DNA of 62,914 nt, the filler included, from Bigelowiella natans CCMP2755 (taxonomy: Eukaryota; Protista; Cercozoa), in assembly GCA_000320545.1 (NCBI GenBank). It is 8 parts of 8 records of this genome, joined end to end, with 100 filler letters (N's around TTAATTAATTAA, not from the genome) between each part and the next. Parts side by side here need not be neighbours in the genome. Positions count along the whole stretch, not along the records: positions 19,408 to 30,942 come from ADNK01000684.1; 7 more parts are not named here. One strand, 5' to 3'. The translations under genes and the position numbers were made by a program. The notes under the pieces are model-generated. The model saw only the letters and a list, made by a program, of their open reading frames with translations. It did not search any database and was not told the origin of the DNA. Positions 1-62,914 of the stretch are shown one piece after another (the stretch's first letter is position 1; every line of letters begins with the position of its first letter).

Positions 1-124
1 TTTCCGTACAAGAGGCAGTGGGGACAAAAACCAACTGTCTCTATGTATCTCTCTCTCTCTCTCTCTCTCGCACATATTCACAAACACACGAACAACACAC
101 ACACACACACACACACATGCATCC

Positions 125-162
<38 letters not shown>

Positions 163-213
163 CTGTGTGTGTGTGCGTGTGTTTGTGTTTGGTTTAACAA
201 TATGTCGTAATAA

Positions 214-433
214 TAATCCACAGGGAGAGGAATGTAGTCTGAACGCAGAGCAATCCGCAATAACCCCGGACAACGCATCATCCAGCAGTAGCAGCACTAC
301 GACTACTACTACCAGAAATCGCCAAGAAACAAAACAGCAGCAGCAGCAGCAAGCGTCTTCTTCCAACTCAGTAGACGTACACGTCGATGTTCCCAAGTCC
401 ATTGTAGCAGCGTGCAAGGTCCCACAATGAATA

Positions 434-477
<44 letters not shown>

Positions 478-1486
478 AATATACATTCTAGATTAGCAGT
501 GTCGGGTTTGTTGTGTTTGAGCAGCGGTCACCTTAGCTAGGGGTGGTAACCCTCCCCCCTTCCATACATAATGAATGCATGCATCATGCTGCTGCTGCTG
601 CTGCTGCTGATGCTTTGAAGAACATCATCATCAACTACCAAAACACTTCTTCGTGTTTTTCCTAATCAGACCGCCAATGCAGCTTCTTTCATCGAGAAAC
701 TACCAGAAGGGTAGCAGCAATAGCATTGTATGTCGTGCATTTGTTGTTGTTGTAGTGGTAGTTTCAGGGAGGGAGGGAGGGGGAAGGGAGGGGAGGAGGA
801 GAATTGACAAATGTCAGCCAATCAGAAGCATTTTGATGAAGAGAGTTTTAACATGTGACTCTGAACCCCCCCCTCCCCCCTTCCCTTCAGTTATCACACA
901 CAGCTTGGAGAAGGAGGGATCGAGCTGAGCGGGGGGCAGCAACAGGTAATTGTAATTTGAGCGGCAGTAGCATGCGAACTCCTCTTTTTTCCTTCGGGGG
1001 GGGGGGTGGGGAGGGAGGAGCGAAGTGAAGGAAGAGGAGGAGAAGGAGGATAAAGAGGGGGGGGAAGGAAGAAACGTAAGACTACAGAAAAGGAAGATGG
1101 TAAATATGAGCAAGAAGAACCGTGAGGGAGTATGAGAATTATCGATGATAAAGATTTGAATCAAGAATCTGATGATGGTAAGGGAGGGAGGGAGGAGGTG
1201 ACGATGTTCTCCCACGATGATAGTGCAGATTTACCATTGTCGTAGGAGAACTTAACCATTGGACTTTGGATCTTCCTCATCCCCATCATTTATTATAGCC
1301 GCCGCCATTTTCATTATCACTTACCCTGCGCTCATCGTTGATCTCCCCTCCCCCCTCCCATCCCTCCTTCACTTCCACCTCCACCTCCACCTCCACCTCC
1401 TCAGCGCATTGCAATTGCCCGCGCTATTGAGAAAAGACCTTCATTGCTGCTACTCGATGAGGTAGTAGATAGGAACATTCAATATA

Positions 1487-1538
<52 letters not shown>

Positions 1539-2707
1539 ATTACAGAGGTAGATACAACGATGATTAGAAATCATAAGTACATTTACTGAGGAAATTGGTT
1601 TGTTGTCGTTTGCTAGTGTTTTTATGCTTGTATTTAAGATATATAGAGCAGCATACACACCACCATCACCATCATCATCATCATCACCACCACCACCAAT
1701 ACTTCTAAAACTACCATCGTCAGGCCTTCGCAAATTTAGACGCATCTTCCGAAGCAAGTGTGCTCGGTGCCCTCGAGGCCCTTGTGGAGGCAAGGCCACA
1801 AACGGTGAGATAGCAGCAGCTTCACTACACCTTTTCCGAACAACAGAAAAGCAACAAGAGGCTACCACAGCGTTCACCTTGCCTCGTCGGTCTTCTGCTG
1901 TCATGCCAGAAATCGTTCTCGTCTTTTCGAGGAGGAGGGTGGGGTGGAGCGGGGCGGGGGGGGATGGAGCAAATTTGGTTTTTATGTCAGTGTATAGTTG
2001 TGCTTGAAAGTGTCTTCCTAAGTGACTTCTGACATCTTCTCTCATCGACTTACTTACTTACTTTCTAGGTAGTGACAGTTGCCCATCAGCTCTCCACAAT
2101 CGCTTGGTCAGAGACAATCATCTACATGGAACATGGGGTTAGCAATTTGTATTTGTAATTATTAAGTACTATCGTTGTCTTTGCGTCCCCCCTCCCCCCT
2201 CTCTTTCTTTCTCTCTTCCGGGTTGAATTGTTTTAAATCATGATGATCGCATCTATTTTGGGATGTTGTCGTCATCATCATCATCATCATCATCATCATC
2301 AACTGTATTGTGGTTCTCATTGTTGTTCTTATCATCAACTATATCTACTACTACTACTACTACTACTGCTACCAACGAGGGCAGATGGTATGCGAGGTTG
2401 GATCGCACTTGGATTTAATGAAGAAAGAAGGTTGTTCGAAACGCCATTATTCATATGAACGCTCCTTCCCCCCTCCCTCCATTGCTTTATGTGTAAGTAG
2501 GCATTGTATTGATATCAGTGTGATTCTAATAATACCTCGGTTAATAGTTGTCTGCTCTTTCCTCCTCCCTTCCCCTCCCCCCCCCTCCTTAGGAAAATAC
2601 TATGAGATGTACATGACTCAGAAGCACTCGGTATTGTTAATACAACAACTACTACTACTACTACTACTACTACTGTTGCTGCTGCTACAGCTTCCTCCAT
2701 TCTTCAC

Positions 2708-2758
<51 letters not shown>

Positions 2759-2920
2759 TGTGTGGCGGTGTAAGCTTATGTTCTGATATTTACCACTTAT
2801 AGTAATGATTTCCAAGGGAATCTCGTTCCCATATCAGAATATGTGCATAGGATAATATAATTCAAAATAAAGAAATATCTATATAACAAATATATGCCGC
2901 AAATACATTACAAATGAGAG

Positions 2921-2953
<33 letters not shown>

Positions 2954-3379
2954 CTTGAACAGGTGGCAGTTGCTGGTGGCACTGACGACGTCATCATAGA
3001 GGATAAAGAGGCCGACGCCATGGATGAGCTTGTAGTAAAAATGACCATCCTCACCATCATCATCATCATCAATATCCACACCGCCAACACCGTACTAATT
3101 ATTATCATCACTGTCTGCTCGTTTTGCAATATACTACTATCGTGCACACAGCCATTGCCAGAATTGAAGTTGTTACGAGCTATTACACTTCCTGTCCTCA
3201 GAAGGTAGTTCTGCTGCGGCTATTGCTGATAATCCAGCCAGCTAAAGAACCACACACACACACACACACACACATACACATACACATACACACCCATATC
3301 TAGATGTATGTTTCCGACTAATTACCATATTTTTTTGACCAGGCAACGAAGCGATGTACTTTCAGTTTCGGGAAATTGA
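214..3379 (+). CDS. ABC transporter subfamily B, C-terminal nucleotide-binding domain (5' part lies outside the window; multi-exon)
   Basis: Spliced exons read SIVAACK|TANAASFIEKLPEG|YHTQLGEGGIELSGGQQQ|RIAIARAIEKRPSLLLLDE|AFANLDASSEASVLGALEAL...|VVTVAHQLSTIAWSETIIYMEHG|MVCEVGSHLDLMKKEG|KYYEMY. This covers the ABC signature, Walker B, D-loop and H-loop in ABCB context, with GT-AG introns. Probable stop TGA 3377-3379. Confidence 0.9.
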
Positions 3380-3719
3380 GCAAGCTGACGATGGTAGTGA
3401 CGGCGACATAGGAGAAGGAGATGCATTAGTAGCGATAACTATAGGCTATTTGCTGTGGTGTATACGATTCCAATCATTTGCATACTCACAGCATGCAGAG
3501 AACGGAACAGGAGTGGTAGTAGCAGCAGCCGCCTATGTACGCTGTGGTTCATCACATTGTCTGTCGATCTCTCGCTTACCGGCGCGCGGACTACGATACG
3601 CGTTTCAGTGCCATCATCGTCCAGTGCAGTAATGTTTCGTGCAAGCTGTACTCGTGTGTCACAGAAACAATCTCAATGGTTCACGTACGTACTTCACAGT
3701 GACTTATTTTTCATTTATT

Positions 3720-4320
3720 AATCATTGATCGATGCATGCCCGAATGGATGGCAGATGCTATACCTGCTACCTGCCAAAAACTGCATCGAGCAGCTAAAAG
3801 CAAGCTAGCAAGGCCACTACAGCGCTCTAAGCAGCATCTTCATTACATCTAGCTGCTATGACGCGCCATATCGTCTACATGGCAATGTGACAATCTAGCA
3901 ATGTGCATGTAGATGAGCTGACAATGTGTAAACCCAATAATGACCAAGTTGCTAGTTAGAATCAGATGCGATCCAAGATGGCGCCATGCATGCTAGCATG
4001 CACATCTATGGTGACATTCACACGCACGCATGCGTGTTTCAAGAGTTTGCTGCTGTGATATGATGAATAAAAGGATGCGTGCATGCACACGTGCTAGCGT
4101 GCTCTGGCTTGCTAGCTTGCATTTTTTTATGGTCATCCCAATGTGGCTGCTCCAAGCTAGCAAGCGGCGACTATACAGCGCCAAGATTGTGTTCATTTTT
4201 GTGTGTGCCTCACTAGCTCATGCAAGGCAAGCAGCTAGGCTAGTAGGTAGCCTAGCTCAGATTTTCCATTGCTGTGCATGGCTAGATGGCATTGCCCGAA
4301 TCTTCTTGATCGTGGATTAC
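3720..4320. repeat. Degenerate TG/CA- and CTAG-rich intergenic tract (eroded repeat)
   Basis: Dense GCATGC/TGCA/CTAG words between the convergent 3' ends of the ABCB and Amun-like genes; no recognisable protein. Confidence 0.5.
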
Positions 4321-4344
4321 CACAATGAACCTTCGTCGTGCTCA

Positions 4345-6404
4345 TCAATCAGTAGCTTTCCGCCTCAAACTTCGTCGTGCTGTTTTCGTAGTGTTCCTTC
4401 TCCGTTTAGTTGCAGCGTTTTTCCCATCCCCATTTTCTTTCTCCAAGGCATTGCCTTTGTCGACATCTGTAACGTCTGCAGCACAGCAAAGGGAGCAGCT
4501 TCTCAGAGCAATATGGATCTAGCATCATTTATTAGCATCATCAATTCAACCCGTCGCAGACTTCATACCGTCACTCTCCTCGTCCTCCAAGTGGGCCTCT
4601 GCCCATAAAGCTCTGCCTGTCACCATGGGGACAGGGGTAAACTTTATTGACTCTCACCATGTTTGTGTTAAGTGGAAAGTAAATACAATAAGTTGCACAT
4701 GATCGTTATTTTGCTAGCAATGTTATCGTTGCATTTGGATTGTCCTGATTCCTGACCTATGAGCTCAGCACTCCAACTGGATCCAAGTACCTGCTCAACC
4801 AGTGAATAGAGTTTTCTTCACAAATGACTATTTCTGGCTTTCAACTTAGAGGTTGCGTATGCGTCACTGATGCAACGACTTAATGTGCACACGATAGACT
4901 ACTACCAAACATCTAAGAGCTACACGGAAATTCGCTAATATCATATCCTGAAATCTACTTTGACACGACGAGATGTGGCATTTTCGTGTTGTTGGAGAGT
5001 CAACGAATCAGAGATTTCACCTCGCAACATTGTAACGCTGAAAACGGCTATAGCTTATTCGATACAGTCTGCATACGTGTATGCATACATGAATGCATGT
5101 GTGTACAGCACCTTAGCTTTGTTGTTCATGGAATCTGCAAACTTAAGGTAGTGTCCAAGGCTATATTTCCTTTCTCCTAATCTGTATTGAACGTAAGTTA
5201 AAGCAGTGAGGAGAACAGAGAGAGCATCGATGGTTGTTGGTTGCAAGAGGCTTTGCCGATATTCTTAGATGCACTGCAAGGAAAGCGAAGAAAAAATGGA
5301 ATTCTTTGCATGCTGAGTGTCCTCGCAAGAAAAGAGCTCGATATGACGGACCTTGGATCTGCTTCCATAGCTTCATCGGCCATGAATGGGGCCTGCTTTG
5401 GCCAGCGGCACGCTAAAATTGCGCTGTATATTCAACGAAATGAGAACATAAAAAGCAACGTGTTCCACGTTATCAGCCGCACATATCGTACAACTTCTTT
5501 CCATAATATAAAGCACGCTTTGAACAACTCGACTCGCGAAGTCTCCCACCTTGCGGTTGCTGCGCCAACACCAGAGAGCTCGCATAAGCTTTTAATGGCC
5601 TTTTAGAAATGGAGAAGGGGAAGAAATCAGAACGTGGGATAATTCGCTTGCAGCTGGGACGCATCAGTTCCTCTCTAAATTGCTGATACAGACCCCCTTA
5701 AGATCTTGGTTTTCCATCCGTGAGAAAGCTTCAGCGCTATGTTTTGCGATTGATTCCTAATATTCCCGTGGAGGATCATATTAAGGCCATTTGAGTTGAT
5801 GTGGATGGAGGTGACATGCATGCTGTCATGGGAGTGGCGACAGCGTGGGCATTAGGAGCAAGCGGGGGACAATGAGGGAAAGGGTGAGAACAAGAGTGGT
5901 CGCAGCAGGCCAATGTTACTTGCGTATTTCTCCGGATAAGGGCCGGCAATGTCGGCCTGAATTTTCCTCGGGCAAGTTTCCATCTCATAACGCGTTCCAG
6001 CTGCAATGGCGACATAATTCAAACCAATAATATCGATGTTCCTCACTCTGTTGGTGGCATTGATGAGGAAAATGATGGCAAAGGAGAGGGAGGATAGAAA
6101 GCACTATTTAGTACATCTGGCTTGGCGATCTTCCTATCATTGGCAATGATTTTTGGTAGCCTTTCCCGCCACCACTCGTCATCTTTGACCAAATTAGCTG
6201 CATGTTTCGAAGTCTTCTGTCCCTGCGCCCGCTGTTTCACTGCTTTTATGTAGCTCTGCAACGCGTTGTTCCATCTCTCTGAGGGGACAGCGAAGGACAA
6301 TGAGTTCAGAAATACTCGCAGATACAAGCACTGTCGACTATATCACCCTGATCCTCGTTCTTGAAGAGCTTACGCGCTTTCGGCGTGCCCTTGCGCAAAA
6401 CCAT
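4345..6404 (-). CDS. Amun-like helix-hairpin-helix DNA glycosylase-fold nuclear protein (multi-exon)
   Basis: Exons: MVLRKGTPKA|QRWNNALQSY...KDDEWWRERLPKII...|LERVMRWKLARGKFRPTLPALIRRN|...KAIKSLCELSGVGAATAS (HhH)|AILACRWPKQAPFMADEAMEADP|LGERKYSLGHYLKFADSM|VLGSSWSAELIG|RALWAEAH...|basic tail KRRRNTTKTARRSLRRKATD*. WKL.RGKFRP, GVG.ATAS and PFM.DEA are typical of the Amun family. Confidence 0.82.
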
Positions 6405-6998
6405 AGTCCCAAGGAGAAAGGCTAGCAATAGCAAGAGCGCCTCTGCAAACAGAGCATTGGATGAATACTTCAAACGTATATTTTCTGCGTAGACTAGTGA
6501 GTCAAGTGTCCCCCACGGGAAGGGTTGGGGCAGAGATAGATGAGGCAGCGAACTTACTAATGGTTGTGTGGCGGGAAGGGTTATCGGCAGGAGGAATTAA
6601 TAACAGGATGTGCATCGAGACTGCACCAAACCATCAGATTTTAGCACTACGTCCCATTTGTTTCGTTGACGCAGGAAGAAGACATCCTACATCTTGTTAA
6701 TCGTAGTAGATTCTCTGAATCCAGTGAGTTTGATATCTGCTCGGTGCTCGGCATGCTCCGGCTTACAGCGTCCTGTAGGAATCATTTAGGAAAGAAATCG
6801 ACGAGAATATATCCAACAATTGATCATTTTCCCCCAATAGCAGTCCTTAAGGTCTTGCTGCTTTGGGACGAATTATATACATAAAAGATAAATTTAGATA
6901 TATATTCGATGAATTATATTCTCGATGCGGCAAATAGCCTTCCAAAGCCAATTTCCGAGCGCTGTGTGCTCCTCCCGGCGCATTCGTTTGAGTTACGC

Positions 6999-9050
6999 AT
7001 GCGGAGGGTGCTGAGGCGCCCCCGCCCCTGGCGTCCCCCCATTAAACCGCGAATATTCTTTTCCACTCTTTCGCCAGACCCGGACCAGATTGTCCCCGTG
7101 ACGATTTTGAACGGCTTTTCGGGAGCCGGAAAGACAACTCTCCTGAGCGAGATTTTGAATGATGACAGTCACGGCCAGAGGGTAGCTGCAATCGTCAACA
7201 GCACGGCTGAGGTGAGGATCGATAATGACCCCATACGCAGAACCACTCCAAATAACGGCGCAGAAGGTGGGTGTACTTCGCCGATTCGAAGCTGATGATT
7301 TGCACAACATGCGTTGTTAACACTCATTGTGATCACTTCAGGGCAGCTAGTGGAGCTTTCGAACGGCTGCCTCTGCTGCCTCCTACGAAAGGATGCTGTT
7401 GGTAATATATCAGAAATGGCAAAAAAGGGAAGCATCGATCACATTTTGGTGGAAAGCACGGGCGTGTCCGAACCCGTGGCAGCCTCTCCTGCGTTTTCGT
7501 CAGAAGCCTATCCCCTCATCAACGCCGTGCGGCCATCTCGTTCAGACTCATCCAACCGTCTTGCCGATGCGACAGAGTTAGAACCTTTGGATTCCATCGT
7601 CCGCATCGATCGGCTCGTTACGGTGTACGATTGCTCTACATTCCTTTCAACACTGAAATCGGTTGAGGACGCAAAGGTTTTGCTAGGAGAAGAGGACGAC
7701 GATGCGCCAGCTTCAGCAAGCACGGAGGATGGCGGAGAGGAATTCCGTCCTCTGGGACGTCTAATGCTTGACCAGTGTCAGTTCTCAAATGTCATCATTC
7801 TCAACAAGGCCGATCTGGTCGAAGAGGCTCAAATAGAGTTGATTCAGGCCGTGATACGTGAAGTAAATCCTGCGGCGATCATCAGAATCTCGTCGGGACA
7901 ACCCAAAACAGACGTCTGGGCAATGCTAGACGATGAAGAGGAGAAGAAAGGGCAATTCGATGACGATGAGGAGGAGGATAGTAGGAGAGTGCCATCCTGG
8001 GCTGAAGAGCTAGATATGAGCCATAATCCGAACACCGAGGTAGTACTAATGTGTTATTAGATTAACTAGGAGTAGAAGGAAGCTTACTTTTACCGCAACC
8101 ATGAAGCAAAAGCCGTAGAATGAACTCAAGTAGTAGTCATAGTGGTATTAGCAGTGCAGTAGTAGCTGTAGAATTGGTGAGAATCCCTGAATTACCGAAT
8201 CATTATAGAATTTACTTCCAACAACATCGAGTCGAGTGAAGATTGAATGTATATTGCAGGCGTATGGTATTCGGCACTATAGCATCCAGCGACTAGCCAG
8301 GCCCTTCCATCCAGAGCGGTGGCATTCTGTAATCAGTGACTCCTCCAACTTCAAAGGAGTCGTGTGTGGGAGGGGCTGCTTTTGGGTATCCTCCCAGCCT
8401 AACGATAGGTGGTATTGATGATAATAGGTATTATCCGCATGGTTTTCTTACTGCAACGATGCATGTGGTTATACAGTTCCCTACTGCGTAGCCATGGCAC
8501 GTGATCAAAGTCTACTAGATGTTTTTTATTTTTGGCTGTGCAACCAATCTTTGCGTTTCTCCACCCGAATAACGTTTCTATCTGCCCGTCTTTTCCACCC
8601 CCCTCCCAGAATTGACTTCTCACTCGCTGGAAGGACCTTGACGATGATCAAGAACACAGTGTGGATTGAAGTGGGAATCCGTCTCATGCTAGACCCCTCC
8701 TTTCAATTTATGAACGAAAGTGATTTCACGGGAAAAGAAGGAGGAGGCGGCCAAGAGCAGGCGAAGAAAGATCTGCTGCGCCAAATGACACGCTACGCCA
8801 TGTATGATTTCCGTGTGCTGTAAAAATCACGTTTTCCCTGTTGCTAGCGCAGAATCTCCTCTCCCCCCCCAGTCTATATCGGTCTGATGTGCTTTGTATG
8901 ATCACTCACATGTTCTCTACCATCACCTTCCCCCCCCCCCTCGTTTCTCGAAAGATCGTTCCAAGAGAAGGGTTTGTGGGATGAAAGAACGCATGATAGG
9001 AGAGTCGAGCTGATGTTCATAGGCGACCAAGTCGAGCATTATTATAATTC

Positions 9051-9093
<43 letters not shown>

Positions 9094-9110
9094 TATATAA
9101 TAAGTATTTA

Positions 9111-9149
<39 letters not shown>

Positions 9150-9267
9150 AATGAATACCTCAAAAGCAATCAATAGACTGTGTTGCGATGATGTTCGTGG
9201 CCAAAGAAACTTTCATCATTTTCCACGTTTTTCCGTATTCTCAGCCCCCTCGTTCTTTTACTCTTAC

Positions 9268-9309
<42 letters not shown>

Positions 9310-9473
9310 GATCTACAATTTGCTTGTAGACCATGGATACAGACACAATTGCATCAGCGCTCGAGTACTCCTTTCTTACGGATGAAGAGTTTGATGCTTT
9401 CATGAGTGGCAAAGATTTCGTATCCTGTATAGATCCTTTTTCCTCTATTCCAAGTCGCATCAATTTGTCGTAG
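6999..9473 (+). CDS. cobW: COG0523/CobW-family G3E P-loop GTPase metallochaperone with Arg-rich N-terminal presequence (multi-exon)
   Basis: VPVTILNGFSGAGKTTLL (Walker A), VELSNGCLCC, ILVESTGVSEP, DQCQFSNVIILNKADLV; CobW_C domain YGI...RPFHPERW...GRGCFWV...WDERTHDRRVELMFIG. Stop TAG 9471-9473. Confidence 0.93.
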
Positions 9474-10240
9474 CATCATGATCAAAGCATATCTACAGCC
9501 ACCAGTCGTGTCCGCTAAGAATCTAGATTATCCTTTACAAACACTCTGGATATTTACAGCGACTATAAGCTAGTAAGCGAATAGATTGTAATGTTGCACT
9601 TTTTGCGAGTGAGGCATGAAGCATCCTCACGCTCATCATGATAATCAATAGAATTACGTAGCTATTAATATGTATATGTACCTTGCATGCCATGTATGTG
9701 TATCTGCATGGATTAAGGAGGCGGCTATACGGCACATCCATGCACGCGCGGTCAACGCTGCCAAATACAATGTTTAGTGAGGAACCAGCGGTACAACAAC
9801 AGCCGGTATTAGTAACTTGGTGCACTTTTGTAAAGCAGAACGCATAAGGCATATATTGTGGTGGCTGTACGCGCGCAATTTAGAACCTTTTACGTCCATG
9901 TGAATAAGCTTCCCCTAGCTAGTGTACATGCAAGCTCTATTCAGTGTGGTGGTAGGGTGCTATTACGACAAACACAATCTATGATAGCAGCGAGGCTGCA
10001 AACTGCTCATCTAATGCATGCTATGCGAGTAACATTGCTTGCCTTTTTGTGTACGAACGTCTCTGATCATTGCAGACTGGAAATACTTCTAAATTGACCG
10101 ACTAGTGCCGTGCATGCGAGCTTTGCGCTCCGACTTAGCATGCATCGGTGACTTTTGCGTCTATAACCTCTCAGAGCGCATTAGCTCCCTACTCGGAAAG
10201 TGTCGTTCATAATTGCGACTTTTCTATTCCGCACGAGGTG

Positions 10241-12174
10241 TTACAGCAACCTTGCCCGAATCCACTCGAAGCATGCTATCGATATGGCGGTGCTGACAAC
10301 ACCCAACCCAGGTGTTCAAAATACAGGTGAGCACTGCGGATGATACACAAATAAATTAGAATGCCACCTTGGCGCTTGAAAGAGAACGCGTGCTCCTGCT
10401 CCACGAAAGAGACCGAATATCTGAATGCAAGAAAAAATTAAGTCGCGGAACAAAGCCATGCATGCTTTTCCAGGTTTCACAACCCCAACAACTCCCAATA
10501 GTATATCACAAGGGTATTACGTTTGGCGACACTACTCCTCCATCGTAAAGAGAAATTGCAACCAAAACAGATATCCCACATCTTCATTTTACCACGAGTA
10601 TTTTCACGAACAAGCTCTAAAAGCATGCATATAGTTTGTTTATTTGTAGCACCACACCCACCCCCTCTTCAGTGTAGATTGAGATGAGTCCATGCCAGAA
10701 TCCACTGGCGAGGGAGAGGGGGGTGGGAAATAATATACACAATAGCAATAGCACCACAACCACATCGATCGTTACGACATACAAGGCGTAAAACAAAGTC
10801 AGGTCAAGGTAATCCGTCCCTGACAATAAGGGGTAAAGCATGCAGCTCATCGACGACGTAGCAGCACAGAGTAATCAAATAGAAGTAACGATATACTATT
10901 TATATGATTACAACGAAAACACGGAGGTAGGCTCTGTGGCCATATCGTTCGCTACAAAGCCTCGTTTATCAGTATTTCCACTGTAATAATAATATATTCC
11001 CCACACATCATAGGGGGAAAAAACGAATTTTGCGGGGCTCGGGGTTGCTATTGATGATTATCTATTGCATCTGATCGTAAGTCAGGAAAAAGGTAGAGGC
11101 CATGGGAGGTGGCGAAAGACGATATTTTCAGGGTTTGCAGACCGGTAATAAAACAGTGGCGGGGTATTGCCACTTGCTGCTTGCATCGATCGTTGTACCT
11201 TTAGAATATTGCTTATTTTGATATTATACATGGAAACATTAAATAGTATATGTATAAACATATTTACATGTATATATGAGGGGAGAGTTTTGATTTGCCC
11301 ATCTATACGTAGCAGGTGACCGACCTGCAAGCGCAGCTTTGCCTTATCTAATGGGTTCGTTGTCCATGCGGCAATGGATCCAGCAGATGCCCCCACTCCC
11401 ATGAACATCACAAAGGGAATATCTACAGGATTATCATATATCATGATGTGTGTTTGATATGTGATTGATGACGATAGTAAAATCCCTGTGCCCCCCCCCC
11501 CGCCTCTCTTCGTCTCCTTGAAGGGCTTGGTTTCATCGAATTAGAATGACCCTTGTCTGATTTAATTCCAAAGTGCCCCTTTGCCAACACCTTCAGCTCT
11601 TCATTAAGCATTAGAAAAAGGCCAGAAAACGGGCTGTTCATGATAAAACAACCCCATTACTCATGGCGGTCGCTCGTGGCAGCACCCAGCAAAAACGAAA
11701 TATGTAATAGTTCTAAGCTGAAAATAGTTATGTCCTCTAGCCATTGATCTGTGAGGAGGATGCGCTTGCTTGTATCATCATCATCATTATCGTCGTCGTT
11801 GTCATCATTTTCACATCAATGAAGGGGAAGATACACAGCAGCTAGCTGCTCATGAATCAAGCTGAGCAAACACCCGAAGGAGAGAATGGTCGCCCAATAG
11901 CCTTTGTACACGCCTCTTAAGCCTAGAATGAGGAGGATGAGGAGGAGGAAAAGTACAAATATGAAGGATTATTATAATATGCTAATATAAGTAGAATAGC
12001 GGAAATGTTCCTCCTCCTCCTCCTCCTCCTCCTCCTCCTCTCGTTGCAACTGTTGTTGGATTCTTCACTCACTGTACAGACATCGTACCTTCAGATTTAT
12101 ATATTGTTACGAGAGCATCTAAGTTGCCTCTGTATGTGCTCTTCAGATCAGATTGAACCTTAGAGGAAAGTGGA

Positions 12175-12218
<44 letters not shown>

Positions 12219-13436
12219 AGATGGGGAATGGGGAGCGAGAGAAAGTGAAGTGAGCACAATCTAAACAACTAATCAAATAGGGCGAGGATTCTGCACCGTT
12301 GATCCTAATATTTTAAAAACGAGACTGCTCCTTTGAAGATGAGTGGGCGTGATAGCTTCGATGCAAGCAAGATGCACGCACGTCATCACCACAACCGCAT
12401 TAATGCCCCACAACAACATCAACTACCACTACTACTCCTACAACTACTACTTGTAATCGTTCCTTGACTACATCGATCGGAACCCACAGAACACAACTGA
12501 CCATTTCGGCAAGTACCTGCAAGAACATAACAGCAAAGATGAGGAGATAAAAGTGTTGCATCTACTTGATACAAGTACTGACAAAGTGCAATATTCAACA
12601 CATGCATGCAACATACACGTATTTTAAAAAAAAGGATTCCCGCTCTGGTAAAATACGCATGTAGGTGTTCATTCATTATATGCGTGTGCGTATGCATAAC
12701 CCCGCTGCAGAAGTGGGTCATAGAAGGGGCCTTCTGCAATACTTCGGACTTGAACATGATCTTTTTGGATGCCTGGTGATAGAGGAAAGCAGAGTGAAAG
12801 GAAGAACTCTGGGGCTCGCGGGGAGCATAACGGGAAAGTAAAGGAAGGATGGTCAATGGGAAAACCTCATAGGAGGTCCAGTAGATACAACTTGCAGGTG
12901 CAGAGCCTAAACAAACCAAACACACACCCACACACACACACACACCACGTAAACAGTAAACGATTCTAATAAATATTGTCGAAAATAAAGAATGGTTGAC
13001 CAAAGAAAGCTGTTGGGAATCCAGCGTAAAACGCGGAGATTCCGCCTGTCCGGAAGGTCTTCCTCGTGACCTCGAGCAAGCTGCTGTATTGACCTGTTGC
13101 GTTGAGGACACTCACACCATGCAGAGCGGATTCACCATGATTATAATAACACACCTTTCACTTGAACCTGCAGTTTTGCTTTAATAGTGTCGATAGGATG
13201 CATTGGAATTCGTGCCACCTGTTGTTGCCAAAAAGACTTTCATCTTCCGAGGATAAAATCACTCTCATGACCATCGCATATAACTGCATTAAATGACCAT
13301 TCCAGAAACAGTGCTGGCCGCCATCGTCTTCCACAACTGTTTATCGACGTAATATAAATTCAATGGGATCATGGGGGTTCAGGGGTTTAACGTCGGGTAC
13401 CGGTGTGGGCACGGCCTTCTCCTTTCCGTCCGCCAT
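10241..13436 (-). CDS. Mitochondrial carrier family (SLC25) protein (multi-exon)
   Basis: Three carrier repeats: HPIDTIKAKLQ, VPIDVVKERLQ, NPLDKAKLRLQ, followed by GISAFYAG, EG-LRGVYKG and EG-IFGLFRG. Start MADGKEKAVPTP at 13436; ends IACFEWIRARLL*. Confidence 0.93.
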
Positions 13437-13689
13437 TTTGGCAATCTGTCCTACGAAATAAATCCCGAAAGTAGCTCCGGATTTAACTGTGATTTTCGAT
13501 GTGCGACAAGTCGATTAACTGTGATATTCGACATGCGACAAGTCGATAGCCACGTCGCAGTGTTTAAATTGCTCTCAGGTAGTCGGTGATGATACCATTC
13601 AAATGCAATCAGCGGAAAGCTTTGCTCCACAAAGACGTCTTTCACGTTTTGTCAATGTCAGCGTGATCACGAAAGGACCAAAATTGATT

Positions 13690-14200
13690 ACAGCAGAGCG
13701 ATGACATGCATTTAACGTGTGCCATGCATGCGGTCTAGAGATGCATGGCTAGATGGGTGTGCGTTGCGCATTTGCACATCTAGACATGCCCGGATGAGCA
13801 CCTTTCATGCTTTCATGCAATGCATCGAAATCGAGCAAATTGATGAACTCATTGCATTGCTGTGCTAGCTCTAGCTAGACCACATTTGTGCAGTCTGACA
13901 ACAAATGCGAGCCGTAGGCGGGTTGCTCGGATGTCGATCTAGATGTGCGCATAGTCGACCGATCACATGCTTCGACAGCATGAGTGGATGTCGATGTCTA
14001 GATGTGTTCAAAAATGTCCACATGACATTGATGTGGTGTTGCAGTTCACTAGTTCAAGAGGTGCGTATCGCAGATGCACAGTTGTCATGACACTAGAATC
14101 GAATGACATCTAGCAGCATCATCGATTCTAGCACTTGCAGCATCGTGCGCATGAGACTGTGCTAGTGTGGAAAGCAACGCGCTTCCAGCTATAAACATCT
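13690..14200. repeat. TpA-eroded intergenic tract (surviving TA almost all in CTAG)
   Basis: Hand count for 13721-14170: 16 TA, 13 of them in CTAG; CpG retained. Confidence 0.65.
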
Positions 14201-14399
14201 TGACAAGAGTCATTAAGTACACCTCTGTGAGACATGTTGAATATCCATTGTATTACAATAGTAAATAATATTCGCAATAAATCGCTACTATACATCGTCG
14301 TCATCATCACCATCATCATCATGGATTAGAAGTTCCAGCATGTGACAAGTACCTTACATTGTCTACTAGAATTTGGCAATAACGATGGCAAAATAAGAT

Positions 14400-15508
14400 C
14401 ACCGCATAGAGTGTGCGCGGAGCATTATTAAGTCACTAATGTACAAACACCTTGCAATCCGTCCTACACGGCTGATATTGTGCGCTGGAATTATGGAATG
14501 AAATATACTGTTCCTTGAAGGTACTGATGTATTTTCCTATGCTCCTGTTGCTACTGAAACTGGGTCGAACGGTATAGGGGAATACCCGTTGATGCTTTCG
14601 CGGCTCCAACACCACCACCACCACGACCGCCATTACTTCTTGTTTTTTTGCGCGCTGTTCCGCTGTTTGTGCTGCGACGGGGCTTTCCATAGATTATGCT
14701 CTCCAGCTTCCGTACCTCATTCTGGTCACAACAGCAGTAATTAAGTCGTTTGTTGCGTCACCGTTGTAGCAATAAAGAGGGCATCTAGGATCAGGACTTG
14801 CCTTATATCTCGAAGTTTCATGAATCAGCCTTTGGTGTTCATTGTTGTACAGTGCTGACTCCTTGTTTCTGAGCTCAAGCTCCGCTGTGATAATTAACAC
14901 GAATGCTCAGAAAAAGCACGCACACATCTCGAGGAAGGCATCTCTCAAGATTTCATCCAAACAACCGACTCCAAAAACATGCTGACAAAAGGTTGTAGTC
15001 TACAGAAAGTAGCCTAGATAATAACAAGGCCGAAGAGCAACCTGCTCCCCTATTTTTTTAATGGAATTCAACACATTTCATTTCGCGGATCATTCTTCTT
15101 TTGATTCCGTTTATTTTTCCTCCTCACATCCGAATATCTTACCATGCAGTCGCTTCATCTCGTCCTAATATATTTCATCAAAACCCATGGACGATGAAGA
15201 GATTTTGAGATCGGTGGGTTACGCCGGATGCAAGGGAGGACCGAAAATGTATTTTATAATAGGAATCGTGCACGAGGGGAATAAACTATTCAGATACGCC
15301 AGCATCACCTTATAATCTTCGATCTTTTGGATTACTCTTTGATTGTGATCGTTGCTTTGCTTCAGACTCTGACGCAATTCCTTCTTCTGCGTCGTATGAT
15401 AAATATATATCATGTGAATTAGCACGAATACTCTCTCTTTCCCTCTCTCTCCCTCCCTCATACACACAAACACACACACACACACACACACACATCCACA
15501 TGTACGAG

Positions 15509-15539
<31 letters not shown>

Positions 15540-17434
15540 CTCTAGCTCCAAGGTAGCCATTTCTACCTGATAACTACGATAGCAGCCAATAATATCATGG
15601 ACACCATGCAAAACAAACCACACGGATATTATAATATGAAGAGGAGGAAGGCGACGAAGATGAAGAAAGGGCAGACAAAACCAGCTGCGGCACCAGGATC
15701 ATCATCATCATCAGCATCACTTCCAACCTTGTCTCCGTTTTCTTTATCCGGCTCTATTTGAATGATGATGTTTGATGATGATCAACACAAAACAACATCG
15801 TCTGAATCATCGATGGTTGGTGCTGTTGGAGAAGGCAACAACCAAGCACTGACGCAGTTGTCCCCCCCCCAAAAAACCGCTTAAAACCTCTGTCGCACGA
15901 CCAGAGCCGCAATCAACATGAAGGTGAAAAATGGAGTTCTACTTATCTTTGTTTTTAATTTGCAGCTAAAACCGATTTGAAGACTTCTTCTGCAATCTGT
16001 CTCCCCCCCCCCCCCCCACTCGAAGTGTAACCTGTAGCTCCTCCACAAGAACGACCATATCGTATATCTACATTATATATATATATATATATATATATAT
16101 TCTCATAAATTAGAACAATGGATCTAGAAATGACAGCAATTCCCATTTTTCATTCTGAGACTCAGACTTTGCGAGATCATTGAAGATTTTCTCAAAAACA
16201 CCTGTTCCAAACGTGTGTTCACACTCTGAGCTCCCATCTAAAGGCGGTCTCTCCAAATCACCCCAACCCAGGCGACAAACCCGGTGATATACACGCCACA
16301 TAGTACGGGCGCAAAACTATCAAATAAAACTACCTGGGGTCTTGTACTGCGTTTACTTTTGCTACACGAACTTCCGCCCCTTCCCCTGAGTAAGAAAAGG
16401 GGGGGGGGGGGGGGGGGGGGAAGGTGCAATATACTATCGTTAAAATAGAGACAGCTGCTTCTTGACGTGTAGGAAGGTGAGGTTGCGGTGATAGTATACT
16501 TCATGTGCGTGTGTTTGGGGATTGATACTGCTACTACTACTGTGCTACTGTTTTGATAGGAAAAGATGGTTATAATACGTTGGCAATGCCGTGCCTCTCG
16601 CTTGTCCTATTATCGAATAAATCAAGTAATTTGAAGTACTGAAATACATCGTCGCGACATTGCCTCGAGCAACAAAGAAGGATGCAGCTAATTAGTTACC
16701 CCCCCCCCCCCCCCCTCCCCTTCCCTTATATTTACCTTTTCTCAGCTTTTGTAAGCCGTTGTGACAGCTCGAGTATGGTCTACAAATGAGGAAGATTCAA
16801 ATATGTTAATTCGGCAGTAAACATCTTAAATCGAATTCCGAGATGGTTCTAACCAGCACCGATCGTGTCGCCAAACGGAAATTATAAACGGCTGCCGTAT
16901 CGCAGCTCTAGAATCATTGGTGTTTCAGCATGCATTACTTAAAAAAAAAAAAAAAATGCTGATACTGTACCTGTTTCTGCACCCTCAAGCTCCGAGGTCA
17001 ACCTCATGACCTCAGATCTATGCAATGGGCAAGGAGGGGGGAAGAGGGGGGGAGGAGGAAGATGATGAAGAGGTACCAAAGTAACATCCAAATTAAGAGA
17101 TTCAGATCGCATGAATGTGGCTCGCTATTCCTACAAAAAGGAGGGCAAAAAGAAGGGAAAGATGTTGTTTCTGTTGCCTGGCTTCCGTTTTTTTCGCAGT
17201 CTCGGAACCCAGCATTGCATTCACATCGGATAACTGACGGAGAATAGTGCAGTGAAGGAAAAATGGCAGAAGAGCAGCACCAGAGACACACAAGAGTAGA
17301 TACCCATCCTGTAATTACTACTTCTTAAATGCTTTGGGTATTAAATGACACCATGGAAGCAACTAAGTAAGATTCTTCATACTCACAGTACCAGTGTACA
17401 TGTATAAATATGTTTATGTGTATATTATATATAA

Positions 17435-17502
<68 letters not shown>

Positions 17503-18738
17503 ACATATATGTGTACATTTCAACATGGCTGCTAATACGTGAAGATAGCAATGAACCTGCTGTAAGAATGTCTGATTCATGTCGCGTAGTTTCGCCGAAT
17601 TCATAGCGTCGGACTCAGCCTTACATAGTTTTGAGTGCAATGGGAAAAGAGAGAAGACGTAAGGCAGGGAGGGGGGGATAGCGAAGGGAACGAATGTTCC
17701 GTAAGCACCAATAATCCATGTTTACTCATCATCATCATCATCATCCTTATCATATCATCATCATCACCATCATCATTCTTTCCTTGAATTTCTCTAATGG
17801 CAATGCCTCTCTCTCTCTCTCTCTCTCTGCATGGAGCGTGCGTGTGTAGGTGTGATGTAAAAAAAAGTATTAAGAAGAAGAACCTGCTGTTTGTGTAGGT
17901 CCGCAAGGAAAGTGTTATGTCGCGTTTCCTGGTGCGGAAAAGGGGGGGGGATAAGCACCGATCCTTTCATTGATTAACTTACCCGCTCAATGGACTCAGT
18001 GCATCATTCAAACATTATCCTGCTCACGAATATAACTAATACTGGCGAGGATGCCTCATCATGATATTGCTCTCTTCCTCACCAAATCTCTGACTTCGTT
18101 CCGGTGATTCTCGATGCACTATGATTGTACGGTTTGGAGCAGCAGCAGCAGCAGCAAAACAACAGCAGCACCCAACCGGGGATTGGGGGGGAGGGGGATT
18201 TAGACATAAATAAAAGATAAAACTAGCAATATTTGAATGCAGCTTTTAAAACATCTGAAAAAGGTTACTACTTCTTCCTTGTCGAATACTTGGCAAAATA
18301 CACGATCATCGCATGATCTTAGCACACTGCAAAGCACGGCATTGTTACCTCCTGGAGGAGCCTTTCATGGGTCTTTCGCAGTGCCTGCACTTCCTGCTCT
18401 GATGTCACCTGTGGGATTTGTTATGGTGTCTACGATGATACTAGGCTTTGAATATAGATGATGGTGGATGGTGATGAAGAAGACCTTCGATCTTGATGTC
18501 TGAGATGCCCACTTACGCCTCTCCTCAGCTTGATATTGTCACAATTACGTTGTAGAGTGAAGAAGAACAACGACAAGAGGAAGAAAAAGAAGGGAAGGAA
18601 GAGGATATCAGGTGCTTCAGTGCCAGTTGAGAGTTGGTGTTGTTCGTTTCGTTTCTTAAAGCCATTCACGTGAAAGAGAGGGGGGCAGACAAATGTCAAA
18701 ACATAATCTTACACCGCCACACACACAAACACACACAC

Positions 18739-18785
<47 letters not shown>

Positions 18786-19307
18786 CCACCGAGTTGTTTT
18801 GCGTGCTTGTTGGCTGCAAGGGCCAATTCCTGGGAGAAAAACACATCCACCCAAATAAACCCAGTGAACGTACTACTTGCTGCAAATACATTATCGCCCT
18901 TCTGAGGTGGTAATAGATTTGACCTTGCGTAGCTCTCGAGACCTTTTCTCGGCGATTTCGATACGTGCTTCACACCTTAAGAAAGGGGAGGGGAGAAAGA
19001 GAAAGGGGGGGGGGGGGGATTAATGGTGGCACTTCGGAAGACGAATGATCTGTTGCAAGCACCGCGAACACATCGTGTCTTTTTCTACGTTAGTGATGAA
19101 ATTACTACCGTTTCTTGGACAGTTCCATCTCCTTATTGTGAGACTCTATGAGCCTTTGCACCTAATTCGAGCGAGAATTGTCATCACATTAGAATCATTA
19201 TCATCGTTGGTAGTTGGTTACCATCAATATTATTATCGATGTTCATATGGCGGCAGGTTTCTTCATCGGCTGCTTTTGCTGCTGGCCGCACAGCCGCACT
19301 TGTGCCT
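14400..19307 (-). CDS. Hypothetical long coiled-coil protein (many exons; 5' end runs into a gap; 3' end approximate)
   Basis: GT-AG-bounded exons rich in E/K/R/L/Q heptads: VQRLIESHNKEMELSKKR|CEARIEIAEKRSRELRK|ELALAANKHAKQL, VTSEQEVQALRKTHERLLQE, KKELRQSLKQSNDHNQRVIQKIEDYK, AELELRNKESALYNNEHQRL. Family not recognised. Confidence 0.6.
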
Positions 19308-19407
19308 NNNNNNNNNNNNNNNNNNNNNNNNNNNNNNNNNNNNNNNNNNNNTTAATTAATTAANNNNNNNNNNNNNNNNNNNNNNNNNNNNNNNNNNNNN
19401 NNNNNNN
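19308..19407. other. Artificial assembly spacer (44 N + TTAATTAATTAA + 44 N)
   Basis: Same 100-bp construct at 19308, 30943, 38718, 46483, 52341, 54256 and 61200; the 12-mer gives stops in all six frames. Confidence 0.97.
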
Positions 19408-19419
19408 CCCCCTCTCATT

Positions 19420-20601
19420 TATGGCAGATGGGCGCTTGCGAAGGCAAAGACATTGGAATCTCGCGGGAGAATCCGGGGGTGAAATCGGCTAGTTTCTACT
19501 GCGTACGTTGGCGTTGTGGTTATGCGGGAGAAGGGCAAGTTGCTGGTATTCGTATATCCTGATGATGAGGGGTTATGATGACGATGATGATGACGATAAA
19601 TTATGGGCGCACTCTTTCAAATACTGCCATAGAAGCATGGAACAGGAGAGAGGGGGAAAGAGCATGTTTTCGATTATGTGTGCGTATGCGTTGAGAGGGC
19701 GTACCCCATAATATTGATGCGACTTAACCCCCCCTCCCCACCCCTTATCTCTCTCCGTCGTTCATCTGTCTTGACGGTATAGCCGCGCTCTCTTCCACTC
19801 CTCCCCCATGCAACCTTGAGACGCAAACTGCGAGAAGATATCCCCACACCCTGGCAATACCAATAGAAATTAGAATTTTTACGGAAGACATCTAAGTGCA
19901 GACACTATTGCACGTGCAGCGAGTCATAACAGCGGTGGTTATGGCACGTGTTGGGGCTAAAGTCGTGCAAGAGAGACGGCGTCTCATTCTCATCAGAGTA
20001 TCCGTTACCAGAGAATCTCTTCACCGCCTCGCCCGGGAATTGGCCGTAAACGCATCGTTGAGTTACAACCTCATCGCCTGACAAGGAATTATTGGAAACA
20101 AAATAAGCGGGGATCGGAGGGAGGGGGGGGGAGCCTGAAAAGACTCGTGAATCTTTCCCAGAAGATGAGAAGGTGCGAAGATTTTATTAGGCCGAACAAG
20201 CGCTGGCAGCCCTGTTGCGTAGGTGCTCCTGCATTCTGCTACTACTCTCGAAGGAAGTCATTCATCCGTACTTGATGTGAGCGAAGCCAGAGAAGAGCAG
20301 CCGGTGGTAGACATTGTGCCTGTGCGACGATGAGCATTGAAAACCACGCAAATCGTGAGCGCGCGCATTCAGGGATCACTCACTCATCCGCTCGCTTTGT
20401 AGGGAGAGAAAGAGAGGAAGAGAGGAGGCGAGAGAAAGAGAACAACTACGCAAGGTACTCATTGAAGGTAGGGCTATCTCTGTTTCGGCCGCCATTGGTC
20501 GCTACCTGTCGTTCTGTACTGTTTTCGCATTGCAACGCCATTGGAGCACTCGTACGATACCTAGTAAACGTACGGAGAGCGAAGAGGCGAGAGAGAGGGG
20601 G

Positions 20602-20655
<54 letters not shown>

Positions 20656-21568
20656 CAATTTTAGAGGAACACCGTGTAAAGAGAGAGGGGGGGGGGGAAG
20701 GGAGGAGGTCGAATGTAATGTACCTGGTTTTGGTAACACCGATTTACTGCATAGATATTCAAGAACGAAAGCTCAGGCACTCCACTGATGGTGTTGTTGC
20801 CTATTTATGCAGCCAAATACGCTCAGCATCAGCATACGTAATATGCGTTTTTCGTCCAGAGACAGCATTGAAGTGTGGCAATGAAGCCAGTGTATTCAGT
20901 TACGTTTGTTCATTTTGATTTTTCGGGATCTTCCCTTTCCATTACCCACCCATTTTCTCGCCCTCTGTCTCTCTCTCTCTATCTCTCCCTCCCTCCCTCC
21001 CATATATAGATCCGACAAAGTTCTTGGGAATAGTACATGGGTTGGACGTCAGACTGGAGTCCACGTTCGTGTACACCGTTTCCACTCTGCCAATCCAAAC
21101 GAAAAGAAGAATGTAAGAAGAGGTGGGGGGAGGGGGGGAGGGAAGGATGGGAACTCTCGATCAAAGAAGAAGGCGGGAATAATCTACTCTAATTGATTCG
21201 GTTGTTGCGTGCTTGATTTCTGTATCATGGTGAGGTGCTCTTACAAAGGGAACTCGGAAGGGGTAAGCTCCTCGGCGGACACGAATTCTTACAAACCATA
21301 GAATAGGTATATCACTGGTAGTGCTAACACACGCTTTTCAGATGGTAACACAATGCTAAAGAAATGGTAGTAGGTGGGAATCGAATGTTTCCGGAAGCGA
21401 TACGGAGGTTTTTCCTTCTCATTCTCTTTATTATATATTTTATTTTGTTCCAGCATATTTTTGGCAGTGTTTAAGGAGGCACAAAACTATTTTACACCTG
21501 TGAAGTTATAGATTTGTAGGCAGAGTCCCGGTGCAACGGTATACTGTGCGGATAAACACATGCGCGCG

Positions 21569-21606
<38 letters not shown>

Positions 21607-21712
21607 AGGGAGAGAGAGAGAGAGAAAGTGGGGGGGGGGGGGCAAAAAAAAAAAAGCAAAATAGGGGGAAGACCAATAATAATTTCCCATCTATTTACCT
21701 CTCTTCCTGCCA

Positions 21713-21797
<85 letters not shown>

Positions 21798-22483
21798 TAC
21801 ATATGCTTTCGTGAGGAAGTGAGTGTTTCATGTTTTGTACATCCAAAATTTACCTGAGTGAGTAAAGTCGTACACGAAGCATCCGAAAATATCTGTCCAG
21901 AAACATCTGTGTTAAAACTTGTTGTTTCGGAGGAAGCGCGGGCAAAATCATGACAATAGATGGCTTCTTCTAGCCATAGGAAAAAGAGGCAAAAAATATG
22001 GACAAAAAACTGACTTTATAGTGAGTATCCGTCAGCATCAGGTAGTTTCCAGTTCTGATGGTGAGGATTAAGGTTAACATCGTAACGAGGGCAACTGATG
22101 AAAATTCTGATAGGCCAAACATCAAAGTTCCATATGATAATGATATGATCATTAAATGTAAACATATTTCGCAAGCCCAGATCCATTCCCATAGTCCCAT
22201 TGACGCATTCAAACGGTCTGAGCATACCCTTTCTGGCACCAGTCCTGTTGGATCAGCACTTCGTGCATCACCTCGCCTGCACAGCTGGCGGTGATATTGA
22301 AGCGTTAGCAGCTGTTACACGCAACACTCAATGAAAAACGTACTTGTTGTCCGGGAATTTTGTGAATCGACCCCATCTCACCGCATACGCAGGAGCGACG
22401 CAGTATGCTAGAATCAGAGCAATCACGAGAACGTGAGTCTTCGCCGGCAGTTGCCTCCTCAATCCAGCAGCCCTCATTACCAT
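19420..22483 (-). CDS. Secreted/surface cysteine-rich protein (multi-exon; 3' end uncertain)
   Basis: Signal peptide MVMRAAGLRRQLPAKTHVLVIALILAYCVAPAYA, then paired-Cys modules FTKFPDNNCAGEVMHEVLIQQDWCQK, QIFSDASCTTLLTQYTVAPGLCLQIYNF, VNRCYQNQVSYECSNG. Confidence 0.55.
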
Positions 22484-22659
22484 CGAAAAGCGGCAGGTGG
22501 CGACTGGTAAGGTGGGATGGAGAGCTAAATTTAGCGAGTAACTGAATTCGGAGATTTGCTATTGTGAATTTTCCCTACGACAATGAAATTAGACTTAAAA
22601 TTCGTGAAAATGGCCATGCCGTGCTATCTGATGTAGTGTAACGACGCATGTGTTGGCCA

Positions 22660-23599
22660 TGGCGTCTTCATTTCGACGAGAGTGTTCCCGATGTGTTGTG
22701 TGTGTTGCGGCGACGGAGGATTCGTGTCGATGAATGGTCGATGTTATCACGGTATATTGTGATCTAAATCCTTCGAAAGATCGCGAGGCCGACGGATTTT
22801 GACAAACCTTCATTTCAAACCCTAGTAGGAAAGTCCATCCACACAATGCCGTTCGTCTCGGAGGTTTGCCCCATTCGCTCCTTTGCTCGCTAGGCCCCCA
22901 CCCCTCCCCCAATAGCCCCCTATGATTATCATAAAATTGCTCCTCGGAAACCAAATGAATCGCCTGGGTGGCTGTATTTGGGTTAGCTTAGAGTGATGCG
23001 CACTTGTCAGGACGAATGTCATGACTTTTCTCTCCCTCCTCCTCCTCCTCCTCCTCCTCCTCCTCCTCCTTATTCTCTTTGTGCACAGTACCTGTTCCAC
23101 GCATGTTCCCTCCAATGCAACCCAAGCAGTACGTATCAGATGCTGGTGAGAAATGCATATCACTGCTGCTGTGACAGAATTGGCAAAATAGCATTCGTCT
23201 TTAACACATGTGTGGTGGACTTCGACTTCAGATACGGGGAGGCCGTGATTCGAGTGGGCATGAGAAAGAGATGTGAGCATCTCTAAGATAATCAAATGTA
23301 TATCCTTTTAACATATTCTTTTTTGTGCTTTTGCTCGCTCAGGGTCCAAGATAAAGAGTACTGCCTGAAGGTCATCTCGAATCCCCGATGTGTTGATTTT
23401 CGCCTAAAGGTTCGCTTTCAATGTCAACGGTAGGGATGCCGAAGTGCAGCTGATACGCTCGCGCAGGCTGACGAGAAAATTCTTCCACTTCCAGGGGTAA
23501 AGGCTTTCGATACTGTTTCTTCCCCCTTATCAACAATTTAAGCCAACAGCAAGGAAGTCGGTACTGTTTCGTCTTCGTCTCGACAGTACACGAAATCCG

Positions 23600-23663
<64 letters not shown>

Positions 23664-23962
23664 TCCTGGTGTCATTCCGAAAAGGATATAAGGAGAGGAA
23701 CTGTTGATTTGTGCAATTTAGGACCACAGCAGCATCCTGAAATCCAGAGGAAAGAAAGCAATAATTGTCAAGTCACAAGATGGATTATCGAAGCTGAAGA
23801 AAATTGCAGGCACTAAATGTCAGTCAGCATGCAAGAAGGTGGGTGAAACACATCATAAATTGCCATGTGAGTCGAAAATGATTAAACTCGCTCGATACAG
23901 GGAGAGGACTTCAAGGAGTGCTTCAAAGAGGTCATCGGGAAATGCTCTCACCCTGTGTGCTG
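22660..23962 (+). CDS. Possible small multi-exon hypothetical gene
   Basis: AG/GT-bounded open segments (IGKIAFVFNTCVVDFDFRYGEAVIR; VQDKEYCLK|ADEKILPLPG; DHSSILKSRGKKAIIVKSQDGLSKLKK; GEDFKECFKEVIGKCSHPVC*). No family recognised; start is a guess. Confidence 0.3.
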
Positions 23963-24422
23963 AAATTTAGAGTGTTACATCTATACTGTGTCCTGACATT
24001 CGTTGCTGCTAACTGTATGCATTTTTGTGTTTGAACACGTGGTACTTTCCTACGTCACCGTCAGTGCCACTCCGGGTCCGACAGTCTTTTCAGATTGTTG
24101 AAGCAAGTCATGTAGTCTCATCATCAACATTGTGCTGAAAAAGATCAAGTGCCCATGCAATCTCACTTCTGGCACGCGAACTACAAATTGTCGTGTTCAT
24201 GGTCAGCACTGAAGTTCTGAAATCATCTATTGTATAATTGCTAGCAAGACAGATGACAACACATGGAGACTGAGTCTCTGTGCGTGTGTGCATCATTTTG
24301 GATATATGGATCGATGATGTGGTGCTCCCGCACACATGTCTGTGCACTGTCTAGCTGTTCCGCAAAAGATGATTTCATTGTCACCCTGCATCCAGCCATG
24401 TTTCATGCACCGCAAGTCATGT

Positions 24423-25308
24423 GAGACGGATGTGATTTGTCAATTGAACTTGTTTGTATATTTGATGGCCATCCTTTCACCGCAAGTGCAGCCTGAGCTC
24501 ATTCGGATTGTGATTTCCACACATGCCGACGCTCCAATGTGCAGCAAACAGCAAAGGCAACACCAAAGCTTGCACAGGCGACAGAGCCGCCGTTGGTGCA
24601 AGCGAGGTGCAACGCAGTGCCCGCGACACATCAACTGCTCAGGCTCTGGGAGCTTGACCAGCGTCGGGCATTGCAGCAGAGTTTTCTCGGCAACAAGAGG
24701 TCGGCTGGAACTGATCGAGCTAGCGAGGTTGAGCTCAATTGAAGCCCCCTGAGTCCGCTCCTCAAAATGGCTCAAGCACAACAACAAGTTCCCCAAAGTC
24801 CTCTCACCTTTCACTTTTTGTGAAAATGCGCCCGTTTGTGTTTGGCTGGCAGCGCGCACACGTTTTGGAGGAAGAAGAAGGACCAGAGGAGAAGAAGAAG
24901 AAGAAGACAGAAGTGACACCGTTGGAGCGGTTGAAAGGATCAGGGGACACGCTGACTCATCGGTGCCTTCCCACACCAATTGCCTGGTGCTTCGACAGGC
25001 GATCGGTTGAAACACTGAAACACCAGGTTCAAGGTCGATCCAAGATTCGTGTGTTCGTTCGATGCTCGATTCCAACAAGACAATCGTTGACAATGATTGA
25101 TTGATTTGTCCTCATGAAATGAATGGATGAACGAATGAATGAAGCAAAGCGAGCCGGTGGAAAGAAAGAATGAAACAAACTTCGTTGATCAACGAGCCGT
25201 CACTCTGATCAATCGCTTCGGATCACAGCCACTCGCCGGCCAGTCATCTGAGAAGAAGAAAGTGGAGAAATGATGATGTCTCCATCTGCAAACCCCGTTC
25301 ATTTTCTT
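24423..25308. mobile_element. Decayed element starting with a copy of the GAGACGGATGTAA terminal repeat; TpA-depleted coding relic
   Basis: GAGACGGATGTGA at 24423 matches the TIR family at 37193/54408; only one TA in 24461-25308. Confidence 0.55.
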
Positions 25309-25575
25309 TATTCAAATTTACAAAATTTGTCGGTAAATATCTTGTCGTACTCCGAAAGAGGGGTACCCTTCACAATTTGTGGCTTGGGTGGATTTGCCAG
25401 CAGAGAAAATCATGAAGAGAGCCGTTCCAGCAGTTTTCCGAAGATAAAAGTAGAAGGATAATGTATATAGCGACAAGGAAATATTCTCCAAAAAAACCTT
25501 AAATTCGGTCTGAAAATGCCTTTTGGGCTCGCCGATCTCGGTGACTATTACTGAACACTTATCGTTTACGAGTCG

Positions 25576-26814
25576 ATGGTGATGATGAGTAGTGTCCCCC
25601 GTTCGTCCCTTCTCGTTTTCACCCTCTCCCTCGCGCCAGCGTTATGTTCCCCAGCCTCTCCCAACGCCAATTTTGGGTCTGCAACTAGAGTAAGTGGGGG
25701 GGCTTTGAGAAGGGGAAAATTTGCTCGCAGATCCGGGAGCGGCATTCGGCATGTGTCACAGAGGTTGCGTGCCCTTAACGCTGCGTCACCTAAAGCTCCA
25801 AGGCAGGAGATAACACGCACCCTCTCAAAATTTGAAAGGGCGTGGAAGGATGCGGCAGCTAGTGCAGCTGTAGGTCTTGCAATGCTGGCTGGTGCTTCGA
25901 TGGGTAATCTCCCAGCTATGGCAGGAGAAGTAGCCGGTGCTCCTGCCGCTGCACAGACTGAGCAAATTAATATGGATGCCCTGAAATCGATGACGAAAGA
26001 TGCCATTGATAAGGGATACGACCAAGCTTGGATTGATGATCATCTCGCTCAGATGGAGGCACGTGGATACGATATCGAATGGGTGCAGCAACACCTGAGC
26101 GGTGTGGTGGATGAAATGAAGAAGAAATCCGAAGTAAGTTCCGATAACATGATGTTCAAAAATCTCCAGGAAGGAGAGGCTCCTAAGAAGCTTGAAAGCG
26201 ACCGTGTAGTATCAACTATTCCGCGAACGAATGCTGAGGGGCTACCCGTTCACCAAGAGGGCTTAGAAGGGATCGACAACTGGGTATACCCTTCACCAAA
26301 AATGTTTTGGAACGCAATGGACAGGAAGGGCAAGCATCCGGAGAGATATAATCCAGAGGATATCTCTGGTGTGGTACGCATCCACAACTTTGTCAACGAG
26401 AAAGCCTGGAATGAAATCCTGAAGTGGGAGGCAATGCACGAGGACAGCTGCCCGAAAGGCCCTTCGTTGACTAGCTTCAAGGGCAAATACGACAAGCTTT
26501 CTGCCAAGGGGGCAATGAATAAGTACGTTCCGGGGATGATGGGAGCTCCTTTCGACAGACACGACTGGGTGATTAATCGATGCGGGAAAACTGTGAGGTA
26601 TGTCCTGGACTACTATAAGGACCCTTCCCTTGCGGAGGATCCTAAGATTCGACTCGACGTGAGACCGGCACCGGACAGCATTGACAACCTTGTTGATTGG
26701 GTGAAATACTCGTCATACTCTAAGAATGCACCAGATAGAAAGGTGTCTTTCGAAGAGACAACGCGAATGAAAACCGCTAATGAGGTCATGAACTCTATTA
26801 GCAAGACGAATTAG
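25576..26814 (+). CDS. HCCS: Holocytochrome c synthase (cytochrome c/c1 heme lyase, System III), intronless, with tripartite plastid/thylakoid-lumen-like leader
   Basis: 412-aa single ORF with HCCS motifs RVVSTIPR, NWVYPSPKMFWNAMDRKG, VVRIHNFVNEKAWNEILKWE (heme-ligand His), PFDRHDWVINRCG, VRYVLDYY, LDVRPA. The first ~116 aa form a hydrophobic signal, an acid-free Arg-rich transit region, and a second hydrophobic segment ending P-A-M-A. Confidence 0.96.
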   Translation: MVMMSSVPRSSLLVFTLSLAPALCSPASPNANFGSATRVSGGALRRGKFARRSGSGIRHVSQRLRALNAASPKAPRQEITRTLSKFERAWKDAAASAAVGLAMLAGASMGNLPAMAGEVAGAPAAAQTEQINMDALKSMTKDAIDKGYDQAWIDDHLAQMEARGYDIEWVQQHLSGVVDEMKKKSEVSSDNMMFKNLQEGEAPKKLESDRVVSTIPRTNAEGLPVHQEGLEGIDNWVYPSPKMFWNAMDRKGKHPERYNPEDISGVVRIHNFVNEKAWNEILKWEAMHEDSCPKGPSLTSFKGKYDKLSAKGAMNKYVPGMMGAPFDRHDWVINRCGKTVRYVLDYYKDPSLAEDPKIRLDVRPAPDSIDNLVDWVKYSSYSKNAPDRKVSFEETTRMKTANEVMNSISKTN

Positions 26815-27049
26815 CCGATTAGTTCTCCCGTGCTGACCTTTCAGAAATGGAGGCGTGGTTGATGCATGTACAATTCTTGTTTTGTTCGATATTCAACTCA
26901 AAGCTTTCCGAAGAATAAATATATATATCCTATTTTAATACACCACAATGTAAATTCAATGCTAAAAATTCTGAAGAAAAACGAAAGCAATGCATTTTGT
27001 TTGTATCAAGCCAAGATTAATGTAGTAGAGTCTAAATCTCGATCTTATC

Positions 27050-28440
27050 TGTGTTGCAATTGTCACATCGCATGGATGATGACCTTTTGTGAACATTCTG
27101 TCCGCATGTCCCGCATGCTAGCATGTGCAAGTTGTTAAAAGCTGTGAGTAAGAATGAAGCTATTCTTCGGTCATTTCACTGCTCTGACAGTTACACTTTG
27201 TCTCTGGCGGGTTAGCTTTTCAGTGACAACTGTCGGCGTCAAATGTGCGCAAAATTCAAAACTATGGTGATGAACAGATTTTGGCATTTCCATCACTAGA
27301 TCACATTGTGCCCGCTTGACAAATTTCTCTGTCGTGTTTGAATTCAGTATGCAGAATGTCCATGATAGATGATCCCACTTAGACGTGTGCATGCACACTG
27401 TAGGCGAGACGTGCGAGCTAGCGAGAGCATGCTGCATGGATGTGGACAACAAGCTCTCTAGCTCTGTCCGACGCACGTGTTGAATCATTTGATGTTTGAC
27501 TGTGTCCATCGTTATAAGATCGTTGCTCATGGCGTACCTTTTGATGAACTTTGTGAGATCGATCACTTGCTCATTCCAGCATCATCGTATCGTGGGTCGC
27601 AGGATGAAGTGTTTGAATTCTGAAAATGTGTTGGTTCAGCACGCCCAAACGACACTGTGCTGCACATGAGCGAACCAAGCCGCTGCACGTTCACTCCATC
27701 TCCTCAAGGCCACAGTGTCATGATCGATCCGAGATCAACGAGAAGGGCAATGCTGGCGATGTGCAGTGCAGACGTGCACAGCTCGTTGCTGTTGTGCGCC
27801 AATTTGATTGGACGTGGCGACACTCTGTCCATAGGGACTTGTAGTCCATGTAGGGACTCATAGTCCATGCACATCCGAGGTGTCTAGGTGTGTCAAATCA
27901 GATGCCATGCGGTCCATCTGATGCTCGGCTCAAACGCAACGAACGCAAACCCATCACTAGATCACCAGATCACTTGCGGTTTTTGTCGCTGCTGCCATTC
28001 GCATCAGAATCGAACTCATGTCCAGCAGGTGTCCGTAAACGTGCTAGCGCGACAGCAGAGCTGTCATCATCGCAGCGCACAAGATCTCGCACAACGTCCA
28101 AAAGTCTGCACCCGCTCACGTTGACCGCAAACACGCACGCAGAACGTGCCGCGGATCATGCGGGCAATGTGTGGGCAAAAGATGCCTTCGGTTTCCAGTG
28201 TCAGCTGGGTGTCTGCGACACGTTTGATCAGTTTCTTCGAAACCTACCACCAGGCAGGGGCGACTCTGCGATCATGAGCCAGCATGCGAACCAGGCACGA
28301 GACAGAGGGTGGACAAAATATCTTCAAGGAGGAACCAATGAATGAATGAAGAAAGAGTGGTGGCTCCACTCCTGGGACAATGAACAATGAACAATGATGA
28401 CAAACAACATTTCCAAAATGTTGCAATGCAGTGCCTCGAA
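27050..28440. pseudogene. TpA-eroded relic coding/repeat sequence (TE- or virus-derived?)
   Basis: Overlapping Tyr-poor, Cys/His-rich ORFs on both strands; 9 TA in 27591-28318, 8 of them in TAG/CTA context. Confidence 0.45.
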
Positions 28441-28604
28441 ACTAACTTCAGTGAGAGCGGACTGCTCGTAGGATCCATTTCCGTCCCTTTGAGTCTTGAG
28501 TGAACGTCTTGAACATAATTTGGATGTCGTAACAATGAAATGTAGGCAATTTATAGGAAAATTACCAACAACTTCAGAACACAAAGCCTTCCCGCCTCAG
28601 CGCC

Positions 28605-29390
28605 ATGGCAAACCTGGGGAGAGGGGGTGAGGATGTGGAGGAAGACGCCTTGCTAAGGCTGCACTTCAGCCTTGATTCCTCCACGACCGCTAGGAATTCG
28701 TTTCTACAGATGTACGGAATCCACGGCAGGCGAGGGACGTACAGCTTCGAAGATGAAGCACTTTTGGAGAGCAAACCAGAGTTTCGTACTGACGATCTCC
28801 TTGGGAAGCCCCGTGTCCTAGATGTCGAAACCCTACCAGGGAGATTGCACGCGTCTGAGAAATCATCGTATTATTCCATGGAGACAGATGGAGGAGGAGG
28901 AGGAGGAGGAGGAGGAGGAGGAGGTGCGGGTAACCAAGCGTTTCAGGATTTCATGAAGCTATGGAAGACCGGTGGCAATATCGCTAGGATTTCTAGAGGG
29001 CTCGAGACTATAACCGAGCCGGAATGGAGTGAATCTATTGAGTCTGGATTGTTTGATGAATCCCCGATAGAGGATGTTTTCCGCGTCCTCGATCTAGTCG
29101 CTGGAAAAGCAATCGGAGATGCTGTCCTGAAGCATATCTTCCGTCTTGTTCCCGACAACATCGAGGAGAAGGGAGCCCAAACGCAGCACTCATTTCGAAG
29201 CCTCATCTGGACTGCCATACAGAAGGGCTCCGCCATCTCGCTTCCCAAGGAAAAGTTCGTCCGACATGTACAAACCTCTACGCGCTACTGTGAGAAGGAA
29301 TCTGCCACGATTTCGAAGGCAAAGTGGATTTTCTCTGCATTCTGTGAAGCTTATTTGAAAATCAGATTGAGCGCGAGCACATTCAAATGA
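28605..29390 (+). CDS. Intronless hypothetical protein (261 aa) with poly-Gly linker
   Basis: Long ATG-to-TGA ORF with protein-like composition including Tyr codons, GCC-ATG-G start context and an in-frame (GGA)n tract; no family recognised. Confidence 0.65.
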   Translation: MANLGRGGEDVEEDALLRLHFSLDSSTTARNSFLQMYGIHGRRGTYSFEDEALLESKPEFRTDDLLGKPRVLDVETLPGRLHASEKSSYYSMETDGGGGGGGGGGGGAGNQAFQDFMKLWKTGGNIARISRGLETITEPEWSESIESGLFDESPIEDVFRVLDLVAGKAIGDAVLKHIFRLVPDNIEEKGAQTQHSFRSLIWTAIQKGSAISLPKEKFVRHVQTSTRYCEKESATISKAKWIFSAFCEAYLKIRLSASTFK

Positions 29391-29639
29391 TCAATATTTT
29401 CTATTTATTTTCTTAAAAATGAGCTAATGAATAAGTGCATTGAGCAGTTCATGTCATCTTGAATCATCACCTCTCTGCGATCCTGATGCAGCAACCGAAC
29501 TCGATAAGCGATATATACATGTGATGTCTGCTTGTCATGTCTGAGAAAAAACAAGAAGGATCGTTGCGGTCGTGTAAGTAAAGCGATTTCTGTGAAAAAA
29601 TGTTTTCGAGAATGGCATCTTAGTAAATAGCCCAAGTAA

Positions 29640-30350
29640 GCAACGGCACTTTGCTTCTTCGCATGCTACGGCACGGCTAGCACACATATTGTAATTAGCT
29701 CACAGACGCTCACACATATTATTAGGTGTGCTCATCTTCTCTGTCCTTTTGAAAGACCTCTACTTTCTTAGTCATTTGATAAGCGGTGTGCTAACAATAA
29801 GAAGTGTGAACAATTTCATAGCAGTCATAATTATTATACCTCGCGTATACGCTGATCGATAACAATAAGGAAGTTGCACAAGTGCAATGCCGCCGCCAGC
29901 CACTTAACGCATCCACGCCTCGTGGTCATTACTAGATCAGCAATGCTGACGAATTATTCATCACACATTAATAACACACGCCTTCATGCATTATGTTGCA
30001 TTGCAAGAAGGCGGAGCTGCGGGGATGTGATGTGCCCGCGCAGCGTAGCTAGCAGCAGCTGTTCAAGCAGTACTGAGCACAAAATCGTTTTGCATAGCTA
30101 CATTAGGATGACAATTGAACAAGTTTGATTTATCCATGACATCCGATGTGCACCGCGATCGCTTGTGCATGCCGCGCTTGCTACTCTCGCGAAACAATTG
30201 TCTCATCATTCATTCCCCAGCGATTCATCATACACAGAACCAGCATTAAAATACACACGCTTCCTGCTGATTAGATGAGCTTTTACGCAAGATGAAGCAA
30301 GTCGCTAAATTCGTCGTTGAGCAGCTAGCAGCTGCAGACGAGAGCTTTCA
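29640..30350. repeat. Degenerate TG/CA-rich intergenic tract
   Basis: Same word pattern as the other eroded tracts, lying between convergent 3' ends. Confidence 0.4.
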
Positions 30351-30356
30351 ATCGCG

Positions 30357-30757
30357 CTAGGAATCGAAGTCGTCGCTGTATTCGTCATTCTCGTCGTTGT
30401 TATCCCTCGCCATGATGTCTTCTTCTTCTACTACTATACTGTCGCTGATGCCGAGCGCGTCCTCAGCGTCCTCAGCACCCTATTTTTACGCAGCAGACGT
30501 CAAATGCACACATTAATACTTTTCGCACTTTACAGCATTTAGTAGTACGTCATGCAACGGGGAAAGACGATAGGCGAATGAACAACAGTAGGAAGCACCG
30601 AGCCATAAAAGCTAGGCACCTCTGCTTGATGAAATTATAATAGAAAAATGGGGGCGAGGGGTATGCTGAGCAAGGAGGCCTCAGGTTCATCCATGTGGTC
30701 AACTACCTCATCATTCTCGCTCCCGCCGATATCAATATCGACGATCTCGATGTCCTA
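30357..30757 (-). CDS. 3'-terminal acidic exons of a gene interrupted by the gap
   Basis: DIEIVDIDIGGSENDE ... GAEDAEDALGISDSIVVEEEDIMARDNNDENDEYSDDFDS* with AG acceptors. Confidence 0.4.
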
Positions 30758-30855
30758 CATATTTAGCAGTTTATGTGTGAGTGCTTTGTGTCAGATTCTC
30801 CCTTCTCCTCCTCCTCCTCCTTACCCTCCTCCTCCCTCCTCTCTTTCTCGAAACA

Positions 30856-30940
<85 letters not shown>

Positions 30941-30942
30941 AC

Positions 30943-31042
30943 NNNNNNNNNNNNNNNNNNNNNNNNNNNNNNNNNNNNNNNNNNNNTTAATTAATTAANN
31001 NNNNNNNNNNNNNNNNNNNNNNNNNNNNNNNNNNNNNNNNNN
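30943..31042. other. Artificial assembly spacer
   Basis: 44 N + TTAATTAATTAA + 44 N. Confidence 0.97.
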
Positions 31043-31137
31043 GCTCGACGGGAAGATGGGGGGGGGAGGGTACATATTTTACGCGTTCGATAGTGCTTTT
31101 CAGATCACATCAGCCAAGCTACGAAGAACAACCGATT

Positions 31138-31183
<46 letters not shown>

Positions 31184-31214
31184 ATATAATACATATGTGT
31201 GTGTGTGTGTGTGT

Positions 31215-32514
31215 ATTCGAAACGGGGCTTCAAAGCGAGCCGTCGGTATTTCCTCATCATGAATACGTGCTCCCCCTCCTCCCAAGGACCTGAGCAGGGT
31301 GACGGAGTCTCTCCTCCGTTGTACAAAGTGGGGGGTTGGGGTGGGGACTTTGCTGCCAAAAGAGCGCCGTATGCGGTGCGTGGCCTCGTTGTCTTGCTGT
31401 TTCCTTGCCTGGTATTCCAGGAAAGCTCGCAATGTCCTCCTTCGTCGCTGCTGATGCATAACCTCCTCGCGGTGCTCTATCTGCTGCCGGTGTTGCTGCT
31501 GAATCAACAGCTTCTTCAAATCCTCCATGTCGTAGTCGCGTCCGCCCCCATAAGGACCAGGCTGGATCTATCATGGGGGAATAGAGTGGGGGCCAAGGTG
31601 GAGGATAGAACGACTAAGAGATCAGCTGTGTATAGATATCTGGAACTGTGGTCGCTTGCCCGTGTGTGTGTATCATCTGTGTGTTTGTCTCCATTGGTGG
31701 TGAGAAGAGATAAGAGCGAAGGGGGAGATTGAATAGGGGAGGGTACCGGGTACACCCCCGCAGTAACGTCAAGCAGAAAATCCGCTATGTTCAAGCCCCT
31801 CGGGCGCTTGAAGCTGGTTATGTGATATATCATCAATTCAAAGGGAGGGAACAAGAATATGTGCGAGAAGAAGGAAAGCGACAACGACTCCCTTGTACGA
31901 TTTCACCCACACCCCGGTCCAAAACTCTCTGCGGCTATTTGCGCCGCTCCTGCCATTGTTATCGCTATTAATGCGTAGTGTCCCCCTCCCTCCTCCTCCT
32001 CCACCCCCACCCAATATTGGAGAAATGCTCGATGGCAGCGGAGGCTGGTCCTTCGTAAGCGACGCGTCCCCCTGCACATACAGGTCAAGCCATTATCTCC
32101 ATCATCGTCATCATCGTCAACCATCAACCCAAAACAAGAGAGAAAGTGATAGGAAACTTAATGAATCTTACTATCAGCATGCTGCGGTTGCTGCCACCGC
32201 AGCATCGAACCATGGCCCGCATCGGCCTTGCCATCTACCCCCATTATTATTACCCTTGGAGAGTAGCAAAAGCCTATTGAAGAGGGAAAATATCTTCGCT
32301 GACGGCTGGTGAATGCTGCATATCACCTGACAACAAAAGTAAGAAGAAGAAGAAGAAGAAGAAAAGAAAAAGAGTTTGGTTTGCGGAGTTGCGAGAGAGC
32401 GAGAGAGAGATACACCCTTGTTTGATAAAGAGTTTACCGTGCGATTCTGCGTGGTGGCAAGCCGAGAGAGAAAGCGTATTATCCTGTCGGCGGAGCTAGA
32501 GTCCAAACCTTTGC

Positions 32515-32575
<61 letters not shown>

Positions 32576-34039
32576 TACAAATACACATACGTGAATATAA
32601 TGCAAATCATGCACCACCATTGTTATCGTTTCTCTTCGCAGCTACTACAACACAACATCGTACCTGAAGACGGCTCATCGAGGAGGAGGACGCTTGGGTT
32701 GCCTGAACATCAGCAGTTCGTAAAGACGACGATGACGACGTACGGTTAAGACATTACATGCATCCGATGTGGTCAAAACTCAAAACAAATGCGGAAATAG
32801 TCTTTGGCGTGCATGCAATCAATGGGGTCAGCAGCACGGTACAAGTCGCATGATGGGGCTGACAATCAACGCTCATCTGCCCTCGAGTGCAAACGAACAA
32901 GCTAAACAAGCACGAAAAGAATATTGCAACTGTCGTCCGTTCCCCCCCCCCGCTCACTGACCCATAAGCTGTAGGGCGATCGATACGCGCCTGCGCTCCC
33001 CCCCGGATATGCGCTCAGCTCCCTCCCATCCCCCTCCAATTCTGAGGGAGGTCAGCCAGTTAATCACATGCACGTGAATCACCGGTAACAAGCAAACGAA
33101 CGACAGGGGGAGGGAACACATGATGATGGGATTCTCTCTCCTAGTGCGTTCGAAATGACAACAGCGCGACTTTTGCCCTTGACCATGCTGCCCCCCCCCC
33201 CCCCACCCACCACCACAACCCCTGCGGCCGAGGGTGTCTGTCTATCCGCTGATAATGACTGCTCAATGCGTCATCGGCAGGTATGCTTGCGGAGAATATC
33301 ACCAAGAGCAGCCATCGTGAAATTCGCCAACTTCCCAGTTATATTTTCCTCGACTCTTTCCCGCCCGCCCCCCCCCTTCCTCCCTTCCCTCCCCTCTACC
33401 GAAAACAACCTATTCGTAACGCAGTCCTCCAGGCCCAGGTCACTAACAAGCTTATTGACGATTACCGTGCAACGCTCTGCACTAGCGTAGGCTTCTGGGA
33501 TCTTCACGCGAGCGGCAAATCTAGATTGAGAGGGGGTAGGGGGAGGGGGGCGGGAGAGAGTTCGGTCTCTTACAGTCTGATATGTGAGCGCGGTAGGAGA
33601 AAGCTTGCGTGCGCTGAAACGTTGCACCATCGAATAGGAACCATTATGGAAATAGGAAGGATATTGAGGGGGGGGGGGAGGGGGAGTATTAATTACGTTA
33701 AAGCTTCTTCTACAGTAAGCTCAGCGGGAAGCTCATCCTGCGAGAGGAAAATGAAGATAGGAGGGGTGCAATAGGAAAAGTGCATTGAAGCTTATGCCGC
33801 ATTCGTATTCACATACTATGATCAAGGTGAAGATTCCCTTAATTTTTGGGCGGGAGGGGGGGGGGGGGGGGGTGTAGTCCCTGTTCGAAAACAAATGATT
33901 TCCACATCATATTAAGCGAATAAACACCTGCTGAGTGACGTACGCGGTGAAGTTCGAAAGCTGGGCAATGTCGTCTTGAAGCTGCGCGTTGAGGTACACT
34001 TTCCCATCCACAACCGGTGTTCCTAACGTTAGAAGCGGC

Positions 34040-34080
<41 letters not shown>

Positions 34081-34862
34081 TTGCTTATGCTATAGTTCAG
34101 TGTATATGTTCACGCCTATCGACGATGACCCTCGTATACACATAGAGTGAGGCACCAAATACTGCAGATTCCATGCCTTTTTTTGTTCTCTTATTGATGA
34201 TGTTTCTATACACAAAGATCATCCATCACCGGCTTTTGTGAGACGTGAGGCAAGCGTGTCCAACAATGACGTTTTCCCGGACCCAGAAACCCCCATAATA
34301 GCTGCGATTTGACACACGAAATACGTTAATGTTAATCCACAAATCCACAATATAAGTTGCTATTCTCTACTTGGAAACAGCTTTGCTACGCTCGATGATA
34401 TCTTCTTCTTCTTCTTCTTCTTTTTATTCTTCTAGTTGTTGTGGTTTGAAACGAGCGCATCTCTGTCGGGCGATCATCCTCACCTGTGAGCTGCCCGCTC
34501 TCCATGCGCGCATTGACTTTGCTCAGGACTTATGGAAAATACCACCAATAGTCGTCGACATGAAGGGGGGGGGGGGGGGGATAGAAAACGGGGGTGAGGT
34601 CGGAAGTGAGCGTTGTGACATTACGAGCGCTCCTTACAACTCTCCCCTGATTTTCGATAAAAGACTCTCTACTCGCAAACCAACGTTCTTTGAAAGATAA
34701 ACCAAACAAAAGCGACGGAACAACAATGGCACGTACTGTTTACACGTGACAGGGTTCGGAACGTGAGAGGAGACCGATGGACGAATTCGAGCGATAAGTC
34801 AGACAACTACATGTATATGAGGGGAGGGAGGGGGGGATGGGGGGTGTTAGATGAAGATATGT

Positions 34863-34901
<39 letters not shown>

Positions 34902-34920
34902 GACGGCTAACGGATGTACT

Positions 34921-34962
<42 letters not shown>

Positions 34963-35346
34963 TTATGTACATATTATCTGTACAAGGAGACGTTCACTTG
35001 CGTGCGCATAAATCAATTAGGTTTACAGGAACAAGGAGAAGAGATGGTTGGAGAATGCAATGTGCATTATCCCTCGATAGTCAGCAGCAAGCCCCACCTC
35101 GATGTTGATAGGCAGAGTCTTGGAAATGCCAGTCTCACAGGACATTTCCTACCACAAAGGGCAAAGGTGGGGAAGAAGACATACCATGTGTTATTCTGAA
35201 TTGTGAGAACTGTCGCTAAGGACAACGTATTCCCATGACTTCCGCCCCTCCCCCCAGCATACCTTATTATCGTGACTGGACAACAGTCCCTGCTCCAAAC
35301 CGTCATCGCCGATGGCTGTTCCGCTCCCACGCCCCGGGAAGGACAT
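31215..35346 (-). CDS. ABC transporter subfamily G (White-like), N-terminal NBD; membrane domain not visible before the gap
   Basis: MSFPGRGSG...; IAAIMGVSGSGKTSLLDTLA (Walker A), AYVTQQ|DELPAELTVEEAL, ISGGERRRVSIALQL, NPSVLLLDEPSSG|LDSSSA, VICSIHQPSAKIFSLFNRLLLLSKG, NIADFLLDV. Confidence 0.92.
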
Positions 35347-35884
35347 CCACGACTTTGAGTCTGCCCTCGGTTCTGGCTAGGCAATTGATGATCTGGGTAG
35401 ACCTGAAGATGCTCAAGAAATGCGGTGAAGGGGGGGGGCAGGCTCGGAACTGTGTCGGGTGAGGTGTCCGAATCGTTACATAAAATCGGGAATTACAGTG
35501 GAAATTACCCCTGCGACAAAGGAAAGAACGCCAATAAAATTACAAATCCCAGTCGATTTCCGACAAAATTTGGTGCTCGAACAAAGACTCCTACTTCTTC
35601 CACATCTGTTGGATAGGAAATATCTCGATATATTCTTTGTCTCGCTGCTCAGGTGGTACAAGTAATATTTTTATGCCTGTAACATCCTATTGTAACATCC
35701 AAAGATGATTGGACGACGGTTCAAAATCAAACGAAGAGTTGTGGATATGAATGTTCTAATATTATTTTATTATACCGTAAATATTCGACGATATAAATTC
35801 TAATTGACGGCAAAAGCGGACGGGAACAGAGCGTCGCTGACAACGTCGCCGTTGTCCAAATCGAATCCATCACGAGGCCTTGCA

Positions 35885-36695
35885 ATGGCGGAGCTCAGGC
35901 CACGGGCTGCGGCGACGAGAATAGGTCATTCCATTTGTAAGGGGACGAATCTCAAACCCTCAATAGCATAACTTATCATCGCTCAGGGAGGGCGGACTCG
36001 AAGATGCTAGCTTCTGAGGCGCCTGCAGACCTGATCAGTGGCGTAAAGAAACATATCATCAACATGACCATGGATATGAAGACTTCTGGACTCCCCTTCG
36101 AGTAGGCTAATCGTTGATGGCAGAGTCATTGGACAATTTGTCGCAAGCAGCATGCTTTCGGCATCTGAATTTATCCCCGCCTTATCGGAGTCTTCTTCGC
36201 ACTCGTTTCCTGCTATCATATCTGCTCATGGTACTGACTATACTTTTTCGCCGATGTGCCCATTCCTACGCAGGGACGCCCAGAACGTCTGGTCAGGAAT
36301 GTCAGGTTGTCTATATGCGTTGCCAATGCTCTGCACCCCCTACAATTGGGAGCGGTTTCTCTGGCTGCTGCAGGTATTTTCCCGTTGAAATCTCGCCTTG
36401 CATCCTAACATGCCTCGGCCATTGAGGGGAGCTCGTTCCAAGCGATGTGTCGATATAGATCATTGTACGCCCTGGATATAGCTGCTGTACCATGATCCCG
36501 CCCCCGTAGGCATTCTTATCAGTGTCGGCGGACTACTTCTACGTGAATGACCTACACATAGTGCATGGGCTCGACAGAATTTTTGCAACTTATAACACGA
36601 TTAGGATGATCTTGCTCGTGGTTCGTTTGACACATCAATAAACCCCCTCCCCGCATACACATGAAGAAAAATATCATGCATTCTAGTCCGTATGC

Positions 36696-36736
<41 letters not shown>

Positions 36737-36744
36737 AGTCTGTC

Positions 36745-36779
<35 letters not shown>

Positions 36780-37065
36780 CTAGATGTGTTGTTTGTGTAT
36801 GCAGGATTCTCTACGGAAAGTCTAACCTCGCATTTTCCGAAATCTTCCGTCTTTTTAGGGATCTAATCTTCCGATCTGGACCGTGAGTTTCGCGTTGTTA
36901 CCGCTCGCGATGTACTACAATGGCGCACTTGCCAAAAAAACTAACCGAGTCGATAGATGGATTTTCTTCCATACTCTCTGGCATCTTTTTGGCGGAGTGT
37001 TATGCGCATTCTTCACGTATATGCTTCGGTACGTGTATCATGTCGGCGATCCGGCATATAGTTGA
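35885..37065 (+). CDS. CREST-superfamily-like multi-pass membrane protein (multi-exon)
   Basis: Hydrophobic helices carrying FLSVSADY, HGLDRIFA and WIFFHTLWHLFGG; these match the CREST pattern SxxxH / D / HxxxH, with the first His replaced by Asp. Confidence 0.6.
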
Positions 37066-37192
37066 TAATGACAAACATAACACGCGTACGGCTTTTAGGT
37101 AAATGTTTATTGATGTATTCCGTTGTCCCTCTCTGCAAAACACTGTTATGATACGATTAGACGCCAGCAGGGGACATTTTGCATGCACATAA

Positions 37193-37571
37193 GAGACGGA
37201 TGTAACGAATTGATTAAATATTTTCAATGGTCATCACATATGAGCAATATCATAAAACTATACTTACTATGCAAGCCTCCTCGCCTGCTGCCTAGCATGT
37301 GATATGATGAAGCAACAGCAGCGCGCATGTCTATATGCTGCAATTGCGAGCGGGGTCATTGACGAGTACGCGCACCTTGCTACGTATCGTAGAGCCACAT
37401 GTGTGCATAATAGATGCAATACAATATTTAATAATGCGCATGCAAAATACGCAAACAATATAATAAGCTATTAAGCATTGTACCCGCAGCAGCCTAGCAG
37501 CTAGCAGCACTAGAGCATTAATTGTTTAGCAATACATTAGGGTGAGCATCAAAAATGATTACATCCGTCTC
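37193..37571. mobile_element. MITE-like non-autonomous element with terminal inverted repeats
   Basis: GAGACGGATGTAA (37193-37205) and its exact reverse complement TTACATCCGTCTC (37559-37571) bound ~380 bp of non-coding sequence. Confidence 0.7.
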
Positions 37572-38127
37572 ATAATTCATCTATTACGTACTCCCATCTC
37601 ATAATGGACGCGCTAGCTAGCCAGCGTGCAATGCTAAAGTGCGTGCATGTTCATCAGATGATCGACGGCTATGATGAGTCATACGCGTTTATTTTAGCGT
37701 TCGTAGTGGAAATGTGCCAGCCAAAGCAAAGAAGAGCACATTCTAGAGATGATGCGTAGCATGACAATAGACATACGTACACACATGTGCAAATAATACG
37801 CTTGATATTTGTTGTCGTACATACTTGCGTGGAGCCATTCTAGCATTGCGCGTGGTCGTTGCCTCGGTCAGCGCTTCCGACCGTCATACGCAAAAATGAG
37901 CTAGCCATGTAAGATTCATCTAGATCGATATAGACACGCAAACCACGCTTTACTTGCTGCTTTAGATGATGCCACTCCTGTATGCGTGTCTAGGCGTTGG
38001 GCGTGCTAGCGTGCTCTGATTATTTCTGATACCTGCTGTTTAGCTGTGCTTGTACACTGCACGCATAAGTTTTTGATTCTAATAATAATAATAATGAATA
38101 ATTTTAGCACTGGAGCATTCCAACAAG

Positions 38128-38179
<52 letters not shown>

Positions 38180-38192
38180 ATATGCGCCGACG

Positions 38193-38393
38193 TCACATAA
38201 GGGTGCACGAAACACCGCCAGCATCAGCCTTCATATTCGCCAGCACAATAAGACGCCTTCGCGTGGCCTTGTGCATCAACGAGTGATGCCGATTCCTCAT
38301 CACTCCCCTCGCTTCTTGTAAAAGAGAAGGTAGCTTGCCTTCGATTGAACCGGAGCGCCCTTCGGCATCTGGCGGCAAAGTTGTCAGAATGGA
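38193..38393 (-). CDS. Probable terminal exon ending in a CaaX motif (CTLM*)
   Basis: CTAG acceptor, 201-nt phase-0 reading SILTTLPPDAEG...ADAGGVSCTLM*. Confidence 0.4.
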   Translation of the reverse strand, partial: SILTTLPPDAEGRSGSIEGKLPSLLQEARGVMRNRHHSLMHKATRRRLIVLANMKADAGGVSCTLM

Positions 38394-38413
38394 CTAGGGT
38401 GGTGTGGTGGAGG

Positions 38414-38447
<34 letters not shown>

Positions 38448-38717
38448 AACGAATTTTTTGATGATGCGCATGTAAACAACCCCACTCCACAGGAAGTAAG
38501 GTTTCATGTTTTCATCGATATGTGTACACATATATAAAATAAATAGATATGAGAACAAACATTATTTGCGGGTTTGAGAAAGATTTATGAGAGAAAAGGA
38601 AAGGGTTAACGTACTTTTGCCACTAAAGAGTCGTCAAAATTATACCACTGCCCGCCTAAATGAATGGGGGGGGGGGGGGAGGGAGATAGGTATCAGAAAA
38701 AGGAGGTTTATAGCGAT

Positions 38718-38817
38718 NNNNNNNNNNNNNNNNNNNNNNNNNNNNNNNNNNNNNNNNNNNNTTAATTAATTAANNNNNNNNNNNNNNNNNNNNNNNNNNN
38801 NNNNNNNNNNNNNNNNN
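38718..38817. other. Artificial assembly spacer
   Basis: 44 N + TTAATTAATTAA + 44 N. Confidence 0.97.
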
Positions 38818-38847
38818 ACGTTACTTACGTTACGTTACGTACGTTAC

Positions 38848-38902
<55 letters not shown>

Positions 38903-38973
38903 AGGGGGGAAGTGGATTTGCCTCTCGTTTAATTTTGTAGTTTGCGCGAAATTAGAAAGCTGCTGCACACGAC

Positions 38974-39508
38974 CGTGTTCCGGTGCGCGAGAAGGCAGAT
39001 GCTGCAGGAGGGGTCCTGGATTTGATCAGCGGCAGTTTCATCCTTACAAAAGCGTGAAACAGAAATGTCAGTGCAGTGTCGGTGCTCGACGGTGCAGCAT
39101 ACATGCATCATCATCGTCATCATCATCATCATCATCATCATCAGTCGTCATCGTCGTCATCATCACCATCACCTCCAGCACAAGGTTTCCAACATCTATC
39201 GAACAACTCTGCAGCATCAAATAAGTATTACTGGTCTTCCTTATAGGGCGAGGTAATGATGCTCACAAAACGCCTAAATCTGCGTGTTCGCGTCCGCTGA
39301 TTGGTCCAAAATGGGGACAGGCAAAGGAGGAAAGAGGGGGGTTAAAACAGGCATGGATTCCGTAGAGAGGACCCTCTCCGACATTACGCATGTTACCAAA
39401 CATCAGTTGTTGCTTGTGATGAGCGGCTGCTAGTCTCTCTCATTAGCGTGAGAAAACTTCGGAAAGACTACACATCAGCATTGGTGTTTCTTGTGTGGCA
39501 CTTTCATG

Positions 39509-39545
<37 letters not shown>

Positions 39546-40083
39546 TGGTAGTAGTAGTAAGTGTGGACAAAGAGCACATTGCTGTAGATCGAGTGCCAAC
39601 ACGCACACTAACCAATCAGCGCACAAACGGACCTTTTCATCGGAGAAGAATGAGAGAACTAGCCGTACTTCGGCATTAGTCGAAATCTAACATAACGATG
39701 GCAAAGCAGGGAGGTGGGGAGAGAACAGGGCGACAGGTAAATCAGGCGTTGTACCGCACACAATCTCCTCCCCCCCCCTCCCCCCATCCTTCTTTGTCTT
39801 TCTACTATATATTGATTAAGTTGAGAGAAGAGACGCTGATTTAGAGACTGACCATTTTTAGGATTTCTTCGATATCCAGCATTGAGTTCTACGTGTTTTT
39901 GCACACGCATATGAGAGCTTTCCCAGAAAAAGGAGAAAGAGCTTCATTCACATTCGCTCATCGCTTTTTTTTTTTTTTAAATGCAATACACGACGAACTA
40001 TACTCTATCTCAATTCTTCTTATCTTTTGTTTCTGGCTGCGTGTTCACTTACATTTGTCAATATTCAATGTGCTTCCGCGCGG

Positions 40084-40114
<31 letters not shown>

Positions 40115-40405
40115 TGTGTGTGCAACTGTTTGTGCGTACTTTATCGGTATCCGCCTCATCAAACGTCTTATCAGCTAAAGCTTCCATATCGCTGTTCGTA
40201 CGAAATCAAGCCAAATCATAAATGTGTGTATGATGTGTCTCTACGCATTGGTTCCCCTCTCCTCCTCCCCCTCCCTATAAGCAACGGACAACAGCACTGT
40301 ACCGTTTCAGAGATACGGGTGTGGGATGACCCGTCATCTGGCAGAGGCCTTTGCACATTGCCTGAAAAATGGAATGAGAGAGGAAAGTTTGAAATACAAG
40401 GCTGT

Positions 40406-40443
<38 letters not shown>

Positions 40444-40477
40444 TTCATTTATATAAGAGGTATATTAATAATATATA

Positions 40478-40518
<41 letters not shown>

Positions 40519-40890
40519 TATTTACGTGTTCAAACAGCATGGATTATATAATTTTCAATTTCTCTCTGCTCTTGGTATTAGTTATGATGAATAAGTGCCG
40601 CTGTTGCTTTTTCATCCATCGTCGTTGTCGCTCAGGTGTTATTTATTGTTTCGAGGAGGAGATTCTCCAACCTGGAACATGATCGTTAGCTCTAGCTTGG
40701 AGATCGACCTATTACGTGCTCAATAAAGTCAATTCGTGTTGGCTGACGACGACTGCAAAAATCAGAGTTGTTGGGATCGTTCTACTGTATATGTTTAAGG
40801 TTGTAACAACACGTCGTCTGACACCAAAGGTCTTTCGTGTCTTGCCATATACCAATGCACGGGAAAGATGGTATTTATCAGATAATCTCT

Positions 40891-40937
<47 letters not shown>

Positions 40938-40978
40938 TATATAATTGGTTGAGTAAATATGTTAAGTAATGTTGGGGA

Positions 40979-41053
<75 letters not shown>

Positions 41054-41382
41054 GGATGGAAGCTCAAATACTGATGCCTTTTTTGTTAATTTTTGAATGT
41101 CCCAGCTAATGCTAATGTTTTCTCCCGATCTTCTTCGCACCCGTTCTTATCGAAATCGAACATTTTAAAGCCGTGCCGAACCTGTAAGCGTGCATAAAAT
41201 CTTACGCATACTTTTCTAACCCCCTGTTCCCCCCCCCCCCCCTCTCTCTCGCCCCCCCCTTCTTCGTAGCAGTGATATAGGCGTCTTTAGTGCTAATCCA
41301 AGTGCCGTTGTTTTCGCGTTCTTTCATACTTTTCTCTTTATTTCCCCGCGACAGACTAAGAAGAGGCCTGCAGATGTTAGAA

Positions 41383-41421
<39 letters not shown>

Positions 41422-42219
41422 AGATTAGCTTGGGCTAAGAACGAGAAGGGCGCTTAAGGGGGGTTAGTACTCATTCAAATGAGATCTACGGCAAAATTGT
41501 TTGTCAATTAGCTAGTGTGCAGCATTTGAGAGTGCGTGTAGGCAATCTTTGAATCTGTGCATATGCGTACACAAACTACCGGAGAAGAAAGTGAGAAGGT
41601 CTATCTTGTCGGTTCGGATCTGAAGAGAATTCAACAGCAGCGCCATTTCGCGCACAGAGAGCGGAGGGCGGGTGAGTGCACGAGGTCGCAAGTGGAATTG
41701 GGGAAAGTAAACGATAAACTATGATCGGGACCTTCTGCTCCTGTTGCTGCTTTGTAATTCCGCTCCAGATGTTATTCACCTCCCCGAGGTCCATCTCCTA
41801 ATCGAAGAGTGTGCAAAACATGGATGGTTATAAAACATGGCCGGGGCGGAGTATTCGGAGTTGCACTGTTTTCACATTTTCCCTGCCAACTGACTAGGTA
41901 TACTCTAAGAGAGAGGGGAGAGGAAAGAATAGATTAACAGCACGAACCCTGAGGATTTTGCGCAAAGTGTCCTTGCCGCAGAAAAATGTCTTTGTTCCGA
42001 ATTTCCCCCCAGATATCTACGATGATCGATGGAGTGAAGATCAGCGTATTATTTACGTCGCAAAATAAAGGAGCACTATTTTCACATCCACCTAATCGCA
42101 TAGCATCGTCGTGCAAATAGGAAAAAAATAGTTTGTATGCACGCACCCTTTCGAATCTCCTTATTATCCGCCACACCATTTCGATATCCCAGCTTACAAA
42201 CTTCAGGAACCTATCATAT

Positions 42220-42270
<51 letters not shown>

Positions 42271-42340
42271 GTTCGCTCAAAGCCATGTGGTTTCGAAACC
42301 TGTGCCCAACATGGGAGGGGATAGTAAGCATGTTCCCCAT
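38974..42340 (-). CDS. N-myristoylated calcineurin-B/NCS-like EF-hand protein with C-terminal extension (multi-exon, runs toward the gap)
   Basis: MGNMLT start; IDLLTFFSG|LFLVCRGEIKRK|VRHGFKMFDFDKNG|SISKLEL (EF-hand); LADKTFDEADTDK|NSMLDIEEI (EF-hand). Confidence 0.82.
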
Positions 42341-42474
42341 CTTTTTTGCTTGATTTTATCGTCACTGAAGACGGCTTCTTCCTCCTTTTTTCGTACTACT
42401 TTCAGTCAACCTTGACGAATAATACATATGTTTCAGATGCTGTTGACATTTATACGCGCATATAATGTATATTA

Positions 42475-42514
<40 letters not shown>

Positions 42515-43446
42515 CCCGTCTTCTTCATCAGCACAGTGATAGAATTATAACATAATCAGCATATATTTCTAAGCTCTACCCAATCCGAAAGTGATTGCGG
42601 CACTTACTATCTAAATATTCCGTCGTCTGTAAGACACATATGCTTGGATGTAAGTCTCACAAAATTGCAGATGATTTACATCGCTGAGATGTGCTGTTAT
42701 CATTCTGCGTATGGTTGGGGGGGGGGGTTTACTTTGCGGTAGCTTGATGTTCACAAAGAGAAACGATCTCTAAGAGCAAAGAGAACCTTCAACACAACAA
42801 ACTGTTTGATGTTCGCACAGCTTCGAAAAACATCGAATTCTATTTTGTATGTGCAAGGAACAGATCTAATTTTGAGTGGATGATGCGTACCCAGACCAGA
42901 ATAGTGTTCACCAGAACCAGAACTGGGGGGGGGGGGACGGCTCAGGGAATCGGCATTCGCTTGTCGGAGCACGTCGAGGTGTGATCAAGCAGAAACGCCA
43001 CAAATGGGTATTTTCGTCTGAGACAAGAACGTAATTCGTTGTCGTAGATACATAAATACAGAGCATTTGTAATCTACCGATAACATCGTACAGACGACAA
43101 TGTCGTACTCATGTCGCGCGCAATTTAGATAAGATCGTGTTCGGGGCCAGCCCGTCCTGGCATCTGTATCAGACGACACGCTCTCTGCGTGATTTTTTGG
43201 ACCAAAGTGTAGTGCAGTTTTCCCGACGTGATCCTTCCGGTTTCCTCAGATTGGTCTACGACACGAGAAAATTAAGACGCGTAGCAACTTTGCCGAAATG
43301 TGTAGCGAAGAACCGAGAAAAACTCCGAGTAGGCATAAATACAGGCTGTATTTGTCGTACGACATGAAAACCCAGGAGAAAATAAAAGGCGTTCCCCTTA
43401 CGACGTCAGACTTAGGGACAACGTCTGCTCGTTCCCCCTTGAGCGC

Positions 43447-43490
<44 letters not shown>

Positions 43491-43491
43491 G

Positions 43492-44267
43492 ATGAGCGAG
43501 AAACTGGACGAGAAGGATTGCATTCCTATCTTTAAGGCACTGCAGGCGGATAACCCTCTAGACAGGGTAAACAGACTGCCAAATGTACATGTACGTCACA
43601 CAATGGACCCTGGCCTTTCCTGTCGTAGTTTGCTCGCTGACGAACCACGAAGGAACGCTGCCGTGGCTTTGTGATGAATTTCCATGCCGAACGCCCCATC
43701 GTCCCTGAGATCACTGTCTTTCGTCTAATCTAGAAATGCTTCGACTGCCCGGCTAAGAATCCAACCTGGACCAGCATTCCATTAGGTAGGAGGAGGACGG
43801 CGATCCGTGTTCTGTTCTGGCGCGTTGAAATCCAAATTGAAACATATACTACCCATGTTATGTGGGTAGAAGAATAAAGAGCTGCTATCATCGCGTCCCC
43901 CTAACGAAACACATGCTCAATAGGCATATACCTCTGCATCGATTGCTCGGCAGAGCACCGGAGGATGGGCGTCCACATCTCCTTCGTCAAATCAACCACT
44001 TTAGATAAATGGCGAAAGGACCAGGTCGATTTCTTCAAACAGTTCTAAATCAGTATTGTGTAACCATGTTAAATAACCGGTTTGCTGTGGTTATACACAT
44101 TCAGCTTCGAATGATGGTGGCGGGAGGCAATAGAAATGCACTGAAGTTCTTTAAGGAAGTCAGGCCAAGATTGATAACATATTTGCAACCCTAGCAACTC
44201 TCCTTCTCTCCTCTCCCCCCCTCTTCTCATTTGTCTGCACGAAGGCGCTATTTTACACTTCGCTCAA

Positions 44268-44300
<33 letters not shown>

Positions 44301-44886
44301 GTGTATGTGCATATCACAGCGCGGAATGACGATGAGAGGCGTAGACCGGAAATCGAAGTATACGAGTAAAACGGCAAATTTGTACAAGAAGTATCTGAAG
44401 AGGCAAGCCAACTCGCAAGAAGTTGTTGGCCGATTGGAGGATATTCTGCAAAGGCATGTAGCAAAGAAACAAGATCAGGAGGAGTCGTCTAGTGGGCTGA
44501 CAGGGATGGATGCATTCATGGGACAATTCATGAAGAAGGTGCAATGCGAATCACCACCACCACCACCACCATAGCACCACCAATAAGAGTAGAAGCAGTA
44601 TTAGGATGGCACCAAAGAATACAAATCTTTGCACGCTGAGAAAGATGATGATGAAGAAATTGGCGATGCAGATAGAGACGGCGACAATACACGAACGATG
44701 AATTTGTAACGCTCCTTGAGTGTCTTCCCCCCCTCCTCTTATCTGTGAGTCATCGAGTTTTAATGTCCGCCGTACCATCGGCTTCTTCTTCCTCCTCCTC
44801 CTCAACATCCTTAGGCTAGCTTAGAAGATGGGAACACAGTTCCAGCAGCGAAACCAACGACAACCGTCAAGAAGCAGAGTGCGATC

Positions 44887-44921
<35 letters not shown>

Positions 44922-46482
44922 CATATTCTAATATGTCTCCTCCCCCCCCCTTCCAAAAGTACACCACCTTCATGCAGGGTATTGGTTGATTATTGGGATT
45001 AGGTGGGGCGAGCGTCTCGAAGGGGGTGCCAAAGAAGGCCGAGAGCGGTGTGAAGTCATCGGCGGCCTCGTCTGCTGTAACTGGGGCAGCTGGTAAGAAC
45101 ATGTGAAAGCGTCCATGTGTTGAAAAGAAAGTTTCGGAAAGATCACAATTCTCCATATTACAAAACAGGGAAGTTAATAATGATTTCTCTGCACTACTGC
45201 TTTCAAAACACACAAGTTGGCCGAACCTTTGACTCATTAGTTTCTCATTCTTGATAATCGCCGCCCCCGACCCTACTCAGGCGCCAAGAACAACTCGGAG
45301 ACGAAGGAGGGATCCTCCTGGGGTAAGGGAATATACGAATATACATAATATGAATACCTATAAACATTGAGTGTGTTTATGTGCGTGTGTGCGTGTGTGC
45401 GTGGAAAGTTGAGAATAAAAGAGCCTATCTAGTTATAATATGGAATAGATGAATGAACCACGATGCCAATGTGCGGTTAAGCCAGTGGTAACACAGCAGC
45501 AGTAGTGATTTAGCAGCTTCATAAAAAGGCACTGAGATCGGTGATGAAGACCCCTCGACATAATATTGCTGTTGTCACATCCACAGACGACGATGACCTG
45601 GACCTGAAAGGCATGCTAGATAGGCCTTCTTCGATGCCTCCTGCTGCTGGAACAGCAACAACCTCGTCCTCTTCCTTGCGAAGGTACTGCAGAGCCGACG
45701 AGTCAGATGAAAAGTGTAGTCATAAATGTTCCGCATCATCATCATCATCACAGTAACCTTTTCATGCGTGATACTACTTCCAGTGGTGGCCAGCGGCTGT
45801 CCACGAAGTCACTGTTGTCGTCCACGCGCCGCTCCGCGCGCTCCTCGAAGTCGTCGAAGTCGATCCTCTCAATCGCCAGTAGGAAGGGGGGGGGGCTGAA
45901 GGTATGAAGATGAAAGGAATCGTTCAACATAAATGGGGAGGGGGGGTGCACCGACGTGGAGGCTAGGGACCAAAACAACCATGTTCTATAACGGCTGATG
46001 AGTACACATTCCCCCACAACAGATGTCCCGACAAATCAGTGCCCCACCTTCCGTCACGACAACATCGACCACGACGTCGACGTCACAGCAGCCAAAGCCA
46101 ACGCCATTGGTAGGACAAGATCACGGGGAGGGGGGGGGGGGAAGGGGGGCGGAGGCAATCATATTATTTTCACATACATGGATGGGGAGGGGGGAGGAAA
46201 AAAAAGAGAGAAAGAGAGAGAGAGAGAGAGGGGGGGGGGGGGGGGGAATTTTTACCTTCAGAGGATATTTTTCATTTTCTGAAAAAGCTCTTGATTAAAT
46301 TGATGGTCAAACTTTTGCCTAAGGTTTCCTGCTTGAATTTTTTCCTGCTTGAATTTTGCACCAAATTCAAACCAAAACCAACGGTCAATTGAGCTCATAT
46401 CGACCACTGTCAGCACCTGCTCGTTCCTCACCCCTGCACAAACACGCTCGTGATGCCCTTCCAAGCAACCCCATGCACCTCA
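43492..46482 (+). CDS. ArfGAP (ArfGAP2/3-Glo3-like), truncated by gap
   Basis: [18 protein letters not shown]|[29 protein letters not shown] (C-x2-C-x16-C-x2-C-x4-R), [24 protein letters not shown], then a low-complexity region. Confidence 0.92.
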
Positions 46483-46582
46483 NNNNNNNNNNNNNNNNNN
46501 NNNNNNNNNNNNNNNNNNNNNNNNNNTTAATTAATTAANNNNNNNNNNNNNNNNNNNNNNNNNNNNNNNNNNNNNNNNNNNN
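46483..46582. other. Artificial assembly spacer
   Basis: 44 N + TTAATTAATTAA + 44 N. Confidence 0.97.
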
Positions 46583-46682
46583 TTGAGTTTGAGAGAGAGA
46601 GAGAGGACAAGTAAGTCTAATACGTAATATTCTTCTATCAATGGGGTTAATGCTCTGTGCACCCACACACACATTGACTCAC

Positions 46683-47262
46683 CTCGACTTCAGCTTTTAC
46701 TTGCATGAACGTGTCATAGTTACCACCTAGAGAAACAGCAAAAGGAGGAGGAGGAGGAGGAGGAGGAGGAGGAGGAGGAGGGGAGAATAAAAGAGAAAGC
46801 AAAAAGGAAATTATAATCAAAAACTAGAAAGACGCCAAGCAACACGAGGTGATGGAGAAGCAGCAGCTCAAGACGACGACGGTGGAGTTTATAGTAAGAA
46901 ATGAATGATATTGATGATGATGAAAATCGAGAAGGGCAAGAGAAGACAAATAGAGAAGATTTTTGAGGAACTAGGAAGGAGGCAGGTCTATTCTAACCGT
47001 AGTATTTGAGTGTTTTCTTCGGAGTGATATGGCAGATATTCGTGCAGACGCCGTTGAGGAAGTCTTGCGAGTGAGAAACGAGGACGAGGCATTGGTTCTC
47101 GCCTGGATTATTATCAATCGGTGATAACGATAACGATGACGAGAATGAGGAGGAGGAGGAGGGGGAGGGGGAGGGAGAATACGTGTTTGCAGTTTTCAAA
47201 GTGTCATACTGCAATTTTGAATATACCGTACAAAAATACTAACTTCCATAATATCCATTTTC

Positions 47263-47294
<32 letters not shown>

Positions 47295-48112
47295 CTTCTT
47301 TTAATCTTCTCATCGTTCGTACTCACATTCAGTCGCAAGATACTGCTCAAGCCACACGCACGATTCGAGGTCCTGCGATAAGACACGATGGATGATACAG
47401 CCGTAGCATATCAAGAACAACTCAAAAGGACAAGCGACTATGATGATTTTGTGGGCCTCTCCCCCCCCCCCAACCCCCCTTGAGGGGATCGCCCTTACCA
47501 AGAGATTCGTCGGGTCATCCAAAAAACATGAGCGCGGGCTTGATAAAAGCGCCTCTGCAAGCGAGACACGCATTCGCCATCCCCCGGACATGTCCTTGGT
47601 GGCTTTTCCCATCATCTCGTCTCCAAACCCGAGACCGCGGAGGATCCTCCCAGCGCGCGCCTTGAAGGTGGAGGGGTCCAGCGTCTCGATGCGGTCATAG
47701 ATGTCTGTTTTTGCACGGCAGCGCACAATCAACGGCAGTGATTTGGCTGAGAGGGCGATGGTTGGCTTGAAGAGGAGGAAAAAAAAAAAACAAACAAAAA
47801 CAAAAAAAGAGCATCGTCCGTCCTTTCTTTATCAACTGCTATTTTACCATAATTACCTTGAAGCGTGGGAGAGTCGGGCCCTTCCTCCTCGAGGATCTCT
47901 TCCGAGAGCTTCTCGAGACGTTCCACCTCCTTCTCTGCCTTGGAGATCACGATTTCCATCCCCGTGAATTCGGTTGGCTTTTGCTCCTCGGAGAGGAGGA
48001 AAAGATCCACCCAGTCAGGAATTGGCACCTGCAATGGTAGTTGGGTGCAGCATGCACCAGAGAGAGCATCGTTTCTTAAAAAATATATTTATATATTTAC
48101 ATATTATAAATA

Positions 48113-48153
<41 letters not shown>

Positions 48154-48936
48154 GGCTAACAACGAGTCTCTCAAGATGAGACGCTGGAGTTTTCTCTTAA
48201 GACAACGATGGTGGCATGGAGGTTACTACAAGAACTTCAACGACGGATTCATAGCAAGCATGTATTTCGCCTCTATTTACCCACCTCACGGTTGGCAATG
48301 CACTTCAGGAACTCAGACTTTCCACTGCCGTTGCGTCCGATAAGACCGTATCGACCTAGGGGATTTGAAATTATGATGAACATGCTCAGATAAAATATGC
48401 CATTGTATCATGCTTTTACACCATTTTTTAGCTTAGATAGTTACGTCCGATGGTAAGCTCAATGTTGGTGTCCATGATGAGTTCATTTCCCTGCGAACAT
48501 TCGTAGGACAATCATAAATAAACAGCAGTATCGAGGCACATTCCCCCACTTGCCGTCAACGCCCCTCCCTCCCCCCTCTTCTCATTCTCACCCGCATTGC
48601 AGTTATGATTTAAAGATGTCTACCCATGAGATCAAACTGAAGGATCCGATTTTGATGTCGCGAGCCAATTTTCGGGATGTAAGGACACCAGTGACCTACC
48701 ACATCGTATTCGTCAATGGAGGGGATGAGGGGGGACATTCAAATGCTCCTCGCGAGGGAAAACTGATGTTTGTACCGATCGATACGAGTCTTTCGTCTCC
48801 ACCTTCTTCAAGATAACCTTTTTCTTGTTCCTCTTGGCTTCTAACTCGGCCTTCTCAGTAGTCATCGGAAAATATGGAATATCACCCATTTAGAGAGACG
48901 CAGACTCACATGAACACACACACACACAAACACACT

Positions 48937-48977
<41 letters not shown>

Positions 48978-49138
48978 CCACATGCGCGCTGAAAACACAG
49001 CACAAACACAGTACATATGCTACAATGCCTGCTTATAAGATCTAACAATTATCAAATAATATGTAATCACGTCTAGACCTTCTTCTTGGCTTTCGCAGCA
49101 TCGATTTTTCTTTGTTTTGCAGACTTCTTCTTTCCCAT
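46683..49138 (-). CDS. ABCF2: ABC-F family soluble ATPase, ABCF2/Arb1-like (first NBD; remainder lost at gap)
   Basis: MGKKKSAK...; [21 protein letters not shown]; [13 protein letters not shown]; ILRGLGF...[16 protein letters not shown]; [12 protein letters not shown]; [18 protein letters not shown]; YYG|GNYDTF. Confidence 0.93.
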
Positions 49139-50328
49139 CTTCCTTTATCTGTGTTTTGGGGGGGGGGGAAAGGGAATGATAGCATGTTACTCATCTACCT
49201 CCGTGAAATAAGACATTTCAAAGATACACATTTGGAATACGGAAAAAAAGGAGGCAAGTGAAGCGAGGCCGCGAGCAGGCTACTACTCTCTGCATGCATG
49301 TGGCACAGGTCTTCTGCTGTTTGTGCTAGGTATACACGCATACTCAGCATGAATTAAACGTCAACTTTCTCACTTTCTCACGTAAAATAAAAGAGATTGA
49401 GAAAGATAATTTCAGAAAAACAAAAGTACTCTTCCCCTATCGGCACAAACAGAGGGGGGGGGGGAAAGGGTCGGGAACTTTACTTCCTCAAATATGACGG
49501 CGTTTTCTTTCCAATTCGCCGGTTCTGTGCCCTGAATTCGCACGAAATCACCACCAATTTCGTAGTGCTCCCAACATGTTCAGACTATTCTTACACCCTT
49601 TTATCAGACGTCATGATAAAACTCACTATAATTTATATAAACGACTTAAAAATATGCACATTTATACTGAAATCGGCAGCAAAATCCACGCCGAATAATT
49701 GAATATTGGGGTAGACCTTTCCCGCCCTTTTCTGACAGCTCACGTGTTTCCTGAACCCGTAGCCAGCGATTTTTTTGGTCGCAGAGACCAATCCCAATCT
49801 AATAATATGCCGGCAACAATATTTGACAACTCATTTTATGTGTACGACTTCAAAATATTTCTGTCTTTACATTGTTAATGAGCTTTTCAAGGCCATCATG
49901 TACATCGGTGTTATGATCGGAGAATACACAAATTCTTGTACATAGACATGAATTTAGTGTGGAAAGACATGAGAGTATTGTTGTCGCAAATTATTTATCC
50001 CATAGGTTAACTTAATCTGCAGTTGGTAATATTTTCTTCCTATGAATATCCAAATGATCTATTTTGCTCGGTCTACTAATGTACTTTGTATTCTAGGTGG
50101 TAGTTCTGGCACTGACAAGACTTCATACTTAGTAGTTCCACGTTTAAAATTTGCACAGGATTTATTATTGTGAGAAACCTTATTTTTTATTAGATTGGGC
50201 CAGTAATTTAGATTGCGACAACTTAACAAATCTGTCGCATTATCAAAGAATCTTCATTCGGCACGTCATCGACTTTCCCCCCCCCCCTGTATTCCAGCGC
50301 GAGTAATATCGCGTGAAATCCAGATAAG

Positions 50329-51514
50329 GACATAATGGGGGCAAGAATACTGACGGGGGATAATGGAGCTGCGACTACAGAGCCTGAGGAACCCCAGCAA
50401 AGAGGCTACGAAATGAATGATTTGGTATGCTCTTCGTGCATTGAAAGACTTCACTCGTAGACCGAGTGCGAGAAGGACCCACAATCCTGACTCCGATTCA
50501 TTCTATAAAAAATTCTAACATATTCTACATTATAATGAGTCCCCTCCAACGCTGAGAGAGTCGTAGAGTGATTGGCGAACGGTGATTCTTTCGGTGCAGG
50601 TGGGGCAAAAGACGATTCCTTTGGATGACCCGTTTTGGCTTAGCATAATGGAAAATCTCGATGAAACTCTCGAGCAACTAGATACGGTATGTACGATGGT
50701 TTGCGAGGATATTCACCTATAAATAGCCCTGAGGCGTTAGGAACAGTGCTACAATTCAACAAATATCTATTTTCGTGAAAAGTAGCACTGATTGGAATCA
50801 ATATTTGATATCATTAGGGATACGAAGCTATGCAAATGATTCATGTCAGCTGTAAAAGGCTCAGTGAGAACTGGTCGGAAACAACTCCATCCATCACGCT
50901 TTACTGTAACCGATATCTGCAAACGATGAGAAATTGAAGAGATCTCCCCATTGTCTTAATCGCTATCATGCAGGCATAGGACCAATAATTTACGTCATCA
51001 AACAGCTGTTCTTTGTGCACTCCTTGAGGTTGTTTGTTGTTAACCACGTGTGGCAATGCAATCCAGTCATCAAACATTCAAATTTACACTTGAACCACCC
51101 CCCCCCACACACACACATCCACATACAGACAGAAGGAGCGAGTGAGAGCGAATGGGGAGGAGGAAAGGGATAATATATATACAAATGTGTGTGTGTATTT
51201 GTGAATGTAAACATAATTACGATATTGTATTCCCCAAAGCTCGCTTTCGCCCTCCAATGTACCCCGCTTTGACGATGTACATCTCCTCCTCACTTCACGC
51301 TCAGATGATCCTTGAGCAAGCAGGCTGCGGTGAAAAAAGCGTCCCCTCCTCTGCAGCAGAACGACTCCGCGGGGGAGGGCATCATGGCCACCGCAGTTCC
51401 AAAGAGATCCCGATTGAGATCTCAGAAATGGCCGTCAATCTGATGTTTTTGACTCGAGTCTTCTTCAAGCATCTGATTGGTAAAACTGCTTCATATCGCA
51501 TGAATTATGTATAT

Positions 51515-51585
<71 letters not shown>

Positions 51586-51749
51586 CACACACATTCACTA
51601 ACGATGGTAGAGTTGTCCAAGCGTTATGTGTTGGTTATTGGCATGTACGCAGCCCTGCAGCAACTGAATCAGCCTTGAGACGAGGATGGAATAAATATCA
51701 AATACAATCTTCCTTGCATTCTCCCCCGCCCCCCCTCCTTTCCCGCCTC

Positions 51750-51809
<60 letters not shown>

Positions 51810-52340
51810 AGATATTTGCGAAGGACCCAAACGGAGGAAGGCCCTTAGCCTGCTCCCCATCTCCGAAGCATCCTCGTCGTCATCTTCGTCGTCGCAAGAG
51901 AGGGGGGCAGGGAGAGGGGAGGTCGCTATCACCATTCCTATCAGACCGAAGGAGAGTAAGGGTGATAGACACGGGAGGCAAGTTGAGGAAGAGGCTACAA
52001 ACGGTAAAGCGACGAATGGAACGGCATTGACACTGGAACGAATTAAGGTGATTTTACGGGTATGTTGAAGCAGGAGCATTGCATTTTGAAGATGTGAGCG
52101 AAAGCGGTCCCCCCCCTAACCCCTCCCCCCCCCCCCCCCCCCCCTCTTCCCGTTGTCTGTATTCCTCGCCATCCAGGCTGCGTCGCGTGACACCGATCTG
52201 CAGCACCGCCTCTTCGTGAATATCATCAGAATCATCACAACTCTGCCGGTTACTATTGCAATACCCCTCTTTATCATGCCATATGAACAAAGCAAAAGAG
52301 AAAGAGAGACTTAGGAAATTGCTAGCTAACCTACAGACAA
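50329..52340 (+). CDS. DYM: Dymeclin-like protein, N-terminal part (start exon unresolved; truncated by gap)
   Basis: VGQKTIPLDDPFWLSIM and MAVNLMFLTRVFFKHLIE resemble conserved dymeclin N-terminal segments; QHRLFVNIIRIITTLP follows. Confidence 0.65.
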
Positions 52341-52440
52341 NNNNNNNNNNNNNNNNNNNNNNNNNNNNNNNNNNNNNNNNNNNNTTAATTAATTAANNNN
52401 NNNNNNNNNNNNNNNNNNNNNNNNNNNNNNNNNNNNNNNN
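52341..52440. other. Artificial assembly spacer
   Basis: 44 N + TTAATTAATTAA + 44 N. Confidence 0.97.
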
Positions 52441-52451
52441 CACACCGAGAG

Positions 52452-52493
<42 letters not shown>

Positions 52494-52770
52494 AGAGAGA
52501 TAAAAACATAACCTCAGAGAGAGCAACCGAGTCTATCTCAATGGACATCACATCGGTGTTTGCCAGAACACCGAAGTTAATCAATTCAAATCATGATAAT
52601 GATGACACTAATATATAATAATCCCAAACACAGCGTATGCTATTTCCCCAATCTACTGCTGCTTGCCGCTACTGTTCTGTGCAATAGCTGGTGGTATGTG
52701 CTGTACGCTACTACCACCTATTACTACTACTACTGCTGCTAGTAACTATTGCCTCTCCTCCCTATACTAC

Positions 52771-53814
52771 CGATTCGTGGAAAGATACAGCTTGATCCCA
52801 TCCTTAAGACACCTTGTCACCACAATACCATTACTACCTTACGACGACGCATGTCGGCAGTGCAATGCAGCTGGATTCTTTACAATGCGAACAACAACTG
52901 CATCGTAGGTAGGAGCAGAATCCCTAATGCTTCTCTCATATGCCACCCCCCTCACACCATTACTACTACTGCTGCTACTACTGCTACTGCTATTACTACT
53001 GGCGGCTATTACTTCTCCACATCGAGATGGATTAGCAGTTGTACGGTGCCTGAAAAAAACATGTATGTGGATTTATGGGCAAAAGAAGCAGCGGCGGCAG
53101 CATGGGGAGAATCTTATCCTGCATGCCATAAGCAGACAGCTGGTTTGTGCGCCATGTGTGATATGGACAAAATGGAAAAAATTGAAACAATAAAAAAATT
53201 TAAAACAATAATGATAATAATAATAATAATAATAACAACGAAAATGTAGAAGAGGGGCACCTCTCATCCCGCTGATCGTGTCCCTCGACAAGAACGGATC
53301 TTAACACAAGAACAAAGACGCACGGGGGAAGAAGTTGAGGGGCAGACATTACATCGCTGCAAAGAAATTGGACATAAGAAGATCTCCCATTTCTCGCACA
53401 TACAGCTGGAAAAGTGCACATGCTTCCGAGTCATTCGATTGAGTCCGGTTTTTCTATCGAGGTTTGGAGGAAGGCGGGGGAGGGGGGGGGGGGGGGGGAT
53501 GCAGCAAATGGAAAATATATCAGTACGCGAAGGAGGCAATAACCTACTCACCGAATGTAAGCAAATCGGTTCGGAAATAACGATGATCAAAGCATAAGAT
53601 GTTTCAATGTATCGGAGTCTTTAGCGTTTGTGAAATCTATGATTTCGTTCAAACACACACATACACACACATACACGCACAAACACACGGACACCTCATC
53701 ATATCGTATCGCATCGTATCGTATCGTATCGTATCACACCTTATGCTGTCAAATGAGTCCCAATATGTTCCATGAATGCAAGCTTGGACCTTCACATCAT
53801 CGTCATCATCAATC

Positions 53815-53848
<34 letters not shown>

Positions 53849-54255
53849 TGTAGCATACTTTCTACATAGTACCAGCAGCACAACAGCAGCACCCATGATG
53901 GATCTAGTAGATATTTTCTGCTTTATCCCCCCCCTCCCCTCCTCCCCCTCTCTCCCTCTCAGTCGGTGTGTGTATAGACGTGTTTGTGCAGATAGAGAGA
54001 GAGAGAGAAAGAGGGTGAGAGATGAAAGAGGGTGGGGAGCGAAAATTACTTGGTTTGCATTTGTTATCTCCGTCATCATCGCGGTATCGTTGAGACTCCT
54101 TATGCTGTGTCCCTTTTGTATATACACATGTGTCTTTGTGTGTGTATGTGTGTTCTTTGCCAGATGTGCTGCATGAATGAATCAACTCAAGAATGATACC
54201 TGATTTGCCCGAATATAATACTCCGCGTTTTGGCTAGTAAGAAAGTCCATCCACA
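52771..54255 (-). CDS. TPT1: tRNA 2'-phosphotransferase (Tpt1/KptA), partial
   Basis: YYIRANQ|GHSIRSL, ACIHGTYWDSFDSI, GLNRMTRKHVHF, TISGMRG|TVQLLIHLDVEK|CLKDGIKLYLSTN; these are diagnostic Tpt1 motifs. Confidence 0.9.
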
Positions 54256-54355
54256 NNNNNNNNNNNNNNNNNNNNNNNNNNNNNNNNNNNNNNNNNNNNT
54301 TAATTAATTAANNNNNNNNNNNNNNNNNNNNNNNNNNNNNNNNNNNNNNNNNNNN
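54256..54355. other. Artificial assembly spacer
   Basis: 44 N + TTAATTAATTAA + 44 N. Confidence 0.97.
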
Positions 54356-54407
54356 ATAATGCAAACGGGTGGACGTGCGTGCGGCTTGTTAATGTTACCA
54401 CGCATGT

Positions 54408-54992
54408 GAGACGGGTGTAATGAACAAAAAATCCATTCAATGGTCATCCTAATGTGTACTAGTGTAGCTGAGCAAAGCATGCATGATGGTGTGACAATAC
54501 AATTGAGTTGCTACGCCCAATAAAGCCGCACATGGTGCTCACCGGTGGCATAGTAGTAGTAGCATCGGCATTGCGACAAAGCTGATGCTCCACATGCTGT
54601 GAACATTATTTAGCAGACATGTAGCTTGCGCTAGTGCGCTGCAGAGTGTGTCTGCAGCAGTTGTAGTTCCGATCCATTTGATGTGCGTGGATGCAAATTG
54701 CATGCATGATAATATGACTGTGCTAGCTGTCTAGCTGTGCACATTGCTAGATTGCTGCGCAAGCTATAAGCTAGTCCATGCTAGCATGTACACTCATGCG
54801 CATACAGATTCATCATTATTATTAGCGCTGTAGCCGCTGCATTTGCACATGGCTACATGAGGATGACCACAGTGAACAAATTTGATCGATCAATTTGATG
54901 ACATCCGTCTTACAATGCTTAATTAGTACACACAGTGCGCTATATATGTCGTGACCATTGAAAAGATTTGATGAATTCATTGCATCCGTCTC
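54408..54992. mobile_element. Second copy of the GAGACGGATGTAA-TIR MITE-like element (opposite orientation), with an extra internal terminus near 54900
   Basis: Left end GAGACGGGTGTAATGAAC...TTCAATGGTCATCC. Reverse complement of the right end, GAGACGGATGCAATGAATTCATCAAATCTTTTCAATGGTCACGACATAT, aligns over ~50 bp with 37193 onward. Confidence 0.72.
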
Positions 54993-55137
54993 ATATACAA
55001 TGCACTGTGATGTGCATCATATCAACATATGCATGCAGGGAATGATCGGAACATAAATCTTTATTCGAAACGTATTCTTACAAGGTGTTACATGTTGGCA
55101 TTCAATTATGAATGATGCATGCATGAACAACACTAAG

Positions 55138-57201
55138 TCAGAAATCAAGATCCTTATGTAGCTTCACCGTTTTGCGCTTGTACCTATTTTTCCTTTTTCC
55201 TTTCTTCTTTCTAGGCTCAATCAGCTTGCATTCTGTGCGATCGAATACCAAGAACACATTTGAATTAGCCAGTATACAGATGAGCACACGTACATATAGG
55301 ACAATTTTCGTGCTAATAACGCGCTGCTCGCTTCTGCTTCTCGACCACCTTGTAATCGAGAGAATTGATTCCGCACTGCATTGTCGCTTACCACCGTGTC
55401 CCTCAGGTTACCCGTGACCTGGAATGCAGATACAGCCGAACCACAACGGCAAGAAGAGGGGATTGATTAAACAAAGTGCGAGCATCGAATAAACTCTGTC
55501 TTTACGATACGGTATGTCTATGAACAGGGGATATTAGCCTTGTCCAGGCGCAAAATTGATAGATTTTGTCAGTCGCATTTGTTGTTTTGTTGGCATCCAA
55601 TGCAAGACTCAAAGTTCATCTCAGCAAAAAACGACGATGTCTGCTTTTGCATTCATTCCTTGGTAGCTCGTTCGCTCGCTACTACCTCATCCGAGAGAAG
55701 GACTTCAGGAAATTCTGGCTTGAATCTTTCTTTTCCGAGCTTACACTTCATTGGATCCTTCAAAACGGGAGCAGCAGTAGCCATTTAGCATTCCAACGTG
55801 GGATATCGTTATAATCGCAACCTCATTACTTCTACTACAACTGCTGCTTCTACTGCAATAGTAGTAGTAGCAGTCATCTCTACTACCTACCTTTTTGTCC
55901 TCCTCCTTCTGCAGTTCTCGCTCCACTCTAATTCTGCCAGCCTTCTTGTGCTCTTTCACGATACTACGGACAATACCCTAAGGATATATAGAACAATGAA
56001 TTATAACGACAGCAGCAGCAGCAGCAGCGAGGAGGAGGAGAAAGAGGATAAAGAGAAGGAACAAGGAATCATCATCATCATCATCATGATCGTGTACTCA
56101 GAAATAGCGCATATCAGACTATACTGGCTACGACAAACAAACATGCCTTTATTCGATGAATATCCTGCTTGCTCTTCTTCAGCTGCCAAGATAGGAGATA
56201 TCATAGAAAATGTCCATTAGAGGAACCACATAGCTTCATCATAATTAGACTGAAAGATACCAACCACGCGCTCTCTTTCCCTCTTCGCTCGATCCTCTGC
56301 CTTCCTTGCTTCCTGTGCAGTGTTATCATTAATTAATTCCGCACTGATGCTGCTCCCCCCCCCCCCCCCCTGCTGTATTTTATGATGCCACAACTAGAGA
56401 TGAGATATGATGTAGGAGGAGAAGTTGGAATTGTGTCGAGTAGAAATATTATTTCTAGTTGTTCACTGCTTGAATCAAAATATATGTATGATTTCCTACT
56501 TCTACTACTACTGTTGCCACGACTACTGGTGGTAATACTTTCAGTCGTCGCTGTCTCCTTGTCAACCGATCTTCAGCACGGACTGTCATCGTACATTCAC
56601 ATAGGTATAGCTGTGTGCCTGCTGCTACTGCTATTTGAGACGGTGGTCGTGGTGATGATGATGGTGACGATGATGACGATGATAATGATGAGATGGTGGT
56701 CGTGGTGGTGATGATGAAGATGACGATGGTGACGACGATGACGACAATAAAGATGATGAGTTTCGAGGTCTACGATTCGTCCTACCTGCTGGACGTGATC
56801 CTAGAGCTCCTTCCTCCTCCCCTTCTTCTTCCTCCTCGTTTCCATAGTAAGCGTATTCCTATCGTACGATTCAACAAGTGTAGGAGGTAAGTAACGACGT
56901 CATCGTTTGAGAATGCCATCATCCCAGGTGCTGCGGCGGTGGCAGCATGCGAGTATAGAAGAACATACGCACATACGCATAATTTACTGATTCAGCAGCT
57001 GCTCACCCACCCATGGATCCACGTAAGGAAGATCATCGTGGTTACTAGGGTCCAGCTCATGCTTTATCCTTGCCTTTTCTTTCAGCTAAAGCAGCAAAGC
57101 GATAACAATACATTGAAAGGAAGTGAGGAGGAAAATGACGTCCATAACCACAATTATCATATCAATCGGTTGAACTCAGTGTACATGCTTGTTGTCGTAT
57201 T

Positions 57202-57234
<33 letters not shown>

Positions 57235-58682
57235 GCTACAGAAGAAAAGAGATCAAGAATGTTCATTGATCGATAACCTGACGCTCATACTTAGACGATG
57301 CCTCTTGAATCAACTCCTGCTGCTTCTCTGCCAGCGGATTGTACCTGGGTACGACCACGACAACGATGAATGGATGAATGGTGGCGAATAGAAAGAAAGA
57401 GAAGGATGAGGGGGAGGAGTAGGAGGAGGAGGAAAAGGATAAAAGGGAGAAGTCAAAATTGTGCCCCCGACACACAAGCACTCGTGGTTGAAATGTCCAG
57501 ATGTTCTATAATGCAGGCAGTGACGACTCCTACTACTGAGAGGTAACGTGTGTTCGTTATGAATGAATGAAAGTAAGCTATATTCTCACGATTGCGCCCC
57601 GAGAGGTTTGCTGTATTTGCTCTTTGCTAGACTTTTTTCGCTGATGGCTTTCTTGATCCTGCAGAAAAACATTTAAGAACAATGAAGAATAGAAGTGGTG
57701 TTGGATGTACTAATATAATTTATCTTCCATTTTTTGTTCTTGACCTACCTTTTCTTCGAAGTATTCTTTGCAGCGCTGCCGCCGCCTCCACCCCAAATAT
57801 CCATCCCGACCGAGTCCTGTTTTGTCAGCATAATCATCGTTAGAATGATTACTAATTCAGAGCAGTTTTTTCATAAATTTTCGTTATCAGGATGAGATCG
57901 TTACCTCGGGTATCTCTCCTCTTTTCGGTATCTTTCGCACTCCAGGGATCGAATCGATTCCCTCCTCATCATCATCATTCAGCTCAGCAGTCGCTTTGCC
58001 ACGCTGGCGCTTCTCTAGAAGGAGAACAAAACATGAGCATGCTGGACAATAACACAAACAAAGTGCCTTTAAATGCCAGATCTTACTTCTCTTCAGGCTG
58101 CGTCGCTCATAAAATGTTCTCGAAGTAAGTTGAACTATCTTAGATCCTTTTTGTTTCCTCGATTCTGCAATATGCAAGAAGAGAGCAAAAAGTGTGAAAA
58201 TTGGCATAAAGGGAGCATTGTATAAAATCCATTCGTTCCATCGCCACCAAATAAGACTTTGATCTTCATTACGTTCTTCAGCCAAATCGCTCCGACTCGT
58301 CTTAGGTTTGTGGCGTTTTTTTCGGTCCTGTTTCCCTGGTAAGTGAAAAGTCGTGAGATGTTGTAGACACACCAATTGAAGCCCAACCCCGTCCTACCTG
58401 CCCGATCCAAGAAGAAGAGATCTTCGTCATCCTTCCTTGCTACTGCATCTTAAATGAAAGGCCGAATAAGTGAAAACCGACGAATGTTACGAACAAAGAA
58501 ATTTGGTGATGCATGACCACCAACACACACACACAGTCGAGTGATGACACACGCACCCTCAACGGGCTCGGCAGCCACCGGAGTCGAACGCTTCCATGCC
58601 TATGTTCGTCAATATAAATAGTCGTTCATTTCACATGAAATAAATCGGCGAATAGGTCTCTCACTTTCTTCCTGCGCCCCAT
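55138..58682 (-). CDS. NOP53: Ribosome biogenesis protein Nop53 (GLTSCR2/PICT1) (multi-exon)
   Basis: MGRRKK|AWKR...|DDEDLFFLDRAG (LFxxD arch-interacting motif), MDIWG, YNPLAEKQQELI, KLGKERFKPEFPEVLLSDE|VTGNLRD...RNQFSRLQ|ECKLIEPRKKKGKRKNRYKRK...DF*. Confidence 0.87.
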
Positions 58683-59001
58683 CCGAAAGCACAAGGAGGG
58701 TGGAGGGCACGACTCTGGCAAGAATTGTCGGCGTTATCAAGCCGGAAATCACCGAATATCCAGGAATTCGCCTGGATGAGTTGTCGCAAATCAAGAACCG
58801 CTTTTTCGCAAGATAGTCCATTGTGTTCTTGGCGAAATTACTTAAGTTTAATCCTGATGTCGGTAGGAAATGGAATTTTCCCTGAGAGTTGAGATCACAG
58901 ATGTCGCAGGGAGAAAATCCCCTAAAGTTTATGTCGCTCAAAGCTGGCGGTTGTGGAAACTCCCTCGCACAACAAACCCCATCATCATTACCATCATCAT
59001 C

Positions 59002-59949
59002 ATGAGTGCTCGAGCACCATTCGCGATCATGTTGCCGATTCTAGTCGTGCTCCTCTGCTCCCCAGGTCACCAAAAAATCACAATTTAGAACCGAAACTCG
59101 TTTCCAATGGCTTTGATGAAATCTTGAAATGATCACTGGTTCTTTTGTTCTTCTTGGCGCAGGGGTTCATTGCGCTTACTGCAACGGGAAACCGAGCCCT
59201 GATGCTCAGCCTAACAAGAATCCCATCCAAACTTCGCAGCCCGTATTCGTTAGAAAAGTTTTGAACGCTTCTCTCTACCAAGCAGGTTTGTTCCCTTCTT
59301 CCTCGTTGAAAATGTTGCGTGAGGTTTACTTTGCTTTTCGTGCAGGAGAGGGGGAGGATTCCATCTCCGTCGTACACTTATGGGGCAATCCATACCAGAA
59401 AGGATTTGCTCATGGAACTCTCATGAAAGATAAGGTAATTCGACAAGGAAGACCGTCTGTGTCGATTGTGAACCCTCCATCATATTGTTGAATGTATATT
59501 CAGATGAATGAGTTCTATCCGCGCACTTTCGCGTTCTTTGAGTCCCAATTCGTGGAGACCATCAACCAAACAGTGCCATGGTAAACCTAAGCGGCCTATA
59601 AGACTACACTATGCCTTTTTTTGTCTATTTGAATTTTTGGCCGAAATGTAATGCGGAATAATCAATCTTGGATTCGGATAAAACGGATTCTGAACATACA
59701 GACGAAGAAGAACACACCAACAGTAGAGTACAACACAAATATTATTGTTCTGCAACGCTACAGAACCAACTTTATCGTCTCGCTTAACAAAATGATCAAT
59801 GTCAAGAGTCCCATCAGAAAACTGTTGACATATATTCCATACACAGGATTCCAAAAAGCGCAGCTGACTGGGTGGCTCGCGTCGGCCTAGATGTAAAAAC
59901 ATATATTTTATATCCCTGACAAAATCCTCTGATAAACTATTACTTTGCG

Positions 59950-59990
<41 letters not shown>

Positions 59991-60882
59991 AGGTTGCTCT
60001 AGATCTTACATTCGATCTGATGTTCCCGTTTATACCGAAACACTTCACAGAAGAGATGAAGGGAATTGCTGACGCCACCGGTTCGTTACCACGACCAAAT
60101 GCTGCATTAAACACCCGCATATGTATTAAATCTTTATACAAAGTGAATATAGTTTAATATAAGTATGGTAAAATATTACCATGTCATTGACAAAAATACT
60201 ACTTGAACAGTGTGCCTTCTTAAAATATTGTAGTCGTAAGCACTAGACGAACATATGTAGTATGCTCAGTTGGTGCGTGCTTGTGTGTGTGTGTGTGTGT
60301 GTGCGCTGTATTTGTATCTTCAGGTGTTGATTATAAAATGATACGGAGAATCCATATGATCGGAGAGTTAACTCAAGGTTCTTCGCCTCAACTTGTGTCG
60401 CCATCATCCATCATCATCATCATCATCATCATTATCATCTTTCAAATAATAGGCCATTGCTCGATGTTTGGAGCGTGGGGAAATGCGACAGTCGGAGGTA
60501 AGGACAGTGCGATCCTGATGATAATGATAAAAGGGCATATTCTTCTTCTTCTCCCCCCTGTTATGAAGATCTAACGAAATGCTTTCCCCCAGGTCATGTG
60601 CTTCAATTGCGTGCTTTGGACTGGGATATTACTGGCCCCTTCCAGGTAGTAGATAGAGCATACGTACGATGCGAATGATGACGATGATGATGATGATGAT
60701 GATGGTGAAGTCGATGCCCGTCATCACGCATGGTGATAAGACAAGCGATGATGATTTTCTAAGTAATTTAATTATTATTTTTATTATCAACAGGATTTTC
60801 CTCAAGTGACTATCTACCATGAGGAGGAGGGCAGCAACAGCAATTCATTCGCCAATGTGGGATGGACGGGCTGGATCGGCAG
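59002..60882 (+). CDS. Secreted acid-ceramidase-like Ntn hydrolase (Dictyostelium dcd1-like), truncated by gap
   Basis: Signal peptide MSARAPFAIMLPILVVLLC; VVHLWGNPYQKGFAHGTLM; EEMKGIADATG; GELTQG|HCSMFGAWG (autocleavage Cys nucleophile); QLRALDWD; FANVGWTGWIG. Confidence 0.87.
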
Positions 60883-61075
60883 GTTGTTTCGCCGTATATT
60901 TAGTAGTATCCTTGAAATATCCGTATGGTGTCAATGGTATGCGATATGTGCTCGAGACACGATGATTCTCGTCTGCAAAGGAAAACACACAAACACACAT
61001 ATACACACATATAAACATAATTTAGTGATATATGAGTTGAGTAACATGTTATATTGAGTAAGTATCGTAAACATG

Positions 61076-61120
<45 letters not shown>

Positions 61121-61199
61121 TTATATATGTGTATGGGATGTTCCCCATGGTATTTACCGTTAATACGTGCTTTTGTTGGTTATGTGTGTGTGTGTGTAT

Positions 61200-61299
61200 N
61201 NNNNNNNNNNNNNNNNNNNNNNNNNNNNNNNNNNNNNNNNNNNTTAATTAATTAANNNNNNNNNNNNNNNNNNNNNNNNNNNNNNNNNNNNNNNNNNNN
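61200..61299. other. Artificial assembly spacer
   Basis: 44 N + TTAATTAATTAA + 44 N. Confidence 0.97.
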
Positions 61300-61719
61300 G
61301 GGGGTTGGACATCAACCGCATACACGGCGCCGACGGGGTAGGCACAACCTTTTCCAGCAGCGGTTTTGTAGCTACACCAAGACGCATTTCACAGGATGAA
61401 AGCGGTCTCCACCTGGGGGGGGGCAGCTTAAGATTGGGCTGTCGCTCGTGCATCCTTTGGATCGCTTGCTCTACAAACGACTGATTCACAATCGGTTTCG
61501 CCAAAGTTTTCTTACGCGCCTCATACTTCTCGAATCTATGGAGAAGGCCCGAAGGGTTTTGCGCAAGGATGGCGGTGAAGGAGGGGGGCGGGTGGAGGGA
61601 AGGGGCAGGAGGGGTAGTAGTTTGGAAGTTACGATGCGCGTGTGTGAGCGTGTAAGTTCGGAGAATATCGACAAGTGTATGCAGAGTGTTTAAATGTATT
61701 TCTGTAAACTATATTCAAG

Positions 61720-61763
<44 letters not shown>

Positions 61764-62714
61764 GTGTGTGCTTGCATTGACGTACTGCTCCTTCTCTATC
61801 TCCTCGATCATACTCAGATTGAGGTGTCTATACCTACACAACGACACAAAGAGGAGGAGGAGGAGGAGGAGGAGGAGAAAGAAAATCAAGCAGAACTCGC
61901 GCCAGGATTTTGCACAAGTCGATTTGCTTACCCAGGAATGCCCGGCTTTTGCGGTTTGGCATTCAATATAGCAAACATATCACGGACTTTCTTCCACGCT
62001 TGCCAAGCACGCCCTGTATTCAGTGGTGAGAGAGGAGATAGAGAGGAGATAGAGAGAAGGGGGGAGGGGGAGGGGGAGGGAGAGGACGACGGTATCAACG
62101 AAAACAGTCACAGATTGCAAATATTGTTTTTCCTCTCTCTTCCTTCACTTAATTAGAAAGATTTTAACCCCCAAAACGATCGATCGGCCTTAGTTTCACA
62201 TTGCACCGCATATAGCTCGCATGCGAAAGAAACGACCTTCGTATAAGGAGCGAAGGCGCTCTTCGTTGTCCGTACTGAAGTAGGATAAACCGCTTATATT
62301 GCAGACGAATTGCTGCTTCACGCCCAATATTCCAAGCTGACGTAGTCGTACATATCACCAGCACTCAGACAGGCTACATGCATATATACATTACATTTGG
62401 TGTATATTGATGAGAGAGCGTACGCGCGCGCGCGCGCGTGTTCGTGTGCGTGCGTGCGTATGTGTGCTCAATCCCCTTACGATGGATCATTTTCTAGTTC
62501 TAAAAACAAGTCACCTGCGGCATCGTTTTTCCCTCGTTTCTTAGCAGCCATATCCTCTTAACCAGAGGGTCTTTAGGAGCTTTCGGCCCCGCCTTCTGCT
62601 CCTCTTCCGCCCTCTCACTGTCGGCAGCAGCGGCGTTGAAGCTCATAGCTTTTTGATAGGCTCTCATTATTTGCCCCGCCTTATGGCCTTCCTTACGGCA
62701 CTTGTTTATCACCT
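61300..62714 (-). CDS. Internal exons of a hypothetical protein
   Basis: Phase-compatible GT-AG exons: VINKCRKEG...KTMPQ|LGILGVKQQF...LYEG|RAWQAWKKVRDMF...IPG|YRHLNLSMIEEIEKEQ|FEKYEARKK...; family not recognised. Confidence 0.5.
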
Positions 62715-62878
62715 GGCGAAGGGTAGGGTATGCGCAGCTTGTCAGGCTTTTTTATCCGTGCAAGTGTCATATGTAAACTGATGATCACAGGATAGTGATA
62801 TACAGCTCTCAAACCAAACAGCCGGTTTGATTCATCCCTTTTTTACATCTCCATCGTTATTCGTTTATTATAAATATG

Positions 62879-62914
<36 letters not shown>

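What the first reader, a model, noticed from the sequence alone, without database searches (positions are those of the whole stretch)
25576..26814. A mitochondrial-type heme lyase (HCCS, System III) apparently targeted to the thylakoid lumen of a complex plastid
Seen: an intact HCCS core (NWVYPS..F.NAM.RKG, IHN..NE.AW, FDRHDW, RYVLDYY, LDVRPA) preceded by a three-part leader. Residues ~1-25 are a hydrophobic ER-type signal (SLLVFTLSLAPALC). Residues ~26-77 are a transit-like region with 11 Arg/Lys and no Asp/Glu before E78. Residues ~91-116 (KDAAASAAVGLAMLAGASMGNLPAMA) are a Lys plus hydrophobic stretch ending in P-A-M-A, the A-X-A thylakoidal processing peptidase site. The N-terminal CP heme-regulatory motifs common in mitochondrial HCCS are absent. 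Established: HCCS acts in the mitochondrial intermembrane space using an internal targeting signal, while plastids attach heme to cytochromes f and c6 in the lumen with System II (CcsA/Ccs1 plus CcdA/HCF164). Inference: a host heme lyase paralogue was re-routed to the lumen to mature photosynthetic c-type cytochromes, replacing or supplementing System II. I know of no description of such a system.
Basis: partly seen in the sequence, partly recalled or inferred. Interest (0 to 1): 0.93.

Follow-up and report, generated by a model that had tools for sequence, protein, structure and literature searches.

The report
Plastid-targeted heme lyase in chlorarachniophytes
A chlorarachniophyte alga encodes a mitochondrial-type enzyme for attaching heme to cytochromes that carries the three-part address label of thylakoid-lumen proteins, which suggests, without proving it, that this plastid matures its photosynthetic cytochromes with borrowed mitochondrial machinery.

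Summary
Window 25576-26814 (+) is an intact, intronless, expressed 412-aa gene with a clear HCCS domain (PF01265, E 2e-40).

It has a ~116-aa leader in three parts: an N-terminal hydrophobic signal, a basic stretch with 11 R/K and no D/E up to residue 77, and an Ala/Gly-rich hydrophobic stretch ending in A-x-A.

Orthologues exist only in chlorarachniophytes (Bigelowiella-type, Partenskyella, Lotharella, Amorphochlora). All of them keep this three-part design, although leader identity is only 16-26% against 80-86% in the core.

About 390 other HCCS relatives were fetched. The 277 fetched up to that point were scanned, and none combines such a signal with loss of the N-terminal CP motifs.

The clade also has:
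- a long stem branch and a very short crown in the tree;
- a new, orphan three-helix module;
- a conserved C-terminal tail.

Published work reports that ccsA is lost from chlorarachniophyte plastid genomes and was not detected in the B. natans nucleus. It also reports that B. natans lacks plastocyanin and depends on cytochrome c6.

The best reading (about 0.5) is a lumen-directed System III lyase that matures c6 and/or cytochrome f.

Three things remain untested: whether leaderless mitochondrial HCCS paralogues exist, whether Ccs1 or CcdA is present, and where the protein actually sits. No description of such a system was found in the searched library.

The parts
25576..26814 (+). Complete intronless gene for a 412-aa leader-bearing HCCS (stop codon included)
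   Evidence: ORF; PF01265 at E 2e-40; identical EukProt protein P0266; MMETSP transcript product P0001 99.5% identical; RNA-library contigs lie on 25582-26987
25576..25650 (+). Residues 1-25: ER-type signal peptide (hydrophobic core SLLVFTLSLAPAL, small residues at ALC|S)
   Evidence: Mean Kyte-Doolittle over a 15-aa window is 1.7-2.6 in the full-length orthologues, against a median of 0.26 in 277 other HCCS. SignalP was not available.
25651..25845 (+). Residues 26-90: transit-peptide-like region. It is basic and rich in Ser/Ala/Gly, with no acidic residue before E78.
   Evidence: Charge map; 16-26% identity between genera, so it evolves fast like a cleaved presequence
25846..25923 (+). Residues 91-116: second hydrophobic Ala/Gly-rich domain ending in A-M-A. 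Candidate thylakoid-transfer (Sec-type) domain with a cleavage site before G117.
   Evidence: A hydrophobic segment plus A-x-A is present in all five full-length orthologues (AMA, ALA, AFA, ALA, AFA), and the conservation boundary lies just behind it
25924..26130 (+). Residues 117-185: clade-specific module of three helices with an internal repeat ([KR]GYD..W[IV]..HL, twice). It replaces the CP-motif region of canonical HCCS.
   Evidence: 64-86% identity within the clade. No relatives outside five chlorarachniophyte clusters. No significant Pfam hit and no usable Atlas hit. The AF2 model places helices at 124-146, 150-162 and 167-185.
26131..26715 (+). Residues 186-380: HCCS catalytic core with the conserved His of the IHN motif (H270), E275, and R328/H329 of FDRHDW
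   Evidence: Pfam; these columns are invariant or nearly so across 147 HCCS sequences; 80-96% identity among the complete clade sequences; pLDDT mostly above 90
26716..26811 (+). Residues 381-412: clade-conserved C-terminal tail (SFEETT.M.TA..V) that canonical HCCS lack
   Evidence: F392, E393, T395, M398, T400 and V404 are invariant within the clade; the model predicts it as helical

Best explanation
This is a nuclear gene of a chlorarachniophyte alga, with a product identical to an EukProt/MetaClust protein and most likely from Bigelowiella natans. It encodes a holocytochrome c synthase (System III heme lyase) that has been re-addressed to the complex plastid. Inferred route: the N-terminal signal peptide takes the precursor into the ER and secretory route. 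The basic, acid-free transit-like region takes it across the inner plastid membranes into the stroma. The second hydrophobic domain ending in A-x-A takes the catalytic part across the thylakoid membrane by a Sec-type path, since there is no twin arginine. It is probably cleaved there before G117. In the lumen the roughly 296-aa mature enzyme would bind heme through the conserved His of the IHN motif. It would then attach heme to the CXXCH motif of cytochrome c6, and possibly of cytochrome f. That would supplement or replace System II, whose plastid gene ccsA chlorarachniophytes have lost. Shown here: domain identity, intact catalytic motifs, expression, leader architecture and its conservation, clade specificity, and accelerated divergence followed by strong constraint. 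Inferred only: every targeting step, the substrates, and the replacement of System II.
For: HCCS identity: PF01265 at E 2e-40, with catalytic columns invariant across 147 HCCS sequences. Expression and a complete N-terminus: the MMETSP transcript product P0001, RNA-library contigs lying on the DNA from 25582, and an in-frame stop two codons upstream of the start in the Partenskyella-type transcript L084. The leader design is conserved in five orthologues from four genera, while leader identity is 16-26% against 80-86% in the core. The only two strain differences fall in the leader. Of 277 non-clade HCCS scanned, only 3 reach N-terminal hydrophobicity of 1.7 or more; two are a fragment or a fusion and the third keeps its CP motifs. 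The clade has 100% support, a stem of 0.9-1.4 substitutions per site and crown branches of 0.02-0.18, the pattern expected after a change of job. Literature: chlorarachniophyte plastid proteins need a signal peptide plus transit peptide, and mitochondrial proteins do not use a signal peptide (PMC3542566, PMC10927497). Lumen proteins in complex plastids have tripartite leaders (PMC3774753). ccsA is lost from chlorarachniophyte plastid genomes and was not detected in the B. natans nucleus. B. natans lacks plastocyanin and relies on c6, and c6 was found in its plastid fraction.
Against: There are no localisation or activity data. SignalP and TargetP could not be run, so the signal peptide rests on hydropathy and small-residue patterns. 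I could not establish whether chlorarachniophytes also have a leaderless mitochondrial HCCS. If this were the only HCCS, a mitochondrial or dual role would be required. Absence of Ccs1, CcdA and nuclear ccsA was not tested here and rests on one paper's BLAST survey. Acidic residues (E78, E87, D92) sit just before the second hydrophobic domain and there is no twin arginine, so that domain could be a membrane anchor rather than a cleaved transfer signal. The protein is not mentioned in the main text of the B. natans plastid proteome paper (the tables were not available). HCCS is known for narrow substrate recognition, and cytochrome f lacks an obvious cytochrome-c-like N-terminal helix (my own knowledge, not tested).
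Confidence: 0.5

Rival explanations
1. It is the mitochondrial HCCS of chlorarachniophytes. On this reading it has swapped the usual internal import signal for a cleavable bipartite presequence, meaning a matrix-targeting part plus a hydrophobic stop-transfer sorting domain cut by the inner-membrane peptidase, as in cytochrome b2 or c1. It would act in the intermembrane space as usual.
For: The basic acid-free stretch followed by a hydrophobic domain ending in A-x-A is also the design of bipartite intermembrane-space presequences, and that peptidase is a signal-peptidase relative (established knowledge). No leaderless chlorarachniophyte HCCS was seen among the listed hits. Reviews place System III only in mitochondria.
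Against: All full-length orthologues start with a hydrophobic core of roughly a dozen residues or more, which mitochondrial presequences lack. B. natans mitochondrial preproteins are not known to use a signal peptide (PMC3542566). The long stem branch, the new module and the loss of CP motifs are not expected of an enzyme that keeps its old substrates. Only the best 120-150 of more than 1400 hits could be seen, so failing to see a paralogue says little.
Confidence: 0.17
2. One gene serves both organelles. The full precursor goes to the plastid, and a shorter product from an internal start (for example the invariant Met133) or an alternative transcript start is imported into mitochondria by the internal HCCS signals.
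For: A product starting at M133 would be 280 aa, the usual HCCS size. No second HCCS was found, which is weak evidence. Mitochondria need a lyase.
Against: No internal transcript start or joint was seen, but only contigs were available and they cannot show starts. M133 lies in a block where every residue is invariant, so its conservation says nothing special. The divergent core argues for a single specialised role.
Confidence: 0.12
3. It enters the plastid complex but stops elsewhere, either in the periplastidal compartment or anchored in an envelope or thylakoid membrane facing away from the lumen. There it would do something other than mature c6/f, such as heme binding or handling.
For: In Amorphochlora, similar presequences deliver proteins either to the stroma or to the periplastidal compartment. 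Acidic residues appear at the end of the transit-like region. The second hydrophobic domain could be a membrane anchor.
Against: No c-type cytochrome substrate is known outside the lumen. The catalytic residues are under strong constraint. A hydrophobic stretch plus A-x-A in all orthologues fits a lumen signal better.
Confidence: 0.12
4. It is a secretory or ER protein. Only the signal peptide would be functional, the rest of the 'leader' would be a disordered linker, and the enzyme would act in the endomembrane system or be non-functional there.
For: An N-terminal signal alone directs a protein to the ER (established knowledge).
Against: The basic acid-free region and the second hydrophobic A-x-A domain are kept in all genera. 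No substrate is known in the ER. The mature domain is under strong purifying selection.
Confidence: 0.04

Closest known systems
Mitochondrial holocytochrome c synthase (HCCS/CCHL, System III; Pfam PF01265)
   Same: It has the same catalytic domain with all conserved motifs and the heme-ligand His of the IHN motif. It is a single-subunit enzyme. Core identity to animal, fungal, green-algal and alveolate HCCS is 35-50%.
   Different: It carries a ~116-aa signal, transit-like and hydrophobic A-x-A leader instead of having no cleavable signal. It has no N-terminal CP heme-regulatory motifs. It has a new three-helix module and a conserved C-terminal tail. It sits on a very long stem branch. Its predicted compartment is the plastid, not the mitochondrial intermembrane space.
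Plastid System II (CcsA/Ccs1 with CCDA, CCS5/HCF164)
   Same: [quoted passage not shown]
   Different: There is no sequence relationship. System II is a multi-pass membrane complex that also exports heme, whereas this is a soluble or peripheral single protein with no heme channel. How heme would reach the lumen is therefore unexplained.
Tripartite presequences of thylakoid-lumen proteins in algae with complex plastids
   Same: The order signal peptide, transit peptide, hydrophobic transfer domain with A-x-A is the same (PMC3774753).
   Different: I could not compare it with this organism's own PsbO, PsbP or c6 leaders because no query sequences were available. There is no twin arginine, and the region before the transfer domain has mixed charge.
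Ochrophyte HCCS with a C-terminal twin CX9C extension (e.g. Aureoumbra lagunensis P0236)
   Same: It is another lineage-specific add-on to HCCS in the SAR supergroup, and it shares the RKGK and VRPAPDS signatures with the chlorarachniophyte clade.
   Different: That extension has the cysteine pattern of intermembrane-space import substrates, so it reinforces mitochondrial targeting. It also keeps the CP motifs. It is the opposite solution to the N-terminal plastid-type leader seen here.

Membership tests
HCCS / cytochrome c heme lyase (PF01265, System III) | Pfam domain match above the gathering score | tested here: met
   139.7 bits against a cutoff of 23.8, E 2e-40, residues 179-374
HCCS / cytochrome c heme lyase (PF01265, System III) | Conserved catalytic and heme-binding residues: the His of the IHN motif, the Glu of NE.AW, and the FDRHDW block | tested here: met
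   H270 and R328-H329 are invariant, and E275 nearly so, across 147 aligned HCCS (mature numbering H154, R212, H213, E159). All are invariant within the clade.
HCCS / cytochrome c heme lyase (PF01265, System III) | N-terminal CP heme-regulatory motifs (common but not universal) | tested here: not met
   There are 0 CP motifs before the core in the clade, against mostly 2-4 in the canonical HCCS listed
HCCS / cytochrome c heme lyase (PF01265, System III) | Location in the mitochondrial intermembrane space, reached without a cleavable N-terminal signal | tested here: inconclusive
   The sequence carries a signal-peptide-type leader that canonical HCCS lack. The real location cannot be tested with these tools.
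HCCS / cytochrome c heme lyase (PF01265, System III) | Thioether bond formation between heme and CXXCH of an apocytochrome | not testable with these tools
   This needs co-expression and heme staining.
Thylakoid-lumen proteins of complex plastids (tripartite presequence) | N-terminal ER signal peptide | tested here: met
   All five orthologues have a hydrophobic core in residues ~6-25 followed by small residues. This is hydropathy only, with no trained predictor.
Thylakoid-lumen proteins of complex plastids (tripartite presequence) | Transit-peptide-like region that is net positive and acid-poor | tested here: met
   11 R/K and 0 D/E in residues 26-77. The pattern is similar in the orthologues, although P0002 has one early Asp, D40.
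Thylakoid-lumen proteins of complex plastids (tripartite presequence) | Hydrophobic transfer domain ending in A-x-A just before the conserved mature protein | tested here: met
   Residues 92-110 plus A114-M-A116. A-L-A or A-F-A is at the same place in all orthologues, and sequence conservation rises sharply right after it.
Thylakoid-lumen proteins of complex plastids (tripartite presequence) | Demonstrated presence in the lumen | not testable with these tools
   The protein is not mentioned in the main text of the B. natans plastid proteome paper, and its tables were not held
Bipartite mitochondrial intermembrane-space presequence (cytochrome b2/c1 type) | An amphipathic, positively charged N-terminus without a hydrophobic core, followed by a hydrophobic sorting domain | tested here: not met
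   The sorting-like domain is present, but the N-terminus has a strong hydrophobic core: mean hydropathy over 15 aa is 1.7-2.6, against a median of 0.26 in other HCCS
System II cytochrome c synthase (CcsA/Ccs1) | CcsA or ResB-type membrane domains | tested here: not met
   PF01265 is the only Pfam family found, and the mature part has no transmembrane bundle

The most novel reading that the evidence does not exclude
In chlorarachniophytes the eukaryote-invented, single-protein System III lyase has fully replaced the cyanobacterial System II in the thylakoid lumen. This would be the first plastid known to mature cytochromes c6 and f with a mitochondrial-type HCCS. On this reading the new three-helix module, with its two conserved His-containing repeats, provides the heme hand-off or membrane docking that CcsBA used to provide.
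Probability: 0.33. Interest if true: 0.92.

Novelty: new variant of a known kind. Interest (0 to 1): 0.8.

Why it matters
[quoted passage not shown] A lumen-directed HCCS would break that rule.

It could also explain how a plastid lineage that lost ccsA still makes the cytochrome c6 and f on which its photosynthesis depends.

It would be a clean natural case of an organelle biogenesis pathway being swapped for a host-derived one during secondary endosymbiosis.

There are practical consequences too. A single soluble lyase able to mature photosynthetic c-type cytochromes would be a useful tool for heterologous expression. The question of how heme reaches the lumen without CcsBA would become directly testable. 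Amorphochlora can be transformed with GFP fusions (PMC10927497), so the key experiment is feasible now.

Tried and rejected
**Finding a leaderless chlorarachniophyte HCCS.**
- Three searches of the 5.8-billion protein set and one exhaustive representative search list only the best 120-150 of 1400-1900 hits. None of those is a labelled chlorarachniophyte outside this clade.
- The query P0236, chosen for clade-like signatures, turned out to be a pelagophyte protein.
- Sample look-ups of Logan and JGI contigs did not link any canonical HCCS to a chlorarachniophyte sample.
- Result: no answer, and this is not evidence of absence.

**System II components.** The presence or absence of CcsA, Ccs1 and CcdA could not be searched. 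No query sequence was available and there is no taxon filter.

**Complex prediction.** A run with the mature domain, a cyanobacterial cytochrome c6 and heme was not folded. The tool refuses pairs of a eukaryotic and a bacterial chain, so there is no verdict.

**Structure and module searches.**
- Foldseek against PDB found no match at E <= 0.001, and the sequence search of PDB chains found none at E <= 0.01.
- The 'atlas' structure library was unavailable.
- The Atlas feature search on the new module and a relaxed Pfam scan gave nothing significant.

**Other.**
- The supplementary tables of the plastid proteome paper were not held. The iron-proteome supplement has no heme lyase entry.
- Rfam found nothing in the piece.
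- A green-algal (endosymbiont) origin was considered. The trees do not favour it: they place the clade weakly with alveolate-type HCCS, not with green algae. The support is too weak to call.

Full report
**What is there**

The piece 19408-30942 is eukaryotic nuclear DNA. Its GC content is about 47%, it has many microsatellites, and it has no Rfam hits. The ORF at 25576-26814 (+) encodes 412 aa.

Pfam finds one family, PF01265 Cyto_heme_lyase, at E 2e-40 over residues 179-374. No chain of a solved structure matches by sequence.

Several results show that the gene is real, expressed and translated from the stated start:
- The product is identical to an EukProt/MetaClust protein (P0266).
- It differs at only two residues, A31G and R51S, from a complete MMETSP transcript product. 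Both differences are in the leader.
- The gene is therefore intronless here.
- Contigs from RNA libraries of marine samples lie on it from 25582, six bases after the ATG, to 26987. None lies upstream. Such contigs do not on their own prove transcription.

**Who has it**

Full-length relatives fall into five clusters, all from chlorarachniophytes:
- an 88% identical sequence (P0002);
- Partenskyella glossopodia (P0003/P0267, taxid 552666);
- Lotharella oceanica and L. globosa (P0004, P0296);
- Amorphochlora amoebiformis (P0005/P0300).

The next best hits drop from E 1e-142 to 1e-41. In the exhaustive representative search they drop from 2e-159 to 1e-43. A search restricted to residues 1-185 finds only those five clusters.

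**The leader**

In all five full-length orthologues the N-terminus has three parts:
1. a hydrophobic core within about the first 25 residues;
2. a basic stretch that is almost or wholly free of acidic residues (in the window, 11 R/K and no D/E in residues 26-77);
3. a second, Ala/Gly-rich hydrophobic stretch ending in A-x-A (AMA, ALA, AFA, ALA, AFA).

Strong sequence conservation begins immediately after that site.

Between genera, identity to the window protein is 16-26% in the leader. It is 64-71% in the next 69 residues and 80-86% in the catalytic core. This is the signature of a cleaved targeting sequence.

The reading frame and the three-part design survive this divergence. An in-frame stop lies two codons upstream of the start in a Partenskyella-type transcript. 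The leader is therefore translated and the N-termini are complete.

Among 277 other HCCS relatives scanned, the median N-terminal hydrophobicity is 0.26, against 1.7-2.6 in this clade. Only three reach 1.7:
- one is a fragment;
- one is a fusion with a TLC domain;
- one is a pelagophyte protein that keeps its CP motifs and carries a C-terminal twin CX9C extension.

**The mature protein**

The catalytic motifs are intact. They include the His of the IHN motif, which is the heme ligand in human HCCS according to established knowledge. These columns are invariant or nearly so across 147 aligned HCCS.

The N-terminal CP motifs of canonical HCCS are missing. In their place is a 69-residue module found nowhere else. 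AlphaFold2 models it as three helices (overall pLDDT 88.5). It contains two copies of [KR]GYD..W[IV]..HL, each with an invariant His. A conserved C-terminal tail is also specific to the clade.

In trees the clade has full support. Its stem is 0.9-1.4 substitutions per site but its crown branches are only 0.02-0.18. That means a burst of change followed by tight constraint, as expected after a change of substrate or compartment. Its sister group is not resolved. It sits weakly with alveolate-type HCCS rather than with green-algal ones.

**Context from the literature**

- Chlorarachniophyte plastid proteins need a signal peptide plus a transit-like peptide, and mitochondrial preproteins are not known to use a signal peptide (PMC3542566; PMC10927497).
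- Lumen proteins in complex plastids carry tripartite leaders (PMC3774753).
- ccsA is one of only three genes lost from the plastid genome in all three green secondary endosymbioses. It is not among the genes recovered in the B. natans nucleus (bioRxiv 10.1101/2021.05.27.446077).
- B. natans has no plastocyanin gene and relies on cytochrome c6 (PMC7883536). c6 was detected in its plastid fraction (PMC3542566).
- Reviews state that System III is confined to mitochondria and that plastids use System II (PMC5526843; PMC10879542).
- No paper in the searched library links chlorarachniophytes or Bigelowiella with a heme lyase in this sense.

**Interpretation**

The most economical reading is a heme lyase routed through the ER and the plastid envelope to the thylakoid lumen. 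There it would mature c6 and perhaps cytochrome f in a lineage that has lost at least the plastid-encoded half of System II. I put this at about 0.5.

The main rival is a mitochondrial enzyme with a bipartite intermembrane-space presequence. It explains the basic region and the A-x-A domain, but not the N-terminal hydrophobic signal kept in every genus.

Three other readings remain open: dual targeting from one gene, a periplastidal or membrane-anchored location, and a purely secretory fate.

**What I could not do**

- The refutation test 'this is the only HCCS in the genome' is unanswered.
- Ccs1, CcdA and HCF164 could not be searched.
- No trained signal-peptide predictor was available.
- How heme would reach the lumen without CcsBA is unexplained.

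**Verdict**

- Observation: confirmed.
- Interpretation: partly supported and not contradicted by anything found.
- Family membership: the protein is a genuine member of the HCCS family by sequence. It is a new variant by architecture and predicted compartment.
- Prior description: I found none.

Noticed in passing
window 25576-26814; L003 10001-19979: The gene is intronless in this genome, but the Amorphochlora amoebiformis orthologue is split into about 13 or more exons over 10 kb. Its first exon covers the whole leader. The NCBI model P0005 also lacks a ~20-aa core segment that is present in the transcript-derived P0300, so that model probably misses an exon.
   Followed up: partly
window 25666-25668 and 25726-25728 (codons 31 and 51): The only two amino-acid differences from the MMETSP transcript product (A31G, R51S) fall in the leader. 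RNA-library contigs from marine samples also show variants in the leader-coding DNA at 25638, 25660 and 25726.
   Followed up: partly
P0236 (L089 35-1339), P0207 and about 11 other HCCS hits: Ochrophyte HCCS (Aureoumbra lagunensis, Discosporangium and others) carry a C-terminal extension with a twin CX9C pattern, the hallmark of intermembrane-space import substrates. This appears to be a lineage-specific HCCS fusion.
   Followed up: partly
window 28605-29390 (+): This is a 261-aa ORF with a run of about a dozen Gly (GGA repeat at 28890-28924) and no Pfam match. It may be an exon-containing neighbouring gene of unknown function.
   Followed up: no
window 20589-20650, 21571-21804, 23035-23070, 23601-23663, 30853-30942: Dense microsatellites ((GA)n, (CA)n, (AT)n, (CCT)n, (AC)n) flank the gene. 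The long ORFs over them are repeat artefacts.
   Followed up: no
window 25566-26006 (-): A 146-aa antisense ORF overlaps the leader-coding region. It is Ala-rich, which mirrors the Ala/Gly-rich sense strand, and it is most likely not a gene.
   Followed up: no
literature (PMC3542566): The B. natans plastid-fraction proteome lists a cytochrome c peroxidase with a signal peptide plus transit peptide. That would be another heme protein of a type usually associated with mitochondria appearing in the plastid complex.
   Followed up: no
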